From Chlorokybus atmophyticus (lineage: Eukaryota; Plantae; Mesostigma and Chlorokybus algae): a stretch of DNA of 64,000 nt. Both the position numbers and the translations under genes were made by a program. The notes beneath the pieces were generated by a model. It was not told the DNA's origin, made no database searches, and saw only the letters and a program-made list of their open reading frames with translations. Location: contig RHPI01002161.1 in assembly GCA_009103225.1 (NCBI GenBank), forward strand, positions 173,044 through 237,043, given 5' to 3'. Positions 1 to 64,000 of the stretch are shown piece by piece (the stretch's first letter is position 1; every line of letters begins with the position of its first letter).

Positions 1-699
1 TGTCATGCGCGTGCGTGTCGGTGGCGCAACGCATCGATTATGAGGGCTTTTGAGGTCATATTTCATGAGATAGAGCTGAGTTACGGTCATTACATCGCGG
101 TGTAACTCAATTACGCTGGTAGGACTCACATGTGACTGAAAATCGCTGGTTATGACTGATTTGGGAGTTGTATGGTAGTTGTGGCAGCTAAAGTGGTTAA
201 AACGGTTGTGGAGGCATGGTAGGAGGGTATGTAAGTGTTCTTGACTTGTGTTGCAGCTAGTTGAGCGCAAGTCCCTTGTTCTATTGGGAGCATACAGCTA
301 CTTGGAGAGGCCTCAACTTGCCTTGCTTGTGTGCTTGCCTTGAGTGTGCACGTGCATGGATATGCTTGTGTGAAGTGTATGAGCGTGTGCCACACCTTGC
401 GAACGGACTTAGCCTCATCTCCCCGTGCATCACATGCCAATTGCAAGTATAAAAGCCCGTGCTTGAGTCTAGGTTGGCTAAGACACGCGCTTGTTACTGT
501 AATGTAATACGCGCTTGTTGTGAGTGTTGTGTCATGTGTATGAGTATGTACACTAGTGGGGCAGCTTCGGGAGGATCCTGAGCTAGCAGACATGCATGGA
601 GGAAGCTACAACATGTGAAGGTGGAAAAGGTGCAGCATGATGAGGCCATGACGAGCTGGTGGACGACATCCTCGCGCAACGATAGGATTTGGCACGACA
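1..699 (+). mobile_element. LTR-like unit, copy 1 of a tandem array
   Basis: Starts TGTCATGC and ends GCACGACA (TG...CA with 7/8 inverted termini); TATAAAAG at 448-455; near-identical to 702-1414. The 5' end coincides with the window edge. Confidence 0.65.
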
Positions 700-701
700 G
701 C

Positions 702-1414
702 TGTCATGCGCGTGCGTGTCGGTGGCGCAACGCATCGATTATGAGGGCTTTTGAGGTCATATTTCATGAGATAGAGCTGAGTTACGGTCATTACATCGAG
801 GTGTAACTCAATTACGCTGGTAGGACTCACATGTGACTGAAAATCGCTGGTTATGACTGATTTGGGAGTTGTATGGTAGTTGTGGCAGCTAAAGTGGTTA
901 AAACGGTTGTGGAGGCATGGTAGGAGGGTATGTAAGTGTTCTTGACTTGTGTTGCAGCTAGTTGAGCGCAAGTCCCTTGTTCTATTGGGAGCATACAGCT
1001 ACTTGGAGAGGCTTCAAGACTTGGTTGGTCGTTGCCTTGCTTGTGTGCTTGCCTTGAGTGTGCAGCTTGCTTGGATATGCTTGTGTGAAGTGTATGAGCG
1101 TGTGCCACACCTTGCGAACGGACTTAGCCTCATCTCCCCGTGCATCACATGCCAATTGCAAGTATAAAAGCCCGTGCTTGAGTCTAGGTTGGCTAAGACA
1201 CGCGCTTGTTACTGTAATGTAATACGCGCTTGTTGTGAGTGTTGTGTCATGTGTATGAGTATGTACACTAGTGCGGCAGCTTCGGGAGGATCCTGAGCTA
1301 GCAGACATGCATGGAGGAAGCTACAACATGTGAAGGTGGAAAAGGTGCAGCATGATGAGGCCATGACGAGCTGGTGGACGACATCCTCGCGCAACGATAG
1401 GATTTGGCACGACA
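702..1414 (+). mobile_element. LTR-like unit, copy 2 of a tandem array
   Basis: Same termini as copy 1, separated from it by GC only. TATAAAAG at 1163-1170. Net 14-bp longer plus substitutions versus copy 1. Followed by G and an N-gap. Confidence 0.65.
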
Positions 1415-1897
1415 GNNNNNNNNNNNNNNNNNNNNNNNNNNNNNNNNNNNNNNNNNNNNNNNNNNNNNNNNNNNNNNNNNNNNNNNNNNNNNNNNNNNNN
1501 NNNNNNNNNNNNNNNNNNNNNNNNNNNNNNNNNNNNNNNNNNNNNNNNNNNNNNNNNNNNNNNNNNNNNNNNNNNNNNNNNNNNNNNNNNNNNNNNNNNN
1601 NNNNNNNNNNNNNNNNNNNNNNNNNNNNNNNNNNNNNNNNNNNNNNNNNNNNNNNNNNNNNNNNNNNNNNNNNNNNNNNNNNNNNNNNNNNNNNNNNNNN
1701 NNNNNNNNNNNNNNNNNNNNNNNNNNNNNNNNNNNNNNNNNNNNNNNNNNNNNNNNNNNNNNNNNNNNNNNNNNNNNNNNNNNNNNNNNNNNNNNNNNNN
1801 NNNNNNNNNNNNNNNNNNNNNNNNNNNNNNNNNNNNNNNNNNNNNNNNNNNNNNNNNNNNNNNNNNNNNNNNNNNNNNNNNNNNNNNNNNNNNNNNN

Positions 1898-4800
1898 CGC
1901 CACCACCACCGCCTCCCTCGCCCCCGCCCCTATTGCCTTCACCGCCTCCAACACCACCTCTACCACCTCCATCCCCGCCGCCTCCTCCTCCTCCCCGTCC
2001 TCCGCCATCACCTCCCCCACCTTCTCCACCTCCAAAACCTCCTCCTCCACCACCAAGTGTCAAAGCTCCAGCTCCGGCTCCACCACCTACGCCTTCTCCG
2101 CCGCCTTCACTTCCGCCACCTGTGTGGTTATGTCCCGCGGGGTGAGTAAGTGGTGATATGCTACATTATATTGGCACATGTGAATTTGCTTGACTAAAGT
2201 GACTTACTGTTGTTGCATGTGCAGTTACAACGTCGCTGCGACCATGTTCCTCATTACCGACGACTGGTGTCAGTACAACATTACTTATAACGCTCCTCAA
2301 AGTGGACACTACTTAGCTGTAATTTGGACCAAAACCAAGGAATCAGGGCGGAGCTACAGTGCACATCAGAGGTTTGCTTCTTTCCAACCACCTGATGAAT
2401 GCATGTACTGGCTACTATGTGTGCCTGATAATTAACATGGCATTTATGCACATGTAGCCGTTGATAACTCTGACAAGTGGGAAGTTGATGCCTTTTCGTC
2501 CAATATAGTGGTTGGCAATACTATGAAGTTCCATTTTGTCGTCGACGACAGCTTCGGCCTCACGGAACATGATGCTTCCGACATTACCTTTACGTTCACT
2601 GAGGTTTTTTCACCTCCAAGCCCACCGCCGCCAGTCGCACCTCTGCCATCGGAGGAGTTCGGGGGCCGCCGGCGCCTCTTAAGCATTCAGCCAATCACGA
2701 CCCATGTGGTTGACATTGTGGCTGCATCCGGTCACTACGACATTGAGTTCACTGGCTTGGTGGCAGGTTGGTACCAAGTGTACATTATGGTGCGCGGTAT
2801 TTTCCTTACAGGCATTGCCATGCCTCTTATCCTGCATGTCTCATGTGCTTTACCAAGCCCGCCTTTGCCCCGTCCTCCTCCGCCAGCTGCCCCACCCTTG
2901 CTGCCACCACCGAGCCCGTCACCGCTTCTGCTCCCTCTCACACAGGAACCATCTCCACCTCCTCTATACACGACGTCCCCACCACCACCACCGCCAGTTC
3001 GCTCACCACCTCCTGTACCACCCTCATCTCCGCCACCATCCACCTCACCTCCTCCGCCACCCGTGTCCGTACCGCAAGCCATCAAGCCCAACAACGCCAG
3101 CTTACTTACCACCGACGTTGTGCTCACACCAGCGCAAGCATCCCTCTCACTCTGTTAATCATTGGGCGCAACAGTTCAAACTTGCCAAACAGCGGTGGTG
3201 TCATCTAGGCAGTGCTATCACCAGGAGGTTTAATAGCGTTGTCCTTGCTGTACAACACTACCGCTGGCTTCTACGGCATTCAGTTCACCTCATTGACAGC
3301 AACAGGCATGTACCAGTTCACACTCACCATTGAAGGCAGCACTTTCATGTCTGGAACTTTTACCATCATCGCGGGTTCCGCCACTGCAGCTACATCTAAC
3401 ATTGAGATGCAAAGTCAGTACACTGCCGATAAGGTAGCAACACTGAAGATTGTCACCAACGATGCTTGGGGCAACCGCGTGCCACCTGCAAACACGCCAG
3501 CTTCCACTTTGAGTGCAATTTTCTCTCCGGCATTTACCTCCAGCAGCAGCATTAGCCCATCACCGGATGGCAGCTTCCTTGTGACGTTCACACCACCATC
3601 AACAGTGAGCGGCTACAGCGTAACTGCTTTATTAAATTACAGCACCATCGGCAGCACGAGCTTCACTGTCTCAACAATCTCCGCGGCCAGCAACTCTGTC
3701 CTGTTCGGCATCGGCTTAGCTGGCGGTGTTGTGGGCAAGCCGCAGTACGTCTTGATTTCACCCATAAATGGCTACAGTGTGGTTGAGAACTTCACCATCA
3801 CGCTCACGCTGAACTCAAGTGTCTCTTCAGCATCCTTGCCTTTGCCTCTGGCCTGTTGTCCAACCCGCAGGGCATCGGTGTATCTTCTCCTACAACGTGT
3901 CGGTTGTCGGCACCTATTTGTTGAAGGTAGCCATTGGCGACAACCTTGTGGGGGACAGCGCCATCAACATTGCCCATGGTGGCAGATGTGGTCACCCCCG
4001 CCGCTTCTAGCATCATCGTGCCGACATTGACAAATTACACTGCCGGCGCAGGCATAAATGCCATCGCACTTGTCTTGAAGAATGCGTACGGCAACCCCAC
4101 AACAGGCACTGGCATCAGTGTGACGTTCACTTTTTGCACCATCACTGTCTTTGGGACCACCTCCAAGCTGCCAAGCTGTGAGTGCGGTGATCACAATCAG
4201 CGGCACGTACATTGTCAATGCGTTGCATCAAGGCATGCCTTTGATTAGCTCCGGCAAGACGATCACCGTGATCCCGGCCAACCCGTCCCCTTCAGCTTCC
4301 ATTGTCAGTGGGTCCGGCACGAGGCACTGCTGGCAACATCCTCAGTGTCAATGCGTATGTATTTGATGCTTTCGGCCACGACATCGCCGTGTCTGCGCTC
4401 GATGTGAATGTGGCGGTGGTGAGAGCTGCCAACAATGCTACTACAGCCACGTCCGTCGCCACACCTCCGCCAACTGGCGCATACATCACCAGCTTCACAG
4501 TTGAAACCGTTAACGTTTATAACATCACTGTCATCGCTGGCAGCGTCCAGCTGGCCACTTTCAACATCAGAGTGTCCACGGTGGCTGTCAATGCCAGCAA
4601 GACTTTGGTTATTTGCAGCTCAATGGCCGGTCAGTCCAGCAGCTTCATTGTACAGCTGCGTGATCAGTACCTCAACAACGCAACGGCCACAGCAACGACC
4701 TTCTTCGACGGATCCTCCCTTGTGCTGCGCGGCGTGTTCACCACTGTGGGCCTGGGCGTCGCTTTGGCCATGACGCCAAGCAGTGCGGGCATGGTTGTCG

Positions 4801-7515
4801 CCACGTACATGTTGATGACTGCCGGCATTTACGACATCAAGCTTCGCATTCATGGTCAGACCATTCCAGAGCCGAGTATCCCTCTCTCTTTCACTGCCAA
4901 TGTACCAACCGCAGCCACATCCACCATGACAGTCTTCGGCCTCCCGACAGCTGGCCACGTTGGTTCCAACCTCCACGTTGGTGTCAGTATTAAAGACCTA
5001 TCCAGCAACGTTGTCTCTGGAAACGCGGTGAGTAAGACTTGTTCAACACAGGTTATTGCATGCTGATCTCCTTCCTATATATCTAACTTGAGTAACTAGT
5101 TTGCTGTTTGTGTCCTCAGAGCATTTTGACGGTTACAACGGCAATTATCTTCGGAGGTGGTGTCAACGCTGTTTCTACGCCCGTACCTGTCACATCCACA
5201 TTTAACAGCACCCTTCAGGCACACAATATCAGCATGACACCCACCCACGCCGGCACTCTCACCGTGAACATGCTCATCTCCGGCACTCCTCTTACCGGCA
5301 GCCTCTTCTCAAACTAATCCAGGCGGGCGCCACCTCTGCTTCACACTCCACCCTCTACGGCTCCGGGTTGTCCGGCGGCGTGTTAAACAACTCCGCCTTA
5401 TTCATCATAAGTGCGTTTGACATTGATGGAAATATGAAGGTTACCGGCGGTGACCCCTTCCGTGTGGCAGTCACTAATGCAGCCGGCAACAAGGCTGCCA
5501 CAGTTGTTGACAATAAGGATGGGAGCTACATTGTGACGTACACGCCCACGGGGGCTGGCACCATCTCTATCGCTGTGACTCTGCTGGGACTCTGCTGGGA
5601 AGCGCTGTGGCTAACAGCCCTGTCACAGCGACTGTGTTTGAGACAGCTGGCGTCATCGACTATGCACGCACGATAGTGACGGGTGCTGGACTGGCTGGTG
5701 CTTTCGCTGGAGATCCAGCCAGCTTCATCATCATTGCAATGGATGCAAGTTCCATCAACAAACCTCTGGTGGCGCTGTCTATCAAGTCACGTCTGAGCCC
5801 GCGCTAGAGTTCATCGTGACTGACCAGCAAGACGGCTTGTATACCGTCAACTATACCCCACAGATCGCTGGCATCTACAACCTCACCAGACTTCACTGGC
5901 ACCATCAAGACTGCAAGCGTAAGAGTCATACCCGGGCCAACCTCCAATAAGCACTCCAGCCTGGTTGAGGACTTACAGCCAACGTACACTGCGAGTGAAG
6001 CCTTGTTAGTTGGTCTTAAAACTCAAGACTCGTTTGGCAACAAGCAGCAGTACTCAACCGCGTACCCTGCCGATGATGTGTTCGTGACTGCAACCAACAT
6101 TGCCGGCAGCAGTGTCGCCACTGGCACTGCAACACTCAACAACGGCCAGTACCTTGTCAACGTCTCCATTAAGGAGCTAGGCACGTTCTTGTTGAGTGTC
6201 CTCATTGGCAGTGTGGCCATCACAGGCAGCCCATTTCCCATCACAATAGTTGCTGGGCCAGTATCCCCAGCTGCCACGACACTGAGCGTAGTGATTGGAG
6301 CAGCTCCTATTGTTGCCGGCAGTCCGGGCAGTATACCACTGCTGGCCCGTGACGAGTACGGTATCCCAATGAACAGTGTGGCCCAGTGCGAGGCCACCCT
6401 CATTAACACCATCGATGATGCTGTCAAATATCTGGACTGCGACCTCCCTTCGTTGACCATCAGCTACTCTGTAGAGAAGGCTGGCACATGCGAGCTTGAG
6501 GTGCGGGTGTCAAGCAATGAAACAGGCAATTCGGCACCGATCAAGGGCAGTCCATTCGCCGGCTTCAAGGTGGTACCGGCAGATCCCGATGTTGAGAGCT
6601 GCACAGTTAGTGGCGATGGCTTGGATTCTGCTATTGCGGGCGCCGTCGGCAACAGCATCCCCGTATCCGATACGGGAAGCTGCCAAGTCTTATACACTGT
6701 CTTCAATGCCAGCACGGCTACTGGCACCATCTTGTATGACGGAGTCATCACCAACGGCCAGTTCACAGCACAGATTGTTAGTATTGCTGGCCCGCCTGAC
6801 GCAGGGCAGTCCATTGCCACGGGTTCCGCCCTCAACAGCGTCGCCATTGCGGGGGAGAGTGTGATTGGATTCATCAGCCTGCATAATGTACAGGGCATTG
6901 CCATCAATATCAGCTATGGCGCTGACTTCGTGTCTGCGCTTGTCGCGCGTGACTCCGACGGCCTGCAGGTCTCTCAGCAGGTTGATAACAATGACGATGG
7001 CATGTATACTCTGAGCTTCACTGCCGTCAGCACGGGCGTGTACTCAGTGAGACCTCTCATTGATGGTGCCGCGCTCGGAGGCATGAACAAATCCTTCACC
7101 AACACCAACATGACGTGCGTCACGACAACCGCGCAGGTGTCAACTTCTCCTGGCAGCTACATTTTGGCTGGCTCGCCAATGACAATTACAATCACACCGA
7201 TTGATAGCTGTAGCAATGTCCAGGACAGAGTGGTCAGCAACGCGGACTTTACAGCATTGATTTTTCTTCTATTGCCACGGGCCAGTTGAATTGGCATGGA
7301 ATGCAAGCGCATCCCTACTGGACGCCAAGACGCTGTCCGGACTTTACAGCATTGATTTTTCTTCTATTGCCACGGGCCAGCCAGTTGAACTGGCATGGAA
7401 TGCAAGCGCATCCCTACTGGACGCCAAGACGCTGTCCGGCTCAGTGACACTATGCACACCGGGCAAGTATGTTGCATCCGTCACGCTTGAGAACATCAGC
7501 ACTTCAGAACATTAA
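1898..7515 (+). pseudogene. Large Pro-rich (SPPP-type) filamin/Ig-like repeat protein, frame-disrupted; 5' end lies in the gap
   Basis: Filamin-type motifs: VVDNKDGSYIVTYTP, TDQQDGLYTVNYTPQIAGIYNL, VDNNDDGMYTLSFTA..TGVYSV, GSPF. SPPP tracts at 1898-2120 and 2600-3070. GT-AG introns (2142-2224, ~2372-2457, ~5029-5120). Reading frame switches repeatedly, with an in-frame TAG at 3206. Confidence 0.8.
7243..7440 (+). repeat. Tandem duplication (~95 bp unit, second copy has an extra CCAG) inside the filamin-repeat pseudogene
   Basis: CGGACTTTACAGCATTG...GACGCTGTC occurs at 7243-7337 and again from 7338. Confidence 0.9.
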
Positions 7516-7521
7516 AGGGCA

Positions 7522-8351
7522 ATGCTCTTGCTTCAGAGCAGGGCGTGCGTGCCGAGTCATCGCCATTGAATATGAAAGACTATGCCATAAGACCTTACCT
7601 GCAGTGAGTGGACTTGATTATGGCATAATGCAAAGGTGTCCGACAACAAACGCAAGTTTGTCAAGACCGTTATTGCCTTCTTCGCCGCCAGCAACGGCAT
7701 CGTCGCAGGCAACCTCGTGAGGCCTTCTACGCGTACCGAATGTTCAACGAGACCGTGCACTTCAACACGTACAGCCTGATCATCGATACCTTGATGCACG
7801 ATGCAACAGAGCAGCGGCGCCTGTTCACTGCCATAGAGACGGACCATCCCATCAAGAAGGCGGGATGGGCGCTGCGCTGTATGGCGCCAGAACAACCGTT
7901 CGCCCACCGCCTCATGGCGTTCGCCTGCTCCGCAGCGTTCGCGGCCCTATTCTGACTGAAGAAGCGGGGCCTGTTGCCCCGGGTGACTTGCAGCAACGAG
8001 GCTACCTCCGCTTTCAAGCCGGACGCTTTGATTGTACAGGAAATTGTCTCGAGTGCAGTGGAAGCCGAGCTCACATTCGTCCGCGAGCCGCTACCTCAGC
8101 ACCTCGTTGGGATGAACGCCAAGACCATGGGGGAGTACGTGCGCTTCGTCGTACAGGCTGCTCGTCCCCAATTCGGCTACGAGTGCAAATACAGCGCCAA
8201 GAACCCCTTCGATTTTATGGAGGCTATAGGGTTGCAGCGCAAGACGAGCTGTTTCAAGAGGAGGATTGGGGATTACGCCAGGGCTTGCGACGTATCAAAG
8301 CCGTTCGACATGGTGTTCAATATTAAAACAGAAATGTTGCTATGTGGTTGA
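7522..8351 (+). pseudogene. Ribonucleotide reductase small subunit (class Ia R2), probably viral, inactivated
   Basis: RKFVKTVIAFFAASNGIVAGNL; NETVHFNTYSLIIDT; KKAGWALR; F*LKKRGLLP..TCSNE; MNAKTMGEYVRFV; KNPFDFMEAIGLQRKTSCFKRRIGDY. The ASDG aspartate reads N, the EGIFF and RDEGLH iron-ligand segments are missing, and there are stops and frameshifts. Start is approximate. Confidence 0.9.
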
Positions 8352-8408
8352 GCGCAATCTTGTTGCAACGGAAATGCAGTGCCGCACAAGCTCTTTTCCT
8401 AATGATGA

Positions 8409-8612
8409 ATGGAAGCGGATCTTGTTCACATGTGTTTCAAAACCCCGTGCATCATATTCTTTGTACAATGCCTCCGAGATGCTTTCCATGGTATGAAGAG
8501 CATGGCTCTCGCGTTGCTCGGGCTGGGGTTGGTCAAGGGTAGCAAGCAGAAGACTCTAGTCAACACGTACCAATACCTGGCGGAGCAAACACTCAGTTTT
8601 TCGGCAAGCTAA
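8409..8612 (+). CDS. Small hypothetical ORF within the viral block (67 aa), may be a remnant
   Basis: Fills the gap between RNR and the L1R-like gene; ends 5 nt before the ATG at 8618. No recognisable family. Confidence 0.3.
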   Translation: MEADLVHMCFKTPCIIFFVQCLRDAFHGMKSMALALLGLGLVKGSKQKTLVNTYQYLAEQTLSFSAS

Positions 8613-8617
8613 TCAAC

Positions 8618-9404
8618 ATGTGCGAGTCCCATGGCTCGACCACCCTTGATCAAATAGTTGCGGCCGGCGACACCGCCACGCAGCTGAAGTGCTTGCAGGT
8701 GGTACAGAAGTGTTTGTCGGGCCTCACGGGTGCCTCCTTGCAAGCGGCCCTCGATTCTTGCAAGGTCCACGACAACTCTATATCCATCTAATGTCACGCA
8801 GACCGGCACTTGAATCATAACCAGTTCTTGCCACATGACCAACGCTATGACCCAAGGCCTGGTCAACAGCTTCACCAATACGGTGCAGCAGAAGATGCAG
8901 TTGTCCACCGACGTGGTGTCCAACGACCGGTTCAACGCCATGGCGTCCGTGCTAGGCGGCAAGAAGACGACATTTACCGTCGACAACATGGACATTGAAA
9001 ACGTCCCAAATACCATGTATACGGTGGACAACGTCAACAAGTTCCTGAGCGAGATGTCTCAGAGCATGAACCAGCAGGTGTCCACTGGTTCTGCGACAGC
9101 TGCACCATTACGGACATTGTGTAGCAGACGCAAATCAACGCTATGGGCGAGATGGTCGTGTCCAACAACTTTTTCCAAACCGCGGTGGTGCAGTTCGCTC
9201 AGACGCTGTCGCATAATAGCAGAACGAAGAGAAGGGGATAATCTCGTCTCTGAACAACCTGTGCAGCGAGCTAACGAGCCCGTGGGTCATGCTGGCGGTG
9301 ACATGCATCGCATGCCTAGTGCTCGTTGTGGTCCTGTTGTACTTCAAAAACCGGGGCGGGGGCAAGACGTCCTTATTTCTTGCGGTGCATGTAGCGGCTC
9401 ATAA
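8618..9404 (+). pseudogene. NCLDV L1R/F9L-like (myristoylated) virion membrane protein, frame-disrupted
   Basis: Reconstruction across frames: MCESHGST...ISI/NVTQTGT*IITSSCHMTNAMTQGLVNSFTNTVQQKM...CDSCTITDIV*QTQINAM...GIISSLNNLCSELTSPW-MLAVTCIACLVLVVVLLYFK-NRGGG. This is an N/Q/T-rich ectodomain with sparse Cys and a C-terminal TM helix. Codon 2 is TGC, one base from GGC (Gly2 myristoylation site). Confidence 0.65.
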
Positions 9405-10823
9405 TGGTGGTGGGGGAAACGGTTTTTGGGCCGTTCGGGGCCAAGGCGGCTTAGGCGAACTCGCACGCCCTCATCAGCTGCAATCTCAATTATTACGTAA
9501 CCGCTGCGGCGGGCGTGTCTGGAGACGCGATTGATGGGATCACGTTGGTGACGTGCAAGAACGCCATGACCGGCCATGGTGACTATAACCGACACGACTC
9601 TGAGCACGAGCACTGGTGGCAAGACGCCCACGAGCTTCATGTGCCCGACGGGCTACGACGCCCTCAACTGCTTCCTGCTTGGCGCCGGCGACGATGTTAT
9701 GTTGCTCCGCTCGGTGTGCCGCAAGTGGAACAGCACCGGCCTTGCCGCATTAAACATGCCCAACTCTGCGATTGGCAACAAGGCCGGGATGAACTCGCAG
9801 GTGTGCGCCGGCGCGAACAATGCAATCTATGCGCTGGACGGCAACGCTCGGGACCGCAAGGGGACGCTGGTTAACAGGTGGTTCCTTTGCAGCGACTTGG
9901 GCCCGGTGCGGCGCTTCATAAACAACACGAGCGCTCAGGCCGCGTGCTCTGGGGTGGACCAGTCGCAGGAGTGCAAGGACGCCAAAAATTAATTAGGCAT
10001 GTTTCAATGCCCCCACACTATGGCCACGTGGTGCACCAAGGCGAATGCGGCCACCGACCCTTGGTGCCAGCGCTATTACAAGATTGTAGGGTTCGGCGAC
10101 CCGGACCTGCAAAGGCGCTGATCACGGGCGACGACTTGTTGTGCTGGCAAGGCGACAACTGGGCGGCCAACGCCATGTGTCAGGACGTGTGTTCCTTCCC
10201 GGTCGGGGACAAGGCGTACGGCTCTGTGGTCAAGGAGCGCTGCAATTGAAAGTCCTATCGGCCTGCAGCGGTGATAACTCCACCAGGCTGGATGCGTGCT
10301 ATTGCCCGTGCCAGGAGAGCGACATTACGGCGTTCGTCAAGATCCGAGAAGTCATGCCCCAGGCCATTTTCAACAATAAACCCCAATGCTCCATTAAGAG
10401 TGCGTCGATTTGGATTACCAGATGCGGACGTCGCAGAAGCGAGCTGCTTGTCAGGTCAACCAGTACGTTATGGCGAACGACCCCAATGACAGCACCATTC
10501 ATGACGTGTTCACCACATGCGACTCCACTGCCAACGCCTCAACTGATGGCAGTGAATCGACAGGCAGCAGCGCTGCTACCGCGAGCGCTGATGTGAGCCA
10601 GACGATGCCCTCGAGCGTTGCGACGCCGCAAACGCCGGTAACGCCGCCGCCGCCACCAACAACGACGCTGATGAGCTTGTTTGCGAGCTGGAAGTTGTGG
10701 CATTGGGCCTTGCTTGCCGGCATCAGCGTCGTCATGCTGATTGCAATGATATTCATGCCCCAGAATCGGGGAGGTCGCAACTCTGAAGGCGGCCACGGCA
10801 ACGGCAACAACGGTGGGCGGTGA
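9404..10823 (+). pseudogene. NCLDV A16/G9/J5-like Cys-rich membrane protein with a lectin-like N-terminal domain, frame-disrupted
   Basis: WCTKANAATDPWC and CQDVC repeats, then DACYCPC-x20-KPQCSI/ECVDLDY...AACQVNQ...IHDVFTTCD, a S/T/P stalk and a C-terminal TM (LWHWALLAGISVVMLIAMIFM). Stops at 9452, 9990 and 10247 plus frameshifts. Confidence 0.7.
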
Positions 10824-10839
10824 CCTTGAGATCCGCAAC

Positions 10840-11337
10840 ATGTCACACGCCTGTCCTGTCCAGCACCCTCATGGACGATCGTGTTGATGCCTAGTGGCAG
10901 AGGGACTAGAAGGCGGGACTGGTCTGCAATGTACCAGTCTTGCGCGCGTATGCTGGTAAACATCTGCCGCAGGGTGATGGGTGAAGTTGAGCACCGCCTT
11001 GTTCAGGGCGCTGACCTGGTCCTCCAGGAAGTCAAAGCGTTGATTCCCTTTTTTTTACGTAGATCGAGCGCATGAGGATGGCGAGCACGGTCTCGTTCAG
11101 CCTGCCTATCATAGCACATGATGTCCCGCCTCAGCTACCAGCGTGTAGCACGTTTTTCGCCCCGAAAAACGCCACGATGATGACGTCGGGGGAGCAGCGC
11201 GTTGCATGCAGGGCGGAGACGACGCCCAGCTCTAGCGCTTTGGCCTGCTAGTCCGGCGCCGCGCTCGACGGCGGCGTCGTGCGGATTGGTTGCACTCGGT
11301 TGTACGACATGAAGTCGAACGCGTCAATCATTATCAT
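10840..11337 (-). pseudogene. Unidentified intronless ORF remnant in the viral block, convergent with the A16/G9-like gene
   Basis: MIMIDAFDFMSY...D*QAKALELGVVSALHATRCSPDVIIVAFFGAKNV...LNETVLAILMRSIYVKK/QRFDFLEDQVSALNKAVLNF/FTSIRAQDWYIADQSRLLVPLPLGINTIVHEG. Protein-like across two stops and frameshifts. 3' end approximate. Confidence 0.5.
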
Positions 11338-11394
11338 CTGTCTATCTGTCGGCAACAATTTTTACTCAGTAGTTTGCAGCGCAGAAATCCTCTT

Positions 11395-11482
11395 AACGAT
11401 CGTCACATCAATGTTCAATGAAAAATGAAACACTTATAATTCCACCAATTAAAAATAGCGTATATTAAAGGTATTATTAGAG
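11395..11482. promoter_or_regulatory. AT-rich segment upstream of the minus-strand viral ORF, possible relic viral promoter/intergenic DNA
   Basis: AATGAAAAATGAAACACTTATAATTCCACCAATTAAAAATAGCGTATATTAAAGGTATTATTAG, much more AT-rich than its surroundings. Confidence 0.35.
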
Positions 11483-11485
11483 CAA

Positions 11486-12025
11486 TGCTTACATCCGGTC
11501 AGCTTGCCCTTCACACAGGAGTTGAGAGTCGAAGGTACTATGGGCTGAGCACATGGACTTCGGACTTAGCCAGTCGAGACGTGTTGGAATTGTGCAAATC
11601 AGGCTGCTGACCAAGGTCTTGGGAGAATCAACGCGGCTTGATGGATACGTAGCCTTAGCAGGCGCGGGCAAGCTGTTCTGTCTAGACAACAAGCTAAGCC
11701 ACGCATATATGCTTTATGGTCGAAGGTACCATGGAAGAAGCGCGTGGACTCCAAACTTGGCAAGACATTCGAGTTAGGACGGACTCCGAAGCAGATGCTG
11801 AGTATAGCCTTGGGAGAAACCGCGTAGCTTGGTGGATACGTAAGCACAGCAAGCGTGGCCTAGCTTGTTGTAAAGCTCTGGTTGTGAGCTAGACAGCGCA
11901 GCTTACAGAACAGCAATTGGCTGAGTATGCTTGACGCGGTGCTTGCTAATGTAGACGTGTATAGAGACTGGCGGGGTATAAAGCCCGGACTTGTTGCAAT
12001 GAAGAAAAGAGGTCACGATGTAGCA
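11486..12025 (+). mobile_element. Solo LTR-like element
   Basis: Begins TGCTTACATC and ends GATGTAGCA (near-inverted TG...CA). TATAAAGCCCG at 11977-11987 resembles TATAAAAGCCCG of the 1-1414 units. Internal repeated blocks (GTCGAAGGTAC, TGGATACGTA). No matching TSD found. Confidence 0.5.
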
Positions 12026-14484
12026 TGTGTGCGGATGCTATGGCAGCGGTAGCATTCATGCTCGCGTTGTTGATGTTGTCGGCGTGTCACCTGCATGTAT
12101 GTATATCAACAGCGTATAATTGGTTAATGCACATCATCTGCTCTACACAAGTACGCCGATCGACCGTTGCCTTCTACCATCGATTTAAAAATCTTCAGAT
12201 GTTGAGGGATGCGTTCAAGTCTCACCTGTTACCCATTTTGTCTTCGCCACACGTGGCGCCAACACGCACTCGATACGAGGCAACAATGGTTATTGATAAT
12301 ATTGCAAATGCTAATCATTCCAGTTGACACACAAGTTGACATGTCGGCGCCAAAGCGCATTGCTTTTTAGCAGTATATTCAATTCCTTTACTGCAGTTGT
12401 AGTTAACACGCGCGGCATTTCGAAAGTCAATTAGTATCCACACACATTGTGAGCACAAGACATGATCGTTGCAAATCAGCCTACGCTTACCGAGGCTGCT
12501 ATTGGGTTTACCCATCATACCAAGCTTTGTTGTGCAAATCGCACTTTTGTGAAGATACCCGTTTCTGATGCATCAGCGTCTCGTGCGCACTACACTCTCC
12601 AAACTCGTATGGCACTTGAGGGTTGAAACCGATCTGTGGCACCTCAAACCATTGCCATCATTCAGATAGCCATAATACTACACTAGCCCATGAGGCACAA
12701 GACAAACAGCAAGACCAAGGGAAAGCGAACAGAACAAACTGACAAGAATTCGAGAGCATCAGCAACTGTACATAACAGTGCATGCTGAGAACATGCAAGG
12801 AGTACCAATTAGTTGATTACTCTAAGAGCACTTGCAGTCAAGTTGGTAGCAGACACATGCAAGTGGCAAAAGTAGCAACCATGTACCATACATTTGAACC
12901 TTGTAACCTGTGCGCACACAATACAAAGAGTCCTTATTCTCAGCTACTGTTACAATGAGGCATGCAGGTCTAGTTACACGCACGAGGCCAGTTCAGGGAA
13001 GGGGTGAGATGCAGACCTATTTACATGGACTGGTTGTGGGGGCTTGTGTGGCTTTTCTGGCCTGGACACAGCGAAATTGCGCTTGCGCGCTTGGCTAACT
13101 CCTCACACGCTTGAACGCAACAGCAAAAGCCGCCTGCGTCATGTAATCCAGTGCCTGGGACAACAGCACCGTTGCGGGCGACAACAGTGACGCGGTGAGT
13201 CGCTCAGGCTTGTGAGTTGGCAATAAATGCTGACAGCATATCGGTTGACCTCTAGATAGAGCAAACGCGCAGTGCAGGCAAAGTCCTCACCTTTGCTTGA
13301 CTGAGCATTATTTGTCAGCAAATTTGCTGCTCTGCTTGCATTCCTGTATGGCTTCACGATAATTGTATGCGCCGAAGATTGTAGCCACAGCCATAGCAAG
13401 CATAAACATCCACTGTGGCATTCTTGCCGCGTGCAGGCTAACCGGCACCAAACTGCTCGCTCAAAAGGGTATGTGAGACCACACATGCACGGCGGTTCAT
13501 CAAGCCAGCATTGGCAGCAGTTGTAGGGTACTTGCCTAGTGCCGTTAAGCAGCTACTTGACAAACGCTGTAACAACAGCAGCCAAAATCGGCAGGCGGCG
13601 CTGAGCTTGTAGCCAAGCGCTGCTCACCCTGTCCGCCTCCCCTTTCCGCTCCCGAGCGCCCTGCCTCCTCCCCCGCCACCTAGGCTCACAACATCCGCCG
13701 CCTCCACTAGGTTACACCACGATAGATTGTAAGATGCGCAAGACCGCACCCTGCACAACTGACAAACTGGTAATATAAAAGGTACTGACCCAACCGGCGC
13801 TATGATTGCTCGAGCGTCAAGTTGCGATGGTTGGGTACAATCGGTCAAGTTCGGTCAGTTTGTAGTTTCGGACGATGCTGCCCGACCGCGCTCAGCTATG
13901 CCCACAGCAGTGCGCGAAAAGCTTTGAATTGCGTTTGATGCTCGCTGCGGTATCTATTGTTTAAACTTGGTAAGTGCACACCATCGGGAAACGGTCACAT
14001 GTTCGTTTACGCACGGTACCTACGCATGCAGGGTATCTACGCGGTTTCCATGCATACACACGGTATCTACGCATCTGTTGGTGCACACGTGTACAGATGT
14101 GTTGGGTGTTGGAGTTGATAAGCGGTATCAGAATTCCTCTGATGCCATATCGTGCTATTAATAATCTATGTGGCTTATTCGTGTGACAGGTGGTGAGTGG
14201 ACAGGCAAGACGTGTTTGCCGGCTACCCTCTGGTGCTCTGAGAGCATTGTCAGTCAGCATCAGGCGTATCAGGTATCTGTGTGGCTTATTCGCGTGATTC
14301 GACAAGCAGCAGTACGTGTTCACCGGCTACCCTCTGGTGCTCTATGCTCTCTGAAACCTAGCGACCAAGCGACATACGATACGCACGGCAAGGAAACGCG
14401 CAGTTGCGACAACTGAGGTTTTTGTGGGCGGCGGGGTCGGCGGCGGGTGTTGGGGGTGGAAGGAGCGCCGGCCGCCTAGCTGTT

Positions 14485-16171
14485 ATGGACAACGTGTGGC
14501 AGGATATCAAATCTGCGGGTTCCGCCGTTCAACAATTTAACAAAGGTATGGTCTTGGGGGAAGAGNNNNNNNNNNNNNNNNNNNNNNNNNNNNNNNNNNN
14601 NNNNNNNNNNNNNNNNNNNNNNNNNNNNNNNNNNNNNNNNNNNNNNNNNNNNNNNNNNNNNNNNNNNNNNNNNNNNNNNNNNNNNNNNNNNNNNNNNNNN
14701 NNNNNNNNNNNNNNNNNNNNNNNNNNNNNNNNNNNNNNNNNNNNNNNNNNNNNNNNNNNNNNNNNNNNNNNNNNNNNNNNNNNNNNNNNNNNNNNNNNNN
14801 NNNNNNNNNNNNNNNNNNNNNNNNNNNNNNNNNNNNNNNNNNNNNNNNNNNNNNNNNNNNNNNNNNNNNNNNNNNNNNNNNNNNNNNNNNNNNNNNNNNN
14901 NNNNNNNNNNNNNNNNNNNNNNNNNNNNNNNNNNNNNNNNNNNNNNNNNNNNNNNNNNNNNNNNNNNNNNNNNNNNNNNNNNNNNNNNNNNNNNNNNNNN
15001 NNNNNGTGGGGAAGTTGCCACATTCCCAAAGTGCTGTGTCGGCGGCAGTGGTTAATGTGCGTCTGTGCGATCAGGATGTGGCCAAGTTGTCGCAAGAAAC
15101 CATCGAAGAGAAGAGCGCCATCTGGTGCAAGTTAATCAAAGCTGCCGTGCGTGTGCTGTTTGCCGCCGAGCGAAAACTCGCACTGCAGGTAGCTTACATG
15201 TACAGGTTGTGATGGCGTTTGGGGGAGGAGCCGCGCTGAGGTGCAAGAACAAGTCTTTGTCGTGCACGGCCTACCTTGCAGCCGACACACATTGACATTG
15301 CTGTGCGCGCCTTTTTCACCTTGATGTCCTATCCGCAGTCATTCAGTGGGTGGATGGTGAAAAGCAGGACGACGCTGCCTCGGCGACCGCCCGTATTTCT
15401 CTTATGCAAAATATCGAACAGGAGGCGCCTCTGGTGGCATGTTTCCTCCAGCAATGCCCCAAGGCCTTGGTTTTTGTGCTGAATGACAACAGCATGTACG
15501 AGCAGATCCAGTTGATTCTAAGAAACGAGCCTGCCCAGCTCTGCCGGTTGTTCCTTCATAGACAGGGACACGGCAACACTATCCAAAAAGCCCTGGACAG
15601 CTGGTGGAAATGCGGTAATGACGGCGACCTCACTATCCGTTTCTGGGCCCCAAGGTGCCAGAATGCCGTGAAGGTGTTGCCCTTCGCTCGTACGTATGGC
15701 GCTCACACGGGCTCGCTCTACTGCCTTGCTGACTTCAACACAACCTCATCCCACAGAGTCGAGCTTGTTGCGATTAAGCTCAAGCCGTGCTCTGGCTTCA
15801 ATGGCGCTAAACCCCAGGTGCAGCTGCGCCAATCTGTTGTAGACTGTTGAGTTGCACTGATAAAGATATTTAATACCGAGTGTCCATTCATGCAGGTGTT
15901 CACAATGAACATCGGGTGGACGATGCCCGGAGTGACAAAGGCAGCGGTGAGTCTCGGTGTCTGTATGGGTGGAGTCTTGGGCGGCCTTACTTCTGCTGTT
16001 GTTGCTGCACTTGCTTTGGCTTCCAATCCCATTGGTTGGGGTGTTGGAGCGGCATTTATCGGGGTCTTAATTGGCCTTCCATTGGGGTGGAGATGGGGGA
16101 GGTATAGTGGGAACCTGCTGGCCTGCGACTATCACAAGGAGCACCCGGCGCCGCTATACACTCGTCAATAA
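14485..16171 (+). CDS. Orphan ~270-aa protein with a C-terminal Gly-rich hydrophobic hairpin; three exons (14485-14545, 15339-15817, 15896-16171)
   Basis: Splice phases fit: AAAG|gtatgg...ccgcag|TC and CCCCAG|gtgcag...atgcag|GTG. This joins MDNVWQDIKS...FNK to VIQWVDGEK... and VFTMNIGW...GVCMGGVLGGLTSAVVAALALASNPIGWGVGAAFIGVLIG. Intron 1 spans an N-gap, so extra exons are possible. Confidence 0.6.
15006..15221 (+). repeat. Identical 216-bp copy of Exo70 genomic sequence 21984-22199
   Basis: Base-for-base match including intron and exon parts; abuts an N-gap. Confidence 0.9.
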
Positions 16172-16804
16172 GCTGTGAGCTCATCCCTCTCCCGGCTTTC
16201 CTATTGGCACGCCGAGCATTGGTCCCACAATCCAATCAGTCTGTGGATGGTGCCTGTTGTTACATAGCTGTACAGTTTGACATGTGTTGTATAGAAGGGT
16301 ATGCTGGTGTGTGTTGTGTACATCCTGCTTGGGTTTGACTTGGTACTCATTGTAGTGTTGCTGTAGGTTGTGAACGTTGTAGATTGGATGGAACAGTCGA
16401 CATGCTGAAGCCTATAGCCGCCAACAGTGTACATACCAACGTGTGCTAGCACATTGGTCTGACTGTTCATGTGACCAGAGAACTACTGCATATGTTGTTC
16501 ACGCATGCATGTAGCAACCACCTGTCGCACATTGCAGGCGTCAGCCAGTGTCTTGAGAACAACAGCGGCAGCGCGAGCCTCAGCAGATCAACCCCTCGCT
16601 CTCCTCTCCGCGCATCCACCACCCACACTGCATGCTCTGGCTCACTCTGCTCCCGGTGCTCTTGCAGCCATTGCTGCATCCCAGCACATGCACATGCCAA
16701 CATGAGCAGTGCCGAATGCTAAGCATAGCATCCTATGCTTGTTCTTATTGTGCAAGTACCGGCAGTGCCTTAGTGCCTGTGCGCAGTGCTGCCTGCCTGC
16801 CTGT

Positions 16805-16995
16805 GTGTACAATATATGGGATGCAGAGATTGCGGCATGTATCACAATGTGAGGCATGCACTGCACACCACACACAACAGCACACAACACTTACATTCAC
16901 CACCGGGTGCTCTTCCTACTTACCACCTAACTTCACTACTAGCCCAAACCCCGTTACAAAAGCATGCATGCACGCGCATCACCTGCACCACGGCC
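16805..16995 (+). repeat. ~190-bp repeat, copy 1
   Basis: GTGTACAATATAT...CACCGGGTGCTC...ACCCCGTTA...CACCACGGCC, matches 17554-17748 with a few substitutions/indels. Confidence 0.85.
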
Positions 16996-17553
16996 GTTGG
17001 TTAGTGGCTCCATCATCCAGCAGGCAGCAGCAGCAGTGTCAGCTGACTCAACGGACTCCCCCTCCTCCGCGCACACCACCGCCGCCAGGGACGACAGCGC
17101 CGTCCCTGCTCAACGCGACTGCGTCGTTAGGGTTTGCGCCCATCGGCGCGCAGCATGCATATGCACAGCACGCCGCACTCCCTGTCGCAGTGCCGTTGCT
17201 GTGTGCGCCTACTTCGATGACACGGGCAGTTGGTACTACTCCCCATGCACTCTCTTTGTCTTTAGTCTTAGTCTTTCGCACTGTCATGCATGCCAACAGG
17301 GCGGGCTCTAACTATTGAACACTACCTATGCATGCAGGGTGCTCCCGGTCAAGCACCCATTCAACCACGCCATACTCATGCAAGGCCACTAAGAACACAT
17401 CAGCACACTGCAACCATCATATCCAACCACACTCCAGGTGACATGCACGCCCTATGCCTTAGCATAGGGTAGCCAGCCGCTCACCAAGACAGCATGAGCG
17501 AGCTGGACTGGCCTCTGGCATGGGACGGCAAACGGCGCCAACCAGGGCATGGG

Positions 17554-17748
17554 GTGTACAATATATAGGATGCAGAGATTGTGGCATGTATCACAATGTG
17601 AGGCATGCATTGCACACCACACACAACAGCACACAACACTTACATTTACCACCGGGTGCTCTTCCTACTTACCACCTACCTAACTTCACTGCTAGCCCAA
17701 ACCCCGTTAGACAAGCATGCATGCACGCGCATCACCTGCACCACGGCC
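17554..17748 (+). repeat. ~190-bp repeat, copy 2
   Basis: Matches 16805-16995. Confidence 0.85.
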
Positions 17749-18832
17749 CCTGTGTGTAAGTACGCAAGGCCATGTGCGTGTCAAGGTCGCATTGCTGTAG
17801 GTTATATCGCTAGCTGACTACCTTATTGCAGTTGTTTGGGACGCTAAGATAGATAGAACGAAAAGTTTTGAGTCTGTGAGTATAGTTGCAAGTAGACTGA
17901 CCAAATTTACTGTTTCAACCTGATCACCGATGATGTGCACTTCAACTTTCCCAATGCAACACCACGCATTCTGTCCACTGTCCAACACTCAAGCCCAACA
18001 CAACACAAACTATCACTCACCCTCTTCAGTGGCTGCGAGGGCTCCGCAGCCTTAACACGATGCGCGTTTCCGCGTTCGTCGGTCTGCACAACCAGCGTGT
18101 GTGGGTGGCAAGATGATCGCCAATGTGAACCGCGTTCTCTCGTTGACCTTCTCACCACGGCGTGCCCCTCACTAGTAAGCACGCTGCTGCCCAGGCCACG
18201 CTGGATCTGCAGGACAGAGTGACCCATCTCATAAGGTACGCATCGTCATAAAAGCCATATTAGCATTGCGAGAAAATGCCACATGAAGAGTGATCAATGG
18301 CTTAGAGCCATTGTATACCAAGCGATTGTAAGCAACTTATGGAAAACGCTCACATACTGCGCTATGTTATACGCAAACAAAGCCTCCTTTGTGGTTTGTA
18401 AACACAGCGCGTGCACACGCCTGCATGCCTTTATCGGGCGAGTTTTGAAACGATTTGTGGGTAAATTACCCACGGCACTTCTCAGACACCAATACCATCC
18501 TAAACTTGAGCCATGGAATGCAACACGTCTGCCTCACAGTGCTTAATAATGCATAAGTGTTAGGTACGCTTTGCACATATATAGCAATTCTTATGCTGTT
18601 ATATAAGCTGATCCTGAAGCGCTGATGCACAAGATGCACGAAAACTAGCACAAGACCAATGCAAGAAGCAAGCAGCAGACCAAACTTTATCAAGGCAGGG
18701 GCAGAACCAACATTACGTGCTCTAGCCAAGTGTGAATGAGGCGGGGGAAGTAAGGCAGCCATGCAGTTGCAAGGCTGATGTTGTTGATTTGCAACCAATC
18801 TGTGCAAGCATGCCTGGCATTAGAACCGTTGT

Positions 18833-19105
18833 TGTAGCGGCACCCTGGGCCAGAGTTTTCACGACGTCATCGACACATGCGCTAGGAGGGCAGTGGCTGC
18901 ACGTGACCTACCATTGCGCAGGCTATCGGGCTACTTGGCTCTGTACCGGCAGCGCGTGTCTTGCGCGCTGCAGCGCGCCCAGGGCATCACCATCCTGGAG
19001 CGGGGGGCGGCGGTCGTTGCGGCAGTACCAGGGTGCGGTCCAGACGGCGGCGCCAACGGCGGAAGCGGACGCTATGCTGGCCGCTACGGCAGTGTAGTTG
19101 TGTAG
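18833..19105 (+). mobile_element. 5'-truncated fragment of a CRE-like (RLE-bearing) non-LTR retrotransposon
   Basis: SGTLGQSFHDVIDTCARRA...YLALYRQRVSCALQRAQGITILER matches the C-terminal G.LG...A...Y.RQR.S.ALQR.Q/N motif of CRE-type elements. Confidence 0.55.
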
Positions 19106-19671
19106 GCGTGCTTGCATGCCGCTGACATGCATGCGAGTATGCTTGTGCAATGATAGGCAGGGATGACAGTACATAGCTGGGTGTGACGTTTTTGCTGTTA
19201 GTAGAGAGTATAGTGTAGCGCTAGGCAGAGCATGGTAGACATCAATATAGGCAAGCGATGTTGCAAGCAGCAAGTCAGGGCGTGAGGGGCAAGTGCTGTG
19301 CTGTGCAATGCTTGTAATGTATAGGGTATAGGATTGAGACTGTATATGCTGCTCAAAATGCTGATTTGCATAATTGTGAGCTACTATTCGCTGTTGTGAG
19401 AGTAGGAAGTACTGACCTGCTGCAATGCGCTCCTCAGAGTTTCAGTGGTATGCAAAACGCAGCTGCGCCTAGCAACAAGCAGCAGACAAGCTGCGTGTTC
19501 TAGAACACTGCCTCAATCCCTTGTGCACATGATAGAACTTGCAAACTGACAGCATGTCGTGTCGTGTCTGAACAAGTGTACCAGCTAGCGCGAATCTGTT
19601 TCATGACAACCGTATAGCTACATGCACAGGCTTGTCTATGCTTGCTTGCTAGTGTTTGCTTGGCTAGTGCT

Positions 19672-20054
19672 CTAAGAGTCCTGCTCCTCCTGCTGCGGCA
19701 CAGCTCCGAGCTGCAAGAACCTGATGGTGCCAGTGACCTGCGTGAGCCCCTCCGCCAGCTGGTAGACGGTGGCGTTGTCGCGCAGTAGGCGGCTGTGAGC
19801 ACCAGCGAGCGCCTGTGTCGCCGCCTCCAGCTTGCGCAGTGGAGGAAAAGACAGCACCACACAGCTAAGGAAGCAAGCGGGCAGCTGTTAGTGACAAGCA
19901 TGCAAGCACACAAGACGATGACGACGAAGACGGCAGCGACAAGTAGGATATTGTCCGCCGCCAGCAGGGCGTAAGGAGCTGAGGTTGATGCGCTATGTGC
20001 CACGAGCTCCGTTGCCGGCGACGATGACGCCAATGCCACCGCCGATGACGACAT
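19672..20054 (-). CDS. Small single-pass membrane protein (~110 aa), 2 exons
   Basis: MSSSAVALA...NILLVAAVFVVIVF-CVVLSFPPLRKLEAATQALAGAHSRLLRDN...; the short intron has a CACTAAC branch site and ends CCTTAG in phase. Confidence 0.55.
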
Positions 20055-20124
20055 AAGGCTTGCGCTGACGCATGTGCTTGGGCTGAGTTTCTAGGCTGCT
20101 GCCACGTGAGCGGCCGCCGCCGCC

Positions 20125-23100
20125 ATGCCTGGCATGGTGGCCGGCGGCGGTGGTGGGGATGGCGGCGGGAGCGTGGTCATCGCCAGGCTGGAAGCACGCA
20201 GGGCGCACATCCGGGAAGGCCTGGCCAAGTCTCAGGTAAGCAGACACCAGGCTGAGCGGCAGCTTATCCGCCAAGCTGGTTTGTTGCTGTCTTACTTGCT
20301 TGCAATCACCTCCCACTTATGACGCAACAACGGCATCGCTCAACACTCAATCAATACTTGGCGTACACAGAGAGTAGATATGTGCCCCACAATTCTGGGC
20401 TGTAAAATGCGTTTGCAGGCAAGGCAGTCCAGTAGTGAGTGTACCTAACGTACTTGCTATGTAAGAGACATCAGCTTTTGCGATGCTACTAGCCACCCAG
20501 CAGAAAATAGGAATTTGTGCACCCTACCGTTGCATCGTTATGATATCATGCTGTGGTCGCAACCTGTGTGCTACGATCAGCGTAATCATTGGAACGCTAC
20601 CAATGTGCTCTGCTGTATTGCTTTGGAAAACACGCGCACGCACGCGTGCGTGCGCGTGTTTGCGCGTGTGTGCAAGCCCTCCCTCACAGTATGTGATGCG
20701 GGTATCCATCCAGCTTGAATGCACTTGTGTGCGCATTGACATGCTGTCCATGCACATTGCACTTGGGCTACTTACAACACAAGCAGACACCACCGCCATT
20801 GGGCACCTCCCATGTTGCGCCTCACGCGATGTATTGAGCAAATCATCCATAAGCGTTAAGGGCCAGTGTTATCTAAAGTGTTGTTTTTCATGCGTGCTCT
20901 TTCACACACCACCATGCTTGCATTGAATTGTACATGTAGGCGTGACTGCGTCAACTGATTGCGTTGCCACAGGCCATCACTGACCAAACCGAGGAGCTGC
21001 TCAAGCGCTTCAGTGAACATGTCGCTGAGCTCGAAGCCATTATGACGCCAGTGCAGGTACGCATGCTGTAGTCACATTACTTGCTTTGTGCACTGAAGTG
21101 TGCTTATGAAGTCTGATCAACACTTGCATCGCAGCGGAAGACCAACCTGCTGTTGACCAAAGCGGAGAACATAGAGAGGTCTCTTGCAGCTGCGGCAGAA
21201 GTCTTGCACCAGTTTGATGTTTCAAGACAGGTATGTATCACATAAGCATCACAAGACCTGATGTTAAGTTCGACACCACATGCCGAACTCATTACATGCT
21301 GGGTACAGGTGGAGGATGCCATTAATAGGGGCCCTCGGGGTGACATTGACGCCTATCTGCGATTGGTCAAGCGCCTTGCGGCTGCAGTCGCATTCCTGAG
21401 CGACGAGCGTGGAGGCCGCAGCTTTCGTGACGCAGGCATGAACATCTGATGGTCTTGTGCGCACATGCCCACAGACGCGCACGCGAGCTGAACTCGTGTA
21501 AGTTATGCAGGTGATGCGCTGGCGCATGCTAAGAGTCTGCTCGTCAAGGCCATCGCAACATGCGAGGAAGAGATGAAGGGGATACTATCCAAACATGCCC
21601 GTGTCATTGACCCGGCCAAGGTAAGGAAGTTTCTCCCTCTCCCCCCAGCAGTTGTGGGGACCAGCACTCTTGCAATCACACTTTGTGTTGGCATCATCTC
21701 AGCAAACCTGTCCCTGAGAGATTTGCCTTGCACAGCATGTGCCGTTGAGAGTTTTCTGTTGTTCACTCATTGCAGGTTGATGAGGCACTTGCGGGTGACA
21801 CGACAAAAGAGGCACAGGAGTTAGTGGCCCCATTCGCACTCCCGCAGCTGCGTGCACTCGTTGGCGCGATGCTGCAGGCGGGACACGCTGCGTGCCTTGG
21901 CTCCTTCCGCGATGCTCGCATTCCCGCCCTTGAAGGCAACCTCAAGCGGCTCGGGATAGACAAAATCTCTTCAAGAGAGGTGTGTGGGGAAGTTGCCACA
22001 TTCCCAAAGTGCTGTGTCGGCGGCAGTGGTTAATGTGCGTCTGTGCGATCAGGATGTGGCCAAGTTGTCGCAAGAAACCATCGAAGAGAAGAGCGCCATC
22101 TGGTGCAAGTTAATCAAAGCTGCCGTGCGTGTGCTGTTTGCCGCCGAGCGAAAACTCGCACTGCAGGTAGCTTACATGTACAGGTTGTGATGGCGTTTGC
22201 TTGTGCACCCATTTGTTGATGTGTGCCCATGCACGCGCGTGTGCGCGTATGTATGTGTGTCTGCGTGTTTCCGTACAAGTGTCTGCGTGTCCAAGAGCAA
22301 GTTCAAGTGGTATACGTGCTGCAGGTTGTTCGGGAGAAGTTTGTGGGGCCTGTGTTTGCTGAGACCATCTCATCCTCAATGAACAAGCTGGTGGCGTTTG
22401 GGCTTGCAGTAGCAAACGCAAGATGGTAAATTTCAAATCTATATGGCCGGCTGTTCTGCTTGAGGCAGCAATGTATTAACTGCTCGTTGCTAACCAAATA
22501 CAGCGTGCCCGAGAGGCTGTTTTTGATACTGGAGATGTTTCACACCCTGCAAGGAGTCATGCCAGAGCTGGAAGTTATGCTGGCAGGCAAGCATGCTCAG
22601 GTGACGACCTTTTTTCAGGGCCTATCATTATGTCATCACTATGTGGCCATGGAATTTGTTGGTCTAATTGCAGCTTTGTGCCAGGCCATGGCGGTGGAAA
22701 CGAAGAGCCTCCTTTCTCAACTGGCAACTTGCGCTCGGTCAACTTTCTCTGAATTTGAGGAGACAATCAGGTATAGCGAAGCCATTGCATGATGATGCAT
22801 GGGTTGGGTTGATTCAACCCAACCCATGCATTATCATGACTTGTATATTACTCTGCAGCAGTGCTTTGAAACGTGCCAGCTTTTGCATAACATGTTTGCC
22901 TTTCTCTCAATTACAACAGAACTGAATGCATGTTGCCATAGCGAGGCCTCAGTGTGAGCCATGGCAGAGGTCAAGAGCATCATTGCAAGGGTGCAATATC
23001 CTGACAGCTGGTTGTCACCAGGCAGGACTCCAACAAGTACATGCTGCCGGATGGCACGGTGCATCCGATATCCTCGCACGTGGTCAACTACGTGAAGCGG

Positions 23101-24166
23101 CTGTTTGATCACAGCGAGGTGCTGTCTGTTCTGTTTGCCCACGGCAGCGGCAGTAAAGACAACAGCAACGCGAGCATGGCAGCGGCCGTCGCCAGCGTGT
23201 TTGCCACTCTCTTCTACAACCTGGATGTTAAGGCCAGGTCGTACAAGAGCCCCGCCCTCGTGCAGCTCTTCCTCATGAACAACGTTGACTATGTTGTACG
23301 GTCTGTGCAAAGCTCCGCCGTTGGACTCCTGCTCGGTGCTGCATGGACAGACAAGTGAGTAACTTGTGTTGTTTTGATCTCCTGTCCACATGTGCTTGTT
23401 GTCATGTTGTTGGTTGTTGGTTTTACATCAACTGGCATGTGATCTATGTGCATCTGAGTGCGAGTACACAGGCGACTTGTTGTCAGTGCTTTTGCAAAGC
23501 AAATCATGTCTGTCTTGCTTTAGGCACAAGGGGGAGGTGAAAAAGTATGTGGCCGGCTACCAAGCGGCCTCATGGAACCGTGCGCTTGCGTGCCTCGGTG
23601 ACGACGGCGTCACTGTCAAAGATTCAGGAGAGCTCAGCAAGCTTGGCAGAGTAAGTCGACTATGTGTGGTTTTGCACCTGCATGCGCTTTGTCCGCAAGG
23701 CATGTGTTGCACGGCGTCATGTTGCATTGCATGTGATGCAGCTTGCAATCATCATGCAAGCACGGTTCCAGCGCAAGTTCTGAACAAGCACAAGTTATTT
23801 GTAACTGGTTTTAGGCTGCTGTGAAGGACAAGTTCAAGAAGTTCAACAACACGGTGGATGAGTTGTACTCAACCCAAGTGCAGTGGACCATACCAGACAG
23901 GCAACTACGAGAGGTATGCTGTCATAACAACGCAGTCAGCAACACACATGGCTGAATGTTCACACCACACTAAGTCTCGCCTCATGCAGCTCGTGCGGGA
24001 GCGCATATCGTCCGTGCTGGTGCCAATGTACAGACAGTTTGTCACGCGCTACGAGCGTGTCAATTTCAGCAGCCACAAGGAGAAGTACATTAAGTACTCC
24101 CCTCAGCAGTTGCAGGATATGCTGGCGAGCTTCTATGAGAGCAGAGACAAGAAACGGACAGGCTAA
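20125..24166 (+). CDS. EXO70: Exocyst complex component Exo70 (multi-exon)
   Basis: LFLILEMFHTL; MLPDGTVHPISSHVVNYVKRLFDH; LDVKARSYKSPALVQLFLMNNVDYVV; KDKFKKFNNTVDELYSTQVQWTIPDRQLRE; VLVPMYRQFVTRY; KYIKYSPQQL. Confidence 0.93.
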
Positions 24167-24250
24167 TAACATCAATTGCGCTGCACACTTACTGTACATT
24201 ATGTAGGATTTGTCTGGTATACTGTACACTATTGACAACCCACCTATGTC

Positions 24251-25985
24251 TCATCTATCAGTCACTGACTCCTTTGACACTGAAGCTACAGTGCTTTCTT
24301 CATGCAACCTGTTCCAGGCCTTCTGAATGCCAGCCAAGTGGCCCTTGCCCACCACCGCGACTGTGTCATCCCCACACTCACGCAAAGTCCTTGCCATCAG
24401 TTCGTTGCGCTCGTGTATCAACACGGCTGCCTGCGTGCACCACAAAGGCCAACCACTTTGTCTTTACAGTGCGTGACGCATGCTTATGATGAAATACATA
24501 GAAACGTTAACGTTAACACATGTAGAAAGAGCACACTGCTTACTAGAGAAGGGCAAGTTCGCTCCACCATTGTCATGATGCTACCAACGTCTTGACCTCG
24601 TAGAGCCATCCACTGCGTTTTTATGAACAGCCTTATGCTATCCCTCAAGCTGAATGACTCTAAAAGCAGAGCCATCGTCGTCTGATACACAACACAACTG
24701 GTAAATGACACGAGGGCACCGTAGTCAGTCAACAACCACGATGTTGGTATGCGTACATCCACGTCTCTGTCACCGTATACAACTCGCGCTCCAACACGTG
24801 CTGCCTCATGCTCAGCAACCTGTTTTCAACCCTTGAGTGAGGTGTATATACAGTTTCAAGCGTCTCTGCTGAGGATTAAATATGCAGACCCATCATCATC
24901 TCTACCTGGAATTCAATGCCTTGGTTGTGCATAATGTTGCGCTCGGATGATATCCCGCCGCTCTTGAAGGAGAGAAATGAACCAAAGTTGAGAGTGTTCA
25001 CATCGCCCGATCGCCTGGCAAGGTGTAACAAGTTGGGACCAGTCGTCACGCAGGGGAGCACACGCATACACACATGCACACGCGCATGCATGCGCTGTAT
25101 GTACGCACACATGCACACCCACGAACTTGCACACGCATGCGTACTGCTACACACCTATCAGGCTGATCAGACTGGTGTGCTTTGCTTGTTGATGCGAGCC
25201 GCAGCAGCTGTGCGCGCTTTGAACAGAGCTCCAGCTGCGTGTTGGAACGCGGACAAGGTGAGTGGTAAAAGAAGCACACCAGAGACTCAACTCGAGCAAG
25301 TAGCCACACAAGGACACCATTATGTGACACTCACCATGACAGTGCGCGGGCGTCGGTCTTGGATGACCTGCGCTCAAGTTCAGAACAACGTACGCCTTTA
25401 CGAGGAAATGAAACGCGGGATACAAGCCACCACTGACACAGACGTCCTGTTTGACATGCTTTGACGTTTCAAGCAAGTGTACACATATGCGTGTAGTGGT
25501 ACATGTGCACATTGTGCGCACTTGTATCGTTCAAAGTGTCTACATACAGTATGGTGCTTGATGAACAGCATGTGACGAGAGAGGGAACATAAACCCACAC
25601 ACGCAGAAAAGGCTCAGATACTACAACAACGACGCTGACGCTGTACATTGCTGTATTGCTATGCACAGCCCACGCACACAACATTGTACACCACAAGCAC
25701 ATACAACTACTCGCGCTGTGATCACACAATGCATGTATTGTAGAACATGCTCGCACCAAGCTCTCGTTCCCTTTTCACCTTCATGACAGTGGTGGCGCTG
25801 TCGGCGCATCCATGCACGACGCCGACCACCGCCACCCCCGCCGCCAGCTCAACCACCTCCGCCCCGCCCAGCGCGCCGTTCGACGACGGAGACGACGACC
25901 ACCACGGCCAGGAGGAGACAGAGCAGCAGGACGAAGACATGTGCAAAGCCCTGGGGCGGCAGCGTGCTACTGCGGCCAGCCTCAT
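24251..25985 (-). CDS. TraB-domain protein (TRABD-like), probable organelle-targeting N-terminus
   Basis: VIQDRRPRTVM-LELCSKRAQLL; AEHEAARVGARVVYGDRDVD; VLIHERNELMARTL...VAVVGKGHLAGI. N-terminus MRLAAVARCRPRALHMSS. Confidence 0.82.
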
Positions 25986-26294
25986 CGCTGAGGACGACGG
26001 CACCGCCGCCGCCGCCCTGGATACGCGAATAAACACTCAAGCGATCAGTATCGTTACACGAAGTCGTTAGAGGGCATCTGTGCCCCCGGTTATGGGAATA
26101 GCGCAAGTGCATCTGTATCGGCGAGTCACGTGACGTTAACGCACACAACAAGCAGCGGCGGCGGAAGCAGAGGACAAGGACGGCGAGGAGGAGGAGGACA
26201 AGGACAAGGACGTTAGAGTCAACGACATCAGCGATGGTGATGCTGAACCTTTAGCTCACACCACTCACCTGCCATCATCATCATCCAATCCGCC

Positions 26295-29200
26295 ATGGCG
26301 GCTGATCTTCCGGAGCCGCAGCAGCAGGCTGATGACACCGCCTCCGCCGCCGCCGCCACCTCCGCTGCCAGCAACCCTGGCGGAGATGTCACCAAGGCCG
26401 AGGCGGGGGGTGACAGCAACAGCAATGGTAACATCGAGATATATCTGAGAGTGAGGCCGGTGAAGAGCCCGTCTGAACGGATGAGCACAGACCCAACAGA
26501 AGGACAGGTGGGGGATGTTGTTACTGTTGTTATTGTTATTGTTGCTGTTGTATATTGGGTTTGAGTCTGGGTTCTTATCATCACAGGTGAGGTTTAGTAT
26601 CCCGAGGGAGGCGACGGCTGGTTTCATCAACAACACGCGGGAGCGGTACGACTTCAGGTTCAACGGCATCTTCGCTCCGGACGCAAAACAGGACGAGGTA
26701 TGGACACATCGCGCCCATATCTCAGGTCATGATGTCATCAACATCGACAGGGGATGCTGATAGTGAGATGGAAAAGCATACAATGAAGTCAGTGATGAAC
26801 GGGCAGGTGTTTGAGAGAGTCGCGCGCAAGGTTGTGGTTTCTGCTCTGGACGGCATCAATGGAACGGTGAGATCGCTATAGCAGAACTCACATAGCGCGT
26901 GGTATCAAAGCCATGCAGAGAGCGCAAGTCCAGCCATTAACTATACTCAGCACCCCCTGTTTTGGTCCTCATTAATGCTGTGTGCAAACCCATACAACAG
27001 GTGTTTGCGTACGGTCAGACCGGTAGCGGCAAGACATTCACGATTACTGGCGGCGCGGAGCGCTATGCAGACAGGGGCATAATCCCAAGGCAAGGAGGAT
27101 CAATGTGTGGCATAACCATGCGCGCGTAGACACACACTCGCACACATGCACGCACTTCCTCTCCCTCGAATGTTCTGGTCCTGTCCTGACTATATGACGA
27201 TGGCTCGCTCTCAACTTACCGTTGTTGCACTTGTCCCGTGCCCCCAGGTCCCTTTCCCTCATCTTCTCCGAGCTCTCCTCCCGCTCCGACTCCCTCTACG
27301 CCCTCCACGTCTCGTACCTCGAGATCTACAACGAGACTGGCTACGACCTGCTGGTCGACGAGCGGGGGGCAAAGGGGCTGGAGGACATGCCCAAGGTAGA
27401 GTGGGTGGGTGTGTGTGCGCGCGTATGTCCGCATACACACAGCTACCTAGCCGTGCACGCACGCACGCACACATGGCCAGTCAACTCAGGACACGCACGC
27501 ACATGTATAGACACAAAGTATGCATGCACACGCGCACCGCACGCACCACATCGTGCTCGTCTAATAGGCTAGCTGTTTGTCCACTGAAACCTATGTTGGG
27601 CATGCACAATGAGGCCACTCTTGTTTACCATCGCACACAATACAGGTGACTTTGATGGAGGACGAAGAGCACAGGATCCATCTCAAGAACCTATCAGCTC
27701 ACCGATGCATGTAAGTGGTGGTTACACACCTGACCAACATCTTACTGCGCGGTTTGTCACAAAGAGCGTGACGTTGGTGTTGATGGATTTATGTTCTTAC
27801 CTTTGTGTTCTCGCCTTGCCAGGACCGAGGAGGAGGCGCTCAACCTTCTCTTCCTGGGCGACACCAACCGCATGATCAGTGAGACGCCCATGAACTTGGC
27901 CTCCTCGCGCTCGCACTGCATCTTCACAGTCAGGCAAGCACATAGCAACTTGAACAACTCATACAATACAACCTCTACACACACCTGCACGCTGACTGCA
28001 TCATATCATATGTTGACATCTTGGGATGTGTTTGTTTCGTGTGCAGCATCGAGGCGAGGAAGGCTGGTTCTGAGGTCGTTCGGAGATCGAAGCTTCATAT
28101 CGTCGACTTGGCAGGATCAGAAAGGACGGCAAAGACGCAAGTCGCAGGCACGGTGAGCAACAAATGCTGCTGTTGGGTGCATATAAACTGAGCATGAGAG
28201 CTTGGTATACATACGGCTCTCAGGTGGTATCTGGTGCAAGCTGATTGTAAAGGCTGATGTTGTACCCTTGTGTGTGTGTGTGTGTGTTCGCAGACGCTGA
28301 AGGAGGCAACATATATCAACCTTTCGCTGCACTACCTGGAGCAGGTGCCGACTGCTTATCAGCACTCTGCACAAGTGTTTGAAAGGCATACCACTGGGTT
28401 ACAGACAACAGTGTTGTGAAGAAGTGAGTGTCATACAATAACGACATGTTGCATGTGCAGGTGATCATCGCGCTGCAGGAGCGTGCGCAGGGTCTCGCCC
28501 GCTCGCACGTGCCGTACCGCAACTCGGTCCTCACCAGCGTCATACGCGACTCCCTCGGAGGAAACTGCAAAACCGTAACGTCGTTGTTGTTGTTGTTGTT
28601 GTGTCTGCTTTGCTGCTCTAGACCGTCTGAACAAGTGATATCTCTGCTCAGGTTATGATAGCGACGGTGAATCAGTCTCAGGACCAGCTGGACGAGTCGA
28701 TATCGACGTGCCGGTTCGCCCAACGCGTCGCCTGCGTGTCCAATGAAGTAATCTCACAACAATCACACACACTCTCGCACATACGACTTCTTATACCCAT
28801 TGCATCACATCTTATCTGCACGCCCCACGCTTACCGATCACACCTTTTTCCCTCCAGGCTTATGTCAACGAAGAGCTCGACCCCGCGCTCGTCATCAAAC
28901 GCTTGCAGCAGCAGATAAGAGACCTCAAGGCAAGGGGAATGACAAGTTGACCTGTGTGTACATGTATCAAGTTCATTAATTTAAACAAACACGCACACAC
29001 AACAGGAGGAGGTGAGGTTGCTGAGGGGTGAGCAAGAAGACCGCGGGCCATTGACCGAGGGCGAAATCGACAACCTGCGCACGAAAATCGAGGCTTATAT
29101 TGCCGATGACGCCGCAGATGCATCCCTCCCCTTAGGCGGTACGTGTCTATGTATGTGTCTTTATGCACACACATACCCATCTCTCTGTCACTACAACCTC

Positions 29201-31526
29201 ACATCCACATTCCAATATGGCAGGCCAGATGCTGTTCATACGTGCCGCCCACGGCGTGTTCAAGAGGATGGTACTGGAGGCCAGGCGAGGGGTGAAGGGC
29301 ATGAGTGCAGGAGGGGGAGGGGGAGGAGTGAGTGGAGGAGGGGTGGAGAGGGTCAGAGGGAATGAGGAGAAGGGAGTGGAGAAGGTGGTTGAGAGGGGGG
29401 TGGCTGCTGCTCCTCCTTCAGATGTGTTGGATAAGTTGAAGAAACTGCAGCTCCAGGTGAGTGCATGGGTTGCTTAACCTCAGCATTAATTGCGAACCAC
29501 GTACTCGCTGTAAGCGATTGCTTATGAAGGTACATGTATGTCGTCACTCCGGGGTTGTCATTGGGTGGGGTGCGTCCCTATCTTGTTCACTCTGTGCTGT
29601 ATATATTGCATTGGATACATTGCAGTGCGCTTGACTGTATCACCCAACATTGCACACGCACTCACGGCCAATGGAGTGCCTCACTCACTCATTCACTCAC
29701 TCACTCACTCACTCGCTGACTGCACCATACGTTGTCATGCAATCTCTCTCACTCCCCTCACTCACTCTCATTCTGATCCGATCGCAGGTTCAGCAGCGCG
29801 ACAACGAGATCAGCATCCTCGTCTCCATGCTCAACAGCAAAAACAGCAGCGACCATCCCTCGCAGCAAGCAGGTCCCAAGCCTGGCCTTGGTCCCAGTTC
29901 CAACTCAGGTCCCGGGCTCGTCGTCCCTCCTAGCCTGGCCCCGCCCGGTCCCAGGATAGGCCAGGCGTCTGGGTGCGACCTGATCGCGAATGGGACCACG
30001 GATGCGCTCGTGGATGCGAGCTTGCTGGCTGACAGAAACAAGGCCTTTGAGATGTGAGTGTCATGATGCATATACAGACATGAATGTACGCGCGCGCACG
30101 TGTGGGCGTGTGCATGTTTGAATTTGCAAAATCTGTGTGTGCAGGTTTCGCAAGAGCTACCGGAAGAACGAGGCCATAGAAGAGAACAAGACTACCCTCA
30201 AAAGCAAATATGATGAAGCAAAGCAGCTTGGCGAAAACATAAACAAGTCACGTGAGGCAAGCACACTCATCCGTCACCATCGCTTCATTGTTCTGATCGT
30301 CACTCTCGCACGCATAACCAACACAACCACTAACACTTCCTTTGACCACAGTCGATCAACGCGTTGAAGCGGCGCGTCGAGCAGAGGCGAATGGCGCGGT
30401 CGGTCTCGCTGATATCCACGGGTGGGGCCGAGAGCTCCCCGCACGCTGCGAGGGAGGATTTGGAGGAGGCGCGCATGAAAGAGGAGATAGAGGCGGAGAA
30501 GGTGTGTGTGTATCTACGTGCGTGGGTGGGTGCGTGCGTGCGTTTTAATCTGGTTTGCGTGTGCGTGTGCGTGATGGTGTATGTGTAACTACCAATTGGT
30601 GCTCATGGTGTTGCTTGTTCTTGGTCAGGTTGTGTACAAAGAGGGTTTTGGGAGGCTGCGCGAGCTTAAGAGTGACATTGAGGGCCTGCACGCAATGCTT
30701 GAACACAGCAGAACACGGCTGCAGGTCAGTACCGATGTTGTTGAAAGACATGATATGATGCTAGTGGTGTGTCTGATGTTGACGTGTGTGGTTACAGGCG
30801 GACTTTGAACAGTGGCTGGGAATCATGTCGAGGCAGGCGCAGCCACAGCAGCAAGCACAACAAGCGCACGCACAACAACAGGCACAAGTACAACAACGCC
30901 AACATGTTGCACCAAGCGCAGCATTCTCCGCATCTTCGCCCTCTTCTACCCCCAGTACAGTTGCAAGCACACCCTCATCAAGCATCCCCTCTGCAAGCAC
31001 ACCCTCTTTCACTTACCCCAACACACCATCATCAACAACATCAAGCGCAATGAGGACTCCAAGCACGAACACATCAGCGACAATGTCTGCGATATCGTCT
31101 TCGTTGTCGTTATCGTTATCAAGACCGCTACTAAGAGCAGTGAAGCAAGCGTGGGGAACCGAACAGCCGCCGACAACATCATTCCCAACGCCCACAACAT
31201 CAATCCCAACACCCACACCATCCACATCAACCAGCATGAGCAGGAGCATGGACTACTACTCCACTGCTGGCAACAGTGCGGCAACGGGGTCAGACTCCAC
31301 GCTGAAGCCGACCCAACAACACAGCTCGAGGCCACAATCAGCGCGAAGCACGGGTGGGGGAGGAGGCAAGAGTGCTGATGGGGTGTTATCAATGGCGGAG
31401 CAAAGAGCGTCAACCGTGTTGACTGGCAATGCTGAGGCTGATGCGGACATCCTGGCGTTCTACAAGGCAAGAGAGAGGCTGCTGATGATGCAGAAAGGGG
31501 GCACAACTGCGCCGCGTAAGGGATGA
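26295..31526 (+). CDS. KIF6: Kinesin-9 family motor, KIF6-like
   Basis: IYLRVRP; VFAYGQTGSGKTFTITGGAERYADRGIIPR; SYLEIYNE; NLASSRSHCIF; LHIVDLAGSE; HVPYRNSVLTSVIRDSLGGNCKT; KIF6-type C-terminus LTGNAEADADILAFYKAR. Confidence 0.9.
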
Positions 31527-31834
31527 TGCATGTAGTCAACGTTGGGCCCCTTAGCTATGTATGTATCCCATAACGCGACTTTGCGGTTGAGTGTGTCCAT
31601 GTGCACAAGCGTATGTACAAAGTTAGAAGCGCTATGTGCGCGTATTGCGTGCACGAGCGCACAATCACATGGTCTATTTGCCAGATGCAACATCGGTACA
31701 CGTATTGAGCTGATTAGCCACAAACTGCACACACAAGTGTTGAAAACGGTTTGAACGATGGCACAACGATCGCCAAAAGCGGTGCTCCAAGCACATCACG
31801 CGCATCCTACTCACTGCAAAGATTCAGGAAACAG

Positions 31835-34057
31835 TCAGAGTCCAATAACCAGAAGCTCCTCGTTGTTCAACACTGGCTCCATAGCAACTCGCAAAGCGTG
31901 CCTGCAATGAAGACGCGTGACTGTTAGCGTACATGATAATACATAATATATCCAGCGCAAAGACAATACCCTTTGCAGTGAGGCATGAGCTCTTATACGC
32001 TAAACGCTAAGTTCAATACAGCTGATGGTGAAATTAACTTACTTGTTCGCTGCGCGTGTGCGCGCCAACATCTTTGCCCCCTCTTTGGCAACCGCTGCCA
32101 GGCTGCAACAGCAGGTCAGATGCCACCCTTGAAGCACAACACAAGACGACACAATCCAGACAACCAAGTATTAGTGCCATGCAACCAATACCTTTGTACT
32201 TCCTCAATGGCGCTTCGACTAGGTGCAGATTTGTTTTCACCAGCAGCAAAGCTGCCGTATGCATCACTACGGTTGGAATGTCCTGAACTGTGCGGCTCTT
32301 CCTGCTTTCTAATGTCATCTCGTGGCAAAACACGGCGGATGTCTTCTGGTAACTCATCTTGAAGACTAGACAGCAACTCTGCACAACACTTGTACGCATG
32401 ACGCGCGGGATTGGCATACACCACAGCCAGCAGAGCAACTTGTCACAGTTGCACGCACCTTGTGGGTTGGCATTGAGCAGTGCATTTTGGTAGAATGCTT
32501 CAAGGGAAGGACCACCACTGGCAGATGCATCCTGCTGCGCATTTCGGCTGCTTGCAACCACAGCGCTGGCTTCTTTCTTGCGATACTGCAGCTCTGCTGT
32601 GACTGCGGCAATGACGCTGTCCAGATCTGCGGCGCTGTTGGTGCGGTATGTCAAGGTTGTTCACACGGCATCACATGCACTGGTTCAGTCAGCAGATAAT
32701 GGCAATACTCAAATGCATGTATTGTGAGACAGAACAGCATAAGGATACAGCTGGCTGACAGAGGCAGACTCATCGTACTCCAACTGCGCGCGAGGGTCGT
32801 GTGCTTTGCACTCTGCATCGCCGCCTCTCAGCGACACTTCAGCTGCCAGTTGCTCATCCAATGCACTCTCCTGCCCACCAATGGCATGCATGAGAAATGA
32901 TGCGAGATTGCATCATCGTTGTGCGCTGTGAGTCAACCTCAACAACTTACCATCCAGCGCCAGAAGACTTCCATGTGCTGCGTGCCTTCGGCAGCGCTGA
33001 CTTGCCCTCCTTGCACTTGCTCCAGTGCTGTAATGTGCGCCTGCAACAACAGGAAGCCATTGTGTCACCCATGCACAAAGGAGGGTCCTCATGCAGCCAA
33101 CAATAGCTGTGGTCAACACTAACTGTTTGGTTTGAACACACTTTGCCTGAAATGACTGGCTGCAAGCAGCAAGCTTGGTAAGCAAGGCTTACAGCATGCC
33201 ACACAGCATGTACACAGCTCTGTGATACTGTCTACATGCTGTGGGCATACTTGCGTGGCTTCATACAGCGCAGCTTGCAAACAGCTTCAAATGCTGTCAT
33301 GCTGCGGAGAGTGCTGGACTAACAGTACGTACCTTGAGCAGTGGAGGGTTGGTAAGAAGATGCAGTTCATAGGGCGTAAGGAAGGAGGCGGCGCTTCTAC
33401 TCCTCGGTGCGTACTCCTCGTGCAGCTGACCAGCAAGAATGCACACAACTAAGCGGTTGCATGTTCGTTGGGAACCAGTTCCAAACAGCTCGGCACCTGC
33501 GTTTGCATGGCGGATATTGCATGCAGGCGGCGCAGACGGCACGCGAGCAACATGGACAGCTGCTGCGACTTCACCTGCACCCTCCCTTTCAACATCTGAG
33601 CTGCGTGCATGCGCAAGCCTGCCTGCACAAGGTAAGCATGAGACTTGCTGACAATGGCTTCATGCTTGATGCAAGCAATGTCAAGGGCAACATATGACAG
33701 TCATGACACAAAGAGCAGCAAACACACGCACACATGGACAGGCATGCACATGCACCTTCTCAGTGTGACGTGCATGAGAGCCCAGTCTCTGCGCGTCCCG
33801 CACATATGCCGCAGCAGCACTCGCAGCTGCACCGGCGGCTTTAAGAGCTTCGGTGCTCTCGTACATGTCTTCAGGGTAAGGCGGGAGCATCCCCCCTGCA
33901 TTGCCTTGTGCACGGGCCTCATTGGAGGTTTGTTGTTGCTGTTGCGGCAAAGCCTTTCCGAGCAGATTCGTGCGCGAAAACAACCATCCCAAAGCTAACA
34001 GAATCTCCCTATCCAAGAGATATGCACACAAGAGTACCTTAGCATTCGGTATATACA

Positions 34058-34138
<81 letters not shown>

Positions 34139-35364
34139 NNNNNNNNNNNNNNNNNNNNNNNNNNNNNNNNNNNNNNNNNNNNNNNNNNNNNNNNNNNNNN
34201 NNNNNNNNNNNNNNNNNNNNNNNNNNNNNNNNNNNNNNNNNNNNNNNNNNNNNNNNNNNNNNNAGAGAGAGAGAGAGAGAGAGAGAGAGTGCGCGTGCTT
34301 CTTCTGCTCCACCTGCTTTGGGTGCTATCGGAGTTCAACGCAAAGACCGCCGCTCTTGGATAGCCCCACACTCCAAGGTAGTGCTTGACAAAGTCAGGCA
34401 CTGATGGTGCACACGTCGCGGAGTTAAGCAAGAAAGCAACAATCAACGACTGAGCACAGGCAGGGAAAAAGTCTCTCGCAGCAACAACGCCATGCATGTA
34501 TTTACTAGCAGATTCATACCATACCATCCTCGGTGGCAGCCTCAGCGTTCAGCTCCGCCCACAGAGCTTCCAAACGCTGTCTGGCGGTCTTGTGGTCGGG
34601 CCACTGCGCCAGCTCGAGCGCGATGACGTCGTGCAGGGCATGCCACAACTGCCCGCACTGCGAGCAGACATTGCAATGAGTAATTGCATGGCTTACTGAC
34701 AAGACAGAAAGCAGCAGTCTGGATTGAAGCTATGAGAAGAAAGACTGTCAGCTGTACGTTACACTTGTGAATAGCAATGGCAAAGCAGCAGGCAAGCAAG
34801 CATACCAAGCATACATGCAAAGCAAATAAGCAAGCAAGCAATGCAATCACACAGCCACCCAGCAGGCATGTACGCAATCAAGCAGACCGAGAAAGCAGTC
34901 AAAGATAGCAAGCAAACAAGCTGAACGCAGACTCAAGCAAACAAGCAATCAAGGACATCAGGCAAGCTGTCACTTAAAGCCACAAATTCAATGAAGAATA
35001 ACAACCAAGTAGCGCATGCAGCTCATGATCAGGCTCCATGCTCTCTCTCACCGCGTCGGGGTTGTCGAACTTGGCCAGGCGGAGAAGCTCTGGGGTAAGG
35101 GCAGCGCTGACACCCGCCGCCTCCGCCGCCGCGCAAACCCACGCTATGCCGTCCCTAGCGCTGCTACCCATGCCTGCCTTTCACTTCAAATCTGCTGTGC
35201 TCGCAGTGGTAGTTTCTAACAAGCTTGTCGCCGCCGTTGCCGCCGTTGCTGCCGTCGTTGGCCTCGTCGTCCTTTAGCTCGTCGTTGTTGTTGTGGTCAT
35301 CGTCGTCGCTCTCCTCGTCGTCGTCAGCGGCCTGCTCATCACTTGCCTGCCCCAAGCCAGCCAT
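31835..35364 (-). CDS. TEDC1: Tubulin epsilon and delta complex protein 1 (TEDC1/C14orf80-like)
   Basis: TPELLRLAKFDNPDA; QLWHALHDVI; LGVWGYPRAAVFAL; SR-EILLALGWLFSR. These correspond to the TEDC1 motifs PEIFRRAKFD, GYPR and SRELLLALSWL. 3' exons and end are approximate. Confidence 0.78.
34062..34289. repeat. (AG)n microsatellite interrupted by an N-gap, inside a TEDC1 intron
   Basis: Pure AG repeat on both sides of Ns 34139-34263; flanking exons splice SR|EILLALGW. Confidence 0.95.
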
Positions 35365-35911
35365 CAGCCATGGCCAGCAAGCATTGGTGCGTGCGTGTTG
35401 TTTGAAGGGAAGATTGTCTTTGCTATTGCTGCTTGGATGAACTGGCGTTGACAGCCAGTTGCTTGTTGATAGCCGTTGCTCGTGGCTATTATGGCTAGCC
35501 TTGTAGGCAGCGATTCAATAGCAGCTTGCTAACGGTCACAGCTGGGCTGTTTGACTCGAAGCAGCGGTAATTGTAGTCGATGTCGTCGTTGTAGTCGACA
35601 TGTTCCCTGTGCTGTGTTGTCAACTATGTTGGCTCTATGCGGTTAACACAAGCAAGTACCAGTGTCCAGCTTGTCAAGCTTGAGACTGGCACGCAGTAAG
35701 GGCCCGGCTAGGGCCTCTTGACATGCGTTTGCTTACACAGAGGGTTGTCAATAGCCAATCAGGCAACCAGCACGGGTGCTTCTCAAGTTACTAGTCATGT
35801 ACTTGAGCAGAGTAGTATGACGCTGCCAGCTGCAGTTGTTAATACACAAGTACTTTGTTTGTTGTCGTTCACGACCTAATTGTAGCTCAACACTCCTTTG
35901 TACTTTCTGCA

Positions 35912-36958
35912 GTTTTACTGATATTGCGGCCGGCGAGGCGCACCATAGCCCCGCTGAGATCCGCCACGGAGCGTGCATCGTCAAGGGCGGCAAAGTTCTC
36001 GCCGTCGGCCACAATCGCCCTGGCCACGTTGCTGCCGCAGGCCTCGCAGTCCCGTCAATCCACGCTGAGATGGTAAGCTGAATGCGTGCGCGTCCATGTG
36101 CGTGCATGCGTGCCTGCACGCGCGTGTATATGTATACGTGTGTGTGGGTGCTAGCATTGACAGCTTCACAACTGAGTCTACGTTAGTACAGGAATTTGTA
36201 CTCGTGACTGTTATTGTACACGCATATGTGTACACGTACGTGTGTAAGCATCTACTGTGCGTAAGCATGTATATATGTTTGTATGAACGTATGTTCCTAT
36301 TTCGGTATGCGTTTGGCGTGTGTAGCGGGTGATGTTATTGCTTATGTGATGTTGGTTGCAGGATGCTTTACTTCGAGTCGGGCTGCATCGGCAGCAGCGT
36401 GTATGGTGGAGCGGTGCGGCGGCGCGCGCTTTCTCCAGCTGCCTGACCCGGCGGTGTGAAAAAGCTGTCCAACGAAAAGAAGAAGAACAACGCACACAAC
36501 TGCAACAACAACGATAAGACAATCAGCAACAAAGGCGTGCTGCTACAGCCGCAAAGCCGTCTCAACCACACAGCATGCAAGAGTACCACATCAACCAAGG
36601 ACTACGAAAACCACAAACCAAGCTGGTAAATTTTTTGCCTTAACACTTACATGATGTGGCAGTCGACATATTCTGTATGCAAGTTTGAATTGTGCTTGTT
36701 TTCCGGTTCATTCTCAGGACAACAAAGCAAGGTGCGCCGTGGGGTGCAGACTTGTATGTCGTGCGCCTTGGACGTGATGGAGGCTTGCTCGGTTCGGTGA
36801 GTGCACGTTTGAGGTGATGGTCGAGGTTCTCTTAAATATGCAAGCAGATGAATAACTTTTGTGGCAGAAACCTTGCACCTGCTGTGTGGCGCTCATGCGT
36901 ATCCATGGGATCAAACGCGTATTCTATAGCACACCAGAAGGGTTACGCCAGGACATGG
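35912..36958 (+). CDS. Zinc-dependent cytidine/dCMP deaminase-fold protein (core exons; start and last exon uncertain)
   Basis: RHGACIVKGGKVLAVGHN; SIHAEM|DALL; GADLYVVRLGRDGGLLGS|KPCTCCVALMRIHGIKRVFYST (HAE + PCxC[C] zinc motifs). Exon 2 has a frame problem (see findings). Confidence 0.85.
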
Positions 36959-37715
36959 TGAGCACATATGCACTAGCACTCTTGTGATCTTACATGTTGC
37001 AATGGTGTTTCAGCTTGTGTCATTGCTCCTGTGATTGGTGTGCGTATGTGGAGTGCGGGTAACGATGAAATGGCCTGCGCGGTCGCGTGTGTCATGTAAG
37101 CAACTGTGTGCATGCAGGTTATAAGCATGTGCGCAGAGTTGAGTTCAGGCGTGAAGCGGTTGCTGCAGTCGCCATGTGGCAAGGATGCATTGCCGTCTAG
37201 CATACTGTAGACCCTGCATGAGGGCAACATCATGTAGTAGAATAGTTGTAGTGATCCAGCATTGGTTTCTAGCTTGTCAGCTCATCGGGACTTGAAAACT
37301 GTAGCTGGAACTGGAACACAGCATCCTTCAAAAATTATCCAGTGTTCATGGCCGCTTGCATGGGGTTTGTGTGTCTTTAGCAACCAAGGAAAGTTAGACT
37401 CGTAGTAGAAGAAGAAGGACAACAAGTGGTAGATACTGCTGTGTAATTTACACAAATTATGGCTGCTTGCATGGAGTCTGTATGTGTTTATCAAACAAGG
37501 AGTTGAAGACTGGCAGTAGTAGGAAAAGGCCAACAAGTAATCAGAGCTGCTTTGTGATTTACAAGTTACAGGTTACCTGTCGGGATGTGGACTCCAGTTT
37601 TCCTGCAGCTTTTGCACAGTGACAAGCGGCCAACTCGCTGCGGCCTGACTCGAGTCGCAGCGACACAAAATTAATGCCCGACTTACGGCCTTGAAAGGCC
37701 AAATGGCAGAGGCGT

Positions 37716-37789
37716 TGGTCCAGACAGGTCTCGAACCTGTGACCTTCGCGTTATTAGCACGACGCTCTAACCAGCTGAGCTACAAGACC
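37716..37789 (-). tRNA. tRNA-Ile (anticodon AAT)
   Basis: GGTCTTGTAGCTCAGCTGGTTAGAGCGTCGTGCTAATAACGCGAAGGTCACAGGTTCGAGACCTGTCTGGACCA: D-loop, CT-AAT-AA anticodon loop, GGTTCGA T-loop; one T-T mismatch in the acceptor stem. Confidence 0.95.
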
Positions 37790-38482
37790 AATTGATGTCC
37801 ACACACTAAAATATACATAAATATACCCTTTACAATAAACCATGTCATAATTGTTATCGATGAGCCCTGTGTACTTGGTGAACCCCGGTTCACATGCAGT
37901 GGTCAGTGACTTTGGCGGGAGGGCCTGTAGCACTGATGTGACGTGAGGTGGTGAGCTGCGGCGTACAGGACGGCGGCGTTGAGGGCGGCGACGTGGCCGC
38001 GCTAATTAGGCGTCCTAGCAAGGCGAGTCACCGCTCATTTCAAGTTGTGCAACGCCATGCAAGTCAAGACGGCGATAACCGGCTGCCCCATTTCAAGAGA
38101 GGAAGCAATGGCACTGCTCGCCACCTCTTTGCGGTAAAGCTGTCGTTGGTTTCTAGCATGTGCGCGTCGATGGCATTTCATCATACGTAGATTGCTGAAG
38201 CAACAGTACCAATGGTAGCTTTATCGTTGTCAGTGACCGGCTTGCTATGGATGTTGACGTAACTGTGTATGGTATATTACCTTTCTGTCGTCATTCGCAG
38301 CATCAACAACAGCAGCCTGAAGTTGTTGCTGAGGTCTTAATTGTCGCATTGACTTTATAACTGCAACCCCAACAACAGTAGGCAGACAATTGCTGTTGCT
38401 CAGGTTAACGTTATTGAGGATAGCAACAACGGCAGCAGTGAGGTAAGGTCCACAACAGCAACCCTGGCAACAGGGTGGAGAA

Positions 38483-38695
38483 AACTGCTGGTTGCTGCAT
38501 AACAGTACCCTCAACAGCAGCCAGAATCAAAGGTACTTCGTGTATTTACCAGTTACTGCTGTTGTGATGTGAACAACAACAACAACTGCTGGTTGCTGCA
38601 TAACAGTACCCTGAACAACCCTCAACAGCAGCCAGAATCAAAGGTACTTTGTGTGTTAACCAGTTACTGCTGTTGTGATGTGAACAACAACAACA
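38483..38695 (+). repeat. Two-copy tandem repeat (~101/112 bp) ending in (CAA)n
   Basis: AACTGCTGGTTGCTGCATAACAGTACCC...GATGTGAACAACAAC at 38483 and 38584. Confidence 0.85.
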
Positions 38696-39493
38696 GGTAG
38701 CAGTGGAGGTCGCTTGCTGCTGCTTGTCAGCCACGAAGATAATGTCAAAAACGGCAACAGCAAGCAGCTGATGCGGACTACTGTTGAAGTAGTTGTTGCA
38801 ATGTCAACATATTGGCAACGTATAGCAAGATTAAGACAGTTGCACCTCGCATTGCATGTACAGGTGCATGCAGGTGAGCAGGAGGAATATAATGGCGAAG
38901 GCGACTCCGCTGTCCAATGCTTGAGGATGCCCTAGAGCCGCCCACGCACAGTGAGCGGAGCAGGGTGATGGAGGCAGTGCTGAGGAGAGGAAAGGGAGGT
39001 GGAGTCAGCCTGTTGTCTGCTGCTGCTGCCACGGCTGTGCAGTGGATGCTGGGAAAATACACGCACTGTGTGCAGTGATTGAATGTGCATGCATTCATGC
39101 CGAACGGGAATAATAGCAGTTGTGAAGATAGCGGACCTGTTGCACATAGCCCGGTGGTGGCTGTAAACACAGGTCTTGTACGATGTGTCAGTGCTAGGCA
39201 TGCATGTCATGCTTGTCACAACACTGCATTCTTTGTACACACACATATGCACATGGTAGCATAGGGCGGGCCGTGTTGTAAGCAGACACGGCCTGGTACA
39301 TACCAGCTTTACCCTTACATATGCATCGATACAACAACCACTCCAATTAGCCAAGCTTAAGGGCTAGGCTGAGGGGGCTGATTCTATGCTGCCAGCACTA
39401 CTCCTGTCCGCAGCTGCTGGAATCAGTAGATTCTCACGCTGATGCAACTTGCCTGCCTGGAAACTAATGCAATTGCACAACGCAGCCTCACAA

Positions 39494-42171
39494 TCAATAT
39501 TTCAATTTGGTACACACAACATTAAACTGTCCTTGTGTGCACTGCAATTGCTTTATCACTGCTGCCTGCATGATCGGTTTATGTCGCCAGCATGCCAGCT
39601 CTTCCTCAGAGAAACTGCCGCCGTTCTGCCCATCCTGCCCTGATGATGGCGTTACACTCGGGGTGGACAGCGGTTGGTTGAGGTGCTCGTTGAACACATG
39701 CGATTGGCTGTCATGCGCAAAGCTGCAAAGTGATTACAGAAGTTAGCAAGCCTATCAAGGAGCCAGTGTGGAAGGAAAACAACGACAGGCACCTTGCTGA
39801 AAAGTCCCCATCGTGCTGATCGCGCAGCATTGTGCATAGTCTGTGCACCACCCAAGGAGGAAGGCAGCTTTGTTTCTCCAAAACCATTGTGTGGATTTTA
39901 CCGTTGGCAGTGGCGTCACCCAGCGCAGGGTCAGGTGCATTAGATCCCAAGCTATGCGCAACATTGCACTGAACCTGCACAACCAAGCAAGTGTATCAAT
40001 TAACCAAGTGACTGCCAGCAGGCTGATCAAGCTGGCTTCAAAAAGCAATACATATGTGTGCGTGAAACCAACAGCTGAGTGACTTACTTGGTAGTGGCGC
40101 ATGGATGCGTTGACAAATGCAACAGGTGCGTGCAGCTCAGGCACGTCGGACATGGCCCCAAAGCTAGCAACCAGAGACCTGCACAGTACAGCTGCATCAG
40201 CACCGTCACTTGGCATGGCAGGCAGTAGCAGACCAGTGCCCCCTGTTTCATGCATACCTGTAATTCAACAAGAAGTCGAAAAGTGCATGCACACTCCTGG
40301 CGCCTTGCAGGCTCAACATGGACACTGGACTGTTGTCGAGCGCAACAGCAGCATCAATGTAGCGCATCTGCACAGCACACAAGCAATCAGCAACACCAAT
40401 TCTTGTGAAGTGCGCGACACAGAGGGCCACAGCAACGCAGATTTATGTGGTAACGTGGTCAAGGAGGAGCTTTATACCATGAATGTACCTGTCCCGCCTT
40501 GGTTTGCTCCATCTCCTTGAGTTCCAGCAGTGCAACCGGATCATCAAGGCGTGCATCACAGAGTGGCATCGTAAACGTAACATCATGCTCCCTGGAAGCT
40601 TGTGTTCAGATGCAGCACTGTTTGCAGGTCATAGGAGGACATCAGCAGTGAGGCTGTTAATACCTCAGCTGGTTGCGAAGCCCCTTTGTTGAACGTGTTA
40701 TCACTGCTGTGCACTGCACAGTCCCGCTGACTCCCGCTGCGCGAAACACTGCAGAGAACTGCGTCGTGGTGTCTGCGTGTATAACTTTAATCACACCGCA
40801 ATCCGGCAGGAAGTATTTCAAGTGATGACCATGCACGTGGCAGTCGTCTTACACAGAAAGCAGCTGCAGCGTCCCTTGCGTGTCATGTAATAGAGTGATC
40901 GCAGTGCATCCTCCCATGCTCTCTGCCGCGATGCTAACCAACTTTTCTCTGCGCAAGTCATGTTAACCATACATATTTGGACTTGCGGCCAACCTGCTAT
41001 TGTTGATACCTGCGGGCGTGGTGCTGTGAGCTGTTACGCTGCTCCTCACAGAAGGAGGCAGCACCGTTGCGGGGTGCGCCCAACTCAACAATGCACGTGC
41101 TAATTGCGCAGGTCGGCTGCTCGCAGGCACCTTACCCGATGCCACAAACGACTGAACGCCGAGGCACTCGTCATCTGGAGAAATTTGACGGCACCTGCGT
41201 GGATGATGTAATAATCGTGAGGTTTGCTCTGACGACATGTGAGCTGCAGTTGCTTCCTAACAGCAGGCTTTACCATGGCTTACCAGTCAAAGGGTTCTTG
41301 CGAAGTGAAGCGCACCGAGGTTTTCAGACTCCAGTCAAATGGCGCATCGTCCAAAGGTCCCAAGATTGTGTTATTCGCGCTGGCAGGTGGCTTGCCGCCA
41401 TGGTTGGCGGACACAGGCAACTGCAGCACCTGTTGAAACATAGCCATAGCTGCTTGGTCTGCCCGCAACAATGCTGCACTTGCATGCATTGCCATGTGAT
41501 ATGAGATCTCATGCTGTACAACAGTGTGTACCTTTCATTGTACGCATACAGACAACAAAGAACGTCTTCAATTGATGCCACATGCGGTCTGAATAAAATG
41601 ACAACACACACACCTTTGCAAGTCCATTGTCCGCAGCAGGCACCGCCACAAGCTCTGTGGACTTCTGAGACAAAGCGTTGGGGCGCAGGGCGGCACTGAG
41701 CGATTGAGATAGCTGCTTACGCCCTCCATCAGGGTTCTCTGCTGCTCGCAACACACCAAGAATCCCAGAACCGCTGCATGGTAACACGACACATGAACAC
41801 GGCTGTACGATCTGTATAACCTAAGTATGACGCAATTCACTTAGTCTCAAGTTGATAATGGCAACTGGCTTACACGTTCTGCTCCACTCGCGCTACAGAG
41901 TCTGACACCGCCTTGGTCTGCTTGTTGTCTGTCTTATTCTGCACAAGGGCAAAGAAGTTGGCATCAAAGTCAGCCACCAAGCACTGCATTGCTCCAACAA
42001 AGGCATGCTCTTGCTGCACTGAATGTACCAAAAGCAGACCATGCGATGAGTTTCAAAGACACATACCCTAAGTTCACTTAAAGCGGAGCGCTTGCTTCCG
42101 GGCTTCGTGGCCGGGTAGCTGTCCGGGATTGTGGCCACCTGCCCAGCCCGATTACCGCCTAGCCTCGTCAT
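39494..42171 (-). CDS. DONSON: DONSON (downstream neighbour of Son) DNA replication factor
   Basis: APFDWSLKTSVRFTSQEPFDW; LLSWAHPA; WEDALRSLYY; GARSVHALFDFLLN; DVPELHAPVAFVNAS. Start codon inferred. Confidence 0.85.
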
Positions 42172-42205
42172 CACCCATCAGGAAGCTCTCACTCCAGCAG
42201 CTCAC

Positions 42206-42213
42206 AAACCCTA
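42206..42213 (+). promoter_or_regulatory. Telo-box (AAACCCTA) between DONSON and EF-G
   Basis: Exact AAACCCTA in the divergent intergenic region. Confidence 0.4.
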
Positions 42214-42867
42214 GTCCGCATGCTTAGGAGCGCACTGAGAGCTTCGCTGCTAGGCATTACACCACAATCTCAAGATTTGCATGCAAATCTCGTTGCAACC
42301 AGAAGGTCAATGTACCCAGGTCAAAACCAAGCATTGCAGCTCATCCTATTGTACAACCACAGGCATTACGCATACAGCAGCGTCCATTCACACAAACCAG
42401 TTGCCTCACGATCAGCCTCAAGCAACCAGGTCACTACCACAGGCGGCTTACCAGACGTCCAGCTGTTGCGGCACGCTAAGTCAGCCTGCAAGCATCAATG
42501 AAACGCTCCACAGCAGCCTGCGACTAGCAGACTAAGACTAAGCTACCTAGTGCAGTCCAGCAAGCAAGCCACAGTACCGACAATGAGCAGCCGAGCCACT
42601 CCAGCTCGCAACACTGCCGCCCCACCAGGCCACAGCCAACGTCAACGCCCAGCTTTGAAATGCAGCTGTTGAAAGGCGGCAAAACTTTACTTGGCTAAGT
42701 AACTCTGTTAGTTAGCCAGGGTTTGCCGCTGATTCTGTCCGAATTGAAGTTAGGCTGTATTACAGTATAACCGCGGTTAGATTGAGCCGCCAGCGGCGGC
42801 GGCGGCGGCGGCGGAGGAGGAGGAGGAGGAGGACGACGAGGACACAGGCGGTGGTGGCGGGGTTGGG

Positions 42868-45800
42868 ATGGTGCGGCACAGGGCGCTATTGGCTCTGCTG
42901 CGCCGTCCCTGCACGCCCGTTGCTGCTGGCGGCTGGCACAGTGCTTATGGCGTGCTGAGCTCATGTTTTCAGGTGCTGCTCCTTGGTGCATGTGGTACTA
43001 GACTGTTTGATCTGCTTGACTTCGCTTGCACCTTACGGCGCAAATGTTACAGTGTTGGAGCAACCAGCTTGTCAGCTCAGAGTACGTTGTTGAAGCATGC
43101 AGGCTGTGTCAACTCTGCATGCCATCTACTCGGTTTGTGACATGCAGCAGCACCCCTGCTGTTGTTTGAAGAACAATGTAGTTGAGACGTGTAGTCAATG
43201 CAAATTGTTAGTGAGCTGCATGGTGAAGGAAACCATTGCACACGCATGATGGACTGCACACAGCTTGCAACTGTACACAGTGATGTTATTGGCTTCATGC
43301 TGGACGTATAATAATCAGCAGCAAAGTGCCCATACGGTGAGAACAGCAGTATAAGCAACGACCAAGTACACATGCTGCTACTTGAATCGTGCTCTGATTA
43401 TCACATGGTACTGTGCTTGTTGACAGCATATGGTTTCACTCTACTACTTGCATGCAGGCACACACAAACAGTCAGTCTCACATTGCAAACTGTAACAGGA
43501 AATCGTGGGGGTGCCAGTATGGGGCATCAAACCCGCTCAGTTTCGCGCTTATGCCGCCATGGCAGCCACAGCGGTGCGTTGTTGCTCTTTCCGAAACCTC
43601 TTGTTGATGGAAGGCAGTATTTGACAGACTAACGCGCACTTACTTTCAGGAGTCTCCTGACAATTACCTCCATAGGCTACGTAACATTGGCATATCTGCT
43701 CACATTGACTCGGGCAAAACAACTTTGACGGAGCGCGTGCTTTTCTACACCGGACGAATCCATGAGATTCACGAGGTTTGTGGCCGTGTGTTATGTAACC
43801 GTATTTATTTACATGATACTTCATTATCGCAGAGGCGTTGTACTCATGAATAACTCAATCAGGTCAGGGGTAGGGATGGGGTGGGGGCAAAGATGGACTC
43901 AATGGAACTGGAGAGGGAAAAGGGTATCACCATACAGTCGGCTGCAACGTATTGCAGTTGGGGCGACCATCAGATTAACATCATTGACACACCAGGTTAG
44001 TAGTTCGTTTGATCAAACAATATTGTTGTGGAAGGCACATTGCGTGGTGTATGACATGCCTGTCTGCAGGCCATGTCGATTTCACCATTGAGGTTGAAAG
44101 GGCTTTGCGCGTGCTGGATGGCGCCGTGTTGGTGTTGTGCAGCGTTGGCGGGGTTCAGTCGCAAAGCATAACGGTCGATAGGCAGATGCGTAGGTATGCG
44201 GTACCTCGGCTCGCTTTCATTAACAAGCTGGATCGCACTGGCGCCGACCCTTGGAAAGTCGTGAGCCAAGTGCGTGCCAAGCTAAAGCAACATTGCGCAG
44301 CCGTCCAGGTATGAAGTGCATGTTGTCAATTGGTTATCATCATGTATGCCTGTAGCCATGACCGATGTGATGCTCACGCAGTGCATGTGCCTTCTTGCAT
44401 AGGTGCCTATTGGCCTTGAGACCGACCTTGTTGGGTTGGTTGACCTTGTTGATATGCGAGCCTACTACTACGAAGGTGCCAACGGGTACGGTTCACAGCT
44501 GTGACTTCTGGTCATGTCAGCAATGAAAACTGCAATACATGCTATATGGCGTGCAAGCCAATATGTAACTGCGCGTGCGCAGGGAGAAGATTCGACAGGC
44601 TGAAATTCCTGACAATTTGCACGCGTTCTGTGAAGAAAAGCGTAAAGAACTTATTGAGACCGTGTCTGAGGTTGATGATACATTGGCAGAAATCTTCTTA
44701 AACGACGAGCCCATCACAGAGCAAGTGCTGCAGGTATTGAGTAACATTGCTGCTTTTGCTTGAGTTGCTCTAAGAGGTGCAAGAGCAGCTTACATGCAGT
44801 GCATGGTTATTGATGACGTGCACGAGTAGCTCAATTACAATACTTGTGCAGGCTGCTGTTCGGCGTGCCACGCTGTCACTGGCGTTTATGCCTGTATTCA
44901 TGGGCTCCGCATTCAAGAACAAGGGCGTGCAGTCTCTTCTTGATGGCGTCGTCGAGTACCTTCCATGTGAGTAGTAAAGATTAATAAACAGTAGTGAGCA
45001 AGCCACTCCTCTGCAAGTACTTACACCGTATGCCTTGCAACCTCATCCTCTCTTCTCTGCAGGTCCTCTGGAGGTGAAGAACCATGCTCTTAATCAGGCC
45101 AATAACGAGGAGCAGGTGGAGCTACACAAGGATCCCAGCGCACCGCTTGTCGCCCTGGCTTTCAAGCTTGAAGAAGGACGGTTCGGCCAGCTTACCTACA
45201 TGAGGATTTACGACGGCACTCTGAGTAGGGGAGAACCCGTTTTCAATGTCAATAACAACAAGAAGATAAAGGTATGGGCAGAGAGACAGTTGGCTGATTG
45301 CTGTATTGTGTATTTATATTATGACTGCTTCAATATCCAACTATACTGATCTGTGTTAGGTACCAAGGCTGGTGCGCATGCACGCGGATGACATGGAGGA
45401 CATCCAGGAGGCTCGTGCCGGGGAGATTGTTGCCATGTTTGGTGTGGACTGCGCGTCCGGCGACACATTTACAGATGGAACCGTGCAGTACACTATGACC
45501 TCCATGAACGTGCCTGAACCTGTGATGTCGCTGGCCATTTCTCCCGCCTCCAAAGACGTGTCACCACAGGTATGACATTAGCCCTGATTCTGATCTTAAG
45601 CCACCCGTTGACCCGCAAGTCCTGCTGTTGTAGCTAGGGTGTGTGGCCTTGTGATTGACACATGCGATTGCAGTTTTCCAAGGCATTGAACCGGTTTGTG
45701 AAAGAAGACCCGACATTCCGGGTGAGCGTAGATCCAGAGAGTGGACAGACCATCATCTCCGGCATGGGTGAACTGCATTTGGATATCTATGTGGAGCGCA

Positions 45801-47127
45801 TGCGGCGCGAATACAAGGTGTGTTCGTACACGTGTGCATGTGAGCGCAAAACATGCATTGCGATTGTTATGTTCAGCGCTGGGGCTATTCGCTTGTTTGC
45901 TTGCAGCTGTGGATGTACTGTGTCAACGCTTGCCAAACATGCTTGTGCCAAAGGTAAACACAGAGGTGGGTAAACCGCAAGTCAACTTCAGGGAGACCAT
46001 CACCCAGTCGGCCACTTATGACTACCTGCACAAAAAGCAGAGCGGTGGTCAGGGCCAGTACGGTCGTGTCGCCGGGTAAGATTCACAGCGTGTTTACACT
46101 TGATGAATAGTACACAGTACTTGACTGGTGCTTTGGCTTAAGTTGCTTGCGCATATTTGTATGCACTCATATGCAGGTACATTGAGCCATTGCCAGAGGA
46201 CAGCCCTGAGAAATTTGTGTTTGAAAACGCCATCATCGGGAACGTGATCCCGCCCACATACATCACAGCTGTGGAGAAAGGCTTCAAGGAGGCCATCAAC
46301 AGCGGCTCACTGATCGGTTACCCTGTGGAAGGAGTCAGGGTGGTTTTGAATGACGGCGCTACGCACACTGTCGATTCCAGCGAGCTGGCGTTCAAGCTTG
46401 CTTCCATTTACGCGTTCCGCCAGGTAAGCATGTTACATCCTGCTGGGTTGCAGTGCACCTGTCTGGTACACCTTGCATCGTAGAGTGACAGGTTGGTTAT
46501 GAACTTTCATGACACTGGGCTTGTGGTACCTTGATTGTTGTTCAGGCTTATAACAGTGCCAAGCCAGTGATCTTGGAACCAGTCATGGATGTCGAGATCA
46601 AGGCACCGCAGGAGTTTCAAGGCACGATCATTGGCAACATCAACAGGCGGAAGGGTGTTATTCTTGGCAGTGACACTGCTGGTGACGACGTCACAATCCA
46701 AGCGCAGGTTCGTATGTTTGCTTTGTCCTTCGCTTATCTTGGCGCTGGTGTTATCCACGCATGATGGCGTCATTGGTCACAGTCATATGTAGAGCCAAGC
46801 ATTCCATTGCTGCTATCACAATAGTCACCTGGTACCAAAAAACCCTTGTTATACACTACAACACTACAATACCCATACTAAACACATCACATATGTTTCT
46901 GCCAAGTGTGCACAGCACGATTTAGTCCGCTTGTCTACGGCGCCTTACCTTGACAATTGCTGCAGGTACCACTGAATCAAATGTTTGGTTATTCGACGGA
47001 TTTGCGATCGATGACGCAAGGCAAGGGCGAGTTCACGATGGAGTACGCCTGCCACATGCGCGTCTCACAGGATGTCCAGGCAGAGCTTGTTGACACCCAC
47101 AAGCACAGGAGAGGAGGGCAACATTGA
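42868..47127 (+). CDS. GFM1: Mitochondrial elongation factor G (EF-G1/GFM1-type)
   Basis: [27 protein letters not shown]; FINKLDR; [17 protein letters not shown]; [14 protein letters not shown]; [12 protein letters not shown]; VDSSELAFK; [18 protein letters not shown]. Arg/Leu/Ala-rich N-terminal presequence. Confidence 0.95.
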
Positions 47128-48539
47128 TGTGGGGTGGTTTAGGATTCTTGATTGGTTTTGGGTAGACTAGGGCAACATTGTCATGTTAGCCATGATGTTG
47201 CGCATTGAGGGTAGACAGGCAGCATCGGCTATGGCTTTGTTAAGTTAATTGACTGGTAGGAATGTTGATAGCGGCAGTTTGTATTATAAGATAAGACTTT
47301 GTTGGCGTGTTGCGCAACTTCCCATCGTCGTGTGGTGAGCTGTGAAGCGGGTTGCAAGCAGTGTACGGTGCTGTAGAACACTCGCACATTTCTTGCCAGC
47401 ACTTGGATGCAAGTGCAGCAATTGGACTGTGCCAATATATGCATGACACATACACGGCAACGGCACAGGCGACATTATCTTGTTGACGTGACACTTGCAT
47501 GCTGCAAGTGACCTAACCCTAATTGGCCTAGCGGCAGCGTCAGCAGCCCGCGGTATCGAGCTTGCGGGCGGTAAGCGGCAGCGGAGTTGTGAAGGAGGGC
47601 GGGGGAGTTCTTGGAGTCTGCTGCTGTCACTGCAATGCAATAGGCTGGTCGCTAACCACCATCGCCGCGGCGCAGGTAGTTGCTGAACACCATGCATGCT
47701 GGTCGGACTAATGGGGCAGGGGCTTAGCGTGTTGGGTACAGAAGGCAAGCCCGGTGGAACTGCTGGTGTAGAGTGTAAGCATGGTGTGTGCCCATTCTTG
47801 CATATTGTGTTGATGTGCTGTTGCTTTTCACCCTTTGCATGTGACTAAATCAGCATACGATCTTTTGTACAGAGCTGAGCCTGGACAGCAGGGATACATT
47901 CCTGGCAGTCCTGGTCCATTAGATACAGCAACTGATGGATCTCGGACTTATTCCACTAGATTCGGTGCAAACACATGTTGCATAGTGACGCGCTAATTAC
48001 CACGACTTGCTACATGGTTAACGCATTGGTCCGGAGCGTGCAACTACGTTGCGGCATTACTGACCAGAGAGTTCGATCAGCGTCATCTTCATACGCGACA
48101 TCGGCCTGCACAAAGTCAATGTACGTCGCATACGTAGGGCAAAACGGAGTCACTGATGCCGCGCAACATCACATTTTCATGCACAGCGCTTCAACCATGC
48201 CGCTGCATCAACTCTAATTGACGCAGTGCCATCAAAACCACACCATGTCAAACCGTCCTAAAGGCAGCCACACTTGACAACAGAAACTAACTACCCTGGG
48301 GCCTGTACACTCGGAAGCCCTATCCGAGCTCTATGCAAGTATGTACACTCTGAAGGCGCACACTTGTCCAAGACTCTTTGACCTTGTCACACCGCCTCTG
48401 CAAAACATGCGAAAGGGAAACAAAAAGCACAACACCACTTGGTTTCTTGGACTCGCTGGTTTGTTATTTGCAGCTGTCCGCACTGCTGCTCTCTGATGAA
48501 TGGCCGGCATTTATCAGTCAGTCAGTCAGTCAGGAGCCT

Positions 48540-49532
48540 CTAGCTCGATGAATCATCTGATGCAATTGTGCCATAAGCTGTGGCTGCAGCCCGGGCCTCA
48601 TTGTCGCCAGCTCCAGGACCTTCCATGCTCACTCTGCCTGTGCTTTTGCCTGGGGGAGGGCCGGCGCTGCCGGCAGTGGTGCCATAAGCAGCGGCAGCAT
48701 CGCCAGAAGTGTCTCCGCCTACGTTGCCAGGGTACGCCTGGCCAGTCACTGCGCCAGCCCCACCAATGCCAGTATCTGCTGTGCCGTAGTCGCCACCAGC
48801 AGTGCTGGTGTAAGCTGCACTCTCAGGCTTGTCCTTAGCCGCGCCCTGCATGCAGATGACAACTATAAAAGCAAGAACCGCATGCTTGTTAATAACAGCT
48901 CGACCTCATGCACGACTGAGACGCTAGCAGCAGCACAAACGGTTGGCAACTTGCAACACCAACAATGAGACAGCGGCACACCGCTCGGCGACGCATACTT
49001 CACTAGAGTCTACTACGTTCTGATTTGCACTGGTGCGTCAAGAACGTAAGGATACGCGTGGCGTGGAGGTTTCAGTATGTATGCCAGCTACTACCTCACC
49101 TCACTCTCTTGAATCGGACGGATCCCCTGTTCTTCTAGAGATCGGTAGCGGTCTCCACCGGCATCTGGGTCTGCGCTGAACCTGCAGGCGAGAACCATTT
49201 ACAGTAAGCCAGGCAACATGCACTATAGCTTTGCACACTCAGCTTCGATCAAGGTCATGCATGCAGGCTCTGTAAGCGGCTTACGGAGCCTGCATACATG
49301 ACCTTTTTTACAGCCAAGTGTCCGTAACGGATGGAATGTGCAAGTCGCAGCCAAGCTTTTCATACACACTCATTCAACAGTAACGTTAAGCTTGCATGCA
49401 TTGATGAGATGTTAACAACGCGAAAGCAACACGCAATCCTCTCCTGTACCTGTCTCCCTCGCCGCCCGGCCCGCTGAGCCTGTCTCCCTGCAGCTCGACC
49501 CCCTGCCCCCGCGCCGTGTTCAGCTGCGCCAT
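48540..49532 (-). CDS. Gly/Ala/Thr-rich hydrophilic low-complexity protein (hydrophilin/LEA-like, tentative)
   Basis: Exon 1 MAQLNTARGQGVELQGDRLSGPGGEGD; last exon rich in G/A/T with repeated YGT. GT-AG introns between. Confidence 0.5.
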
Positions 49533-50682
49533 GACGCCCCTAACAATCACCACTACACCAGAGCCTCCTCCGCTCAACAACTCTCCTCACCGTAATTAAG
49601 ACCATCACTAGCAACCTCCCGCCAACACTCTGCCGCACCGCAGCAGCACTGTGCAAAAGCGACTTGGCTGCACCGCTAACTCCTACTTTCATGTGAGCCA
49701 TCTGATCATAGAGCCATCATCAGATCGAACGATCTATGTACGACAGAACGTTACCAGTGTTACTAACGTTTGCTGCTATCTCGGAACAAATCTTTCTCAT
49801 CTGTGACAAGTTTTGCGCACAGCAGCGTCCGTTGCTGTCATACTCCGACCGTCTGATATCTTGATTGGCCTGATCGGACGGCTTGCGGTCAGAAAGTGCA
49901 GATGTATGCTTGCAGCAGATTTGCATTTGTGGCACAAAGCGGATGCCAATGATGACAGACTCGCATGCAACATGATGACCGGGATGTGCTGTGTGCTTCT
50001 CTGTGCTTCGCTCTGCTGCTGGAAGATCAGCTCTGTTCAGCTGTGCTGCTTGCCACGTAGTGATTGCGGAGGGTGCTGTGGCTGGGCGTGCGGTCCCATG
50101 GAGCTTAAGGGTCGTAGGCATGGACCTAGAGATCAGCTTGATTGGGTAACGCTGCCAGTAAGTACCCGTTGGAGGCTCCGCCGCCGCTGCCACCGCCGCT
50201 TACGCCTCCACCTGCAGAGGGAGGGCTGGGTGGGTGGGTGGGCGGGTGAGTGAGATGAGTGTTGATGTTGTTGAAGTGCGGGTTGCATGCTATGCATGAG
50301 CTGTGTTCGCCAACTTTGTGCTATGGCAGTGCATTGGATCTTTGAAAGGATGGTTGGTAGCTAGCGGCAACCTTGGGTTGATGTACGCGGATGCTGCGTT
50401 ACTGTATTAATATTGCAGTTGTCACTCCTGCATGGTTGGGTTGTGATTGAACTTGCTTCGCTTGTCTGCTGCTTGGAGCTGCTTGGCTTATGCATTGGGT
50501 GATTTGCACACAAACACGTCTTGTCATACGGGAGCAACTTATCCGGTTCAGTCAATCTAGTGACACAGTCTGCTTGCTTTCAGGCAGGTTGCAGGCAGCG
50601 CACACCCAGCCCATGTAAAGCTGACACCAGCTGCGTAAGACCAAGACTAACCTTCCTTTGACGCCAGACCAATATAGCCATC

Positions 50683-52219
50683 ATGGTGCTGTGGCCATGG
50701 TTTGTCGTAATCATCGTGTACACCGTCTTTGTGCTGGCCATGTCAATATGGCTGGTCACCACAGAATGGCCCGGAAGCAAGTACCACAAAACAGATATCG
50801 CCCCAGTGCCTTATCAGGTGACGATAGTTTTGAGGTTCATGCGCATGTTGACAGTGACACCTGTGGTGTAAACAGTCGCAGCATTGATGTCCATGTCACT
50901 CTGTACTTTGTTGTATTGAAACGTTGCTCCTTCAGGCCGTGAGCAGAGGGTGGCTGCTCCCAGCATGGGCGTTGATGCTTATTCGGGCAGTGTTCTTTGG
51001 TTATTCGCTGGGTGTGCTGATTTATGATCGTGTGCACTATGGCAGCCACAATTGGGTCTTCTTCACCGTGTAAGTGTGCATTGTGTGAACAGCTGTTCCA
51101 CCGGTATAGTGGGGTCATATTTCTAGCTCCCTCGTATGTTATGTTATGTTATGTTCCATGATATGTACTGCTATATATTGCTTATGGAAGTGCTGTTCCA
51201 GGTGGACATTCACCCTTCTGTGCGTCTACTTTGGGGTAAGCTTCGGATGCAACAAATGCGTGCATCACTCTTATTCAAAGCCAAGCAGGCCAGTCATGAA
51301 GGAATGCTGAGCACAATGTTCACTGCTTTGCTGTGTGAACAGTTTGGCACCATTCTGTCACTGTGCCAAATCTTGTTCAAGAAGCACTTGCACGATCGCC
51401 CTCTTCAAGGCAGGGCGTTGCCTGGCACCGATCATGGGGGTCAAGCATATATTATCGGTGATGGTGTGACAGCAGCCACGGCACCCGCTGCAGCACCGGC
51501 CGGCAGCCAAGCTGTGGACGTGTCGGGTGCACATCACAAGTCGCATGACATTTACGGCCAGTCCAACTTCACTCGCTTTTTCGTGCACGTCTTTGTTATT
51601 CTGCATCAAGTAAGCAAGCCTTGCAGAGTGTGCTTTGCATTGCAGGAGGTGGTTTACTCGTGCTAACAATACACTTCGATCTGTCACAGACAGTAGTTGT
51701 GTCTTCACTGTTTGTGACAATGGTGGTCTGGGCTGCGCTGTATCCCATCAGCCATGACCGAAGCCTACTCTCTTTCTCATCATACTCCGAGCACATTGTC
51801 AACTCCGTGTTTGTTATTGTGGAATGGTTCCTGGTAGACGTCCCCTGGCAGAAAAGGCAAGGCACTTCGCACCCCATTGCCTCTGTTTCCTGTTTGTAAT
51901 TGCTGCACGCACACGTGCACGTGCACGTGCACGCTTGTGCGAGTGTGCATGCATGTGGTTGCGCGTGATGATAGCCGTCTCTCGCAGATATGTGGTGTTC
52001 TGCTACCTTTGGGGCTACATCTTCTGCGTCTTTACATGGATCCGCCACTCGGTGTCGCACGATTGGCCGTACAGCTTCATGAACCTCAACAAGGCGGCCG
52101 CGGTCGCGTGGTACCCTCTCATCGCGCTGTGGTACGGTGCCACCTTCACCGTCCTGTACGTGCTTAGCCGGATCAAGCACAGATTTGTGCGTAAGCGCGT
52201 GGAGAGACTGATCTACTGA
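50683..52219 (+). CDS. Multi-pass membrane protein, rolling-stone/plant At1g10660-like family (true start may be upstream near 50098)
   Basis: WVFFT-VWTFTLLCVYFG; SEHIVNSVFVIVEWFL; YIFCVFTWIRHSVSHDWPYSFMNL; several TM segments. Confidence 0.65.
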
Positions 52220-53434
52220 GACAGACATGTCCGTTGCCGAGGTGGAGCTTTGCCTGTTTACCCCTAGTACCGCTAGCGTGTTGTGTAGGTTGTCAGTGTG
52301 TGTTGTCGTATTGATGCCTAGCTGACTCTGTTGTCGGCTACGTAGCTGTGCTGCCGTAGATTGTCAGTGTGTTGTGTACAGTTCGCTCGCGCTATTACCC
52401 AAGCTCATCGCTGGGTTGTAGTTGTATCACGTGTTATGTGTCGCTAAAGAGACGAAACATACTGTCCAGTGTGTTGCATGAATAGTTTGGTCTGTGTCTC
52501 ATGCAGCTTGATGCGATTCTGATAAATACGAGAGGCTGGTATGTAGTGCCAGGTGAGATGTTGTTGCTCGACAGTTTATAGTAACTGCAGGTTTCAGTGT
52601 ACAAGAATATAGACTTCTTACATAGGACGCACAATAGCTGGGTAAGTACCATGTTGACGGTATGAACAAGTGATGCGGTCCAGGTCAAGCTAGCATGTGG
52701 TTCGCTGCATGTGAGACTGCCCTTGTGAGAGAAGCATCAGACCTACGGCAGATATGTGCTTCGGAGTTGAATGCTGTGTGTATCGGTACAGCCAAGCATG
52801 TGTATACTCTGTGTCAATGGCTGTGTGTATTGATGCAGTGAACGCAACGGTGCCCCCTTTTCTAGGCTTGGACACCAAACGCTGCCACATAAACCCCGCT
52901 GTGGTATAAAAACTTACAGCAGTAGACTAGCTGCTTGACGCAAGGGGGCTGATACTACTATGCATGCGCGCTTGCAATATCAGGCGATGTCGTGAAAACA
53001 AGCCGCCTACACCATCAGTCAATCGGCATTCTCCTGTTGCTCTGCTGTATGAATGGCATGGCAGACATACCCTATGGCAGTGTGCACCATATGGCCCTAC
53101 CGTACATGCCTGGTACTTGTAGCAAGCGCACACGTCAAGTCCTATCGTCGGTACCACCATGGTCATCAGCAACGTCACCTGACATGTATTCTCATCCTCG
53201 CACCGCTGCTCATAGTAGCTGTGACGTGTCCCTGCCGCACGTCATAACCGCAGTGCATCACTCACCCCAAGCCTGCCTTGTCAGTGACGCTGGCTCATCA
53301 CTGACTCATCAGCAAGGCCAACAAATTCCAGACCTCTATTCTGCTTGAAGGTTCCGCACAGTTGGTTTGGTTCTCCCTTTGCTCTCTGCCTCAAGGGCCT
53401 TCTTCTCGGTGTAGGTGCTGGTGTGGTCGTCGTC

Positions 53435-54908
53435 ATGGCTGCGCCTCAGGCTGGCAGCGGCGGCGACACGGGTGCACAGGGAGGTGAGGACGCCCCGCCT
53501 GTGCTGGTCCGAGAGACGGGCGAGGGCCTCGGACCGGGCGGCGGGCCCGTCTTCGTTGTGGAGCCTCAAAGCGAGAGAAGGGCGGCGCCGGCTGGAGAGG
53601 TACTTGTTGTTGTTCTTGTCGTCGTCATTGTTGTGTGAATGATTTGCTCCTGTGGAGTCCTTTGTTGCCTTGTCTCCGGTATGGAAACGATGCATGCATG
53701 CATGCAGTACACCGCGGACCAAACCCATGCCATGCATGCATGCAATCATGCCTCAAGCACGAGATGGCCTAAGCCTGCACTGCTTGCATGCATGCGTGCA
53801 ATTTTACGCTGCATGCCTGGTTCATACATGCAAGTATGTCGTCAATGGGAGAGATTGGTACGGCAGTATTCTGTATGCCATGCATTCTGGCTGCAGCAAC
53901 TTGCTGCAGCCAGAAGATGATACGCAAGAGCGGTACCAACAACATGTGTTTTATTGACTGTTACGCCCACTCTCCGAGGGGAGGCTCCCTATGCATGCCT
54001 TGCTGTCAAAGCACGTGCATGCTTGCAGTGTTGATTACAGCATGCACGCGTTGCGGGCAGGTTGCGGATATACCGGTGGAGGACGTGCTGCGTGCGAGCA
54101 AGGACGCCGGTGAGGACGTGGACCGTGGGGACTACGCCTACTCCAGGGACGACCTCAGAGAAAAGGGCCAGCTTACAGGACAGCAGGTCAGAGTGACATT
54201 CCACGCATACTGCTCATCTGTCACTCACGATTTTCTCTCACCCCCTCTTTCTCCCACTCCTCCTTCCAGGGCGGTTCGAACGTGTTCGCCCTCTTTGACG
54301 ACTGCGGCTGCATCGCCCTCCCCGTCGCAGCCAGGGTGGACCCCAACGCCCTCGGCGACGCTATGAGGAGCGAGCTCATTGCTTGGGTGCAAGACAACCG
54401 CGGAGAGACACTCGCCATGATGGTGAGAGGGTGATGTGTGCTTTAAGCTTTGAGGTGCAAGTGTCACAGCACATGCATAATGGCCCCGTTGCTCTACCCT
54501 ATGCATGCGCACTTACGTACGTACGTACATACATACATACATACATACATATGCCCACGGGCATCCATGCACACACATATGCACATACCCGCACAGATGC
54601 ATACGTGCTCAAACTTTCGAGAGCTGCATGTATTTGCCTACCCAAGTTGACCCAACATATGCAACCACGCGCGCACGCGTACATGCACATGCACACCAAT
54701 GCATGCCAACATCTACTCTCCCCAGGTTGCTGGGGTGGTGCCATTGAGCGACGATGAGGGTGTAAGGAATGACTACGCTCAGGCCAAGAAGGAAGGGCTC
54801 GAGGCGCTGTACGGCAGGCACGGGCCGGCCGCGCGGGCTCAGGCTGGGGCCAAAGGGCCTCAGGCTGGAGGAGGAGGAGGAGAGCCGTTGCCTGTCAGCT
54901 CGCAGTGA
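53435..54908 (+). CDS. Conserved-looking hypothetical protein (4 exons)
   Basis: In-frame spliced exons: MAAPQAG...; VADIPVEDVL...GDYAYSRDDL; GGSNVFALFDDCGCIALP...; GVVPLSDDEGVRNDYAQAKKEGLEALYG. The last motif is reminiscent of a plant protein of unknown function; family not confirmed. Confidence 0.6.
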
Positions 54909-56300
54909 GAGCGTATGATCGTGGCGATGACTTGTTGTTCTGTGGTCTGGGAGTTGTGTACATACAGCGTTGTTGTGTTGCGTATGCTTGGTGAGAGATA
55001 CTGTGTGTACAGCGCCTGTCCTTGCAGCCCAAGCCTCCAACCTGCGCGATTACCGTACTTGTTCATATAGCAGGAGGTGTACATCAAATGCGCGGTGCAA
55101 CGAACATGCAATGAACAACGGCTTGAGAACAGCATTACACAGCAACTATTACTAGCAGCGTTTCAAGTTCAACCACTGGGCTACACATGGTGACTGTTAT
55201 GTGAGTGGTGAAGGTTATTTTTCATGCATGTCTCACATTGCCCGCACACCATGCATGTTGCCATAGTACCATACCCTTTATATACAACTATATCACCATG
55301 GTACACTGATATCTACCACCTCGTTAGTCATGCAAGTTAGTACATGCGGTTTCAGATTACCTACCCACACGGGCTGCCCTGTACATGACATGCATGCGCA
55401 TGCACAACGTGCAGTCCAGTCAGCATGCAGCAACACATGCAAGGTGTCGTACAAATGACATTTAGTTGACCACCGGGCTACTACTAGCACGCTAATCTAC
55501 TGCCTCTACCCGTTAGACATGCAGCAGTCAATATGCAGTTGGTAATCACCTGCCCACATGGGCGTTTGTGTGCCCTGTACAGTTTGCTGTGTTGCAGTGG
55601 CATCAGCATTGCTTGTGGGCTTGTCGCCACTGATTGCTTTCTTGAACTAGCTGCCTTCACCTTGTATTGCAAATCCAGGCGATCTCATAACATACAAGTA
55701 TATGAAACACCTGTAGGATTGCGGCAGACAGGCTGCAATGGTCTGTCTGCAAATTGTCAGTCATGCATGTTGACATTTCGTTACGGCATGGGCCTTCTGT
55801 ACAAAGAATGTAAATGAGATTGTGATAGCCTCCAGATTCAAGGCTTGTCGCACTGATATGTACCAACAGCGCAGCATTTCACATTTTTCACACATGCTCA
55901 TGTGTGCTACATTACGAAAACAAAAACACCCAATGCAAGTGTGTTTCAACAAGTCAATGTTGCAGCGGATTGTTGCATGCCTGTTGCATGCCTACTGAAC
56001 AATTGGCTGACAGCACGCCGCGCACAGGTTGTACAGACATGTCGCCAATTGTCTCGCGCATATCCTGTACACCTGCACTGGCTGCAGCGTAAACAGCGTG
56101 CATGCGCACCCCCGTCCCACGCAAGTATGCACCGCAACGACGTGACACATAGTAGCACACCCTTTTTGTACACACAGCACTTCACATACCCTATACACAA
56201 TCTGGATGGTGGCCACTGTATAATATGTACGGAGGCAACGAGCTGAAAACAGCTCACCAGCACAGCTGATATACGTGTGAGGAGCCTGCACAAAACTGCT

Positions 56301-58489
<2,189 letters not shown>

Positions 58490-58597
58490 ACCTAAACAGC
58501 TGCGCTCACCAACTCCCGTCAGGCCCTCAACACCCACAGCGACAACCCCGCTCCTGCCGCCAACCACCTCGCCGCTGCCCTCACCGCCGCCGCCGCT

Positions 58598-58605
58598 TAG
58601 GGTTT
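58598..58605 (-). promoter_or_regulatory. Telo-box (AAACCCTA on minus strand) upstream of the eIF4A-III start
   Basis: TAGGGTTT on + strand, ~110 nt upstream of the ATG. Telo-boxes are known from plant translation/RNA-metabolism gene promoters. Confidence 0.45.
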
Positions 58606-58870
58606 GGCAGCAGTAACTGTAGCAGAGCATACCATCCTGGTTAACAACAGCTGTTAGCTAACCAGCTCAGCAGGCAAAGCGTTTCGCGTTAACAAGCGAA
58701 GTCTCCCATATCCGGTTGGTCTAACCGCGTGTGAAAGCTGCGACGGTTAGTCATTGCAGTCATTTAACGGGTTCGGCAGCGACAGCGGCCTGAAGTAACT
58801 TATGACCTTAAGTCAGGGTTAACCACGTGCTGAAGCGGCGGCGGTGGTGGTGGCGGTGGCGGTGGCGGCG

Positions 58871-60940
58871 ATGTGGGCTGCGAGGCAGGGACGGGCGTTG
58901 CTGGCCAGGGCGGCGGAGTCCTCGGCAGTGTTGAACTTGCGTGCGGCTGGCGCTGCTGAGACACCCGCTCGCTACCAGCACCTGTACGCTGCCTTTGCCA
59001 CTGCTGCTGAAGAGTCTGGCCTGAGTGACTCTGGCAGCACCGCCGCCGCCTCCGCCACCGAGGCTGGCGACAATGACGCACAGAGCACTAAGAAAAGGCG
59101 AAAAAGGAAAAGTCAGCCGGGGTCGCCTACGGGTACGCGTGACAACTGCGTTTGCATGTGTATGCAATGCAGTACACTTCAATTAGTGCATGCATGCGAG
59201 GTTGCATGGATTGTGAGTATTTGGCATTCCTCTCTGCGTCACGTCAACTGTACACACGATCCTGAAATGCAGCATACATGCAATCATGCATGCCAGTAAG
59301 CTATATATCCGCTTATAACGTCAAAGCAATGCGGTGTTTACACTAAGCAACACCATTGGTGTGTTGCATGGCAGTGTCTGGTCGTCATTCTAAGAAGTTG
59401 ATATTTTGACAAGCAGAGAGATAGCTCTGGTCAAAATGCATGGCAACTGCCACTCAGTTACATTGCGTATAGATAACGCTATCGTTCGCTTTTTTGACCT
59501 CAACTGTGCATTGCAACGCCTTCTGCTGCTCAATTAGTAACTTGACTGCATCACTGTTTTCAGACTGGGAAAGCATGACAACAAGCTTTGAACTGGCGAA
59601 GCACCTCAACATGCAGATACAGACTGGCAATTTGCCTCCAGCAGAATCTGCTCAGCGGCTTGCGCGGCTGTGCAAGACTCAAGACGACATGAAGCAGGCA
59701 GTCGGCACAATCGCTAAGCTTGCCAGAGCCGTAAGCAGTTGTTTTATTGCATGATCGGGTAAAAGTCGACTGGCTGTGACTGATGAGCATGGCTGTTGTG
59801 TATTGAAGAGGCTTGCTGCAGCGCCGCACGTGCCTGGCACTGGCTTGGAGAGCTTCAAGGGGGATGTGCCTGGGGCTATATATTTGGCGTGCTTGAGAAC
59901 GGGCGCCTGGACAGAAGGTGTGATGAGCATGTCAACTTGTTGATGCATTGTGTTGAAGTGTTGCCTCCAACTCATCTGTTTGTTTCCTGTTGGCCCCAGG
60001 ACTTAGCTTGTTAAGGCGGCACCATGAGCTTGGACTGCCACCTACAAAGAATACACTGGTTGAATATATGGTGCGTGTGCGTAATAAGAGCCGCATACCC
60101 ATACTTCATACGTACTCTTCACTTCGTACTTTGTGCCAACAGCATTTGTGGTTGCCAGCACAAGGCGCCAGATAGTGAGAGTGTGGTGGAAGTTTTCGAG
60201 CACGCTAAACAAGTTTTCCCGAAGCTCAGCTCGAAGTTGGCCACGCAGTATGTGAGGTACAGCCACTCAGCATACGATTGGCGGAAAGGTCACCACCTTG
60301 TTGGATGATCCTTTTTGCCCCACTGACCAAAGGATTGTGCAGGGCGCTTTGTAAGCACCAGGACCTCGACAGGGCTGTGCAGTTTGCGCAAGAGGCACGC
60401 ATCAATGACGTTGAGCTGGAACGCAACGCTTACAACTTGATGCTCATCTGTGCAGTCGAAACCGGTGCGTGAACAGTTTTACACTAACTGCGCGTGCACA
60501 CACATGCACGCAAACGCCTGTACCCACATGCGTGTGTGCACGTGCGCGTGCATGTGCGTGTATGTTTGTGCGCGCATGCCTAAGCCCTGTAAACAATCTG
60601 ACAATTGACTGCGTGTGTGCACATACGCACATACACACATGCATGCGCGCGGGGGGGGGCACGAAAACTACCAGTCTTTCTCATGCTTCAACTACCAGCA
60701 TCCCGCTTGCACGTGCAGACACGCATGCATACACGAGCATGTCTATTGACAGGCAGAAGCTTTTGTCATCTCAAACTGAGCACAGTGCATGTCGCTTACA
60801 CGTGACAGTGGTCTTGTGTGTGTCCAGATAGAAAGGAGGTTGTGGAGCGGGTGCGAAGTGAAATGCAGGAGGGCGGCATTGCATATAATGAGACCACTGA
60901 TCTGTGGCTTAGTAAAGCAGTGGAGAAGTTTGGACAATAG
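58871..60940 (+). CDS. Mitochondria-targeted PPR-like helical repeat protein
   Basis: Presequence MWAARQGRALLARAA; RALCKHQDLDRAVQFAQEARINDVELERNAYNLMLICAVET-DRKEVVERVRSEMQEGGIAYNETT resembles PPR repeats. Confidence 0.7.
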
Positions 60941-61225
60941 TCTGCACAACTGCTGGCATGGTCATTTAGTCTGCTCCATGCAGCTGTGGAGTAACGAAGA
61001 AAGAACTCTTTCTCAACAGTTGTGGCCATTGACACTGGAGCGCACACGCTTCCTGTCTCTAATGTTGCAGAGCTGGCTCTGTGTGGAACTTCAGCCACAG
61101 TAAGACCCTCTTCACCTGATGACACTAACACCGCACCATAAAAGCCCCGTTGGCAAACCAATCACTATGTACAAGTGTACGCACTCTGCACAGGCACCAG
61201 CTGCTCCCCAACGCAATGTCATACC

Positions 61226-62619
61226 CTACTTGCCCATCATCATCTTCTCAACCAGTTGGGGTCCATAGTTCTTCATGAGGTACTGCAAGGCGGCCTGTTT
61301 GGCCTGGGCGACCATACCATCATCATCTGCTTTGTCATCTTTCACCTGACAGAAGTTGACAAGAGCAGCTTAGTCTCCATCAATAACACGAGTAAAACAA
61401 CATCAACATGGACAGTCCAACAAGTGTTGATGGTTGCGTTGTAATCTCACCGCAGTCGCAGTAGAGTGCCCGTACTTCTCCTTGATGAAGTCCATGAACT
61501 CCCCTTCCAGACCACCCATGGAAGAAGGCTTGACCGCAGCGGCCTCGTGCAGCTTGTCATCCTTCACATCACCTTTGTCATTGAAGAACGACATGATCGC
61601 GCCCGCAAGACCACCCTGCGTCTGTTGTTGGACAAAACAGTCAGTCGTAAGCCTTATTTACAATGACACTGGTTGTTCTATGTCAAGTGGCATGGTGTCT
61701 TGTGTGCACTGCCGTGTGCGATACTGTATGTATGCGGGTGCGTGTGCAAGTGTGTCGAAGCATGCGCGCACATCTGTGAGAACATAAGTGACAGTGACAC
61801 CAACCTTGGTCTGGTTGCCATACTCAGTGGGGTTGTAGCTCGCTTGTCCTTGATATGTGCTTGGCTGCTGAACGCCAGGAGTGCCATATCCCGGACGTGA
61901 CACATATCCAGCTCCCTGCTGATACTGCCCCTCCTGCCTCCTGTAAGCCTCCTGTGGGATCTGAGACTGATATCCGAGCTCGCTGCCTCCCTGCTGATAC
62001 CCACCCTGCTGCTGGCCCTGGTACCCACTCTGAGGTGGATATCCACCCTGCTGAGCCTGATACCCACCGCTCTGCTGATATCCAGCACCTCCCTGCTGGT
62101 ATCCCGCACCTCCCTGCGGGTACTGCTGCTGGGCTTGAAAACCACTACCTCCCTGTTGGTAACCACCTTGATATCCACCGCCGCTTCCCTGTTGCTGATA
62201 TCCAGCACCTTGCTGGTAGCGGCCGGCCTCTTGTTGGCGGCCGTATCCTCCTTCTTGAACGTACTCAGCTGGGCGGCCGCCTTGACCTTGGTTATATCCT
62301 TCAGCGTATCCTTCAGATGTCTGCTGTTGTCCGTGATGATGGTGACGCCCTTCGCGCCCATATGCGCCTTCTTCTTGATACCCAGACTGCTGGCGCCCCT
62401 GTGCAGCCTCATATGTGACGCTTGGCCATGCATGCAGACGCTGAACTCAGCCATGCTCACAATGACAACAGCAAGGACAGGCATACCTACGGCCATACCA
62501 TCATGCATACCAGCATTGACCTAAGTCTTCACTCAAGCGTTTGCACTCACCTCTGAGGTGTAGTCAGAGTAGCGGGTGCCCTCACCGCTATACTGATCAC
62601 CACGCCCGTACCCAGCCAT
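61226..62619 (-). CDS. G/Y/Q-rich low-complexity protein with a short helical C-terminal domain
   Basis: MAGYGRGDQYSGEG; long exon of GYQQG-type repeats; final exons GGLAGAIMSFFNDKGD... and AKQAALQYLMKNYGPQLVEKMMGK*. The true frame differs from the ORFs listed in the track. Confidence 0.7.
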
Positions 62620-63860
62620 GTCGTCGTCCTCTTCCTCCTGCTTCTCCTCCTTCTAGTTGTCCTCCACCGCCGCTGGCTGCCTGGTCAACATGCAAACCTC
62701 AACATGCTTCAACTTGCTGCATGCGTCGTTTTGTTGCCTAATCCGCGTGGCAAATTTTGGAAGATCGGCTTGGGACCAAGGGTCGATATCCATGGCGAAG
62801 GGCGATGCTGGCAAAGCGTGCAGATATCGCACAGCGGGGTTGAGTTTGTTCATGAAGTCGAATAGGTTTTCTCACGATGTTTATTACGTTGCGTTAAACT
62901 TGCCATGACAGCAGTCAGTCTATAAATCTATCAAATCTACTATTTGGTTCATAAAAGTTGCAAGGCGGGTCTCGTGCATGCAAGTCGCACCGCATAGACG
63001 ACATACATGCAGTTAGCACATCGTTGCTTCAATACATTCACATACAACACTACCGGGCTACATTCCCAGCTACTGCAGGTCACTAAGTACGACACTACCT
63101 CATCTATTCACCTACCCCGTTAAACATGCATGCATGCGACAATCCACGAGGTTGTCATATACACGCATGTGCTAGAGTAAAGGTATCCGTATTTTATTGC
63201 ATACTTATTAAGGTAAAATGGAGTGGCCCAAATAATCATAGCATGCATACACAGCAACGACAGTAAGGCCACCGAACGGACAATTATTGTCTATGTTTGC
63301 AAGTTGGGAATGCAAACACGCACAGACAAGATCATATACAACAACACATGACGCGTTATTGTATATGGTTTTTGCAAACCCATGATACACCATTTTAGGG
63401 GCTGATTAGGTTCGTGTGCAGCGTGTGACTTGCAAATAGGTAGGCAGGGCAAAATATTACACACGGATATCTTAATCAATGTAATGATGATCGATTAAAA
63501 AGTTTATGGTTGATTATAAATATTATATCGAGTTGCATATTAATAACAACACCCATGTACAATATCACCTCTGCTTATGCACGCTGATTGCTTGAATCCA
63601 ATTCGTAGACCGCTGCATGGAATAATGCAAGCCACTTCAGTACTATGGGTATGCGCTGCACGAATTCTCATTGAACCAAGAATAGCCATTGTGTGCATAT
63701 CCACATATACATACGCATACAAACATATCATGCAATATCGCAATGAAATGGCAATGTCACAATGACAATGTGCCATTTATAACGCATTTGCAAATGACAT
63801 TGTTATTATATAACATGATTATCATACACAAGTTGCTTTGAGAAACTATGCATTATGGTG

Positions 63861-63862
<2 letters not shown>

Positions 63863-63897
<35 letters not shown>
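63863..63897. repeat. (AT)n microsatellite in an AT-rich terminal region
   Basis: Pure AT dinucleotide run. Confidence 0.95.
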
Positions 63898-63899
<2 letters not shown>

Positions 63900-64000
63900 G
63901 CATAGCTTCCCTCTTTGAAAGCGCTATGGTTGCATTTGCATTTTTTATATAGTCCGCATTGCGTACATATTGTGCAATTGCATGAAACGAGGTTTACGAT

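Follow-up and report, generated by a model that had tools for sequence, protein, structure and literature searches.

A decayed chromosomal segment of very likely viral origin, with a likely F9/L1-family gene, in the alga Chlorokybus atmophyticus

Here, we report a block of dense, frame-disrupted coding DNA (about 3.7 kb, positions 7618-11340) of very likely viral origin in the window, that is, the whole 64,000-nucleotide stretch of DNA from the soil alga Chlorokybus atmophyticus that was analysed. The block holds the remains of four genes, encoding a ribonucleotide reductase small subunit (R2), the minor capsid protein P8 and two membrane proteins, one likely of the F9/L1 family and the other possibly of the A16/G9/J5 family, which in our judgement probably represent one giant-virus piece captured into a chromosome of the alga's ancestor. 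The block and its surroundings are organized as follows.

2226..7289, plus strand: filamin/Ig-repeat host gene, left flank (Pfam Filamin E 9.7e-15, Ig_GEX2_N E 1.9e-6)
7243..7439, no strand: tandem duplication of about 98 bp, left edge (blastn 95% over 102 nt)
7618..8336, plus strand: R2 pseudogene (PF00268 E 2.5e-26; one frame change, one stop)
8499..9404, plus strand: pseudogene for a membrane protein likely of the F9/L1 family (membrane helix at 9283; broken by 4 frame changes and 2 stops)
9402..9406, plus strand: TAATG, its ATG being the start of the Cys-rich gene
9404..10823, plus strand: pseudogene for a Cys-rich, A16/G9/J5-like membrane protein (membrane helix at 10704; broken by 4 frame changes and 2 stops)
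10868..11340, minus strand: minor capsid protein P8 pseudogene (P8_CR, PF19065; 2 frame changes, 2 stops)
11341..11484, minus strand: AT-rich stretch upstream of P8 (GC 0.33)
11485..12100, no strand: host repeat in high copy, internal period 191 bp, right flank (depth up to 146 in run X1)

A sequence-only reading of this DNA had described some 4 kb of densely packed, intronless, frame-disrupted ORFs, and this description was borne out, the four decayed genes carrying 18 breaks in all, of which 11 are frame changes and 7 are internal stops. The chosen reading frame had the highest third-position GC (GC3) of the three in 12/12 pieces tested (0.71-0.89), and a GC3 of 0.75-0.79 is common to all four genes; values were 0.57-0.62 in the filamin-repeat gene and 0.76 in the host gene Exo70, so that the GC3 of the block overlaps that of some host genes. 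R2, P8 and the L1-like gene were alignable without any intron. Donor-like splice words occurred at 0.81 per kb in the block versus 2.43 per kb in host DNA (20-64 kb), acceptor-like words being no different (8.1 versus 8.8), and the observed/expected CpG ratio was 1.04 in the block and 0.60-0.87 in host windows (13/13). TAATG is found four times in the block (7626, 8400, 8789 and 9402), and a gene junction fits at 9402 only. The ATG of this motif opens the Cys-rich gene, but the last secure piece of the L1-like gene is in another frame, so that the proposed stop/start overlap is no more than plausible. The AT-rich stretch at 11341..11484 is possibly a viral promoter region. Neither an integrase nor a terminal repeat was seen.

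The viral origin put forward by the earlier reading is upheld by the P8 pseudogene and by a viral-type motif in R2, and its remark that no capsid gene was visible has to be corrected in that a minor capsid gene is present on the minus strand. The three collinear pieces of P8 were the window's top three distinct matches and scored 53.8 bits, the best of 146 other window pieces reaching 22.6 and the best of 200 shuffles 20.2. The score was 35.2 bits (0/200 controls) with the seed-selecting motif masked, and 22.0 bits (0/200, maximum 20.5) with 10 prasinovirus seeds that had not been picked by motif. One of two further seeds scored (L543, 0/100 controls) and the other was without signal (L544, 56/100); seed L092 is itself a PF19065 member (E 5.4e-37). 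Imitervirales-type seeds gave more bits than prasinovirus seeds (28 versus 11), a comparison that is circular because the former were chosen by motif. The gene was missed by a prasinovirus-only HMM under plain hmmsearch, direct library searches were blank and a scan for GC-rich P8 motifs found 0. P8 turned up in genomes of both the prasinovirus-like and the Imitervirales-like kind, in 0/3 of the genomes that supplied the entry-fusion (EFC) seeds and in 0/14 control prokaryote genomes at E 0.001. P8 is not known outside viruses, and it is the best proof of the viral origin of the block. It is collinear with its family over the central region and, unlike the family, is broken.

The ribonucleotide reductase gene named in the earlier reading could be specified as R2, with an alignment at 7621-8336 of 263 bits. 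Relative to the profile, 12, 6 and 12+5 columns are deleted, and with them the iron-ligand motifs, including the EGIFF and DEGLH stretches, and the di-iron ligands are thus not intact. R2 carries an xNExxH motif which, among 181 rows, was shared by 155 loci of viruses and a single unlabelled protein, with ENIH in its place in fungal and yeast proteins, and the motif is, as judged from these sequences, of viral type. In a tree that included one eukaryote and no plant, R2 joined the viral clade on a long branch with support of 68/60/77; a first tree by a quick method gave a branch of 4.35 and was uninformative. The best identities were flat at 35-48%, with 80 + 80 viral loci at 39-44%, and the yeast match (135 bits) is about as close as those to viral proteins. 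The form FNETVH is common to R2 and the small NCLDVs L290, L297, L299 and L301 in motif scans, and six of 75 metagenome contigs were of this kind; among these NCLDVs and contigs none exceeded 44% identity to R2 and none had EFC-like neighbours. When the window was compared by blastx with 10,758 ORFs from 470 viral loci, among which an MCP and a VLTF3 had been verified with Pfam, R2 alone was matched, and no close relative of the donor virus was found among the viral contigs searched. Comparison of window pieces with large giant-virus bins gave two weak matches, which proved non-homologous on inspection of L406.

The gene at 8499..9404 is split into five pieces (GC3 0.77) and ends in a membrane helix (hydropathy 3.03). 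The L1R/F9L membership proposed from sequence withstood every DNA control, also when the membrane tail was removed, and was weakened by protein shuffles and by the blank in Pfam. The L1 profile aligned collinearly across some 190 columns, with a score of 36.6 bits (control maximum 26.5; 0/100 windows, 0/100 shuffles), or 30.5 bits without the tail (0/130, 0/100), and a retest with 5 seeds gave 34.0 bits (control maximum 26.0). PF02442 was exceeded at its cut-off by 4/5 of these seeds, L532 and L536-L538 having been discarded as unrelated. In all, the score was reached by 0/200-250 DNA controls for the whole gene and by 0/230-280 without the tail, and pairwise seed tests also beat the DNA controls. 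Counts were 4-17/500 under protein shuffles, and under HMMER 1/999 with one profile and 41/1000 and 206/999 with the other. A homolog search with the middle piece found 0/81 candidates. With the F9/L1 family (PF02442, NCVOG0211) the gene shares the profile match and the C-terminal helix, no N-terminal MG being found in the read-through, whose 5' end is decayed. Membership in the F9/L1 family has moderate statistical support and is likely.

The Cys-rich gene adjoins the L1-like gene, its start plausibly overlapping the end of the latter, and encodes 24 Cys, a beta-rich N-terminal part, a Pro/Thr linker and a C-terminal membrane helix (hydropathy 2.29). Its Cys spacing ends in 2..26-5-16-23, versus 2-22-5-17-5-23 in the seeds. 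The published J5-like pattern consists of CxC, Cx4C and eight Cys (PMC10100723). The present gene agrees with it in these two short motifs and in the final gap of 23 residues, and has one Cys missing and one extra. The earlier assignment to A16/G9/J5 is consistent with this spacing, the helix and the position, but most profile tests of it were not significant, and it found no backing in the profile scores without the membrane tail, which were not above controls (22/160 and 4/100; 56/160 in a retest) and were equalled by 119/500 protein shuffles, versus 0/500 for a true member; the profiles comprised 3-4 Pimascovirales-like seeds, too few and too narrow to exclude membership. A single-sequence fold gave a low-confidence model (pLDDT 47.5). 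The gene resembles A16/G9/J5 (PF03003, NCVOG1122) in part of its Cys spacing, in its C-terminal helix and in its place next to a likely F9/L1 gene, and differs in the missing J5-type Cys, an extra beta-rich N-terminal part and its algal setting; membership is possible, unproven. The beta-rich part could be a glycan-binding add-on for the algal surface.

If the membrane genes instead encode other Cys-rich or low-complexity virion proteins, the segment would be viral and its donor an ordinary algal giant virus. This is rather unlikely, and would agree with the A16 results, with L1 support at only about the 1-3% level under protein shuffles, with the distribution of P8 across viral genomes, and with the lack of a match for either gene in Pfam, NCBIfam, PDB, Atlas and BFVD. 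Related-locus scans for the membrane genes and P8 likewise found nothing, and a first Atlas search gave two leads (both at 0.75, one with 10% PCSK9_C1) and a later one none. HMMER over 1.84 billion representatives returned four matches only, all repeat-protein artefacts, and a TAL-repeat match among PDB sequences was rejected as the sum of 23 stretches each below 8 bits. PF03003 and PF02442 never passed their cut-offs in any viral genome searched, and these blanks in viral genomes carry little weight. It speaks against the alternative that Pfam also misses the true members L531, L530 and L542-A16. The ordered L1 alignment, the Cys spacing and the background-level scores obtained when each profile was crossed onto the other gene further argue against this alternative.

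Host genes on the scaffold of the block were claimed, and this is confirmed by intron-rich Exo70, kinesin, TEDC1, EF-G and eIF4A3 in the same window, whose sequence from 1897 to 14566 is free of N gaps. One exon of Exo70 matches, at 100% identity, an entry that bears the label Chlat1, which we take to be Chlorokybus atmophyticus, a streptophyte alga, in agreement with the green-lineage host proposed before. Decay is not limited to the viral part: the filamin-repeat gene at 2.2-7.3 kb, with GT-AG introns, is broken into frame-shifted pieces and ends within the tandem duplication (introns and breaks judged by eye). This duplication is a candidate junction scar. Mis-scaffolding of viral DNA that belongs to a second organism of the culture, for instance an amoeba with its own viral relic, appears very improbable. 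In its favour, repeats border the block on either side and are places at which assemblies from short reads go wrong, no junction-bridging contig was among the run X1 contigs listed (X1 may be the assembly's own sample), and EFC genes belong typically to viruses of amoebae and animals (PMC10100723). Against it stand the lack of an N gap and the equal depth of viral (4.1, 5.1) and host (3.1-5.4) pieces in X1, which had zero differing letters; single-copy pieces lie at about 3-5 versus up to 146 for the right-flank repeat. Runs X2 and X3 contained a low-complexity stretch only, and no RNA run was listed as containing this DNA. Moreover, 18 breaks would be unexpected in a free virus, and the neighbouring host gene is decayed likewise. 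A decayed cluster of a host R2 retrocopy and host membrane proteins is scarcely credible: the closeness of R2 to yeast, the weak tree and the pseudogene state of the flanking host gene would suit it, but it is largely refuted by the P8 score, with P8 absent from the prokaryote controls, and opposed by the viral-type R2 motif, the tight head-to-tail packing, the common GC3 and the high CpG.

Capture of one giant-virus piece may have begun with an infection survived by the cell, perhaps a wall-less scaly zoospore, in which host repair would have sealed a fragment of viral DNA into a broken chromosome. The piece would never have been useful to the host and was probably silenced; it has decayed through small indels and stops while retaining viral codon bias and CpG content, and no functional protein is made from it today. 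P8 would once have lined the capsid of the donor virus, whose minimal pox-like entry-fusion pair would have consisted of the two neighbouring membrane proteins. P8 and this pair suggest an Imitervirales-like or medusavirus-like donor of a lineage absent from the viral contigs searched. We tentatively propose, as a reading somewhat short of probable, that an unsampled giant-virus lineage combining an F9/L1 and A16/G9/J5 fusion pair with an Imitervirales-type capsid infected a streptophyte alga. The piece is small and dead, and DNA capture is no proof of productive infection.

Giant endogenous viral elements (GEVEs) in green algae were reportedly described by Moniruzzaman in 2020. Such elements likewise consist of Nucleocytoviricota genes within an algal nuclear scaffold, whereas the present block is 3.7 kb, fully decayed, in a streptophyte host and with a likely F9/L1 gene; neither the large size nor the hallmarks MCP, polB and A32 by which GEVEs are strictly recognized were seen within the window. 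A dating study cites 21 GEVEs in Imitervirales and Algavirales clades (PMC11840718). Closer in host lineage are NCLDV relics in Klebsormidium, Entransia, Interfilum and Physcomitrella (PMC5294986), and 222 Megaviricetes regions in Mesostigma viride, the sister genus (10.1101/2025.04.19.649669). The element is thus of no new kind, giant-virus relics being already known in streptophyte algae such as Klebsormidium and Mesostigma. In the portions of text searched, these two reports rest on core genes and mention neither Chlorokybus nor entry-fusion genes. Adjacency of F9/L1 and A16/G9/J5 is typical (PMC10100723), as also seen at locus L542, and every isolated giant virus that infects algae lacks both (Kao et al., PMC10100723). 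Entry-fusion families have been used in the dating study to argue that the ancestor of the phylum infected amoebae or animals (PMC11840718), and a host predictor counts them among the features of viruses from amoebae and animals (10.64898/2026.09.08.750034). If our reading is true, the block is a counter-example, from a deep-branching streptophyte, to the rule that algal giant viruses lack entry-fusion genes. These genes would then be a weaker sign of a host among amoebae or animals, and fusion with wall-less zoospores would be suggested as the way of entry. The rule becomes testable on relics in algae, for example the 222 regions of Mesostigma. The block would record infection of a lineage near the land-plant root by a virus without close relative in the contigs searched, and its interest lies in its gene set, with a likely membrane-fusion entry gene of a type so far without example in cultured alga-infecting giant viruses.

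Four decayed genes, three in plus and one in minus orientation, lie close-packed and broken between positions 7618 and 11340, with a common codon signature, one virus-specific gene among them, and algal genes around them. The densely packed, frame-disrupted ORFs described in the sequence-only reading were borne out. Across the four genes the reading frame changes 11 times, and 7 internal stops were counted. Reading frames were picked by eye and then tested independently of homology by third-position GC, which was highest in the picked frame in 12 of 12 plus-strand pieces. This GC3 is common to the four genes at 0.75–0.79; host genes gave 0.57–0.62 (the filamin-repeat neighbour), 0.64–0.69 (eIF4A3 and EF-G) and 0.76 (Exo70). 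Two contigs of the sequencing run X1, possibly the assembly's own sample, match 8632–8997 with zero mismatching letters, so that one frame change and one stop are present in the X1 data. The proposed TAATG stop/start overlap is plausible: the motif occurs at 7626, 8400, 8789 and 9402, and only the last falls at a gene boundary.

No capsid gene had been visible at first reading, but a pseudogene of the minor capsid protein P8 (P8_CR, PF19065) is present on the minus strand. A likeness to this giant-virus protein was the starting idea and was then tested with seeds comprising 10 prasinovirus-like proteins from a Pfam search and 84 from a motif scan, of which the one checked was PF19065 (E 5.4e-37). 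In a six-frame search of the window, the top three distinct matches were consecutive pieces in three frames, 11115–10883. The frameshift-aware score was 53.8 bits against maxima of 22.6 in 146 window pieces and 20.2 in 200 shuffles; it was 35.2 bits with the selecting motif masked (0 of 200 controls) and 22.0 bits, by a narrow margin, with the prasinovirus seeds alone (0 of 200). Two extra P8 proteins from large viral bins were divided, L543 scoring (0 of 100) and L544 giving no signal (56 of 100). Elsewhere, the viral contigs L443 and L476–L478 carry three tandem capsid N-terminal motif matches spaced by about 1.75 kb.

The first plus-strand gene encoded a ribonucleotide reductase small subunit, R2 (PF00268, E 2.5e-26 with the stop read as X). 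Its frameshift-aware alignment covers 7621–8336, and because deletions take out the iron-ligand motifs the predicted enzyme is dead. The closest relatives reach 38–44% identity at most (BLAST). The window R2 carries xNExxH, as do 156 of 181 R2 rows, made up of 155 viral loci plus a single unlabelled protein, while xE[NG]xH is found in the other 25, including a single fungal protein and 14 viral loci, and also in yeast. Since this set was mostly viral by construction, the count is a lean towards a viral-type R2 and not a proof. The phylogeny called for by the earlier RNR claim (236 aligned columns; 36 rows besides the window, none of them plant) placed the window on a long branch in the NE-type viral clade with support of 68, 60 and 77%, and the fungal row in a different clade. 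Four small giant-virus contigs (L290, L297, L299 and L301) have an R2 that bears the FNETVH motif, is extended at its N terminus and sits in a block with VLTF3, P9, P2 and RPB5; in L297 the extension is glutaredoxin-like (E 0.001); L299 also has a tandem pair of capsid genes.

Libraries returned no match for the second gene, and seeds were therefore collected through a capsid motif, which gave 125 matches. Three of these viral loci (L415, L422 and L431), together with L542, exceed the cut-off of PF02442, the F9/L1 family; L531, lacking a Pfam match, was found through similarity to L415 (E 6e-5). The four-seed profile aligned to 8591–9196 with 36.6 bits, a score reached by none of 100 windows and none of 100 shuffles, and with 30.5 bits minus the membrane tail (0 of 130, 0 of 100), and the five-seed profile gave 34.0 bits (0 of 250), or 29.5 with the tail removed (0 of 280). 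Among single seeds, L531 was reached by 0 of 100 controls with or without tail and L415 by 1 of 100. Results were weaker when the read-through protein was shuffled (4–17 of 500 reached the score); HMMER gave 1 of 999 with one profile, for the second profile the counts were 41 of 1000 and 206 of 999, and BLASTP of L531 against the middle piece was not significant. A strong membrane helix lies at 9283. Profiles exchanged between this gene and the next yielded background scores. The L1R/F9L assignment made at first reading is retained as likely. L542, a record of 181 kb that carries direct terminal repeats, has adjacent and divergent F9/L1 and A16-like genes (1402–3410).

For the third gene, the evidence on the A16/G9/J5 (PF03003) claim was mixed. 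The protein contains 24 Cys; its N-terminal part is beta-rich (from a model with pLDDT 47.5), and it also has a Pro/Thr linker and, at 10704, a membrane helix. The final Cys residues are spaced 11-2-2-26-5-16-23, compared with 8-2-22-5-17-5-23 in the seeds and, as computed from PMC10100723, 9-2-20-5-18-5-20 in vaccinia J5. A three-seed profile with tail reached 31.7 bits, above all 216 controls, but did not exceed controls without it (22 of 160, 4 of 100), and the four-seed profile, glocal and pairwise tests were not significant, though a true member passes the latter two easily. The seeds are themselves weak in Pfam (L409, E 2.6e-4; L422, E 0.015; L530 and L542, none). Its position next to the L1-like gene raises the estimate, and the balance tips modestly towards an A16/G9/J5-like protein. 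For the beta-rich part (9452–9900) the Atlas offered a lead, at score 0.75, to a cluster containing 10% PCSK9_C1; this part may resemble a lectin-like fold.

The remaining window holds intron-split Exo70, kinesin, TEDC1, EF-G and eIF4A3 genes, according to Pfam run on 150 ORFs (163 are listed in the window; one of the 150 was added from the left flank). One exon of Exo70 matches, at 100% identity, a EukProt entry with the label jgi/Chlat1, which we take to be Chlorokybus atmophyticus. Chlorokybus, a streptophyte living on land, grows as walled cell packets and occasionally forms scaly zoospores (PMC7027972). A TEDC1 (tubulin epsilon/delta complex) exon (33684–34136, minus strand), adjoining a CT microsatellite and an N gap, is consistent with a flagellate stage. 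A low-complexity exon rich in Gly/Gln/Tyr (61658–62446, minus strand) has no Pfam match. The edges of the block are as follows.

Features flanking the viral block
2226–7289: left flank, filamin-repeat gene with GT-AG introns plus frame breaks, ending in the tandem duplication
7243–7439: left edge, 98-bp tandem duplication at the end of the filamin-repeat gene
144 bp upstream of P8: right edge, AT-rich stretch before the host repeat
11485–12100: right flank, host repeat with depth far above other pieces

Alongside its filamin/Ig repeats, the long gene at 2226–7289 has an Ig domain similar to that of GEX2 and stretches rich in Pro, and its many frame breaks make it likely to be a decaying host pseudogene next to the viral segment. 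The high-copy repeat on the right, possibly a non-autonomous element, repeats internally every 191 bp and contains an inverted pair of 19 bp (11686–11704 and 11853–11871); X1 contigs lack 194 and 232 bp inside it. No long terminal repeat or target-site repeat was found in 6800–12600. X1 depth is equal over viral and host pieces, and none of the records listed spans a junction. A search against 10,758 ORFs from 470 viral loci found no further viral remnants in the window; it also misses P8 and both membrane genes and is thus sensitive to close matches only.

A single capture may explain the block, in which host repair would have joined in a fragment of a viral genome once the cell had survived infection; silencing and neutral decay would have come later. 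Methylation is enriched on viral genes in Klebsormidium and Physcomitrium, as described in PMC12344493. CpG observed/expected is 1.04 in the block vs 0.60–0.87 in 13 of 13 equal-size host windows, all below it, and shows no strong CpG erosion here. P8 was found in both of two large Mimiviridae-like bins and in none of the three genomes supplying entry-protein seeds; P8 with the entry pair weakly suggests an Imitervirales-like or medusavirus-like donor.

Our search of openly accessible papers retrieved no report of a viral relic in Chlorokybus or of entry-fusion genes in an algal relic. The parts of Kao et al. searched (PMC10100723) have no entry for Chlorokybus, Klebsormidium, Chlamydomonas or Physcomitrella, and Chlorokybus has no mention in the main text of 10.1101/2025.04.19.649669, whose supplements may list this locus. 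That text reports 222 Megaviricetes regions in Mesostigma, and PMC5294986 describes core genes of NCLDVs in Klebsormidium, Entransia, Interfilum and Physcomitrella. In the material of Kao et al., F9/L1 and A16/G9/J5 genes are often adjacent and no isolated algal virus has either family; such genes serve as amoeba/animal markers in the portions seen of PMC11840718 and 10.64898/2026.09.08.750034. The block is a real giant-virus relic, small and dead, that lies in a streptophyte alga; relics of this kind are known, and its probable cargo is unusual.

Follow-up and report, generated by a model that had tools for sequence, protein, structure and literature searches.

A likely giant-virus relic in the alga Chlorokybus atmophyticus holds a dead coding stretch laid out like a poxvirus-type fusion module

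A 64,000-nt stretch of the Chlorokybus atmophyticus genome (contig RHPI01002161.1, positions 173,044 to 237,043; hereafter the window) contains, at 8.5–10.82 kb, a genuine but dead coding stretch of roughly 2.3 kb that is of membrane-protein type. The stretch belongs to an insert of about 4 kb that is likely a broken nucleocytovirus relic. We lean towards reading its 5′ half as L1-like and its 3′ half as A16/G9/J5-like, both as very distant relatives of these families, on the basis of layout and not of a sequence match. Taken together, the relic is real, and its having held a fusion module is plausible but unproven. Streptophyte algae are the group that gave rise to land plants, and we know of no giant virus isolated from them.

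The coding stretch was delimited with a model of position-specific base use at codon positions, trained on pieces distant from the junction between the two halves. A Viterbi path through this model remains coding on the + strand across 8588–10620, with no non-coding gap, and changes frame nine times (at 8587, 8789, 9084, 9221, 9374, 9571, 10111, 10257 and 10399). These switches are the ones first chosen by eye from a three-frame reading, sliding windows concur with the Viterbi frames, and GC3 in the coding frame is mostly 0.65–0.9. Six stops lie in frame, at 8610, 8811, 9122, 9452, 9990 and 10247. Read through with X at every break, the stretch gives 765 positions with three hydrophobic peaks (Table 1). 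Coding probably begins upstream of 8618 (at 8493 or at 8588, according to the penalty set on a change of frame), and the left limit of 8618 set by a first-pass annotation of this DNA is therefore probably too far right. Of the two co-oriented membrane-protein genes described there, the + strand coding and the membrane helices stand, but as pseudogenes and not as open reading frames. Intact functional genes are ruled out by the 15 breaks and intron-containing host genes by a coding path free of non-coding gaps; frameshifts from sequencing error as the sole cause are disfavoured, though not completely, by the presence of six in-frame stops as well. One sequencing run (X1), which may be the assembly's own source sample, is identical to the window over 8632–8997. 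No contig from that run extends 31 letters beyond any break in both directions, and the sequencing runs listed as holding the stretch include no RNA runs.

Table 1 Features of the insert and its right edge (window positions; KD19, peak value on the Kyte–Doolittle scale over 19 residues)
Feature	Position	Strand	Basis
RNR small-subunit pseudogene, intronless	7618–8330	+	Pfam PF00268, E 3.3e-13 and 6e-9
L1-like ectodomain candidate, ~250 codons	8529–9282	+	Codon model; start 8493–8618
Membrane helix 1, then short basic loop	9283–9339	+	KD19 3.03
Weaker hydrophobic segment over a frame change and TAATG (9402–9406)	9373–9430	+	KD19 1.75
Cys-rich outer region: predicted β-rich part, then short Cys/Trp helices	9431–10263	+	Codon model
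J5-like cysteine pattern (candidate)	10264–10520	+	C, CxC, Cx4C, C, Tyr for seventh Cys, C
Pro/Ser/Thr stalk (61 residues, 51%), terminal helix (10704–10760), 20-residue tail	10521–10823	+	KD19 2.29 (helix); stop 10821–10823
Another candidate broken gene, last in the insert	10920–11337	-	Six-frame reading
High-copy host repeat, right edge of the insert	11485–12063		Contig depth in run X1 up to 135, against 1–5 elsewhere

The insert sits between a broken Ig/filamin gene (2.2–7.5 kb) and the high-copy repeat, which is LTR-like. Its RNR pseudogene is damaged by a frame change near 7720, a stop at 7953 and an internal loss; the best homologues are 44% identical, and the top named one comes from a viral metagenome. 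Because the coding stretch lies behind this intronless pseudogene and within an intron-rich green-lineage genome, the ~4 kb are likely a giant-virus relic, with intronless viral-type genes set in host DNA as in an endogenous nucleocytovirus element. The coding path also has a gene density of viral type. The frame that closes the insert matched nothing in Pfam or in the reference loci. It may resemble the P8/DUF5761 type of small capsid-associated protein known from large DNA viruses, an identity that, if right, would help to place the donor. Hallmark core genes (capsid, polymerase, ATPase) were absent from the 199 open reading frames of at least 95 codons that were scanned. No contig of run X1 spans either edge of the insert, so its contiguity with host DNA relies on the assembly.

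The rest of the window is of host type where Pfam identifies it, with exon-sized pieces of Exo70 (22.4–24.2 kb), kinesin (27–29 kb), EF-G (44–46.5 kb) and a DEAD helicase (56.6–57.7 kb), as well as TEDC1. Among solved structures the Exo70 exon is nearest Arabidopsis EXO70A1 (4RL5, E 4.6e-26; next 1.9e-9). Together with TEDC1 and the GEX2-like gene described below, this suggests a flagellated host of the green lineage, likely a streptophyte alga. Identical 216-bp copies of an Exo70 exon, at 15006–15221 and 21984–22199, just after an N gap, probably reflect either an artefact of the assembly or a duplication of recent date. The Ig/filamin gene (2200–7515, + strand) is long, GEX2-like and built of Ig/filamin repeats, with a few introns but numerous changes of frame, and a segment duplicated locally at 7243–7439; it is a host-type pseudogene whose end is the start of the viral insert. 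The window opens with a tandem repeat of ~700 bp (1–1415), and an intron-poor + strand frame at 15296–16170, with a Gly/Ala-rich hydrophobic tail, has no Pfam match.

Direct searches with pieces of the window named neither half. Pfam returned no L1R_F9L, Pox_G9-A16 or DUF5857 match, a PDB sequence search nothing relevant, and exact look-up 0 of 7; hhalign of the read-through against family members stayed below a probability of 1%. Scans for close relatives gave 0 of 2 and 0 of 3 candidates on viral contigs and 1 of 73 on genome contigs, the latter a 9-mer shared by chance with a bacterial protein. The middle piece matched none of 827 candidates (longer proteins only) among 5.8 billion proteins, four repeat proteins among 1.84 billion, and Atlas clusters at 0.75–0.77 that gave no lead. 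Family searches in virus records, mostly run with no positive control, found PF03003 in 0 of 12, PF19175 in 0 of 4 and PF02442 in 1 of 3 and 0 of 13; reference sets A6 (0 of 5) and A5 (0 of 12) were run without controls. Single-sequence models of a 100-residue piece of the 5′ half (pLDDT 42) and of the 9431–10263 piece (pLDDT 45) gave no E below 0.001 with Foldseek against viral structures and no meaningful fold match, and the best VIA fold comparison (Z 4.1) led to generic β-barrels. Both models were poor, and the second covers the region upstream of the J5-like pattern. The profile tests have little power between subfamilies, and true distant members were missed by several of them: a true ASFV-type A16/G9/J5 member matches neither Pfam nor the PDB, and the J5 profile does not recognise six DUF5857 members (0.1 to −27 bits).

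As direct searches gave no result, we collected true family members as references by motif scans. The panel, checked against the PDB and Pfam, comprises five L1-like proteins, six of the DUF5857 type, a single ASFV-type protein and a non-redundant set of 32 J5-like domains. Its L1-like set (A6) matches iridovirus VP88 (8HIF, E 3.2e-26) and PF02442 (E 2.7e-6), and its J5-like set (A5) matches vaccinia J5 (8WT5, E 4.4e-4). An L1-like gene adjoins an A16-like gene in four reference loci (L223, L229, L235 and L513) and lies less than 2 kb from one in a fifth (L215); the two candidates of the window would likewise be neighbours, provided that both labels are right. In L223 and L258 a gene for an RNR small subunit is found up to ~4 kb from A16-like genes, as it is in the window. 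On two of the giant-virus contigs, three tandem A16-like genes are immediately followed by a three-helix L1-like gene (L223:4327–8950 and L229:5689–10459), and L235:1600–7469 carries A16-like and L1-like genes back to back, with a second A16-like gene of 697 aa and repeated domains upstream. Kao et al. 2023 find F9/L1 and A16/G9/J5 together in 68 of the 73 carriers other than poxviruses, frequently as neighbours (PMC10100723).

The 5′ half has the layout of the F9/L1 family (PF02442, NCVOG0211), for which we compared vaccinia L1 (1YPY), ASFV pE248R, iridovirus VP88 (8HIF) and mimivirus L323. An N-terminal ectodomain rich in Asn, Gln, Ser and Thr (40% in the candidate, which bears four frame changes and three stops) precedes a C-terminal membrane helix or helix hairpin, the first cysteine lies near residue 30, and an A16-like gene adjoins. 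A composition-plus-helix filter for this layout, post hoc in that it was defined after data inspection, passes the 5′ half and only 6 of 2088 locus open reading frames, five L1-like and one ASFV-type. The top three Atlas clusters for this half are Nucleocytoviricota (0.83–0.87), a score below the trust level that we treat as a lead only. In contrast to F9/L1 members, the candidate is broken and has no sequence match: its L1 profile score was equalled by 285 of 1000 shuffles and by 170 of 2000, and its glocal L1 z was 0.0, against 17–25 for each of the five true members when withheld. The L1 profile represents one broad subfamily with five sequences, and a true member scores only 25 bits on PF02442, so the test has low power. 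The ectodomain also differs in length (250 residues against 186–203, or ~50–60 residues longer than in the five L1-like references) and has no evident α4–α5 cysteine pair, as no two cysteines lie ~37 residues apart at that place (cysteines at 187, 190 and 244, in an unreliable alignment of a decayed gene). Its start is broken, so that no intact Met-Gly start is seen, a feature that two of the five references lack too.

The 3′ half was compared with the A16/G9/J5 family (PF03003, PF19175 DUF5857, NCVOG1122), represented by vaccinia J5 (8WT5), ASFV pE199L and mimivirus R557. It shares with these the series CxC ... Cx4C ... C ... C on the C-terminal side, and, downstream of the J5-like part, a Pro/Ser/Thr stalk, a C-terminal membrane helix and a short tail; the stalks of reference A16-like proteins span 13–125 residues, with 36–76% Pro/Ser/Thr in six of seven. 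The Cys-rich outer region contains an alternative start, ATG at 9576, and the J5-like pattern is split by the frame change near 10399 into pieces of ~45 residues. Vaccinia J5 has its cysteines at 10, 19, 21, 41, 46, 64, 69 and 89 (PMC10100723). In the window, five of the eight fall within the strict spacing ranges of the 32 members and seven of eight once the family spacing is widened by 2, a relaxed test that is post hoc, defined after data inspection. Among 2000 shuffles, 3, 14 and 19 attained seven of eight, as did 2 of 2849 decoy open reading frames, both with at least 36 cysteines; among eight held-out members, six score 6 and two score 0. Unlike the collected members, the 3′ half lacks the CWY motif, has Tyr at the seventh cysteine position and has two cysteine gaps 1–2 residues beyond the range. 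It is broken and shows no profile similarity to PF03003, PF19175 or A16/G9/J5 members, its score on the A16/J5 profiles being equalled by 614 of 1000, 358 of 2000 and 211 of 2000 shuffles.

The first-pass labels of L1R-like and A16/G9-like genes are consistent with the layout, which fits both families, but no sequence or fold search shows them. Every profile and fold test being null, and Cys-rich, Ser/Thr-rich membrane proteins being common in giant viruses, these could be Cys-rich surface proteins, of the virus or of the host, that are no kin of L1 and J5 and resemble them in composition only. We regard this as a serious possibility but do not favour it: each layout is rare among decoys, both occur together in the usual order of the family, and the same tests also miss genuine distant members. 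The L1-like and A16/G9/J5-like reading, which we keep, leaves two arrangements at the junction. A stop/start overlap had been described there, and TAATG is indeed present; its TAA, however, lies in frame 1, the first helix in frame 2, and codon use does not support frame 1 over 9346–9401 (log-odds −6.3 against −2.2). A two-gene junction therefore needs one extra frame change, as does a one-gene reading. With one further event each for a split at 9404, a split at 9576 and a single gene, a fused L1–A16 gene is as simple as two genes. Such a gene would encode an L1–hairpin–A16 protein of ~765 residues with three helices and both ectodomains on one membrane side, the weaker hydrophobic segment serving as second helix of the hairpin. 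Coding is continuous over 8588–10620, this segment crosses the junction, helices 1 and 3 are each followed by basic residues, and the TAA is out of the helix-1 frame. A helix hairpin (second helices of 1.69–2.22 after helix 1) and an additional outer domain are also seen in three of the five L1-like references. We nevertheless consider a single gene rather unlikely, as TAATG falls precisely at the junction, the second ATG at 9576 coincides with another frame switch, a split at 9404 gives ~290 and ~470 codons, which are ordinary family lengths, the genes are separate in all references, and the second segment is weak.

The proposal that the donor came from outside the usual algal-virus groups finds no direct support. 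The RNR pseudogene sits on a long terminal branch (4.17) whose position is not informative, in a quick search of 86 rows with sequences more than 80% alike dropped, and so cannot place the donor; published streptophyte-algal inserts were grouped with Phycodnaviridae by Gallot-Lavallee and Blanc (PMC5294986). It may well be that the donor was an ordinary algal type (Algavirales/Phycodnaviridae-like) with L1- and J5-like genes too divergent for BLAST surveys, a reading that we place just short of even. The Klebsormidium, Entransia and Interfilum inserts are among those grouped with Phycodnaviridae in that source, and the two halves do not match the collected pox, irido, asfar or Pimascovirales-type members, but low-power searches found no algal-virus homologue (5′ piece, none of five bins; middle piece, one Cys-free chance-level match from 14 records; J5 profile, 0 of 12). 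A fusion-entering donor from outside the algal groups, Pimascovirales-like as in moss, is possible though more doubtful. The hosts of known L1/A16 carriers are animals and amoebozoans (PMC10100723; bioRxiv 10.64898/2026.09.08.750034), and moss inserts are described as sister to irido/marseilleviruses or Pithoviridae-like; against such a donor, there is no placing marker, RNR being a long branch, and no similarity to DUF5857 Pimascovirales-type proteins was found. Like the Physcomitrium/Selaginella (PMC4083422) and Klebsormidiales (PMC5294986) inserts, the relic is a short decayed viral cluster beside repeats in a streptophyte-type genome. Those inserts were found through core genes, whereas the window insert shows none among the frames scanned, and fusion genes are absent from the accounts of them in the available portions of these papers.

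On the virion of the donor, a disulfide-held J5-like domain on its stalk would have stood, with the L1-like ectodomain, outside the inner viral membrane, in which both proteins, or one three-helix chain, would have been held by their helices. By likeness to vaccinia L1 with A16/G9/J5 and ASFV pE248R with pE199L (PMC10100723), the pair may have merged that membrane with a host membrane and so released the core. Around 4 kb would later have been inserted into the green-lineage genome and decayed by indels and stops; the proteins would have no function in the alga, and the decay would resemble that of silenced moss viral inserts (PMC4083422).

The background given with the first-pass labels, including the absence of L1 and A16/G9/J5 from the usual algal viruses, agrees with Kao et al. 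2023. Both families are missing there from isolated algal viruses, algal giant viruses are considered to have lost the fusion module three times, and a term search of supplement 1 gives no alga or moss row, its Phycodnaviridae rows being medusavirus and clandestinovirus (PMC10100723). A literature search that left most subscription journals outside its scope found no report of F9/L1 or A16/G9/J5 in an algal insert. As the relic is short and dead, has its proposed kinship from layout only and carries no donor marker, it counts as a lead and not yet as a result. If the kinship is true, it would be genomic evidence that a virus of a walled green alga carried L1 together with A16/G9/J5, contrary to the three-loss view, and would bear on membrane fusion by algal giant viruses and on the use of these genes as host predictors. 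That a streptophyte-algal giant virus entered through a poxvirus-type fusion machine compressed to one L1–hairpin–A16 polyprotein is a bolder idea, and an improbable one. Were it true, the two core families would be workable as a single chain, algal viruses would have retained rather than lost fusion machinery, and the fused form would serve as a minimal model for the entry complex of poxviruses.
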